Positions 1 through 64,000 of a DNA stretch of 64,000 nt are shown here, one piece after another. The DNA lies in contig CALVAK010000009.1 of NCBI GenBank assembly GCA_944325525.1, positions 23,574 through 87,573 of the forward strand. The letters run 5' to 3'. Every line of letters starts with the position of its first letter. The stretch's first letter is position 1. This DNA is from Candidatus Gastranaerophilales bacterium. Lineage in GTDB: Bacteria > Cyanobacteriota > Vampirovibrionia > Gastranaerophilales > Gastranaerophilaceae. A program made the translations under genes and the position numbers. Below the pieces are notes generated by a model. That model was not told where the DNA came from. It did not search any database and saw only the letters and a list, made by a program, of their open reading frames with translations.

Positions 1-7708: not shown

Positions 7709-8818
7709 GTGAAAAAAAATAAAGTTTTAACCATATTTGGAACAAGACCTGAAGCAATAAAAATGGCTCCATTAATAAAAGAAATTGAAAAGAGATCTGA
7801 TAAGCTTGAAAGTTTTGTTTGTGTTACAGCACAACATAGGCAGATGCTTGATCAGGTACTTAATCTTTTTGAAATTAAACCGGATTTTGACCTTGATATA
7901 ATGAAAAACAATCAAAATTTATGGTCTTTAACCAGTGATGTACTAATCAAAACCAAAGAAGTTATAGAAAAAACTAACCCTGATATTGTACTGGTTCATG
8001 GTGATACTACTACTTCAATGGCTGCAGCTTTATCAGCTTTTTATTCCAAAGTTCCTATAGGTCATGTTGAAGCGGGACTAAGAACATTTAATAAATACTA
8101 TCCTTTCCCTGAAGAAATAAACAGAGTATTTACAGATGCCGTTTCAACACTGCATTTTGCTCCGACAGAAAAAGCCTGCCAAAATCTCATCAATACACAA
8201 ATTCCGAAAGATCATATTTATAATACCGGAAATACGGTAATTGATGCCCTTTTGTACACCGTCAAAAATCACCCGGGAGAAATAAAAGGATTAAAATTAA
8301 ATACAGACTTAAAAACCATCCTTGTAACTTCGCACAGAAGGGAAAACTTTGGAGAACCTCTCAAAGAGATATGTTCTGCAATATTATCACTTGTTAATAA
8401 TAATAATGATATCCAAGTTGTATATCCGGTACATCCAAACCCGAACGTAAGAAAAACTGTTTATGAACTTTTATCCGGTAATGAAAGAATTCATTTAACC
8501 GAACCGTTAGAATATGCAGAATTTTGCTCTCTTATGAAAAAATCACATATAATTTTAACCGACTCAGGTGGAGTTCAAGAGGAAGCACCGTCACTAGGCA
8601 AGCCGGTTTTAGTTCTTCGTGACACAACAGAACGCCCTGAGGCTATTGAATACGGAACTGTGAAGCTTGCAGGAACAAACAAAGAAAAAATTCTTTCACT
8701 TGTACAAAACCTACTTGACAACAAGGAAGCCTATAAAAAGATGTCAGAAGCTATTAACCCATATGGTGACGGGTTAGCATCCAAACGTATTACAGATGTA
8801 CTGATAAATTTTAGTTAA
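7709..8818 (+). CDS. wecB: UDP-N-acetylglucosamine 2-epimerase (non-hydrolysing)
   Basis: N-terminus VLTIFGTRPEAIKMAPL, plus the HVEAGLRT and TDSGGVQEEAPSLGKPVLVLRDTTERPE motifs. GTG start. Confidence 0.9.
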   Translation: MKKNKVLTIFGTRPEAIKMAPLIKEIEKRSDKLESFVCVTAQHRQMLDQVLNLFEIKPDFDLDIMKNNQNLWSLTSDVLIKTKEVIEKTNPDIVLVHGDTTTSMAAALSAFYSKVPIGHVEAGLRTFNKYYPFPEEINRVFTDAVSTLHFAPTEKACQNLINTQIPKDHIYNTGNTVIDALLYTVKNHPGEIKGLKLNTDLKTILVTSHRRENFGEPLKEICSAILSLVNNNNDIQVVYPVHPNPNVRKTVYELLSGNERIHLTEPLEYAEFCSLMKKSHIILTDSGGVQEEAPSLGKPVLVLRDTTERPEAIEYGTVKLAGTNKEKILSLVQNLLDNKEAYKKMSEAINPYGDGLASKRITDVLINFS

Positions 8819-10068
8819 TTATTTATTTTTTCAAACATAAGAACAGCGTTATGACCGCCGAATCCGAACGAATTAGAAAGTGCTACATCAACATTTTTAA
8901 CTTTTGATTTATTTGGCACATAATCCAAATCCGCAACTTCCGGATCTTGGTTAACAAGGTTAATTGTAGGTGGAACAACACCATCTATAATTGTTTTAAT
9001 AGCAACTATTGCTTCAGAACTGCCTGCAGCACCAAGCATATGTCCAACCATAGATTTTGTAGAGCTGACTGAAAGTTTTTTATTAACATTTTTATCGCCA
9101 AAAACTCTTGCAACTGTTTTAGATTCTGCAAGATCACCCAAATGAGTACTTGTTCCGTGCATATTAATATAGTCTACATCTTCAGGATTTCTGCCTGCCT
9201 CTTTTAAACAATTTCTGATAGCAAGTTCTGCCCCTCTTCCTTCAGGATCAGGAGCAACCATATCATAAGCATCTGAACTTTGTCCGTAACCTGTTATTTC
9301 AGCATATATTCTAGCTCCACGGTTAATAGCATGTTCTCTTTCCTCTAAAATCAATACAGCACCACCTTCCGAAAGAACAAAACCATCTCTGTCTTTATCG
9401 TAAGGTCTTGATACTTCTTCAGGAGGTCTATTACTTTTTGAAAGAGTTCTTGCACTTGTAAAAGCACCAATTCCAAAGTCACAAACACTGGATTCAGCAC
9501 CACCTGCAAACATAACATCAGCATCACCACACTGAATTGTTCTGTAGCAGTCTCCAACAGAGTGAGCACCAGTTGCACATGCTGAAAGAACAGCTTTGCT
9601 GGGACCTCTAAGTCCATATTTAATTGTTATTTTACCGGATGCCATATTAGCTATCATCATTGGAACCGTAAAAGGAGAGCATTTATGAAATCCTCTATCC
9701 ATCATATCTCTATAACCTGTTGTAACAACAACAAGACCGCCAGCAGCTGTTGAAACAATAGCACCAATTCTTGTTAAATCTTCAATTTCCAAATTCAAAC
9801 CTGAATCTTTGAAAGCATCTTCCGCTGCAATTAGAGCATATATTATACTTTTATCAAGCCTTTTTGCCTCTTTTGGGTCAATATATGATTCAATGTCAAT
9901 ATCAACAGGCACCTGACCTGCAATCTTAACTAAGTGTTTCTCTTTTGCAAGGTTATGTTCTTTTATTCCGCTTATTCCGTTTTTTAAATTATTCCAGAAT
10001 TTTTCTACCCCTATTCCATATGGCGATACACAACCCATACCTGTAACAACTACTCGTCTTTTTGACAT
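8815..10068 (-). CDS. fabF: 3-oxoacyl-ACP synthase II
   Basis: RRVVVTGMG N-terminus, active-site context SACATGAHS, HGTSTHLGD, SFGFGGHNA. The ATG at 10068 follows a GGAGGG RBS. Confidence 0.9.
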   Translation of the reverse strand: MSKRRVVVTGMGCVSPYGIGVEKFWNNLKNGISGIKEHNLAKEKHLVKIAGQVPVDIDIESYIDPKEAKRLDKSIIYALIAAEDAFKDSGLNLEIEDLTRIGAIVSTAAGGLVVVTTGYRDMMDRGFHKCSPFTVPMMIANMASGKITIKYGLRGPSKAVLSACATGAHSVGDCYRTIQCGDADVMFAGGAESSVCDFGIGAFTSARTLSKSNRPPEEVSRPYDKDRDGFVLSEGGAVLILEEREHAINRGARIYAEITGYGQSSDAYDMVAPDPEGRGAELAIRNCLKEAGRNPEDVDYINMHGTSTHLGDLAESKTVARVFGDKNVNKKLSVSSTKSMVGHMLGAAGSSEAIVAIKTIIDGVVPPTINLVNQDPEVADLDYVPNKSKVKNVDVALSNSFGFGGHNAVLMFEKINN

Positions 10069-10332
10069 TTCGCCCTCCAAACAGCAAAATTATTAATTAT
10101 ATAATTATTTTTCTAAATATGATATTACCTTGAAAAAACTCTAAAATCAACAATCAAGTTTTAATATGGTTTTGCCGAAAATTCACAATAATTATAATAA
10201 ATAAGGAATATTGACCCGGTTAATTCCTAACAGCAGATTGAGTTTTTTCATTGGCTTGTACAAAATCAGACCTTTTCACAAATGAAAGATTTTATAAAAA
10301 ACAGTCAATTCAAAACAGTAAATATTTTATTA

Positions 10333-11739
10333 TTATTTTTTTTCATTAATCAAATTAGTTATAACGGCAGCTATAACAAGTGTAATTGCACCTGTAAAGA
10401 AGCCATATTCCCAATGATAATTAATGCCTGCCGGAACATCATAACTACATTGGCTAATAAACCATGCCAGCAGAGTACAAACAAGAACCTGCGGCCCCGC
10501 AATAAAGATATTAAAGATACCCATAACAGAACCTTCGGAACCTTTATGGATAAATTCAGACAACATTGCAAAAGGAAGTGCAAGAACACTTGCCCATCCG
10601 ATTCCTGATATTGCCATACAGACTAATACAAAACCAGGTGTTTTATTTAATCCCATTCCTACAAAAGTAAGTGCAAGTGTAATTAATGCAATAAAATGTA
10701 CTTTTCTATTACCAAACTTTGTCGATAATAATCCTATAGGAATTGAAACAAGAAAACAAATTAAATTTTGTATTGCAAAGCATATTGATGAAAAATTAGT
10801 AGCTTTATTCAACAAAGGCAAATATGCATTCTTTGCTTCTTCAGTCAAATTAGACAAATCAGGAATCCCATAAACTGTATGTATTGAATACTGTGTAAAG
10901 AATATATTTAAACTCATTATTCCAATCCAAGTGAACAGTTGGAGAGTGCATATTTTCCCAACCTCGGGTGATGATTGGAAGAAATCAATAACTTTTTGTA
11001 TAAAAGACGGTTCGTTAATAATTGTTTCATCAAGTTTTAAATCTGTTTTTATTTCATTCTTTTTATACTTATGTTCTCTGATAGTAATACAAGTCCACAA
11101 CATAGCAAGAGAAAAAGCGAGAGCCGCCATAACAAATTGAGCATTAATACTCATTTGATAATTAAATACATACTTTAAGAAAGGAGCAGTTCCTGCAGCA
11201 ACAACAGAGCCTAGTCCTATAGCAAAACTCAAATAAGCATTAGCCAAAGAATGTTGTTTGGCAGGTACAAGGTCAGGTACCAATGCTCTATATGGACCTT
11301 GAGCAGCATTAACACAAGCATCGATAATCCATATCATTATTGCAGCAATAATTAAACCGCCAAATAAAGGTTCTGGGATATGGAGGAATGCAGCTATTTT
11401 TTCAGAAATTAATGCCGAATTAGGAAAAGCCCATAAAGCAAGACTTGCAAATATTGCACCTGCAAGCAGATAAGGTCGTCTTTTCCCAAAGATTGTATGA
11501 GTATTATCACTTAACGTACCAATTATCGGCTGAACAACCATTCCGGTAACAGGGCCTGCCAGCCATATCAAACCAAAAATTAACGGCGAAGCACCCAACG
11601 TCTCAGTAACCGGACCTGATAATATTATTCTCATTTGCCATGCAAATTGCAAACCGAAAAAACCAAGACAAAAGTTTAATAATTGAATTGTTGTAAACGG
11701 TTTTAGTTGATTTTCTTGTGCATTTGTCTCACTGCTCAT
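10333..11739 (-). CDS. MFS transporter, GPH / sucrose-H+ symporter-like (SLC45-like)
   Basis: About 12 hydrophobic segments. The GKRRPYLLAGA motif after TM2 is typical of the glycoside-pentoside-hexuronide and sucrose transporter families. Confidence 0.7.
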   Translation of the reverse strand: MSSETNAQENQLKPFTTIQLLNFCLGFFGLQFAWQMRIILSGPVTETLGASPLIFGLIWLAGPVTGMVVQPIIGTLSDNTHTIFGKRRPYLLAGAIFASLALWAFPNSALISEKIAAFLHIPEPLFGGLIIAAIMIWIIDACVNAAQGPYRALVPDLVPAKQHSLANAYLSFAIGLGSVVAAGTAPFLKYVFNYQMSINAQFVMAALAFSLAMLWTCITIREHKYKKNEIKTDLKLDETIINEPSFIQKVIDFFQSSPEVGKICTLQLFTWIGIMSLNIFFTQYSIHTVYGIPDLSNLTEEAKNAYLPLLNKATNFSSICFAIQNLICFLVSIPIGLLSTKFGNRKVHFIALITLALTFVGMGLNKTPGFVLVCMAISGIGWASVLALPFAMLSEFIHKGSEGSVMGIFNIFIAGPQVLVCTLLAWFISQCSYDVPAGINYHWEYGFFTGAITLVIAAVITNLINEKK

Positions 11740-12742
11740 TTTGTTCCTCTTTATCTATATTAAATCTGTTTATTAATTCCGGCAGTATTGTAAATAAATC
11801 TCCGACTATTCCCACATCTGCATATTTAAATATAGGAGCATTTTTATCTTTATTTACAGCTATAATTTTACCGCTATTTTTGATTCCTGTTAAGTGCTGG
11901 TCTGCACCTGATATACCTATAGCAATATACACCTTTGGTGCAACTATCTTACCGGTTTGCCCGACTTGTTGCGATTTTGTTATATATCCTTTTTCAAAAG
12001 CAATTCTTGATCCTGCAATTGAAGCATTTAATTTTTGTGCAAGTTCATATATAAGGGCAAATCCGTTTTCTTTGCAAGCCCCGTTGCCGCCAGCAACTAT
12101 TATTTCGGACTTCGTTATATCATTAAATGAAAAATTATTTTTAGATTTATTAATAATTTCAATTTTATTTTCTATTGTATCCAGATTTTCCCATTCAAAA
12201 ATAACATTTATATTACCATCATATATTTTTTCAGCTTTAAACACATTTTGCTGTACTGTAGCCATTTGCGGAAAAGTTTTGCAAAGAATATTTGCAGTTA
12301 ATTTACCACCAAACGTCGGTCTTGTAGAAAGTAAAAGATTATTTTCTCCTATATCAAGATCTGTACAATCTGCTGTCAATCCTGTTTCAAGTTTTGTTGA
12401 GGTATACGCAGCTATTTCTTTTCCTTCTTTTGTTGCTCCTATTAATATTATTCTTGGCGGATATTTTTTAGCAATTCGCACAAAAATTTCGGAATAATAT
12501 GTTTTATTATATTCTTTCAGTCTGTCATCATTAACAATTACAACTTCATCACAGCCATATAATGAAAGATTATTAATTATTTCTTCATAATTCATCCTCG
12601 GGCCTATGACACAGGTCATAATTCTTTGATTCCAAATTTTTTCTTTCAATTTACGTGCTTTTGAAAGTAACTCTTCAGTAACTGAGGTTACATTATATTT
12701 TTCATCCAATTGTGCAAATATAAGTATTCCGTTAGGTTCCAT
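11729..12742 (-). CDS. etfA: electron transfer flavoprotein subunit alpha
   Basis: The C-terminal FAD-binding region SRIAFEKGYITKSQQVGQTGKIVAPKVYIAIGISGADQHLTG is typical of EtfA. The start overlaps the etfB stop. Confidence 0.85.
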   Translation of the reverse strand: MEPNGILIFAQLDEKYNVTSVTEELLSKARKLKEKIWNQRIMTCVIGPRMNYEEIINNLSLYGCDEVVIVNDDRLKEYNKTYYSEIFVRIAKKYPPRIILIGATKEGKEIAAYTSTKLETGLTADCTDLDIGENNLLLSTRPTFGGKLTANILCKTFPQMATVQQNVFKAEKIYDGNINVIFEWENLDTIENKIEIINKSKNNFSFNDITKSEIIVAGGNGACKENGFALIYELAQKLNASIAGSRIAFEKGYITKSQQVGQTGKIVAPKVYIAIGISGADQHLTGIKNSGKIIAVNKDKNAPIFKYADVGIVGDLFTILPELINRFNIDKEEQNEQ

Positions 12743-13517
12743 ATACTACTTTCTTTATTTCATCGTAAATTTCATTCAAATTATCTTGATTATAAACAAT
12801 TATTTTACCATTTCGTGTATCTTCACATCTATAAACACTTGAAACATATGTCGGAGAACCTTTTAAACCTGCATCGTCTTCAAGTATATTTATATCATAC
12901 ATATTATAGACTTTATAATCATATTTTTGAGATTTTATATATCCTGCAATTTTGGGAATTCTTGGCGGAAAAATAAAGTTATTTATGCAAATGAGAGCAG
13001 GTAACAACACCTTATAAACAGTTTGTACTCTCTCATATTGAGAACTTACTATTATATATTCATCGGTAATCTCAAGAATTTCGTTTACATTATCTAAACA
13101 TGGAACATTTAACCTTGCACCACAGCAGGGACCAGTTTGTCCTGTTTCGCCATCAGAAGCACTTTGTCCGCATATAATTAACCGCACATCAGGAAACAAT
13201 GTTTCAATTGCTTTTGTTAATATTTTAGAAGTTGCAAGTGTGTCAGAACCGGCAAATTTTGAATCACAAAGCAAAAAAGCATCATCAACCCCCATGGCAA
13301 TTGACTCTTTTAAAATATCAAGTGCTTTTTTAGGTCCCATTGTAAGTGTCACTACATTTGCATTATTAAGCTCTTTTATTCTCAAAGCAGCTTCAATAGC
13401 CTGCTTATCGACAGGATTCATAATACTTTCCATATTTGTTCTGTCAATGTTATTATTTTGAGTCCAAACAACATCGTCAGTATCGGGAACTTGTTTTATT
13501 AACACGGCAATATTCAA
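12732..13517 (-). CDS. etfB: electron transfer flavoprotein subunit beta
   Basis: NIAVLIKQVPDT N-terminus and the LIICGQSASDGETGQTG motif. The likely start is the TTG at 13517, which follows an AAGGGG RBS. The listed ORF extends to 13574. Confidence 0.8.
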   Translation of the reverse strand: MNIAVLIKQVPDTDDVVWTQNNNIDRTNMESIMNPVDKQAIEAALRIKELNNANVVTLTMGPKKALDILKESIAMGVDDAFLLCDSKFAGSDTLATSKILTKAIETLFPDVRLIICGQSASDGETGQTGPCCGARLNVPCLDNVNEILEITDEYIIVSSQYERVQTVYKVLLPALICINNFIFPPRIPKIAGYIKSQKYDYKVYNMYDINILEDDAGLKGSPTYVSSVYRCEDTRNGKIIVYNQDNLNEIYDEIKKVVYGT

Positions 13518-13693
13518 ATTATAACCCCTTATTACATAATCGTGAAAGTTGTTTATAAAAACTGAAAACAACATACCTCACACCATATATTTTGCTATAA
13601 AAACAACAATAGTGCAAACTTTTTTACTATCTTAAAATACAAAACACAAAAATAAAGCCAATAAAACTTTTAATAAACTAAACCTCAACATCC

Positions 13694-13860
13694 AAAGAAA
13701 GCAGTGGTGTAAGAACAGCTATATATGTAGTTTCGTTATTTTGTTTATTGAAACATTGTCATAGCTTTGTCTATTTGAGGCGTTAGTCGGGCTGTAAAGC
13801 TTCCGGTTGAAATTAATAAAATAGAAACGGAATATCCAGGCTGCGATTACATTACTACTT
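13694..13860 (+). ncRNA. structured RNA candidate, copy A (unclassified; rod-like fold)
   Basis: About 90% identical to 20135-20304. Substitutions between the copies preserve four helices and use G-U pairs that exist only on the + strand (see findings). Confidence 0.6.
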
Positions 13861-13917
13861 AATAAATTAATTATGTGTTTAAAATAAGTCAACCTATTAT
13901 GCATATATTATAAATAA

Positions 13918-13950
13918 GAACCCCCTCAATTAAGCGGGGGTTTCTTATTT
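13918..13950. terminator. terminator hairpin downstream of skp
   Basis: Stem AACCCCC / GGGGGTT with loop TCAATTAAGC, flanked by T-rich sequence on both strands. Confidence 0.65.
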
Positions 13951-13965
13951 GTGAATGGGATTTTG

Positions 13966-14430
13966 TTATTTTACTTTTTTAGATATAGCAGCTGTAATAT
14001 CGTCACCGCCATAGAGAACTGCACCCTTTGCAAGAACAAGATTATAACCGCCTTCTCTTGCTTCTCTGGCAATTGTAGCACTAATACTCTTATCAATTGC
14101 TTTTAATTTTGCAGCATAATTATTTCTTATAGCTTCCTGCTTTTTAGCAAACTGGGCGTCATATTGTTTAATTAATTTTTCTTTGCCTGCTTTTGTAGAT
14201 TGCTTATTCACATCTGCTCGTACAGTTTGAAGCCATTTTTGAAGTTCTTCAATTTTTTGTGCATTTTCAGTTCTCAATGCTTTTACCTGGGGAGATTTAG
14301 AAACAACATCATTGACATCAACCACTGCAAATTTAAAATTTGAAGGAATTGCCGACATAGCGAAATTGTTAATACTCAAACCTGTTATAAAAGCCAGAAG
14401 CATAGATATAATTATTAATTTGTTTTTCAC
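13966..14430 (-). CDS. skp: OmpH/Skp family periplasmic chaperone
   Basis: Signal peptide, FAVVDVNDVVSKSPQ start of the mature region, and a Lys/Gln-rich coiled body. Size 154 aa. It is adjacent to an outer-membrane autotransporter. Confidence 0.75.
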   Translation of the reverse strand: MKNKLIIISMLLAFITGLSINNFAMSAIPSNFKFAVVDVNDVVSKSPQVKALRTENAQKIEELQKWLQTVRADVNKQSTKAGKEKLIKQYDAQFAKKQEAIRNNYAAKLKAIDKSISATIAREAREGGYNLVLAKGAVLYGGDDITAAISKKVK

Positions 14431-14440
14431 TATATTTCTC

Positions 14441-17400
14441 CTATTTTATATTGTTTAAAGATATCTTAGTTGCTTCTTTTTGAGGGAACTTAGCCTGAGC
14501 TTTCTGAGTTTTTGGCTCTTCATTTTTACCTAATACCCATCTGAAGCCAGCCTGTAATCCTACACCTTTTCTACCACCTTGAGTAAAGAAAGCCTGTAAG
14601 AAGCCTGTAAATCTTTCACCCCAAGCTTTTCTTAAACCTACCCCATATTTTACAAACGGATCTACAGAAAGGTTTGGAAGTGATACGTCATTAGCCTTGA
14701 ATTGTGTTCTGTCCATTATATTCCATACAACACTGACTCCAGCATAAGGCTGCCAACCGTTTTGAAGATTACCAATAAACTTCAATCCCGGTTCTAAGTG
14801 TATAGCATGCAGTGGGTCTGAATCTATTCTCGTTCCTGCACTATTTGTAAAGTCAAATGTATTTATGAATGAATAAGACATTAACATACTAGGCTGAATT
14901 ATAAATTTACCATCAGCTAATTCATAGTTATAACCTGTCTTAGAAGCGATACCTGACATTAACATTGTGAAATCGTCAGTACCAAACATCGTATTAGCAT
15001 CACCGACACTTGCACCTACGTTTGCGGTTAAACCTGTAAAGAAGTTATCTTTATATGCCATACCAACAACACCCAGAGTACCGCCGTTCTGCCATATACC
15101 TACACCGTCATAAGCCTGATGTGAACCGTTGTAGCCGGCATATACACTTAACATACCGTCCCATCCGTGACCTAAGTCATACAGCTCTGAATCAGTTCCT
15201 ATGAATGTACCGTATGCTACATTTGATACATCCGGTCCGTTCTTTAACGGCACACTTTCGAATGTTGCGTATGGTCTGAACCATCCGGCTCTATTCTCAT
15301 ACTGAGACACTGTAGGATCATATACTAATGCACTATCATCGCCTGCTGCATATTTATTTCTTAACTTCATTGCCTGTCTTTGTTCTTTTGTCATTAGCAT
15401 ATACATATCCATGTTTCTGAAGGCATTGTCATAAGAATTTAACTGAACCAGATATCCGCCTAACTGTGCTGCAACAGGAGCTGCAAATACGTCGGGATTA
15501 TATGAGCTGTATCCGCTGCCGCCACCAACTCTTGTAAAGTTAAACATACCGTTCATCGGATCATATGCTGCACTATATTTGAATATAGGTGAATATGTTA
15601 TATCTCCGCCTGTATATTGTATTGCACCGGCAAGAGCAGTTCTTACTGCTTCATCCATTCCGCTTCCTATTGGCGATATGCTGAAGGATGTTGCCTTTGT
15701 AGGCTCCGTTATTAAAATGTCTGCTATATTTATGCTGTTACCGTTGGCATTGAAGCTGTTTGCAGTAATTGTATCAATCTGATTTTGTGCAAAGTTACCG
15801 TCAAGCATTAAATCAAGGTCTTGATTTAATGTAAGATTTCCAAGATTAGTATTTTGTATTGCACCGTTTTGCAGACTCAAAGTTCCGCCATTAGCCACAA
15901 ATGAATTTGCATTTGCTATATCTGCATTTTGAGTTAAGCTCAATATGCCTGCGTCGAGTTTAATATTGTTTCCCGTTACTGAAGTATCAATAACAGAAGA
16001 TTCTTCTATGTTTAAGTTTCCACTTCCTGTTACAGATTGAGAAACTGTTCCACCTAATACATTATAATCGCCTGTATTATTAACAGTACCTTTAATATTG
16101 TCGGCAGATGATGATAATGTACCGGCATTATCAATTACTGCTACAACATCCGCATGTGTAACCAATCCTGCACCAGAAGCAATAACAACTTTACCTTGCT
16201 CAACAGCTGCATTATTTTCAACATATCCTGATATATTGGTTGTACCTGTTCCTGTAACAGCATTTCCGATAACTCCTCCTGAAAGGTTCATTGTCCCATC
16301 ACTGTTTACAGTATTTTTAAAATCAGTAGCAAATGCATTTATAACAGCACCGGATTCTACATTTAATTTGTTTTCAACAGCATTAACGAAAGTTGTTTCA
16401 CCGTCTAAAATATTAGTTGTACCGTCAGTACCAGTAATTCCTGCTGCAATCTTGTTTGTTCCGGATAAATTCAATGTACTACTATTTGCAACGTCGACAT
16501 CGTTACCGCTGAAATTAATATCTTTAAGATTTAATTCGCCGTTATTTGTAAATGCAGTACCAAAGTTATTTACAGAGCCTGAACCTCCGTCTACTGTTAA
16601 TTTATCACCGGCAGCAACTGTTATACCGTCTTTCTTATCTGTAAGACCATTATTTATGTTGTTACCGTTCATATTAACAGATAAATTTGTTTGTGTACCT
16701 GAAGTTGTACCAATTGACTCGCCTTCAAATAAGTTTTCATCTTTTGTTAATGAATAATTATTTGCTGTTTTTTGACCGGTAATATATTCAGATAAAGAGT
16801 TTGTTGTTTTATCTATTTTGACAGTCAAATTGCCGTCTGTACCTGCAGCAAATTCATATCTGTTATCTGAAGTCAGCGTAACAGTGCTGTCATCTTTTAC
16901 CGAATAGTTAATACCTGATGTTGTACCTGATATTACAGCAAGGTTTTCTTGATAATTAGCATCTGAATATTCTTGTGTAACATTAACTTTGTCAATAGTT
17001 ATATTGGCATTGTTTGATGTTCCATCTGTAATATTAAGTTTATCAGCACTTAGATTAGACATATCCGCATCAATTTTAATAGTACCGTCACCAACGATAT
17101 GACCAACATCGTGAGAGGTAATCGTGTGCGGATCTGTACCAGAATTGTTTTGGATATCCAGTACTCCACTATTTAAATCAAGCACACCGGCTACTTTAGC
17201 ACCATCTTCAAATATGAGAGTTCCGTCTATTTTTGTAGTACCTGTACCTAAAATTTCTTTGTCTAAAGCACCTGAAAGAGCAGAATTACCCAGGTTTGTA
17301 ACTGTTCCTGTAAGCTTTTCAGCTTCTGATATTAAATTTCCTCCCTGTTGAATGTTTATTGCAGCAGATATTACATTTTCATTCGTTACCTGTCCGGCAA

Positions 17401-19813
17401 TATTAACTGCATCGCCGGTTATTGTACCTGCAGTAATAACACCTGCCTGATTATCATTTTTGATAGTTACAGCTTTATCGGCAGAACCTATAACGAAATT
17501 ATCACCTTTAACAGTAATAGTTCCGCCATTTGTAAGGTCATCTTTTAATATAACACTATTATCTCCAACTGTCTCTACTGTCATTGTACCTTTAGTATAA
17601 AGGCTGTTTCCAGCTTCAAATACAGTATCAGAATTCTCAGCTTTAATATTTAATGTAGAAGTAGATGCAACTGCATGTCCTGTACCGTAATCAGGATCAG
17701 TAGTATTTGTACCGATAAACTGAGTATCAATGATATTTACAGTACCACTTGAATTATTTATGGGAGTACCTGCAAATGATTTATTATCTTCAAATATACT
17801 GTTTTTTATTGTCGTTGTACCGCCCTGGGTATTATTTATAACACCGGTATTTCCTGTATTGTTTCCGAAATAAGAATCGGTAATCTCAACTTCACCGCCG
17901 TAATTGTATATTACAGAGCCGCCAGAGAGAATATAATCATGTACGGTAGAGTTATTTACAAAGTTAGAATCATCTATTTTAAGTGTTCCTGAATTATAAA
18001 TAACACCTCCGGTATTCATAGCACCTTGTACATTATTGCTGAATGTAGATTCATTAATATTTGTTACACCAAAATTTGAAACTACAGTACCTGTATATTG
18101 CTCTGATGTAGTAAATCCGGTAAAGCCTGTATTTTCAATATTGTCATGACCATCCGAAGCAGCCTGACCTACGTTATTTATAGTTAGTACATTAGGCTTA
18201 CCATTATTATTTTCAACTCTTATACCATTACCGGTTCCGTCGCCTTTAATGTTATATCCGCCGGCATTTATTACAAGAGAAGCACCTTCTCCGCCCATAG
18301 TACCTATTGAGCCTGTAACTGCTTCGTCTTCAGCCATATTATATACTCTGGATGAATCAGTATTTGCAACAGCCTGTTTTAAATCATAAGTGCTATTATA
18401 TGTCAGATAACCATCTTGATTATTATAAGCTAATGTATAACTTATATTTGAAGGTTTTGTAATTGCAGCATTGTCATCAAGTTCAACAACTCCCATCAAA
18501 TTTGAATCTGCTACCTGTGTTTTTACAATTTTAGAATCAGCATCAGATAAAATATTAACTGCATTTATAATTACGTTATTACTGCCTTTTACTGAAGTTG
18601 CTGTCATCATATCTGAAGATGGAGTTCCTTGTAAAGCAGCGTCTATTGCAACATTCAAATCACTATTTGTCAGATCCAAATTACCAAGATTTGTTGTCTT
18701 GATAGTGCCATCTTGCAGACTTAAAGCACCGCCGTTAGCAATTAAAGTGGTATCAGGGGCAAGGCTGCCGCTTGTCTTAGCAACATTTACTCCCCAGACA
18801 TCTTCTTCATATTCATGTGTACCGAGTTTTAGAGTACCCGCATTTAAGTTTATATCTGCATTCTGTACATAATTATTAAATTCAACAGTACCTGTGCCAC
18901 CGTTTGCGTTAATATTAATTGTATTATTGCCTGAACCGCTGATACGGTCATTAAATACAATATTATGTTCTGAACTCTTTGCATCAAGGTTTACTATATT
19001 CTCATTATATAATGCATTTGAATTTCCATTGGCAGTGTTTCCAGTAAATACAACATCCTTATTTTCAGATACTATATTTACAGTACCATCTTGATTATAT
19101 ATAGCACCGCCTCTTGTACTGGCAGTATTTGCATAGAAGGAAGTATCTTTAATTGTTAGTGTTGGTTTTTCTCTATTAGAATAACCATTTCCGTTATAGA
19201 TAGCACCACCCATACCGGTACCATCTCCTGAACCTGCCTGATTGGATATAAATACAGAATTATTTATTGTAGCTGTACCTTCAAAGTTAGTTAATATACC
19301 GCCATAACCTTCTCCTGAGGTAGAATTTGCAGAAGTATTATTTGAAATTACAGAATTATTGATATTGAGAATGCTATTATTATATAATCCGCCAACATTA
19401 TCACCATTACTATTAGGACCAATTAATTTTCCGCTTACAACGTTAAAACCTGTAATACCGGAATTAAGAGCCGGATTATCTATATCACCGATGTTATTTA
19501 CATTTAATGTTACATAATCTTCAATTGAGATAATTGCATCTTGAGTACCTATAAAATTAAATTTTTGTCCGTCTAAAGTTGCAGTAAATCCTGACTGAAC
19601 AGGATAATAAAACCCATGAACCTTGTTCGTGGTGATATCACTAATATCCTGCGTAAATGTAAATGAATTATTAGCAGGTATACCACCTGTAATATCACTA
19701 AATGAATCAATATCCACCGCACTAACCGGCTGTACACTGATAAGCATTGACAACGCCACCGCAGCCAACAAATAATTCTTTTTTTCCATCTTTATGCCCT
19801 TCTTTTTCATCAT
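14441..19813 (-). CDS. polymorphic outer membrane protein (Pmp)-repeat autotransporter
   Basis: Signal peptide LLAAVALSMLISVQPVSA. Multiple GGAIYN / GGVIYN and FxxN motifs (FISNQA, FYANTA, FTGNTA, FVNNS, FGNNTG). The C-terminal ~280 aa is rich in alternating aromatic and Gly residues and ends with GLQAGFRW, typical of an autotransporter barrel. Confidence 0.8.
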   Translation of the reverse strand: MMKKKGIKMEKKNYLLAAVALSMLISVQPVSAVDIDSFSDITGGIPANNSFTFTQDISDITTNKVHGFYYPVQSGFTATLDGQKFNFIGTQDAIISIEDYVTLNVNNIGDIDNPALNSGITGFNVVSGKLIGPNSNGDNVGGLYNNSILNINNSVISNNTSANSTSGEGYGGILTNFEGTATINNSVFISNQAGSGDGTGMGGAIYNGNGYSNREKPTLTIKDTSFYANTASTRGGAIYNQDGTVNIVSENKDVVFTGNTANGNSNALYNENIVNLDAKSSEHNIVFNDRISGSGNNTININANGGTGTVEFNNYVQNADINLNAGTLKLGTHEYEEDVWGVNVAKTSGSLAPDTTLIANGGALSLQDGTIKTTNLGNLDLTNSDLNVAIDAALQGTPSSDMMTATSVKGSNNVIINAVNILSDADSKIVKTQVADSNLMGVVELDDNAAITKPSNISYTLAYNNQDGYLTYNSTYDLKQAVANTDSSRVYNMAEDEAVTGSIGTMGGEGASLVINAGGYNIKGDGTGNGIRVENNNGKPNVLTINNVGQAASDGHDNIENTGFTGFTTSEQYTGTVVSNFGVTNINESTFSNNVQGAMNTGGVIYNSGTLKIDDSNFVNNSTVHDYILSGGSVIYNYGGEVEITDSYFGNNTGNTGVINNTQGGTTTIKNSIFEDNKSFAGTPINNSSGTVNIIDTQFIGTNTTDPDYGTGHAVASTSTLNIKAENSDTVFEAGNSLYTKGTMTVETVGDNSVILKDDLTNGGTITVKGDNFVIGSADKAVTIKNDNQAGVITAGTITGDAVNIAGQVTNENVISAAINIQQGGNLISEAEKLTGTVTNLGNSALSGALDKEILGTGTTKIDGTLIFEDGAKVAGVLDLNSGVLDIQNNSGTDPHTITSHDVGHIVGDGTIKIDADMSNLSADKLNITDGTSNNANITIDKVNVTQEYSDANYQENLAVISGTTSGINYSVKDDSTVTLTSDNRYEFAAGTDGNLTVKIDKTTNSLSEYITGQKTANNYSLTKDENLFEGESIGTTSGTQTNLSVNMNGNNINNGLTDKKDGITVAAGDKLTVDGGSGSVNNFGTAFTNNGELNLKDINFSGNDVDVANSSTLNLSGTNKIAAGITGTDGTTNILDGETTFVNAVENKLNVESGAVINAFATDFKNTVNSDGTMNLSGGVIGNAVTGTGTTNISGYVENNAAVEQGKVVIASGAGLVTHADVVAVIDNAGTLSSSADNIKGTVNNTGDYNVLGGTVSQSVTGSGNLNIEESSVIDTSVTGNNIKLDAGILSLTQNADIANANSFVANGGTLSLQNGAIQNTNLGNLTLNQDLDLMLDGNFAQNQIDTITANSFNANGNSINIADILITEPTKATSFSISPIGSGMDEAVRTALAGAIQYTGGDITYSPIFKYSAAYDPMNGMFNFTRVGGGSGYSSYNPDVFAAPVAAQLGGYLVQLNSYDNAFRNMDMYMLMTKEQRQAMKLRNKYAAGDDSALVYDPTVSQYENRAGWFRPYATFESVPLKNGPDVSNVAYGTFIGTDSELYDLGHGWDGMLSVYAGYNGSHQAYDGVGIWQNGGTLGVVGMAYKDNFFTGLTANVGASVGDANTMFGTDDFTMLMSGIASKTGYNYELADGKFIIQPSMLMSYSFINTFDFTNSAGTRIDSDPLHAIHLEPGLKFIGNLQNGWQPYAGVSVVWNIMDRTQFKANDVSLPNLSVDPFVKYGVGLRKAWGERFTGFLQAFFTQGGRKGVGLQAGFRWVLGKNEEPKTQKAQAKFPQKEATKISLNNIK

Positions 19814-20098
19814 TTTATCTATAATGATGTATAAGCTAACCTCTACTTTAGAGAGTTAATATTAAACGGTATATTTTTTTATTCAAAAAAGAGGTTTCAA
19901 ATGTTGCAAAAAATTTAATAGTTGTGTTATTATTGACAGGTAAGTAGATATGCATCATTATAGATAAATCATTTATTAAGCATTGTTAAATTGTAAATAT
20001 AAAAAATTATAAAAAATATATACAAAAGTTATTGTTATACTATTACACAAGCATCGTAACAAAATTTGAAGAAATTATATACTAACTGACCAAAATTT

Positions 20099-20128
20099 TT
20101 GCTAGTTCAAAAGCCAACCTGCTATATA
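20099..20128 (+). promoter_or_regulatory. sigma70-like promoter for RNA copy B
   Basis: TTGCTA (20099-20104), an 18-nt spacer, TATATA (20123-20128). The conserved repeat starts 7 nt downstream. Confidence 0.5.
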
Positions 20129-20134
20129 TGATTT

Positions 20135-20304
20135 AAAGAAAGCAGTGGTGTAAGAGCAGCTATATATGGAGTTTCGTTATTTTGTTTATTGAAACATTGT
20201 CAAAGTTTTGTCTGTTTGAGGCGTTAGCCGGGCTGCAAAACTTCGGGTTGAAATTAACGAAATAGAAACGTAATATCCAGGCTGTGATTATATCACTGTT
20301 TCTT
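20135..20304 (+). ncRNA. structured RNA candidate, copy B
   Basis: Same as copy A. The closing stem AAGAAA(G)CAGTGGTGT / ATATCACTGTTTCTT (15 bp plus a bulge) is followed by AAATTTTTTCTT. Confidence 0.6.
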
Positions 20305-20320
20305 AAATTTTTTCTTATAA

Positions 20321-21160
20321 TTACATATCAAGAGCAATATCAAGAGTTTTCACTTTCGCTACAATCGCACTCGACGAAATTACATCAACACCTGTCTTTG
20401 CTATATCTGCGATTGTTTCAATAGTTACATTTCCGCTGGCTTCAATTAATGCTCTATTCTCTATTATTCTTACACTCTCTTTCATTTGCTCACAGGTCAT
20501 ATTATCAAGCATTATAATATCTGCACCAGCTTTTATTGCTTCATCTACCTGCTCTATCGTATCACATTCAACTTCAATTTTATGTGTATGAGAAAGGTTC
20601 TTTCTTATTATATTTACAGCATTTATTATTGAACCTGCATATTTAATATGATTATCTTTTATCATTACACAGTCAGACAAATTAAATCTATGAATCCTTG
20701 CACCGCCAACGAACACTGCATATTTTTCAAACATTCTGAATCCTGGAGTATTCTTTCTTGTATCGGTAATCCTTGCCTTATAACCGCATATAGCATCTTG
20801 ATATTTTCTTGTTTCTGTAGCTATAGCACTTAATCTCTGCATATAATTTAATGCTGTTCTTTCTCCAGTTAAAATTGCTCTGGCATTACCTTCAACTACA
20901 GCAAGCGTATCACCTTTTTTAATTCTGTCTCCATCATTAAACATTTTTTTAAACTTAATATCGCTGTTTAAAATTTTAAAGACAATTTCAGCAACGTCAA
21001 TCCCGCATAGAATTCCATCTTGCCTTGTATTTATTTTTGCAGTTATTTTATCTTTATCTGAAAAAAGAAAATCCGTTGTTATATCACCAAACCCAATATC
21101 TTCTTTCAGGGCATTTTTTACATGTTCTTCTACCATAAATTTTTGTAATAATAACGGCAT
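20321..21160 (-). CDS. nadC: nicotinate-nucleotide diphosphorylase (carboxylating)
   Basis: EDIGFGDITT N-terminus, LTGERTALNYMQRLSAIAT, and the TRKNTPGFR and MIKDNH motifs. Confidence 0.9.
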   Translation of the reverse strand: MPLLLQKFMVEEHVKNALKEDIGFGDITTDFLFSDKDKITAKINTRQDGILCGIDVAEIVFKILNSDIKFKKMFNDGDRIKKGDTLAVVEGNARAILTGERTALNYMQRLSAIATETRKYQDAICGYKARITDTRKNTPGFRMFEKYAVFVGGARIHRFNLSDCVMIKDNHIKYAGSIINAVNIIRKNLSHTHKIEVECDTIEQVDEAIKAGADIIMLDNMTCEQMKESVRIIENRALIEASGNVTIETIADIAKTGVDVISSSAIVAKVKTLDIALDM

Positions 21161-21162
21161 AT

Positions 21163-22773
21163 CTATCCTTTCATACCCGCAAAACGGGATAATTCTTGAG
21201 ATTTAGCTATTTTATCTCTTTGAGGAAAATCTTCTCTGTAGTGTGCACCTCTCGACTCTTTTCTGTTTATAGCAAACGAAGTGATAAGTTTTGCGATTGT
21301 CAACATATTTCTTATTTCATAATTACTTCTGTCAGGACATTTGTAATTATAACTAAACTCTTTTGATATATTTTCAAGCACTTCTTTTGCCTTGTTTAAC
21401 TTTTCTCCATTTCTTATAATTCCGGCATTTTCCCACATCAACAGCTTTATTTCTTTTATAATATTCTGAGCATCACTATTTGAGTCATTAAACAATTCAG
21501 CTTCGTATGTTTCTATTATCTTGGATATTTTATTATCCTGAACAAAATTATTTTCAAGATTTAACATCTTTAAATGATTAACAAGTTCAAAAGCAGTAAC
21601 AGCACACTCAAGAATAGAATTTGAAGCAAGCCTGTTAGCCCCGTGAAGTCCTGTACAAGCAGCTTCACCAATTGCATACAGCCCTTCAATTGATGTGGTT
21701 CCGTTTACTTTTGTTTTTATACCACCCATAAAGTAATGTGCGGATGGAGATACCGGAATATAATCTTTTGCAGGGTTAATATTATATTCTCTGCACGTTG
21801 CATAAATGGTAGGGAATCTTTTTTCAAATTTATTTTCCTCAATATGAGTAGCATCAAGATACACATTCTTTGTGCCTTTTTCCCTCATTTCATTATATAT
21901 TGCCCGTGTTACAATATCTCTGGGTGCAAGTTCAAGACGTTTATCATATTTTTCCATAAATGTAAAACCATCTTCATCAACAAGTTTTGCCCCCTCGCCT
22001 CGTACAGCCTCAGAAATAAGAAACATTGTTCCCTTCTCAGTCAGAGCAAATGCGGTTGGATGAAATTGAACAAACTCCATATCTTTTACTACAGCTCCGG
22101 CACGATATGCAAGTGCAATACCGTCACCTGTTGTTATATCAGGATTTGTTGTATACTTATACAACTGTCCTATTCCGCCTGTTGCAATTATTACTACAGG
22201 GGACTCTATTACTTCATATTCATTTTCACTGTAATTATATGCAATTACTCCTCTGTTTATATTTTTAGAGTCGGTAAGAAGCTCTACCGCCAGAGTCTGT
22301 TCATATACATCAATGTTTTTATCTGACATTAAATACTTTACAAGAGCATTCTCTATACAAAAACCAGTTGCATCTCCGCCGGCATGAAGAATCCTATTAA
22401 CACTGTGTGCCGCTTCTTTTGTAAACTTCAACCTGTTATTTTCATCTCTATCAAAATCAACACCTAAATTTTGCAGTTCTTTTACAACACGGGCACTGTT
22501 CTCTGAAATAAATTCCGCAACCTTTGCATCAGAAAGACCTGCACCGGCTTTTAATGTATCTTCTATATGAAGAGTACAAGAATCAAGCTTATTTTCAGGC
22601 ATAACACACACCATTCCGCCCTGTGCGTATTTAGAATTAGATTCTATTAACTGTGACTTTGTTATTATTAAAAGTCCGTCAGGAAGATTTGCTTCTTTTC
22701 TCAATTTTATTGCCGCATATAAACCTGCAATACCGCTTCCTATTATAACCGCCGAATATCTGGTATGTTTCAT
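21163..22773 (-). CDS. nadB: L-aspartate oxidase
   Basis: FAD-binding VIIGSGIAGLYAA, plus HAGGDATG, VQFHPTA, the LHGANRLASNS motif and RGAHYRED. Confidence 0.9.
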   Translation of the reverse strand: MKHTRYSAVIIGSGIAGLYAAIKLRKEANLPDGLLIITKSQLIESNSKYAQGGMVCVMPENKLDSCTLHIEDTLKAGAGLSDAKVAEFISENSARVVKELQNLGVDFDRDENNRLKFTKEAAHSVNRILHAGGDATGFCIENALVKYLMSDKNIDVYEQTLAVELLTDSKNINRGVIAYNYSENEYEVIESPVVIIATGGIGQLYKYTTNPDITTGDGIALAYRAGAVVKDMEFVQFHPTAFALTEKGTMFLISEAVRGEGAKLVDEDGFTFMEKYDKRLELAPRDIVTRAIYNEMREKGTKNVYLDATHIEENKFEKRFPTIYATCREYNINPAKDYIPVSPSAHYFMGGIKTKVNGTTSIEGLYAIGEAACTGLHGANRLASNSILECAVTAFELVNHLKMLNLENNFVQDNKISKIIETYEAELFNDSNSDAQNIIKEIKLLMWENAGIIRNGEKLNKAKEVLENISKEFSYNYKCPDRSNYEIRNMLTIAKLITSFAINRKESRGAHYREDFPQRDKIAKSQELSRFAGMKG

Positions 22774-22827
22774 TATAACCTTTTCCTTTGCTTTCTAATA
22801 TTGTAAAGCAAAAATAAAAAAACGTAT

Positions 22828-24357
22828 CTAACCTTTTAATCTTTTATTTTTATAACCGTAAAAAATGTATATTGCAAGCCCTATTGCTATCCATAAAAGA
22901 AAATATAGTGAAGAATCACCGCCGGATATCCCTTTATATATCATAAAACATCCGCACATTAATACACCGAGAATCGGAAACAATGGACAAAACGGTACTT
23001 TAAATGGCCTTGGCCTATCAGGTTCTGTTTTTCTTAATATTAATACTTCAATACATATAATTACAAATGATGCAAAAGTTCCGTAATTACAAAGCTCGGC
23101 CGAAATATTTAAATCCATAAACAAAGACCCCAGAATAACGAGTACACCTGAAATCCATGTAATAATATGAGGTGTTTTATACTTTTTATGAACTTTCATT
23201 ATATTCGACGGAAGAAAATTGTCTCTTGCTATTGCATAGAATATTCTCGTAGTCCCCAGTTGGTATACTAAAAGCACTGAAGTTAAAGCACATAATGCAC
23301 CAACTGAAATACAACCTGCATACCAGTTCTTACCAATAACTCTCATAGCATGTGCCAGAGGAGCCTGAGTATCTATACCGTTAACAGGTATTATTCCTGT
23401 TAAAACCAGGGCTACTGATATATATAAAATCGTACACAGAATTAATGTACCCAGTATAGCTGCAGGCAAATCCCTTTGAGGATTTTTAGTCTCTTCTGCC
23501 GCCGTCGATATTGCATCAAAACCTATATAGGCAAAAAATATTATAAATGTCCCCGCAAGAATACCCTCAAAGCCATTAGGAGCAAATGGAACCCAGTTCT
23601 CGGGAGCAACATATTTCGCACCCACAACCACAAACGATATAATTATTGATAAGTTTACAAAAACCATTATTCCTGCAACTCTTGTGGATTCTTTTACTCC
23701 TTTTATTAACAAAATTGTTAATATAAGAACTATCAATATAGCAGGAACATTTACCGCTACAGGTATTTCCAAACCAAACGGCAAATTAATAAACGGCATT
23801 TTATCATGAACATCCCATCCCCACTTATCACATATAGCATACATAGACCTAAAATCATTTCTCAGCCATAACGGGAAATTAACCACAAAATCAGGTAATA
23901 TATGTTTAAAACCCTTTAATAGTTGCCCGAGATATCCTGTCCACGCAGTAGCTACCGTTATATTACCTATTGCATATTCAAGCATAAGTATCCAGCCCAC
24001 CATCCATGCCATAAATTCACCCATTGTAGCATACGTAAATGTATATGCACTACCCGCAACCGGTATCATTGCCGCAATTTCAGAATATGCCAGTGCTGAA
24101 AACAAACTAGCAAGAGCAGCTATTAACATAGATATTATTACCGCCGTTCCGGCTCCTGCACCTCCGCTGCCGCCGACTATTGCACTGCCTATTATAGTAA
24201 AAATACCCGTACCAACTACCGCACTTATTCCTAATATTAATAAATCAAATATATTTAATGTCTTTTTTAATTCAGTAGACTTACTCTCGGCAATAAATGT
24301 ATCAGTAGACTTTTTGCCAAGCATATTCTTTATTACAGTTAATGTCTCTTGTTTCAT
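22828..24357 (-). CDS. APC superfamily amino acid permease
   Basis: About 12-13 TM segments. GTGIF near TM1 and FIIFFAYIGFDAISTAAEETKNPQRD are typical of amino acid/polyamine/organocation permeases. Confidence 0.8.
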   Translation of the reverse strand: MKQETLTVIKNMLGKKSTDTFIAESKSTELKKTLNIFDLLILGISAVVGTGIFTIIGSAIVGGSGGAGAGTAVIISMLIAALASLFSALAYSEIAAMIPVAGSAYTFTYATMGEFMAWMVGWILMLEYAIGNITVATAWTGYLGQLLKGFKHILPDFVVNFPLWLRNDFRSMYAICDKWGWDVHDKMPFINLPFGLEIPVAVNVPAILIVLILTILLIKGVKESTRVAGIMVFVNLSIIISFVVVGAKYVAPENWVPFAPNGFEGILAGTFIIFFAYIGFDAISTAAEETKNPQRDLPAAILGTLILCTILYISVALVLTGIIPVNGIDTQAPLAHAMRVIGKNWYAGCISVGALCALTSVLLVYQLGTTRIFYAIARDNFLPSNIMKVHKKYKTPHIITWISGVLVILGSLFMDLNISAELCNYGTFASFVIICIEVLILRKTEPDRPRPFKVPFCPLFPILGVLMCGCFMIYKGISGGDSSLYFLLWIAIGLAIYIFYGYKNKRLKG

Positions 24358-24456
24358 TTTCCGTTATTCTTCATTTTGTGGCTTTTTTCGTCAAATATAT
24401 ATTTAAAAAAATTAAGTATATTATAAAACAAACATTTTTATTTTGTTTAATGTTTA

Positions 24457-25590
24457 TCATCTCTCTATATTCGCCAGATAATTTGCCGCCGCAAAACTTA
24501 TTGTATACCTCTTTATAGTATTCTCCATATTTTTGTATATATTTTCCGTTTCTTCTTTTCCAATACTTATAATATTTTCAATACATTTTTCTAATTCAAC
24601 ACAATCAGGCGAAATTAGAAAAGCATTTTCTTTGTCTTTTAATATCCCGTCTATTCCATCATTTTTAGAAGCAATTATTAAATTTAATGCCGCCATTGCT
24701 TCAAGATAACTTAATCCGAATGTTTCGTTTTGGCTCAAAAGAATAAATACAGTTGATTTCTTTAAATAAGAGAAAACTTTATCTCTTTTTATTTCACCTA
24801 AAAATTTTATATTTTTCTCAAGTCCTAAATTTTTTGTTAACTTCTCAAGATTACTTCTTTCTTCACCATCTCCAATAATTCTGAGGAAAAAATTCCGACT
24901 TTTAAACTTCGAAAGTCCCTTTATTACAACATCAACATTTTTTCTCTTTATTAATGAAGCACATACAACAATACTAAGCTCTTTGTTATAAATAAAATCC
25001 AAAACTTTAGCATTATATCTCTCAATATCTTTTACAAGTTCATCATCCACACCTGAATATGCAACAAATGTTCTCCCTTTCACTTCTGGAATAATTTCTT
25101 CTATTCTCTTTTTTAAAATCGGACTCCTTGCAGCGATTTTATCCGACATTAAATAAGCACTAGTTAATCTCTTCTTGAAAAATAACGAATATATTTTCTT
25201 TGTCAATACCGCTATATCTGAACAATGAACCCCGCAAATATACTTAATTTTTTCTTTTTTTAAAAGTTTTTCCGCCATTAAAGCTCCACACGGCATGTGA
25301 GATATCATCACATCATAATTTTTAAGCGAAAAACCATCCGGCAGTTTATTATAAACATTAAATAAAAAAGGAGTAGCAAAATTAAGATTATATATCTTTA
25401 TTCCATTTTCATAATATATCTTTTCTTCTATTATCTTCCTTTTCCTAATTTTTGTGTTGATACAAAAATTTGGTCTTATAACTTCAACCTCATGACCTTG
25501 TCGTTTCCACTCTAAAACAAAGTAATATAATGCCTTTGCTATTTTTTCATTTCCTATCGGGTATAAATCTGTAACAAAAAGTATTTTCAT
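24457..25590 (-). CDS. glycosyltransferase family 4 (GT-B fold)
   Basis: MKILFVTDLYP N-terminus (ATG at 25590) and the C-terminal ETFGLSYLEAMA motif. The listed ORF extends a further 126 codons upstream, antisense to the neighbouring gene. Confidence 0.8.
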   Translation of the reverse strand: MKILFVTDLYPIGNEKIAKALYYFVLEWKRQGHEVEVIRPNFCINTKIRKRKIIEEKIYYENGIKIYNLNFATPFLFNVYNKLPDGFSLKNYDVMISHMPCGALMAEKLLKKEKIKYICGVHCSDIAVLTKKIYSLFFKKRLTSAYLMSDKIAARSPILKKRIEEIIPEVKGRTFVAYSGVDDELVKDIERYNAKVLDFIYNKELSIVVCASLIKRKNVDVVIKGLSKFKSRNFFLRIIGDGEERSNLEKLTKNLGLEKNIKFLGEIKRDKVFSYLKKSTVFILLSQNETFGLSYLEAMAALNLIIASKNDGIDGILKDKENAFLISPDCVELEKCIENIISIGKEETENIYKNMENTIKRYTISFAAANYLANIER

Positions 25591-25741
25591 TATCCTAATC
25601 ATATCAGATAAATTGAGGAATATAAATATTAATTTTAAAAGTCTTTTAATACAATTGTTACGAATATTAAATAATAAATCGTGAATTATTAAAGTCAAAG
25701 CTAAAATATTCCGAGAAAAAACATGAATAAGGTTGGAAAAA

Positions 25742-34908: not shown

Positions 34909-36579
34909 ATGTTTGAGGAAAAAACAAATAATACTTTTGAATCTGTGCAGAATTTTGACTATAATTCTGCTGCTCAAATATATCTTGAAGAAGCACGTCA
35001 ACACCATGAACAATATCTACTAAAAGGAACAAGATTAGATTTAGATAAAGCTGTTGACGGATATATTGATGCAATAAAATATAACCCTAATATAGCAGAA
35101 GCATACTACAGACTTGCAACATTGCTCTGGGATAAAGGAGAAATAAACCTTTCTTCCGCAATTGAACAATGCTTATCAGCAGTCAATATTTCACCTTTAA
35201 ATCCAAATGCAAGAATTTATGCCGGATTCTTTCTTGAAATGGCAAAACAATATGATGAAGCAGAAAGAGAATTTAAAGAAGCTATAAGATTAAATCCCTT
35301 AAAATCAGCACGTTCAAGACTTTCTCTGGCTTCTTTATACATAGATAAAATGCACGATACCAGAATAAATATAAAAGATTTTTCTCAATCTATATACTAT
35401 ATGCTTTCAGGTGGATTAAGTATTCCGCTTGACCACACATCAGTTAAAATGCTTTATAAAAATATAAGTAAAAATCTATCTATACTTTTCTATGATTTCG
35501 TTGGAAATATATTTGAAAAAACAAAAAATTATACTGTTGCTTTAAAAGCTTATGACATGGCTGCAAATACAACAGGAAGAAAAGAAATTTATTATAGAAA
35601 AATAGGCGATATAAACATAAAAGAAGAAGAAGTTAATTCAGCAAGAGACTCTTATATAAAGGCTCTTGAAGCTAATCCATACGATAAGGAACTTCTCCTT
35701 AAAGTTGCAACATTAACTCAAATCTATTTTGAAGATGATATTGAAACAGCTATAGATTGTTATTCCAAACTTCTTGAAGTCGAAGAAGATAGTGCAAATA
35801 TATATTACGAATTAGGTCATTTATATTTAAAAAAAGAAGATTTTATTAATTCAATAAATGCATTTAATCTTGCTCTTGAGAAAGATGAAGAAAATCCTTT
35901 TTATCACAATGCAATAGCATATGCACTTATAAGAGCAGAACAATATGAAGAAGCTTGTGATCACTACAAAATAGCAATAAATAAAAATCCAAATCCTGAA
36001 TGGACAGCAATAGTCTGCCAGGCTCTTGCTTCTTTATATCATAAAGTTTTTGATGATATTGACTCTGCTATGACATTCTTAAAAACAGCTATAATCCTAG
36101 ATGAAAATAATGATGAAGCGTTTATTGAACTTGGCGACATCTATCTTGAATGCGATGATCTTGACAGTGCAATCAAATCATATTGTGAAGCTATTAAATT
36201 AAATCCTAAAAACCCTGTTTCATACAATAAATGTGCAATGGTTCTATGGCAGAAAGATTATATAGAAGAGGCTATTATTGCATATAACAAGTCTATCGGA
36301 ATAGATCCTGACTATTATGTTGCATATAACAACCTGGGAGTTATATACCTTGATGGAATAAGGAATCTTAAAGAAGCAAAACGTTTATTTGAAAAAGCAA
36401 TAGAATTAAACGAAAACTACGTAATGCCTCATTTTAACCTCGCAAGAGTTTACGAACAAATGAACGATAATATAGAAGCTGCAAAAATGTATCAAAAAGC
36501 AATTGACCTTAATGAATACAGCAATGAACTTGATTCTGAAGAAATAAGACAAAGATTATATTCTCTTTTTGAAGTATAA
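34909..36579 (+). CDS. tetratricopeptide repeat protein
   Basis: Many 34-aa TPR-like units (AEAYYRLATLLWDKGE, YYELGHLYLKKEDFINSINAFNLALEKD, AYNNLGVIYLD). Confidence 0.8.
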   Translation: MFEEKTNNTFESVQNFDYNSAAQIYLEEARQHHEQYLLKGTRLDLDKAVDGYIDAIKYNPNIAEAYYRLATLLWDKGEINLSSAIEQCLSAVNISPLNPNARIYAGFFLEMAKQYDEAEREFKEAIRLNPLKSARSRLSLASLYIDKMHDTRINIKDFSQSIYYMLSGGLSIPLDHTSVKMLYKNISKNLSILFYDFVGNIFEKTKNYTVALKAYDMAANTTGRKEIYYRKIGDINIKEEEVNSARDSYIKALEANPYDKELLLKVATLTQIYFEDDIETAIDCYSKLLEVEEDSANIYYELGHLYLKKEDFINSINAFNLALEKDEENPFYHNAIAYALIRAEQYEEACDHYKIAINKNPNPEWTAIVCQALASLYHKVFDDIDSAMTFLKTAIILDENNDEAFIELGDIYLECDDLDSAIKSYCEAIKLNPKNPVSYNKCAMVLWQKDYIEEAIIAYNKSIGIDPDYYVAYNNLGVIYLDGIRNLKEAKRLFEKAIELNENYVMPHFNLARVYEQMNDNIEAAKMYQKAIDLNEYSNELDSEEIRQRLYSLFEV

Positions 36580-36597
36580 AAAACAATGCAAACTTTT

Positions 36598-37254
36598 TTA
36601 ATAATCGTAATGCTCTTTTTTATTGAGGTATTCTCTTACCGTATTTAAAGAAGCCTGAATAATTCTTGTAATTCTTGAAGAAGAAAGCCCTATTTGTTCT
36701 GCGATTTCCTTCACCTGCATATTTCTATAAAATCTGTATTCTATAATAGTTCTTTCTTTTTGAGGAAGTTTAGCTATTGCTTCTCGTATAACTCTTCCCA
36801 GTTCGGAAATTTCTGCTTTTTCATCAGGAAGAGCAGCCGGATCTTTTATAAAGTCAAACGGAGAATCATTATCAGAAGCAGCTGCGGCAAGACTATCAAT
36901 TGACAATATAGTCTCATAAATTGCTTCTCTTACTTTTCCGGGTGTAATTGTATTATCACTACCATCTTCCCCTGTATCACTCTCATTAGAATCAACATTT
37001 GTATGTTTAAGCGAATACCATTTATATCTGTTTCTTAATTCATTTCTAATAGCCCATCTGACTGCTGTAGCAATATAAGCATTATTATACCTTGCAAGTT
37101 GTTCTTCCGTTTTATCCTTTATCAACACTTGTATAGCTATAATACCTATGCTCACAAGTTCATCATAATCAACCATGTGAGACGGAATACGCTTATGTTC
37201 TACCCTTGCTACCTTTTCGATTATATCAATGTAATCTTTTATTTTTGTATGCAT
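36598..37254 (-). CDS. fliA: RNA polymerase sigma factor, FliA/sigma-28-like
   Basis: Region 2 (DELVSIGIIAIQ ... YIATAVRWAIRNELR) and region 4 helix-turn-helix (ERTIIEYRFYRNMQVKEIAEQIGLSSSRITRIIQ). It lies directly downstream of flhB. Confidence 0.65.
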   Translation of the reverse strand: MHTKIKDYIDIIEKVARVEHKRIPSHMVDYDELVSIGIIAIQVLIKDKTEEQLARYNNAYIATAVRWAIRNELRNRYKWYSLKHTNVDSNESDTGEDGSDNTITPGKVREAIYETILSIDSLAAAASDNDSPFDFIKDPAALPDEKAEISELGRVIREAIAKLPQKERTIIEYRFYRNMQVKEIAEQIGLSSSRITRIIQASLNTVREYLNKKEHYDY

Positions 37255-37257
37255 ATT

Positions 37258-38352
37258 TTATAATCTGTTGTCTTTTACTTCTATATTACTACCTTTTTGA
37301 GTATTTCGCAAATTGTATACAAAAATCAAAATTTCAGCCACTGCTTTATACAATTCCGGCGGAATCGTGGAATTAATTTCAACCATACGAAAAATAGCTC
37401 TTGCCACAGGCGGATTTTCTATAACCGGAATAGAATGCTGTCTTGCTATTTCAATTATCTTTTTTGCAAATAACTCGGTACCCTTAGCAAGCAGCTTGGG
37501 TGACTCCATTTCTTTTGCATCATATTTTAATGCACAGGCAATATGAGTAGGATTTGAAACAACGAAATCAGCATCTGGAACAGAATCCATCATCTTCTTT
37601 TGAAGCATTTGTTGTCTTCTCTGGCGTAAAGCAGCTTTTACGTGAGGATCACCTTCAGAGTTTTTATATTCATCCTTTACTTCTTTAAAAGACATCTTTT
37701 GATCCTGCAAAAATTTCCACCTTACCATCCCGTAATCAGCAGCAGCAATTATCAAAAAAGCTATTCCCGCTTTTATTACGAAATCTATTACTAATGCTCC
37801 GAATTCATTTAATATTGCAAAACTGTTATCAATAGCCGCAAGTGCCATTATTGCTTCTAAATGGTCATTATATACCATCCAGCCTATAACTCCTAAAAGA
37901 GCAACTTTAACTATGTTTTTAACAAGCTCAAATAAAGTTTTAGGCGAAATTAAGTTTTTAAAATATTTTGACGGGTTTAATTTATCTAACCTTGGTTCTA
38001 AAGGTTTTGTTGTAATAAGAGGTCCTACTTGTATAAAGTCACCTAATATTGCAATAAAAGCAGCTGCAAGTAATATCGGACCTATAATAAGCAATGCGGG
38101 AATGCACATTGCTGCGGCAAGATGAGCATACCCTATCTCATCAAGATGTTTATCAGGAATTTTATCATACAGATATACAAACAACTGAGATATTTGATCC
38201 CATATAAACGGCGATAATTTAAGTATTAGAATAAACATTACAAGCAGAGCAAGAGCTGTTGAAAAATCTTTTGATTTTACAACCTGTCCTTCTTTTCTTG
38301 CTTTTTGCAATTTTTGCTGGCTCGCTTCAAATTGCTTATTCTCATCACCCAC
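37258..38352 (-). CDS. flhB: flagellar biosynthesis protein FlhB
   Basis: N-terminal EASQQKLQKARKEGQV, four TM segments, and the NPTH autocleavage site (VVSNPTHIA). Confidence 0.88.
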   Translation of the reverse strand: MGDENKQFEASQQKLQKARKEGQVVKSKDFSTALALLVMFILILKLSPFIWDQISQLFVYLYDKIPDKHLDEIGYAHLAAAMCIPALLIIGPILLAAAFIAILGDFIQVGPLITTKPLEPRLDKLNPSKYFKNLISPKTLFELVKNIVKVALLGVIGWMVYNDHLEAIMALAAIDNSFAILNEFGALVIDFVIKAGIAFLIIAAADYGMVRWKFLQDQKMSFKEVKDEYKNSEGDPHVKAALRQRRQQMLQKKMMDSVPDADFVVSNPTHIACALKYDAKEMESPKLLAKGTELFAKKIIEIARQHSIPVIENPPVARAIFRMVEINSTIPPELYKAVAEILIFVYNLRNTQKGSNIEVKDNRL

Positions 38353-38367
38353 TGCTTAATCCTTATT

Positions 38368-38895
38368 TTAATATGTAACCATTGAAACAACATCAATATC
38401 AGAAGGAAGATTTTTTCTCCCATTTAAATCAATAAGTTCAATTATAAATGCAGCAGCAACAACATTAGCTCCAGCTTTCTTTAATAGTTTACAAGCGGCA
38501 CTAACAGTTCCTCCGGTCGCAAGAAGATCGTCTATAATTACAACATTTTTACCTTCTTCTATTGCATCTTTATGTATTTCAAGTTTATCCGTTCCGTATT
38601 CCAAAGTATACTCTTCTGAAATAGTCTCGGCCGGAAGTTTGCCAGGCTTTCGTATTAATATACACCCCGCATTTATATTATATGCCAGTGCCGAACCAAA
38701 GATGAAACCTCTTGATTCAACTACTGCAACATAATCTATCCCTTTATTTTGAAATTTTTCCGTTAAAAAATCTACCATTGCTTTTAATGCATTCTTATCT
38801 TTTATTGCAGTTGTTATATCTCTAAATATTATTCCCTTAATCGGAAAATCTTTTATATTTCTTATTTTTTCTTTTACGAGCTGTATATTATCCAT
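38368..38895 (-). CDS. apt: adenine phosphoribosyltransferase
   Basis: PRPP-binding motif VVIIDDLLATGGT. The family-typical FPIKGIIFRDIT is present. Size 175 aa. Confidence 0.9.
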   Translation of the reverse strand: MDNIQLVKEKIRNIKDFPIKGIIFRDITTAIKDKNALKAMVDFLTEKFQNKGIDYVAVVESRGFIFGSALAYNINAGCILIRKPGKLPAETISEEYTLEYGTDKLEIHKDAIEEGKNVVIIDDLLATGGTVSAACKLLKKAGANVVAAAFIIELIDLNGRKNLPSDIDVVSMVTY

Positions 38896-38937
38896 CTCTT
38901 TCTCCTTCGTAATTCCTCTTATATTATTTTATATTAC

Positions 38938-39507
38938 TTATTTTTGTATTTTTTCAATCATTTTCTTCAACATTTTTACCGGCAATCCTACAATATTATT
39001 ATAATCACCTTTTATTTCTTTTATAAAACATTCCGGTAGTTCCTGTATCCCGTAAGAACCAGCTTTATCAAATGGTTTATATTTTTTTATATACCTGTGA
39101 ATTTCTTCATCACTAACCTTGCAAAAAGTTACTTCACTTGTTCCATTTTCTATAAGCTTCTTACCTGAGAGCGTATCAATAATACAAACCGAAGTTACAA
39201 CCTTATGAGTTTGACCATTCAGTTCTTTCAGCATTTTATATGCGTTTTCATAATTCTTAGGTTTGCCGAGTATTCTGTCATTATGGATAACAACAGTATC
39301 TGCACTTATAATAATTGCAGGTGATTTTACTTTTTGTACAATAGAATAGCCTTTTTTTTCGGCTGTCATTTCAACTAACTTATAACTGAATTCTTTATCT
39401 GATATATTCTCATCATAATCCGGCAGCTCAACAACAAAATGTATACCTGCTTTTTTCAGCAGTTCTCTTCTCCTGGGTGAAGCAGATGCCAGTATTATTT
39501 TTTTCAT
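38938..39507 (-). CDS. maf: Maf-like nucleoside triphosphate pyrophosphatase
   Basis: ILASASPRRRELL N-terminus and the AGSYGIQ motif. Confidence 0.88.
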   Translation of the reverse strand: MKKIILASASPRRRELLKKAGIHFVVELPDYDENISDKEFSYKLVEMTAEKKGYSIVQKVKSPAIIISADTVVIHNDRILGKPKNYENAYKMLKELNGQTHKVVTSVCIIDTLSGKKLIENGTSEVTFCKVSDEEIHRYIKKYKPFDKAGSYGIQELPECFIKEIKGDYNNIVGLPVKMLKKMIEKIQK

Positions 39508-39606
39508 GTATATTCCAATATAAAATAATTAACCTTTAATTATATTTTAATTAAAAGTTAATTATTTTGAAAAAATTAAATTATTTTGATTTCAGTTTGT
39601 TTACAA

Positions 39607-39861
39607 TTATCTTTTTCTTAATTTCGGCGGATTAAAGTTTAATTTCAAATATACAACCGATTTTGATGTCACATCTGAACATATATTTTTTAATTTTGCA
39701 TTCATATCAATCATACTTCTTTGCATCATAGCATAATCATTCATAGCTGCTAACATCTTTTGAGAATCAACTAGTTTTGTTGTTTCGGGGTTGTCCATTT
39801 TTAATTTTGCATATTTCCTAACCAATTCTTTGTCTATTTTATCCTTTGCCCCAACTGCCAT
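39607..39861 (-). CDS. hypothetical protein
   Basis: 84-aa ORF with no motif recognised. Confidence 0.3.
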   Translation of the reverse strand: MAVGAKDKIDKELVRKYAKLKMDNPETTKLVDSQKMLAAMNDYAMMQRSMIDMNAKLKNICSDVTSKSVVYLKLNFNPPKLRKR

Positions 39862-40049
39862 ATTTTATAATCCCCTGTGATAATCTATTCCTCTTGTATA
39901 TATAAAAATTTTTTTTTGGCTAAAATTGCTTTTTATTTTTTTATATATAAACTTTTGTTAAGCTAGCAAAAAGAGACTAAAAAGCTTGTCATTGTTGTAT
40001 TTTATAGTCTTTTACATCAACAATAAGGCAAAATAATGTTAAGAAATGT

Positions 40050-41171
40050 TTAGAAACCGATTAAACTAGGCAATTCTGTAAAATCCATATTTAATGATTT
40101 TGCTACACCCTTGTTAGTGAGTTTTCCCTTAAAAGTATTTATCCCTTTAGCAAGCGAAGAATCCTTCTTTATTGCATCTATAAGTCCATTATTTGCGATT
40201 TCAATAAGATATCTTAATGTTTCATTTGTCAGAGCAATTGTAGAAGTTCTTGCTACAGAACCGGGAATATTTGTTACACTGTAATGGATTACACCGTATT
40301 TTTCAAAAGCAGGGTTATCAATAGTTGTTATTCTATCAATAGTTTCAACTATTCCACCTTGGTCGATAGAAACATCAACTATGACAGAACCTTTTTTCAT
40401 ATTTTTGACCATTTCTTCAGTTATAATACAAGGCGCCTTATATCCCGGAATCAAAACAGCTCCTATTAACACATCCGTTTCTTTTGTTAATTTTTTCAAT
40501 GTTTCTTCATTAGACAAATATGTCTTAATTTTTGAACCGAATAAATTATCAATATATCTTAGTCTGTCAGTACTTATATCAGTAATGCTTACATTTGCCC
40601 CCATACCGACCGCAATTTTTGCAGCATTAACACCAACATGCCCTCCACCAACAATCAAAACCTTTCCGGCAGGCACTCCGGCTATTCCGCCCAGTAATAT
40701 ACCTGCACCTTTATTTCTGTTTTCAAGTAAATTAGCAGCTATTTGTACAGACATTTTCCCTGCCACTTCACTCATTGGAATTAATAAAGGCAGCCTTCCA
40801 TCCGGCATTTGTATTGTTTCATACGCAATTGCTGTAAGTTTTTTATTTAATAGTTCTCTAGTTAATGTTTTTTCAATAGCAAGATGTAAATAAGTAAAAA
40901 GTATATGATTTTTCTTTAAATATTTATACTCTGAAGGCTGCGGTTCTTTAACTTTAACTAACAGCTCAGCTTGATTATAAACATCCTCAGAACTTTCTGC
41001 AATTACTGCACCTGCTTGTTTATAATCTTCATCATAAAAACCGCTGCCTTCACCTGCCTTTTTTTCAACAATAACTTTATGGTTATACTTAATAAGGCTG
41101 TTAACTCCTTCAGGAGTAATAGCAACCCTATCTTCTTTAATTTTTATTTCTTTTGGAATACCAATTATCAT
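40050..41171 (-). CDS. ald: alanine dehydrogenase
   Basis: MIIGIPKEIKIKEDRVAITPEGV N-terminus and the NAD-binding VLIVGGGHVGVNAAKIAVGMGA. Confidence 0.9.
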   Translation of the reverse strand: MIIGIPKEIKIKEDRVAITPEGVNSLIKYNHKVIVEKKAGEGSGFYDEDYKQAGAVIAESSEDVYNQAELLVKVKEPQPSEYKYLKKNHILFTYLHLAIEKTLTRELLNKKLTAIAYETIQMPDGRLPLLIPMSEVAGKMSVQIAANLLENRNKGAGILLGGIAGVPAGKVLIVGGGHVGVNAAKIAVGMGANVSITDISTDRLRYIDNLFGSKIKTYLSNEETLKKLTKETDVLIGAVLIPGYKAPCIITEEMVKNMKKGSVIVDVSIDQGGIVETIDRITTIDNPAFEKYGVIHYSVTNIPGSVARTSTIALTNETLRYLIEIANNGLIDAIKKDSSLAKGINTFKGKLTNKGVAKSLNMDFTELPSLIGF

Positions 41172-41174
41172 AAT

Positions 41175-41933
41175 TTACTCTTTTTCTTTTAATGCTATAG
41201 CCTCTTCTATTTCTGTTATTATAAGTTTTGCAGCTGCTACAGGATCATGTGCCATTGTTATGGGTCTTCCGATTACCATATAATCTGCCCCCGCTTTTAT
41301 TGCATCAGATGGTGAAACTATTCGTATCTGATCGTTAACTATTGCCCATGTAGGACGAACAGCCGGACAAACAACTATAAAATCTTCACCGAGTTCTTTT
41401 TTTATCTGTCCAGCATCCGTATCAGGAGCAACAACCCCTGCCAGACCTGCTTCTTTTGCAATTTTTGCAAGCTTTAGCACGTATGTTGATATATTCATAT
41501 CAACACATAATTCATTTGTAAGCGTTTTTTGTCCAAAACTGGAAAGAAGAGTAACCGCAAGTATAACCGGAGGTTCAATATCATTCCTTTTTGCATAACT
41601 ATTGCAAGCATTCAGCGTATTTATCATCATTTTTGAACCGCCTGTTGCACTTATATTAAAAAAGTCTATACCTCTCTTTAAAAGGTTTAAACTTGTTTGA
41701 GCAATTGTGTTTGGTATATCTTGAAACTTACCGTCAAAATAAACTTTTCCACCGTGCTCTTTTATTACTTCAGCCGCTTTAAACCCGCAAGCTGTAAATA
41801 ATTGAAGTCCTACTTTAAAATAACCCACATAATCTTTGAGTAAATCAACATATTTTATAACTTCTTCAATAGAATCAACATCAAGAGCTAGGATTATTCT
41901 GTCTTTTGCTTGTTTTGGTTTTACTATTTCCAT
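41175..41933 (-). CDS. pyrF: orotidine 5'-phosphate decarboxylase
   Basis: DRIILALDV, FKVGLQLF, DGKFQDIPNT and the GRPI motif. The probable start is MEIVKPK at 41933; the listed ORF extends to 41975. Confidence 0.85.
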   Translation of the reverse strand: MEIVKPKQAKDRIILALDVDSIEEVIKYVDLLKDYVGYFKVGLQLFTACGFKAAEVIKEHGGKVYFDGKFQDIPNTIAQTSLNLLKRGIDFFNISATGGSKMMINTLNACNSYAKRNDIEPPVILAVTLLSSFGQKTLTNELCVDMNISTYVLKLAKIAKEAGLAGVVAPDTDAGQIKKELGEDFIVVCPAVRPTWAIVNDQIRIVSPSDAIKAGADYMVIGRPITMAHDPVAAAKLIITEIEEAIALKEKE

Positions 41934-42045
41934 TTTGTTTTTCTCAAAATCCGAACAATGCAAATATATTATCACTATAAAAATTATGAATCAATACTTT
42001 ATATCTTTTTGTATTGATTCATAACTTTTTTAATATTATTACAGC

Positions 42046-42444
42046 CTACTCTGAAACAGCTATCCCTGTTTGAATAAACTCTTCCTGGGCAAGTAAAGCT
42101 TTAATATATGCTTCTGAAGGATCTAAGCCTTCTTTTAAAAATGAATTATATAATATATCAAAAATTTTGTCGCTACTGTCTAAAACGATAGGTTTTCTTC
42201 TCATTAGTTCAACAGCTTCATCAACACTTCTTGACACATCACCGTGCTTTATATTTTTTACCTGAGAACGTCCTAATACTCCTGTATCCGGCACATAATT
42301 TACAGCACCTGCTTCTTTATTTTTATCAAATTCTCTATCTTTTATAACTTCAGGCTCTTTTCCTCTTATTTCTATTTTTTCTCTGTTTATACCATAGCCT
42401 GATATATTATTATTTATTTCAGCCATTTTTATCTCCGTGTTCAT
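42046..42444 (-). CDS. hypothetical protein
   Basis: 132-aa ORF with no motif recognised. Confidence 0.35.
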   Translation of the reverse strand: MNTEIKMAEINNNISGYGINREKIEIRGKEPEVIKDREFDKNKEAGAVNYVPDTGVLGRSQVKNIKHGDVSRSVDEAVELMRRKPIVLDSSDKIFDILYNSFLKEGLDPSEAYIKALLAQEEFIQTGIAVSE

Positions 42445-42721
42445 TTCGCAATATATTTTAAAACCTGTTACAAAAAATTTTTGCTAGTCTTTTTATAAAT
42501 ATATACTATTTTTTTTATTTTTATAACTTGAATATGCTTGAAACTCAACTATATCAAGAAAAATTGGTTTAAATTTTTTCTTAATATTTCTTAATATTGT
42601 ATATATTATTTGCATAAACATTATTTATTATACACAAAAATATAATTTTTGATTAATTTTATTCAAATTGTCAGGTGTTTAAACGATTGAATTTATAAGG
42701 TTTTTAATTCACAATTAATAT

Positions 42722-43804
42722 ATGAAAAAGATATTTATTGTTTTAATAGTCTGCCTCTTTGCCTTGCCGGGTTTTGCTAAAACCCAGGAAAAGCTTGACG
42801 TAAAATCAGGAAGTTTTATAGATTTAGGCAGATATATTGAAACTTTAGAAATAAATGAAGAAGAAAATCAAGAAGAAAATGATGAAACAGAAACAAAAAA
42901 CTACGATGAAACATTTGAAGAAACTGCCATTATAGATGTTGCAAAAAGATATGAAGAAAATGCGATTGAGCTTAATTTGGATGACGTTAATGATAAAGCA
43001 TTAGATATAGTAAATAATACAGAAGTATTTAAACTTCAAATAAATGAAACACAATATAATATAGAAAAAAATATAAAAAATGAGAATATGATATGGGATG
43101 GTTCTAAAGCGTTTTCGCAAGCCTTTTTTTCAGATTCAAGACAGATGGCACCAATTCCCGGAGTTGTAAACTCACAATCAATAGATGCAAATATATCACC
43201 ATATTTAACTGCTTCTTTAGGTCAAACCTTTTTAAACAATTCATTAGGAACTTCTGTTTTGTTTGTAAGAACTAATGAATCGACATACAACACTGGTTCT
43301 GTAATATCATATAAAGGAGATATCCTTAATCTTGCTGTAGGGTCTTTTTCATCATCGTACAACAAAGCCTCATCCGGCGGTGCTATTTTAACGACTACTC
43401 CGTTTAAGCTTCCTAAGAACACCGGAAATTTCAGTATAGGAGGTGCATACTTTGCAAATGAAGCACAGGAAGACAATAAAACTACAAGCGGATTATTTGG
43501 TGAATACACATTTAAAAGATTAAAATTAAATGCACAAATCGGACAAAGCAAATATTCCAATTCTGTTAATTATGATACAAGTTTATACTTTGTACCGGAA
43601 TTGAGAATTTCAAATTCTTTATATTTAAAAACACGATTTATAAGAAATGTAACAAGAAGAACAATGCAAGATGAACTTGTTTTAACGTACAAACCATTAA
43701 ATAACAAACACAATCTTGAAATAGAATTAAATGCCTCAAATCAATATTCTGATACAACTTCCATTAAACAAAGGCTCAAGCTTTCAACAAAATTCAGCAT
43801 ATAG
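42722..43804 (+). CDS. hypothetical outer-membrane beta-barrel-like protein
   Basis: Signal peptide MKKIFIVLIVCLFALPGFA, an acidic linker, then alternating-hydrophobicity strands rich in Gly, Ser, Tyr and Asn through to the C-terminus. Confidence 0.45.
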   Translation: MKKIFIVLIVCLFALPGFAKTQEKLDVKSGSFIDLGRYIETLEINEEENQEENDETETKNYDETFEETAIIDVAKRYEENAIELNLDDVNDKALDIVNNTEVFKLQINETQYNIEKNIKNENMIWDGSKAFSQAFFSDSRQMAPIPGVVNSQSIDANISPYLTASLGQTFLNNSLGTSVLFVRTNESTYNTGSVISYKGDILNLAVGSFSSSYNKASSGGAILTTTPFKLPKNTGNFSIGGAYFANEAQEDNKTTSGLFGEYTFKRLKLNAQIGQSKYSNSVNYDTSLYFVPELRISNSLYLKTRFIRNVTRRTMQDELVLTYKPLNNKHNLEIELNASNQYSDTTSIKQRLKLSTKFSI

Positions 43805-43888
43805 ATATTAACATAACTTAACAAATATAAAAAAATAAGTAATTTTCAATACTAATTTTTTTTTAAATATGGGGATTAGGAGAATCAT

Positions 43889-45207
43889 ATGCCAATAAAT
43901 ATTGGTCATAATTTAGAAAGTACATACGAATATAGCAGATTAAATGCAGAAAAAGAAAATTTATCTGTAAACTCACCTACAGACAATATTTTTATGGATT
44001 TTTATGATACACCTAAAGAATACAGTACAGATGTTTTTGAAAAAACAACATTTTCAGAGGACAATGAACAAATAACAGACAATAATACAATTAAAGAAAA
44101 TCCTGATAAAGAAAAAGATATAACTTCTTCACCGGAAGAAAATAATGATAAAGATTCTTCTGTACTAAAAAGTCCGACAAACAGTTCAACAGTTAACAAC
44201 TCATCATCAACTGGTGAATTTGAATCAGCAAGAAGTGCTTTGAAAAGTACAGAAAAAATGTAATAGAAAATGCTATTCAACAAATGTCTGAAATAGAAGC
44301 GGATCCAGACTCATCTATACTTGTAAAAACTGCAAGTCTTGCAATGCAGCAGAGTGAAACCACATTAAAAACTGCTGAAGAAGGGCTTGAAAGAGCAAAA
44401 GAAAATGAAAAATCCGCTCAAGAAGTACAAGAAACCGCTCAGAAAGAAGTTGAAGAAGCACAAGAAAACGAATCAGCAAAAGAAGAAAAAGTAAAAAGTC
44501 AAGAAGATGTTGTTTCAGAAAAAGAAAACAATTTGCAAAATGCAAAACAGAAGGTTACTGAGGCACAAACTTCTGTTTCAACAGCACAAGCATCTGTAGC
44601 TGCAGCATCTGCAGCACTTCCTTTTTCTGCTCCTGCTTTAGCAGCCGCACAAGCGGAATTAGCGGCAGCACAAGCAGAGTTAATGCAGGCTCAAGCAAAT
44701 CTTGCACAGGCCGAAGCTGAAGAACTACAAGCAGAACAAGAACTTAATGAAGCAAAAAGACAATTAGAAGAAGATAAAAATGCTTTAAATGAAGCATAAC
44801 AAAAATTACAAGAAAAAGAGCAAAATCTTGACATTGCAAACCAAAGTTTAGAACAGGCGAAACAAGCTGTTTTAGATGCTGATATTGAACTAAATACAGC
44901 AAAAACTGATTTTAATGAAAAAAAAGAAAATTATGAGAATACTAAACAATACATACAAAAAATGGCTGCTTCATTAAGAAAAGAACTTGAAAAAAGGCTA
45001 AAAGAATTAGATAAAGGAGAAAACAATGCTACAACTCATAATGCAGAAGGAATACTCGCTTTATCAGGAAATAACAATTTTAATAATATGAATATGACAA
45101 ACTTAATACAAAATGCAATAATGCCAGAAAAAAACGAACAAGATAATTTTTCTCTAAATACTTCTAACAAAAACTATACGGAAAAATTTAATTTATTTAC
45201 GTTATAA
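43889..45207 (+). pseudogene. fragmented Ser/Asn-rich plus Ala/Gln/Glu coiled-coil protein gene (one frameshift at an A6 tract, one in-frame TAA)
   Basis: Only the first fragment has an RBS (AGGAG). Fragments 44284..44799 and 44962..45207 are in the same frame, and the interval between them is stop-free except for the TAA at 44797-44799. The frame of fragment 2 is open from 44224 and overlaps the end of fragment 1. Confidence 0.55.
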
Positions 45208-45222
45208 ATAAAATCAATAAAA

Positions 45223-45253
45223 AAAGAGAGGTTTTAAATAACCTCTCTTTTTT
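45223..45253. terminator. bidirectional terminator between the coiled-coil gene and tpiA
   Basis: 10-bp perfect stem AAAGAGAGGT / ACCTCTCTTT with loop TTTAAATA, flanked by an A-run and a T-run. Confidence 0.75.
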
Positions 45254-45260
45254 ATGAAGC

Positions 45261-46049
45261 TTATACACCACAGGCAACGGCACCCTTAACTATTTGTACA
45301 AAGCTGTCAGCTGTTAAGCTTGCACCACCAACCAATGCTCCATCTATATCAGATTGAGCCATTTGTTCTTTTATTGTTCCGGGTTTTACGCTTCCGCCGT
45401 ACAATATTCTTATTGAATCAGCTGTAGTTGTATCATATAATTTTCTAACTACATTTCTTATCATTGCTATTACTCTATTAGCTTCAACTGAATCACAGGT
45501 TTTTCCAGTTCCAATAGCCCAGATTGGTTCATAAGCAATAATCGATTTTGAAACTTCTTCACTTGTTAAATCTCTTAAAGCTTTTGTTATCTGAGATGAT
45601 ATATGATAATCAGTAACACCTGCTTCTCTTTGTTCTAAAGATTCTCCGCAGCATATAATAGGTATTAAACCGTTTAACAATATTGCTTTGGCTTTTTTAT
45701 TAACCATTTCATCTGTTTCACCAAAATATTCTCTTCTCTCGGAGTGCCCGATAATTATATATTCGCAGCCGGTATCTTTTAGCATTTCAACTGAACATTC
45801 ACCGGTGAAAGCACCTTTTGTTTCAAAATAACAATTTTGTGCAGCTAATTTTACTTTTCCACAGCCACAATCATTAATTGCTTTATTTACTACATATAAG
45901 GATGTAAAAGTAGGAGCCACTATAACTTCCGGAAGTGTTGATTTTTCTTCGGATTTTAACTCCTGCATAATTCCATTTGTTAATTCTATTGCTTCTTTTT
46001 GCAGGTTGTGCATTTTCCAGTTTCCTGCAATTACAGGTCTTCTTGACAT
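45261..46049 (-). CDS. tpiA: triose-phosphate isomerase
   Basis: RRPVIAGNWKMH N-terminus, IIGHSERR, and AYEPIWAIGTG. Confidence 0.92.
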   Translation of the reverse strand: MSRRPVIAGNWKMHNLQKEAIELTNGIMQELKSEEKSTLPEVIVAPTFTSLYVVNKAINDCGCGKVKLAAQNCYFETKGAFTGECSVEMLKDTGCEYIIIGHSERREYFGETDEMVNKKAKAILLNGLIPIICCGESLEQREAGVTDYHISSQITKALRDLTSEEVSKSIIAYEPIWAIGTGKTCDSVEANRVIAMIRNVVRKLYDTTTADSIRILYGGSVKPGTIKEQMAQSDIDGALVGGASLTADSFVQIVKGAVACGV

Positions 46050-46169
46050 AATTCTACCTTCTTTCTTTTGTGTAAATTACATTAAGATATTAGTCAAAAC
46101 AAAGCTTTTTATCAAGTTTATGTTTTATACTCCGGTAACACTCTTTTAAAGATTTGCGGAACCAACAAA

Positions 46170-47606
46170 CTAAATATAGTAAGCTGCTATTTGCGATATT
46201 TTAATGAATATATCCGGAACAATACAAATTATAATTGTAATTAATGCTAAAGAATACAAAATTATTTTTTGCATCAAATATTTACCTTTTATATATATTC
46301 CTGTCTGTGATTTTTCAAATAATTCTTTTATTACTTTAATATACACTGCAAGACTTATTACAAGAGCAATAAGAGCGAATATAAGCAATAAGATAAAAAT
46401 CAAATCACCTCTGATTATTGCGGTAAATATATATAATTTTGCCAAAAACCCGCTTGTAGGAGGTATTCCGGCAAGTGAAAAAAGAAATATTATCAATGCA
46501 ATCGAAAAATATGGATTTTTATAAAACAATCCTTTATAATCACTTATCTCATCCGTATTATATTCATTATTATAAATTGCAGAAGCACACCAGATACCTA
46601 TATTCATAAAAATATAAGTTATTATATAAAATATCACACTTGATATTGAATATACATTAACTACACTTAATGCAAGCAATATAAATCCTGAATGAATTAT
46701 ACTGCTATATGCATACAAACGCTTAATATTTGTTTGATGAATTGCTCCGATAGAAGCATAAATTATTGAAATCACGGCAAAGAATGCAAGAATTAACTGT
46801 ATAACCGGGCTAAAATTAAATATGAACACAAAAAGCCTTGAAATAAATGCTGCAGCAGCCATTTTGGGAATCAATGAAATATACGCACAAATTGTGTAAT
46901 TAGAACCTTCATATACATCAATTATCCAATTGTTAAAAGGGATACTTCCAATTTTAAACAGCAGTCCGATTAATATAAAAAACGAAGAAACAATGAATAA
47001 CAAATTAATTGATGAATTTAAATAAATATCATTAATTACAGAAAAATTAATACTACCGCTTATTCCATAAATATATGAAACACCAAACAAGAACAAAGAT
47101 GAAGCAACAGCTCCAGTTAACAAATATTTTAATGAAGCTTCTTTACTTTTATGATTTTTTCTGAATCCGCTCAAAAAATAACAGCTTAAGCCAAGAATTT
47201 CTATTGAAACAAATGCAGATAAAAAATCATTGGAGGATATTAAAGTTAAAGCTCCCAGCACACCACTTTGCATTACGGCAAAATATTCAAACGATTTTTT
47301 TCTTTTCTCCCTTATTATCTTTACCGATGTCAAAATAACAAGCAAAAAAGATACCAAAATTAGGGCCTTGAATAATATTGTATATAAATTTGAAACAAAA
47401 GAATTATTATATGAATAATAATTAGGTTCTATTTGTAGAAATATTAATGAAATTAATGCTGATATTACTGCTAAAACATTAATTATTTTTGCTTTTATTA
47501 AAGTATTTTTTCCATCTATTACTGCTAAAAGTATATTCAGTATTATAGTAATAAAAATTATTAATTCAGGCAGAAAAGCATTTTTTATATCATTTAAAAA
47601 CTCCAT
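46170..47606 (-). CDS. nuoN: NADH-quinone oxidoreductase subunit N
   Basis: About 14 TM segments, antiporter-like. It is the last gene of the nuo operon, and its start abuts the nuoM stop. Confidence 0.8.
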   Translation of the reverse strand: MEFLNDIKNAFLPELIIFITIILNILLAVIDGKNTLIKAKIINVLAVISALISLIFLQIEPNYYSYNNSFVSNLYTILFKALILVSFLLVILTSVKIIREKRKKSFEYFAVMQSGVLGALTLISSNDFLSAFVSIEILGLSCYFLSGFRKNHKSKEASLKYLLTGAVASSLFLFGVSYIYGISGSINFSVINDIYLNSSINLLFIVSSFFILIGLLFKIGSIPFNNWIIDVYEGSNYTICAYISLIPKMAAAAFISRLFVFIFNFSPVIQLILAFFAVISIIYASIGAIHQTNIKRLYAYSSIIHSGFILLALSVVNVYSISSVIFYIITYIFMNIGIWCASAIYNNEYNTDEISDYKGLFYKNPYFSIALIIFLFSLAGIPPTSGFLAKLYIFTAIIRGDLIFILLLIFALIALVISLAVYIKVIKELFEKSQTGIYIKGKYLMQKIILYSLALITIIICIVPDIFIKISQIAAYYI

Positions 47607-49126
47607 TAAAACACTCCCTCCAAATTAAAAGTTATTATAGAATATTCAGACAGAACATCCAAAATAGTTCCCGGGAATATTCCAAAATAAATTATATACA
47701 AGGAAAGTATAATTAACATTGTTTTCTGATATATATTAATATCCTTTATTTTCTTATATTTCTCAAGAATTTTTGAAAAGAATATTCCGTGGAAGAATTT
47801 CAATATATATATGGAAGACAATATCATAGATATTAAAGCTATTATCACAATTGCTTTTACATTATAAAATTCATTCGGCTCAGCCCAAAAAGCTCCCATA
47901 AAACATAAAAATTCAGACACAAATCCGGAAGTTAGTGGAACACTGACAGCAGCCAATATTACAGGAATCGCCAAAAACATAAAAACCGGCATTTTTTCTC
48001 CTAAACCGGATAATCTTAATATATTTTTTGTACCGCATTTTATATATATTATTCCTGCAATTATGAAAAGCCCGGCACTAATCAAAGCATGAGAGACCAA
48101 TTGGAATATACCGCCTGAAAATCCTGTTGCATTATAAGAGGAAATCGCTATCAAAAATACTCCCATATGAATTATTCCGGAATATGCAATAATTCTTTTT
48201 AAATCTTTTTGCACAATCGCACAACAACTTGCATACAAAATATTTATCATTGCAATAAGCATAATTACAGGCAGAAATTTAATAAATGTATCATTAAACA
48301 TTTCCGCATTGAACTTTAATATTCCATAAGCTCCAGTTTTTAGCATAACAGAAGATAAAATTATACTTACAGGAGTCACTGCCTGCGAGTGTGCGTCAGG
48401 AAGCCAGGAATGAAAAGGCACAACAGGTATTTTTACACCAAAGCCGATAAATAAAAATAAAAAAGTAATATATTTCAGTTTTTCATTCATTGCAGATATA
48501 TCTATATTACAAAAATCCGCACATAAGTATCCTGTATTTATAAAATTGTATAAATAAACAATTAAAAAACCAAGTAAAATAAATATACTGCCAAAAAATG
48601 TATATAAGATAAATTTTGCCGCTGTTTTTTGTTTATTAGAACTACCCCATTTCAGAAGCAGTATATACAACGGAATTAATTCCATCTCCCAGAAAAACAA
48701 GAAGAAAAACATATCTGAGGCACAAAAGATACCCAAAATTGCACTCTCAAGTATTAAAATAAGAGAAAAGTATAACTGGTAGTTCTTTTTAACCGTTTCC
48801 TGGCTTAGAAATATTGAAATTAAGAAAATAAAAGCAGTCAATATAATCATTATCATAGATAAAATATCAACATTAAATCCTGCTTTAATTCCAAGAGTAT
48901 TAATCCAATCCGAATTAAATATTTTAATTACAGTTTCATATTCTGTTCCCGTATTTGTAAAATCAAAAAAAACAAATAAAACTACGGTATATATAAAATG
49001 TAATAACGAAAATATTCTAACACTTTTATGAAGCCTTTTGTCTTCATTTTTATATAACGGATTTAATATAAATAAAGCCATCACAAGAGGAGAAAATATT
49101 AATATAGGGAGAATACTGTTTTGCAT
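47606..49126 (-). CDS. nuoM: NADH-quinone oxidoreductase subunit M
   Basis: Antiporter-like subunit with WLPDAH motif context (HSWLPDAHSQAVTPVS). Confidence 0.85.
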   Translation of the reverse strand: MQNSILPILIFSPLVMALFILNPLYKNEDKRLHKSVRIFSLLHFIYTVVLFVFFDFTNTGTEYETVIKIFNSDWINTLGIKAGFNVDILSMIMIILTAFIFLISIFLSQETVKKNYQLYFSLILILESAILGIFCASDMFFFLFFWEMELIPLYILLLKWGSSNKQKTAAKFILYTFFGSIFILLGFLIVYLYNFINTGYLCADFCNIDISAMNEKLKYITFLFLFIGFGVKIPVVPFHSWLPDAHSQAVTPVSIILSSVMLKTGAYGILKFNAEMFNDTFIKFLPVIMLIAMINILYASCCAIVQKDLKRIIAYSGIIHMGVFLIAISSYNATGFSGGIFQLVSHALISAGLFIIAGIIYIKCGTKNILRLSGLGEKMPVFMFLAIPVILAAVSVPLTSGFVSEFLCFMGAFWAEPNEFYNVKAIVIIALISMILSSIYILKFFHGIFFSKILEKYKKIKDINIYQKTMLIILSLYIIYFGIFPGTILDVLSEYSIITFNLEGVF

Positions 49127-49128
49127 AT

Positions 49129-50961
49129 TTATACTCCCTCCGTTACATAATAAGTGAATATTAAAGCAAAAAGAATCAATCCTGTTGAAAAGATTGAATA
49201 CGAAATATATGTCTGAATGTTGCCATTTTGAAGTTTTGATATTATTTTAGAAACCGAACGGATTATAAAATTTATACACTTTACGATATTTTCAAAAATA
49301 ACCTGCTCAATAAGAGCAATAAAAATAAAAGCTTTAGAGAATATAGATTCAATAAAATCATACACTTTCGGCAAATATAATTCTTTATATGAAAGATTCT
49401 GGAGTATACAGGGTATATACATTTTTGAAGTTTTCGACGAAATATAAGCATGAACTACAGCTAAAAGACAAATCGTAACTGCAAGTAAACACAATAAATT
49501 TAACCGTGACAATTTGAAAATAAAACCGGGAATAATAACAAAAACGCATAAAATTATAATAGAAGCACTCATTGTTTTTTCGCTTTTTTGAATATCAATA
49601 CCAAGTATTGTTTTATCACCCTCAAAAATTCTGAAATAGGCTTTAAAAATATAATAAGTACTTATATAAGAAGTTAACAGTACAAAAAACAAGACTGCCG
49701 GATTACTTGAAACAGTATTTATCAGTATTTCTTTTGAGGTAAAACCACCAAAAAACAATCCAGACAATGATAAAGCACCAACAAGCCAGTATAAGGCATC
49801 ATAAAAACTCTGTTTTCTTAATCCTCCCATTACATCCATATCCTGTATTGAATTATATTTTTTCTCTATATTTCCGGCACATAAAAACAATAAAGCTTTT
49901 GTAAAAGAATGGATAACAAGATAAATAACTGCGGCAGATATTGCTTGAACTCCGACAGCAGCAAATATTAAACCAAGCTGCGATGATGTTGAATATGCCA
50001 GCATTTTTTTTATATTTGTCTGGGATGCTGCAATAAAAGAACATAATACAGCAGTAACAATTCCTGTAATAAGAATTAAATTAAGAAGTTCTTGTGATAA
50101 CAAAGGCAAAATTCTAATTGTAACATATATTCCCGCACAAACCATCGTAGCAGAATGAATCAACGCACTAACCGGCGAAGGTGCTTTCATTGCATCAGTA
50201 AGCCATAAATTAAACGGAAACTGAGCGGATTTTACAAAACATCCTATTAAAATTAAGAAACAAAAGACATTATAAACATTAATATATGCACTTTTTAAAA
50301 TACTATTCACTGTATTATCAGCACTTGTATACATTAATATATCTAGATTTGTCCTGTTCAAATATGTAAGAGAAAACCATATAAAAATGATTATTCCTGA
50401 AAGAAAAGCAAAATCCCCTATTCTGTTTATTATAAACACTCTTTTGGCTGCTTTTGAAACATCTTCCCTTCTATAGTAAAAGGCAATTAATAAATAACTT
50501 GCAACGCCTACTAATTCCCAGAATATATACGTTTGGAAAATATTAGTTGAAATTATAAGTCCTGACATTGCAAAATTAAAAAAATTAAGGTATACATAAT
50601 ATTTTCTAAAATCATCTTTATCTTTCATATACCCGTATGAATACAATTGGACAATAAAACTTATTAGCATTAATAAAACTATAAAAATTGCCGATGTTGA
50701 ATCTGTTAATACACCAAAATATAAATTAATCTCACCTGTCGAAAGCCATAAAAAGTTTTTTTCTAATACTAAATTATTAGTTTTAACGTAATTTAATATA
50801 TTTAAAGAAAAGATTAATCCCGTAAATGTTGAAAGAAGTGTTAATAATAACGTAAGTTTTTTACTTTCGGTAATTTTAAAAATTATACCGGATATAATTA
50901 TTAAACAAACCCATACTGGTAGAAATACAATCAAAAGTATATTATCAGCATAAAACTCCAT
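49129..50961 (-). CDS. nuoL: NADH-quinone oxidoreductase subunit L
   Basis: Antiporter-like subunit, 610 aa, containing WLTDAMKAPSPVSALIHSATMV. Confidence 0.85.
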   Translation of the reverse strand: MEFYADNILLIVFLPVWVCLIIISGIIFKITESKKLTLLLTLLSTFTGLIFSLNILNYVKTNNLVLEKNFLWLSTGEINLYFGVLTDSTSAIFIVLLMLISFIVQLYSYGYMKDKDDFRKYYVYLNFFNFAMSGLIISTNIFQTYIFWELVGVASYLLIAFYYRREDVSKAAKRVFIINRIGDFAFLSGIIIFIWFSLTYLNRTNLDILMYTSADNTVNSILKSAYINVYNVFCFLILIGCFVKSAQFPFNLWLTDAMKAPSPVSALIHSATMVCAGIYVTIRILPLLSQELLNLILITGIVTAVLCSFIAASQTNIKKMLAYSTSSQLGLIFAAVGVQAISAAVIYLVIHSFTKALLFLCAGNIEKKYNSIQDMDVMGGLRKQSFYDALYWLVGALSLSGLFFGGFTSKEILINTVSSNPAVLFFVLLTSYISTYYIFKAYFRIFEGDKTILGIDIQKSEKTMSASIIILCVFVIIPGFIFKLSRLNLLCLLAVTICLLAVVHAYISSKTSKMYIPCILQNLSYKELYLPKVYDFIESIFSKAFIFIALIEQVIFENIVKCINFIIRSVSKIISKLQNGNIQTYISYSIFSTGLILFALIFTYYVTEGV

Positions 50962-51275
50962 TATTCTTTTAACTCCTCAATTTCCTCAGATACAACCTTA
51001 TCTTTATTTTTATATATAAAATATATTAAAAGTAATCCAACTGCTGTTTGCAATGCGGATATTGCAGTTACAAACAGTGCAAATATCATGCCTGACAGAA
51101 ACATGTAATTTTTATAGCTTGTAAACGCAATAAAATTAATATTAATAGCACTCATAACAATTTCAACACATATCAAAGTTTTAATTATATTTTTTGATAT
51201 AACAATACCGGTAAGCCCGACTGTAAATAAAAATAAAGCGAGTATAAGATAATGAAATAATGTAATTTCCAGCAT
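50961..51275 (-). CDS. nuoK: NADH-quinone oxidoreductase subunit K
   Basis: 104 aa with three TM segments, positioned between nuoJ and nuoL. Confidence 0.8.
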   Translation of the reverse strand: MLEITLFHYLILALFLFTVGLTGIVISKNIIKTLICVEIVMSAININFIAFTSYKNYMFLSGMIFALFVTAISALQTAVGLLLIYFIYKNKDKVVSEEIEELKE

Positions 51276-51809
51276 TTATCTACCCCCTTTAAAAACTAAA
51301 AGCACTGAAATTCCTATTAAAGCAAGCAAAATATAAACTCCAAGCAGTTCAAATTGATAAACATTATGCCTTAACAATTCAGCCGACAATTGTTTTGTTG
51401 TATCATAAGCCGTTAAAATTGCAGGCGAATTAATATATTTCCCCAGTACAAAATCATATTTTATTGTCTCTTTTATAACAAATAAAACTGAAATAAATAT
51501 CATTATAGTACCGGCAACAACTAATAAATACCTTGGCTTTATACCCGCCTGTATTTTATTCTCCTGGCTGTAATTTGTAACCGAAGCTGCTATTATAAAC
51601 AGAATACTTAGAGCAGAAGTATATATTGATATTTGAATAACCCCGTTGAATGGAGCATTCAAAGAAAAGAATATTAATCCAATTAAGAAAAAGCATATAA
51701 GGGAAAAGAAAATTGAATTAATAATTTTCTTCGATATAACAGCAAAAACAGCAGACAGAGTTATAACTGCTGATATTATATAAAACAATACTGAATTAAT
51801 CGTTTCCAT
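51276..51809 (-). CDS. nuoJ: NADH-quinone oxidoreductase subunit J
   Basis: 177 aa, multi-TM; assigned from its position in the operon. Confidence 0.75.
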   Translation of the reverse strand: METINSVLFYIISAVITLSAVFAVISKKIINSIFFSLICFFLIGLIFFSLNAPFNGVIQISIYTSALSILFIIAASVTNYSQENKIQAGIKPRYLLVVAGTIMIFISVLFVIKETIKYDFVLGKYINSPAILTAYDTTKQLSAELLRHNVYQFELLGVYILLALIGISVLLVFKGGR

Positions 51810-52170
51810 AAATTTCCTCTTTTAATATAAGATTATCTTTTTTTGATTGTGCAAGTGTATATTCAACTGTATGCGACAATGCATTAACCGGACAATATTC
51901 AACACAATTTCCGCAAAAAATACATTGCGACATATCAATTGAAAAATATTCATTAATAGAAATACAACCCGCTGCCGGACAAACTTTAATACAGTTTCCG
52001 CATTTTATACATTTATCTTTCTCATATTTAATCTTGCCCCTGAAATTATTTCTTACTTTTTCTTGTTCTTCAGGATATTTCAAAGTTACTCTGTTTTTTA
52101 AACCGTTTTTTAAAATAATTGACAATCCTTTTGCAAGTTCTTTTACAGGGTTAAAAAATTCATTAATCAT
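51796..52170 (-). CDS. nuoI: NADH-quinone oxidoreductase subunit I (2x[4Fe-4S] ferredoxin-type)
   Basis: Two CxxCxxCxxxCP motifs: CIKCGNCIKVCP and CIFCGNCVEYCP. Confidence 0.88.
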   Translation of the reverse strand: MINEFFNPVKELAKGLSIILKNGLKNRVTLKYPEEQEKVRNNFRGKIKYEKDKCIKCGNCIKVCPAAGCISINEYFSIDMSQCIFCGNCVEYCPVNALSHTVEYTLAQSKKDNLILKEEIYGND

Positions 52171-53258
52171 AATATCCCCCTCATATATTTAATTATAATT
52201 GCAATGAATAAATTAAAAATCGATAGAGGAATAAAAATATACCAGCATAAATCAAGAGTTTTATCCGTTCTCAATCTGGGATAAGCAGCTCTTATAAGCA
52301 TTATCAACATAATAATGATACCGGTTTTAAAAATAAGCCAGAAAAATTGTTCAAAATTTATAAATATCTCACGCAAAATAACAGATAAATTAAAACAATC
52401 CGTGATGTAGAAATCAAACGGAGCATTATATCCGCCTAAGAATAAGACAACAACTAATGCAGATAAAATAAAAGTCATAGCATATTCTGCAAGAAAAAAC
52501 ATAGCAAATTTCATACCGGAATATTCACAATTATACCCGGCAACAAGTTCACTTTCAGCTTCGGGGAAATCAAAAGGAAGTCTGTTCATTATTATCAAAG
52601 AGCAGATGAAGAAAATTGTAAACCCGAGAAAAGAAGGAAATATATACCAATTTAAAATGCTACCCGATTGATTTTTTACAATTACAGATAAATCCATAGA
52701 CCCTGACAATATAACAATTGAAGCTAAAACAAGAAAAGAAGGAATTTCAGAAGCAATCAGCTGCATACAAGATCTTATTCCACCAATTAGTGCAAAATTA
52801 TTTCCCCCGCTACTATATCCTGCGAACAAAATGCCTATTGCCGGAATTGCTAAAAAAGCCATAAAAAGCAAAATTGAACAGCAGGAATGAAAAGTATAAA
52901 ATCCTGATGAAAAAGGGAGTAAAGCCCAAACCGTTAATACGGGGACAAATACAATTAATGGCGATAAAAAGAATAAAAATTTATCAGCATTTTTGGGAAT
53001 AATATTTTCTTTAAATAAAAGCTTAATTGCATCGGCAACAGTCTGAAAACATCCCTTATATCCGGCTCTGTCAGGGCCTATTCTTCTTGTATAAAAAGCA
53101 AGATATTTTCTTTCAAATAACACAAGGAATAAAACTGTTAAAAGCATTAAAATCACAATTAAAATAAAATTAAATATATACCACATAATGAATATAAGCC
53201 ATTCAGGCATCTTCCAAAAAGAAAGGCATTCAATATATAACAAATAAAACAAACTCAT
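52167..53258 (-). CDS. nuoH: NADH-quinone oxidoreductase subunit H
   Basis: Multi-TM protein with RIGPDRAGYKG and PFDFPEAESELVAGYN signature sequences. Confidence 0.88.
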   Translation of the reverse strand: MSLFYLLYIECLSFWKMPEWLIFIMWYIFNFILIVILMLLTVLFLVLFERKYLAFYTRRIGPDRAGYKGCFQTVADAIKLLFKENIIPKNADKFLFFLSPLIVFVPVLTVWALLPFSSGFYTFHSCCSILLFMAFLAIPAIGILFAGYSSGGNNFALIGGIRSCMQLIASEIPSFLVLASIVILSGSMDLSVIVKNQSGSILNWYIFPSFLGFTIFFICSLIIMNRLPFDFPEAESELVAGYNCEYSGMKFAMFFLAEYAMTFILSALVVVLFLGGYNAPFDFYITDCFNLSVILREIFINFEQFFWLIFKTGIIIMLIMLIRAAYPRLRTDKTLDLCWYIFIPLSIFNLFIAIIIKYMRGIL

Positions 53259-54376
53259 TACCTGTCAACCTCCGGCATAATTACATCAAGGCTTCCAAAA
53301 ATTGACATTAAGTCTGAAACAAGATAATTTTTAGCTATTTCATTTATGAGCTGAACTGAATAAAAAGAAGGAGTTCTCCATTTAACTCTAGAAGGTTTAT
53401 TAGTACCATCCGCACAAATATAGCACAACATAAGTCCTCTGGGCGATTCAACCTGTCCTATAGCTTCACCTTCGGGTTTAATTTTGGCAGTATTAATTTT
53501 TAAATTAATTTTTAAATCTTCAATGTTTGAATATAACCAATCAAGACACTGATTTACTATCTTGCAGCTTTCTTTCATCTCTTTTACACGAACAATATAT
53601 CTTGAATATGAATCACCGCTTTTTTTATACGGAATATCAAACTCTATTTGTTTATATATAAGATAAGGAAAATCTTTTCTTAAATCTTTTAAGATTCCGG
53701 AAGCTCTTAAATTTGCACCGGTAACGGAATAATTAACTGCCGTTTCTTGTTCTAAAACACCTATCATGGCCGTTCTTGAAATGAAAATAGGATTATTATT
53801 AATTAAATCTTCAAATTCTTTTAGCTGCTTATTAAAATTACCAGCGAATACTTTTATTTCACCTAAAAGTTCTTTATTAATATCGTTTTTAACCCCGCCT
53901 AAAGTATAATAGTTATACATCATACGTGCTCCCGCCAGTTTTTCAAAGATATGAAGTATTTTTTCTCTTTCTATAAATGCATAAAAGAATGGTGAAGTCG
54001 CACCTAAATCCATCAGATAACATCCAAGCCATAACAAATGAGAACTTATACGATTCAATTCCATCGTTATGGTTCTTATATATAAAGCTTTTAACGGACA
54101 AACTATATCCATCAATTTTTCTATAGCATCCAGATATGCGAAAGAGCAGAAAAATCCCGATAAATAATCTATTCTGTCAACCACGGGGAGATATTGTAAA
54201 TAGCTCCCTGTTTCAGCCATTTTTTCCATTCCTCTGTGAAGATAGCCTATAATTGGTTCAATTTTAATAATTCTTTCGCCGTTCAATTCGCATTTAAGTC
54301 TTAAAACACCATGAGTCGACGGATGTTGAGGCCCGACATTTAAAATTGTTGTATTTTTTAAGGTTGAATTATTCAT
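53258..54376 (-). CDS. nuoD: NADH-quinone oxidoreductase subunit D
   Basis: GPQHPSTHGVLRL N-terminal signature and the C-terminal SLDVIMPEVDR. Confidence 0.9.
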   Translation of the reverse strand: MNNSTLKNTTILNVGPQHPSTHGVLRLKCELNGERIIKIEPIIGYLHRGMEKMAETGSYLQYLPVVDRIDYLSGFFCSFAYLDAIEKLMDIVCPLKALYIRTITMELNRISSHLLWLGCYLMDLGATSPFFYAFIEREKILHIFEKLAGARMMYNYYTLGGVKNDINKELLGEIKVFAGNFNKQLKEFEDLINNNPIFISRTAMIGVLEQETAVNYSVTGANLRASGILKDLRKDFPYLIYKQIEFDIPYKKSGDSYSRYIVRVKEMKESCKIVNQCLDWLYSNIEDLKINLKINTAKIKPEGEAIGQVESPRGLMLCYICADGTNKPSRVKWRTPSFYSVQLINEIAKNYLVSDLMSIFGSLDVIMPEVDR

Positions 54377-54821
54377 AGTTCCACCTTAACCTGTCATCTT
54401 GCATTTTGTAATTTTTTCGCAGCGGGTTACCTTCAAAATCAGAAGGAAGTAGTATTCTTTCAAGTTTCGGATGGTTTATAAACCTGACCCCTAACAAATC
54501 ATATATTTCACGTTCATCAAAGTTTGCACACGGAAATATTTCAACAACTGAAGGGACGGAAAAATCGTCTTGAATGTTAATACTAACAGCACACTTTGTA
54601 TTATATTTAGATGAAAACAATGCATATATCAGTTCAAGGGCATTATTTGTATTATCTTTTCCAATTATGCACTCAAGTGTTTCAAAAAGGTACCTGTCAG
54701 TTTCTTTTAAAAACCTTAATACCTGCTTAAGGTCATCTTTATTAATATAAAACTTATTTATATCAGGAAGTATAAATTCTTCTTTTTGAATATTAAATTT
54801 TGTTTTAAACTCTTGAAACAT
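54369..54821 (-). CDS. nuoC: NADH-quinone oxidoreductase subunit C
   Basis: ANFDEREIYDLLGVRFINHP signature. Size 150 aa. Confidence 0.85.
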   Translation of the reverse strand: MFQEFKTKFNIQKEEFILPDINKFYINKDDLKQVLRFLKETDRYLFETLECIIGKDNTNNALELIYALFSSKYNTKCAVSINIQDDFSVPSVVEIFPCANFDEREIYDLLGVRFINHPKLERILLPSDFEGNPLRKNYKMQDDRLRWNYE

Positions 54822-54823
54822 AA

Positions 54824-55381
54824 CTATATCCCCATAGTAAAAACATGCATATTCTCTTTTAGTGTAAGAATTTCTGAATTTTCTTTTTTATAAAGTTTTG
54901 AAATATGAGAATTTATTTTGTCTTTTCTTGTTAATAGAGATTCTTTTTGTATTTCTTGTTTAAGTTTCAATATAGCATCAAATAAAGATTCAGGTTTGGG
55001 AGGGCACATAGGAAGGTAAATATCAACGGGAATAATTTTATCACATCCGAAAACAACGGAATAAGAATTGTTTTTAAACATTCCTCCGCTGCAGGCACAA
55101 GCCCCCATAGCCAACACATATTTAGGTTCAGCCATCTGTTCATATAGTTGAAGTAAAAAAGGAGCCATTTTATGAGTTATCGTTCCCGCAACAATTAATA
55201 AATCCGCTTGTCTGGGTGAGCCTCTAAATACTTCAGATCCAAACCTTGCTATATCATAATTACTCGCAGTCGCACTCATCATTTCAATACCGCAGCATGA
55301 TGTTGCAAATGTTAAAGGCCACAAAGAGTTAGATTTTGCTTTATTATATATATAATCTATTGCGGTAAGTATTATATTCAT
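54824..55381 (-). CDS. nuoB: NADH-quinone oxidoreductase subunit B
   Basis: The [30 protein letters not shown] and GACACSGG motifs, which include the N2-cluster cysteines. Confidence 0.9.
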
Positions 55382-55734
55382 TATTTAAACCTCAATACTC
55401 TTTTTGCAATTATGTAAAAAAGTCCGAACAATAATAACATTATAAAAATCATTATTTCTACTATTGCGAATAAGCCTAAAACATCTAAACTAACAGCAAA
55501 AGGAAAAATAAAAATTATTTCTATGTCAAAAATAAGAAAACATATAGCATAAGTCAAAAACTGTAAATTAATTTTTTCTCTTTTTACCTGAGATATATCC
55601 ATCCCGCATTCATATATCTGCTGTTTTTTATGATTTTCGGTTTTTGGTGCAGCAAAAACCGAAAGTATTATCATACTTAATCCCAAAAATAGGGATAAAA
55701 TCAAAAAAATAAAAATAGCATTAAACTCTTGCAA
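55381..55734 (-). CDS. nuoA: NADH-quinone oxidoreductase subunit A
   Basis: 117 aa with three TM segments and the YECGMD motif. It is the first gene of the operon. Confidence 0.85.
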
Positions 55735-55873
55735 AATATCCTCTTATTTAATCTAATCCGTTGTTACAAGTTATTATCGGCTGTTTTTGAATTACTTTTC
55801 GCAGCCTTGAAATATTTATAACATACTATTATTATTAATATAAATAGTTATAGTGATTATATTAAGTTAGTTT

Positions 55874-64000: not shown

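Follow-up and report, generated by a model that had tools for sequence, protein, structure and literature searches.

A two-copy foldback repeat at the ends of a surface-protein insertion with an invertible promoter-like site in a Gastranaerophilales bacterium: a candidate insulator

Two direct copies of an imperfect palindrome of about 175 bp lie at the ends of an insertion of about 6.7 kb between nadC and etfB in the window (the whole stretch of 64,000 nucleotides that was analysed). We would class them as a lineage-specific foldback repeat that brackets a surface-protein insertion subject to phase variation, and that has an insulator role open to testing. Beside one of the copies, a short DNA segment carrying part of a promoter-like site occurs in both orientations among natural populations. 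Our preferred reading, to which we give a little less than an even chance, is that the low-copy foldback repeat acts as a two-way terminator or insulator. The original prediction had interpreted the same pair as a structured RNA whose substitutions preserve a rod-like fold on the + strand. The sequence observation behind it is sound; the evidence for a novel structured small RNA (sRNA) is not.

Extent and location of the repeat pair

Comparison of the window with itself aligns 13694-13868 (copy A) with 20135-20309 (copy B), both given here in + strand orientation, over 175 nt without gaps and with 19 differences. Their resemblance is not due to chance (BLAST E = 1e-62). The pair had originally been taken to end at 13857 in copy A, with about 16 mismatches to that point. 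Both the location and the count (16) are correct, and the homology extends slightly past this limit. It then breaks off abruptly, as it does at the other edge of the element. A third copy was sought in the 64-kb window using blastn with a word size of 7 and a covariance model (R1) built from haplotypes of the element, and neither method found one.

The intergenic position of both copies is borne out. The stop codon of skp lies 98 nt from copy A, which is itself about 65 nt from a remnant of the ancestral nadC-etfB spacer. At the other end, only 11 nt separate copy B from the stop codon of nadC. Terminal inverted repeats of the kind expected of a MITE are present (AAAGAAAGCAGTGGTG... and ...CACTGTTTCTT), but this is trivial because the whole element is a palindrome. 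A coding function was considered and rejected: a 61-aa ORF runs along the - strand of copy A but is missing from copy B, as had been pointed out in the original prediction, a 27-aa ORF in copy B is likewise not common to the two copies, and the gene callers called no ORF at the element in any contig.

Fold and strand preference

Four helices (P1 to P4) had been proposed for copy A between 13703 and 13856. They are found at the positions claimed for them and are recovered by RNAalifold, a check that had been suggested together with the proposal. The sequence does encode a long irregular hairpin, for which the + strand is thermodynamically by far the more favourable. The stem comprises 63 pairs and is irregular and AU-rich. 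Copy A is the decayed copy, with a fold energy of about -41 kcal/mol on the + strand and -28.4 kcal/mol on the - strand. Copy B forms a near-perfect rod (-57 to -59.5 kcal/mol on the + strand); in the comparison of strands its values are -57.2 kcal/mol (+) and -28.4 kcal/mol (-), and the + strand fold has a z score of -6.2, with none of 200 shuffles being equally stable.

The RNA had been assigned to the + strand on the argument that its G-U pairs would be C-A mismatches on the - strand. The assignment itself draws support from the far stabler + fold and from a promoter-like site that faces copy B (see below). The argument from G.U pairs carries less weight, since the bias over A.C is modest: mismatches between the two arms are 10:2 for G.U-type against A.C-type in copy B (p = 0.019) and 8:4 in copy A. 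Mutation bias was considered as a source of this excess and set aside, as the local GC skew would imply a bias in the opposite direction.

Variation among strains in copy B argues against a strict constraint on the + strand. For example, G13>A in one assembly (L187) produces an A.C mismatch on this strand. In another (L190), U72>C with an unchanged partner at 106 breaks the single compensatory pair, and G80>A creates another + strand A.C mismatch. Across the six assemblies the sequence of copy B bears no mark of purifying selection: 5 of its 175 nt are segregating sites compared with 2 of 166 nt in the adjoining spacer.

Some haplotypes are mosaic, with A-like states in copy B of L190 and L187 and B-like states in copy A of L008; the copies therefore exchange sequence. 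The differences between copies A and B are also unevenly spread, with 2 in the 5' 68 nt and 17 in the 3' 107 nt (Fisher p = 0.006).

Do the substitutions preserve pairing?

The central claim of the original prediction was that all differences falling in helices keep pairing, while the remainder fall in loops. The individual pair changes that it listed are correct: C13765/G13799 in copy A becomes U/A in copy B, and the changes at 13795, 13817-13818, 13850 and 13853 and that of the apical GUC to GCC are as described. The generalisation is not, as positions 13715, 13728, 13762, 13773 and 13804 are paired in copy B and mismatched in copy A.

Copy B folds as a fuller rod of 66 pairs. When copy A is placed on this structure it breaks 9 of the 66, compared with a mean of 8.2 for randomised versions of copy B carrying 19 random substitutions with a matched transition/transversion ratio (P = 0.76). 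The energy of copy A (-41.7) is also typical of such mutated sequences (mean -45.0, sd 6.0). In the reverse test, copy B retains nearly all of the pairs of copy A (P = 0.009) and is far stabler than mutated versions of copy A, none of 1000 mutants reaching it. This is the result expected if copy A is a decayed B-like rod.

Covariation gives a similar answer. The score is 0.071 compared with 0.078 in shuffles, and 434 of 500 shuffles equal or exceed the observed value; two-sided pair changes number 1, with 0.5 expected. Both measures have low power because they are drawn from four full-length haplotypes only. The closest homologue of etfB in the protein database is just 68% identical, so that no close sister species is usable for covariation.

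The signal of fold-preserving substitutions vanishes once the structure is not picked from pairs that survive in both copies, and covariation does not rise above shuffles. Because the proposed helices were delimited by exactly those surviving pairs, the apparent preservation of pairing was guaranteed. This serves as a general caution: in a two-copy palindromic repeat whose helices are drawn from shared pairs, preservation of pairing is built in. Among the outcomes that the original prediction had itself named as counting against it were a lack of significant covariation and copies that would turn out to be the ends of a mobile element; the first is what is observed, and the two copies do mark the ends of a block that was inserted.

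An inserted gene block between nadC and etfB

The neighbouring genes are all on the - strand, where their order is nadB, nadC, copy B, a gene for a 1782-aa protein, skp (OmpH family), copy A, etfB, etfA and an MFS transporter. Three related species (L017, L020 and L023), whose etfB is 62-67% identical, have the order nadB-nadC-(55 nt)-etfB-etfA-MFS, and the element is missing from this syntenic site in all three. A motif of the ancestral nadC-etfB spacer is still recognisable beside etfB in the window. The 55-nt spacer of the relatives and the retained motif together identify the 6.7 kb or so found here as an insertion. Its approximate extent, from the comparison with these three species, is 13630-20320, with copy B 11 nt and copy A about 65 nt inside its ends.

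Between and including the two copies, the insertion contains copy B, the invertible promoter candidate, the PMP-like gene, skp and copy A. The large, repeat-rich cargo gene (14441-19813, - strand) encodes 1782 aa from an ATG at 19789. Its product itself matches no Pfam family; Chlamydia-PMP, beta-helix and autotransporter-type repeats occur in its homologues. The second cargo gene, skp (13966-14430, - strand), encodes a periplasmic chaperone of the OmpH/Skp family. Between skp and copy A there is a GC-rich canonical hairpin with T-runs on both strands (13912-13950), which looks like a bidirectional intrinsic terminator. In relatives, PMP-OmpH modules adjoin Tn7-like transposition genes and a 180-aa tyrosine recombinase; the presence of the Tn7-like genes indicates that such modules move.

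There is a second large-gene insertion (25.7-30.9 kb). Similar flanking repeats were looked for around it and none were found. The names borne by homologues of its proteins point to a gut bacterium of the Gastranaerophilales (Melainabacteria) with a GC content of about 30%.

An invertible segment beside copy B

An inverton (19814-19968) bounded by inverted repeats at 19814-19833 and 19949-19968 (20 nt, 95% complementary) is situated next to copy B. It was revealed by aligning the nadC-to-PMP spacer from six assemblies, in which a seemingly hypervariable block proved to be an inversion. The inner 115 nt (19834-19948) are present as an exact reverse complement, with 0 mismatches, in L188 and L189, and in the orientation of the window in L001, L002, L003/L183 and L187. 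The single asymmetric base of the inverted repeats moves along with the inverted segment. The DNA inversion beside copy B is therefore real.

The best promoter match in the region (TTGACA-17 nt-CATTAT, 19933-19961, + strand, 10/12) combines a -35 box from within the invertible segment with a -10 box from the repeat arm, so that either orientation would rebuild the putative promoter. As the segment is oriented in the window, the site points along the + strand to copy B, with the surface-protein gene behind it (OFF). Its -35 box is turned towards the PMP-like gene in L188 and L189 (ON), where a short leader containing a GAAGGG ribosome-binding site precedes the ATG at 19789. In the OFF orientation the predicted start is at about 19968 and about 167 nt of AU-rich non-coding sequence lead to copy B. 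Judged by its match to the consensus, the site is a candidate promoter.

Inverted repeats and both orientations in natural populations are found at this locus; an adjacent recombinase is absent from the window. The corresponding switches of relatives have a 180-aa tyrosine recombinase alongside, and the related PMP-like inverton loci (L024, L026 and L027) are without a comparable hairpin.

As a class, invertons are well documented from gut bacteria (Jiang et al. 2019, PMC6543533, as cited in PMC10994844). Compared with the class as it is cited there, the present locus is similar in having 20-nt repeats and a 115-nt promoter-bearing segment upstream of a surface-protein operon, with both orientations of the switch occurring naturally. 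It differs in that the recombinase is not adjacent and that the -10 box lies in the repeat arm. A full-text literature search did not link invertible promoters with Melainabacteria, save for one survey of epigenetic invertons. The locus thus documents a naturally flipping candidate promoter in a gut bacterium of the Gastranaerophilales (Melainabacteria), at a large surface-protein operon inserted between two housekeeping operons.

A possible two-way terminator

If the element is a terminator or insulator, its long hairpins would stop transcription arriving from either direction and shield the neighbouring housekeeping genes from the switchable promoter. With the promoter flipped off the surface-protein gene, + strand transcription would run into copy B, whose rod and U-rich tail would end the + transcript 11 nt short of becoming antisense to nadC. 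Copy B would also terminate the nadB-nadC transcript coming from the opposite side. At the far end of the insertion, copy A and the canonical terminator adjacent to it would block read-through from the surface-protein operon into etfBA; copy A, as a decaying duplicate, may back up termination before these genes.

Several features of the region are consistent with this. On the + strand, the hairpin of copy B reads ...CACUG and a U-rich tail, UUUCUUAAAUUUUUUCUU (20299-20316), follows directly after the basal stem, with the nadC stop codon beyond it. In the opposite direction, both copies read ...CACCACUG and then CUUUCUUU on the - strand. In copy B this second U-rich tail (20135-20142, - strand) stands directly after the hairpin for transcripts leaving nadC, and the same 8 nt are found in copy A at 13694-13701. 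On the + strand the U-tract of copy A is poor, with nothing comparable to the tail of copy B. Both copies occupy 3' positions, copy B after nadC and after the flipped promoter, and copy A after skp. The stem itself is atypical: a typical intrinsic terminator has 5-20 GC-rich pairs, compared with the 63 irregular AU-rich pairs found here, and a scan for consensus terminators did not report the element.

Copy B stays the dominant structure in the predicted fold of a 368-nt + strand transcript. The - strand hairpin of copy A, on the other hand, is lost when it is folded in context. Given this loss, the poor + strand U-tract and the canonical terminator alongside, copy A may have no function. That copy B is near-perfect where it faces the promoter and copy A looks randomly decayed fits selection on the hairpin of copy B and little selection on that of copy A. 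The polymorphism and the pair-breaking variants in copy B are as expected of a hairpin that is needed only in bulk.

Termination at the hairpins would therefore explain the favoured + strand fold of copy B, the retention of this copy and the decay of the other, and the polymorphism that is tolerated. It leaves unexplained why the same 175 bp sits at both ends of the insertion. These shared ends need a separate DNA-level event, which could have been the formation of a composite element, a Campbell-type recombination or arrival in one piece. The proposal is weakened by the atypical AU-rich stem of 63 pairs, by the weak - strand fold of copy A in context and by the related inverton-bearing loci L024, L026 and L027, where no hairpin of this kind is found, and both the promoter and the terminators are putative, being recognised at the level of consensus. 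If the rods do insulate, the locus would show in compact form how the genes around a strong, switchable two-way promoter are protected from it.

Alternative explanations

The two copies could instead be the functionless ends of a mobile or composite element, a MITE-like foldback that was mobilised or carried with the surface-protein block and has since decayed neutrally, the hairpin merely following from its long terminal inverted repeats. We consider this unlikely, though likelier than any of the alternatives that follow. The copies do lie at both extremes of the insertion, and the outer ends of the pair are mutually inverted (AAAGAAAGCAGTG... and ...CACTGTTTCTT). The resemblance of copy A to a randomly mutated copy B, the breaking of pairs by strain variants and the Tn7-like transposition genes beside PMP-OmpH modules in relatives all point in the same direction. 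Many assemblies also break within the element: short-read contigs of the species often end there, at a 33-mer shared by the two copies, as expected of a repeat.

Other signs of mobility are missing. Neither copy, nor the pair as a unit, is flanked by a visible target-site duplication (an old one could have decayed), the 64-kb window contains no transposase or recombinase genes, and among the examined assemblies of the species there is no empty site, solo copy or other cargo. About 74 kb of this genome (the window and L192) contains just two copies, and about 200 kb of sequence from relatives contains none: the R1 model, run over the window, about 10 kb past its right end and about 200 kb of related loci, returned the same two copies. 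Past the left end, a look-up with the protein encoded there gave no match. Searches of phage and plasmid collections with blastn and of IMG/VR with three patterns found nothing. Exact-pattern scans of 185,579 representative genomes gave 4 chance matches, confined to a 19-nt pattern, and those of the JGI metagenomes gave 34 chance matches of 20-30 nt; these pattern scans of collections need exact 18-19-mers, so that diverged relatives would escape them. A homologue of the element outside the species was not found in any collection searched. In addition, the near-perfect rod of copy B and its 10:2 excess of G.U would be unexpected under purely neutral decay.

The original prediction amounts to a stand-alone, trans-acting + strand sRNA with two paralogues, each a rod of about 165 nt and possibly 6S-like. 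This now appears improbable. The much stabler + fold, the z score of -6.2 and the G.U excess of copy B, the one true compensatory pair between the copies and the + strand promoter-like site facing copy B in the window would all suit an RNA gene. Against this, covariation is not above shuffles, copy A behaves as a randomly mutated copy B, strain variants introduce + strand A.C mismatches and break the compensatory pair, and polymorphism in copy B is not below that of its flanks. Nor does the element look like a conserved sRNA gene, as the homology starts sharply, the copies share no promoter upstream (copy A is without a convincing + strand promoter) and neither the syntenic site in the three related species nor any collection searched holds a homologue.

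A resemblance to 6S RNA had been noted in particular. The rod fold with internal loops and the roughly similar length are indeed shared with 6S RNA (RF00013 and related). Unlike 6S RNA, the element gives no covariance match, is unconserved in related species, exists as near-identical copies at the ends of an insertion and has no conserved promoter ahead of it. Rfam searches of the whole window at the gathering threshold gave no match at either copy, 6S included, and those of both copies with their flanks (391 nt and 517 nt) gave no family even at E <= 10, again including 6S. These scans returned one tRNA-Pro plus weak chance matches, centred on the skp terminator. Among the weak matches was CRISPR-DR5 at 16-17 bits. 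The GTTTC...ATTGAAAC stretch resembles a CRISPR repeat, but the window contains neither an array nor a cas gene, and a CRISPR repeat was rejected.

The invertible segment could also be part of a two-output switch, a possibility we regard as doubtful. It would direct expression of the PMP-like protein and Skp in one orientation and of a non-coding + strand RNA of about 340 nt in the other. That the body of such an RNA would be the 165-nt rod of copy B, with a trans function (for example, in protein sequestration or at the copy A region), seems to us just as doubtful. If it were true, phase variation would toggle between a surface protein and a structured regulatory RNA.

We consider it very improbable that the copies are structured recombination sites comparable with integron attC sites or Vibrio cholerae repeats, whose hairpins a site-specific recombinase would recognise, allowing the block to leave as a circle and to integrate again at a different copy. 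Two direct, imperfect palindromes, about 90% identical, flank a block of co-oriented genes, as these sites do, and one strand of their hairpin likewise folds better than the other; the exchange of sequence between the copies and the 180-aa tyrosine recombinase that accompanies PMP-like modules in relatives would also fit. However, the attC core boxes (RYYYAAC/GTTRRRY) are absent from both arms: one arm has AAGAAAC/GTTTCTT, with purines and pyrimidines inverted, and the other has AAGAAAGC/GCTTTCTT, with no AAC/GTT, so that these triplets occur on one side alone. At 175 bp the element exceeds the attC length (57-141 bp), the cargo has its own candidate promoter, and there are two sites around one block rather than a cluster. 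No integron integrase or other tyrosine recombinase is present in the window, and an empty site, a solo copy or alternative cargo was not seen in the examined assemblies of the species.

Other candidates can be dismissed briefly. A template/variable repeat pair of a diversity-generating type (DGR) does not agree with differences that are not adenine-specific, with the intergenic position of both copies or with the lack of a reverse transcriptase; and a retron, an IS110 bridge RNA, an omega RNA and a rolling-circle single-strand origin, considered because of the size and rod shape of the element, lack any partner gene there. A remainder of the probability, about as large as the share we give to the sRNA, is reserved for explanations other than those named here.

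Comparison with known systems

In its proposed role the element comes closest to a bidirectional terminator or insulator, and in appearance to imperfect palindromes of the ERIC or MITE type. The ERIC/IRU elements of enterobacteria and similar MITE-like foldback repeats are dispersed, with copy numbers from tens to hundreds, and are shared between species. The element shares with them a length of more than 100 bp, an imperfectly palindromic sequence, an intergenic position in regions that are probably transcribed, a long irregular hairpin, and sequence that is exchanged or varies between copies. It differs in having just two known copies, which mark the ends of a single insertion, and no relative found outside the species.

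Pairs of MITEs that flank cargo (integron mobilisation units and MITE-flanked class 1 integrons) are near-identical to each other, have short target-site duplications and have a known cognate transposase. In the present case a short, non-coding, inverted-repeat element similarly brackets a gene block that is missing in relatives, but its two copies are 11% divergent, and neither a duplication nor a transposase was found.

As in bidirectional terminators, an A-tract, hairpin and U-tract are found where transcription from nadC (-) and from the flipped promoter (+) would converge; the termination is putative and the 63 irregular AU-rich pairs contrast with the 5-20 GC-rich pairs of such terminators. 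Terminator hairpins coupled to DNA inversion switches exist, for example in the Clostridioides difficile cwpV switch. The hairpin of copy B likewise has an invertible switch close by, some two hundred bases away at most, but, unlike that of cwpV, it lies outside the invertible segment and is not formed by it.

The PMP-like locus as an insertion

Compared with three related species, in which the gap between nadC and etfB is 55 nt, the region at about 13630-20320 of the window is an insertion. It contains hairpin repeat copy B (20135-20309), the promoter switch, the PMP-like gene (14441-19813, minus strand), the skp chaperone gene (13966-14430, minus strand) and hairpin repeat copy A (13694-13868). 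Within 13516-13600, the start given for the etfB ORF (13574) probably lies too far 5': when aligned with relatives, the gene begins at the TTG near 13516. A second, degenerate version of the start region and its ribosome-binding site is located just upstream.

Invertible promoter and strain variation

The switch is an invertible promoter located upstream of the PMP-like gene (19814-19968) and bounded by 20-nt inverted repeats. Its inner 115 nt occur as the exact reverse complement in two other assemblies (L188 and L189). The -35 box lies within the invertible segment and the -10 box in a repeat arm; in the window the promoter is oriented away from the PMP-like gene. Polymorphism among strains is higher in this gene (approximately 2.1 segregating sites per 100 nt) than in the adjoining genes (0-1.4).

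PMP-like modules in related organisms

A gene for a 180-aa tyrosine recombinase lies upstream of the PMP-like genes of related organisms (L024, 9638-9845; L027, 3152-3490; L026, 4357-5503). At L024 and L027, inverted repeats (TTACAAC...GTTGTAA), 137-140 nt apart, are located between the recombinase gene and the PMP-like gene, and from this arrangement the segments are probable invertons. The motif is also present in the alignment at L026 but, unlike at the other two loci, no such pair of repeats was reported there. At both L026 and L027 the PMP-like module has Tn7-like TnsB/TniB genes as neighbours, and OmpH and DUF3089 genes come after it.

A second large ORF

Another very large ORF (25733-30883; 1716 aa), without a Pfam match, is flanked by a GT4 glycosyltransferase gene and an RNase III-domain gene. 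Since these two genes adjoin each other in related species, the ORF appears to be a further insertion specific to this lineage. A check for repeats on either side of it found none.

Other repeats and hairpins

Five copies of a 33-nt REP-like palindromic repeat (AAAATTGTTGGGTTAAAACCCAACCTACAGGCT) occur around three paralogous Kelch-motif genes (269-5687), three in one orientation (381-413, 2072-2104 and 2185-2217) and two inverted (1897-1928 and 3943-3974). Some 0.2-0.5 kb past the right end of the window, a sequence of about 57 nt is directly repeated in L192 (approximately 11430-11650). It includes a tRNA gene 3' end and a terminator-like hairpin, and several short contigs terminate there. 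The pattern is reminiscent of the trace left by an element that has integrated at a tRNA gene. Finally, a hairpin located between pyrF and the next gene (41967-42041) has a 13-nt loop and arms of 31 nt that are 81% complementary.
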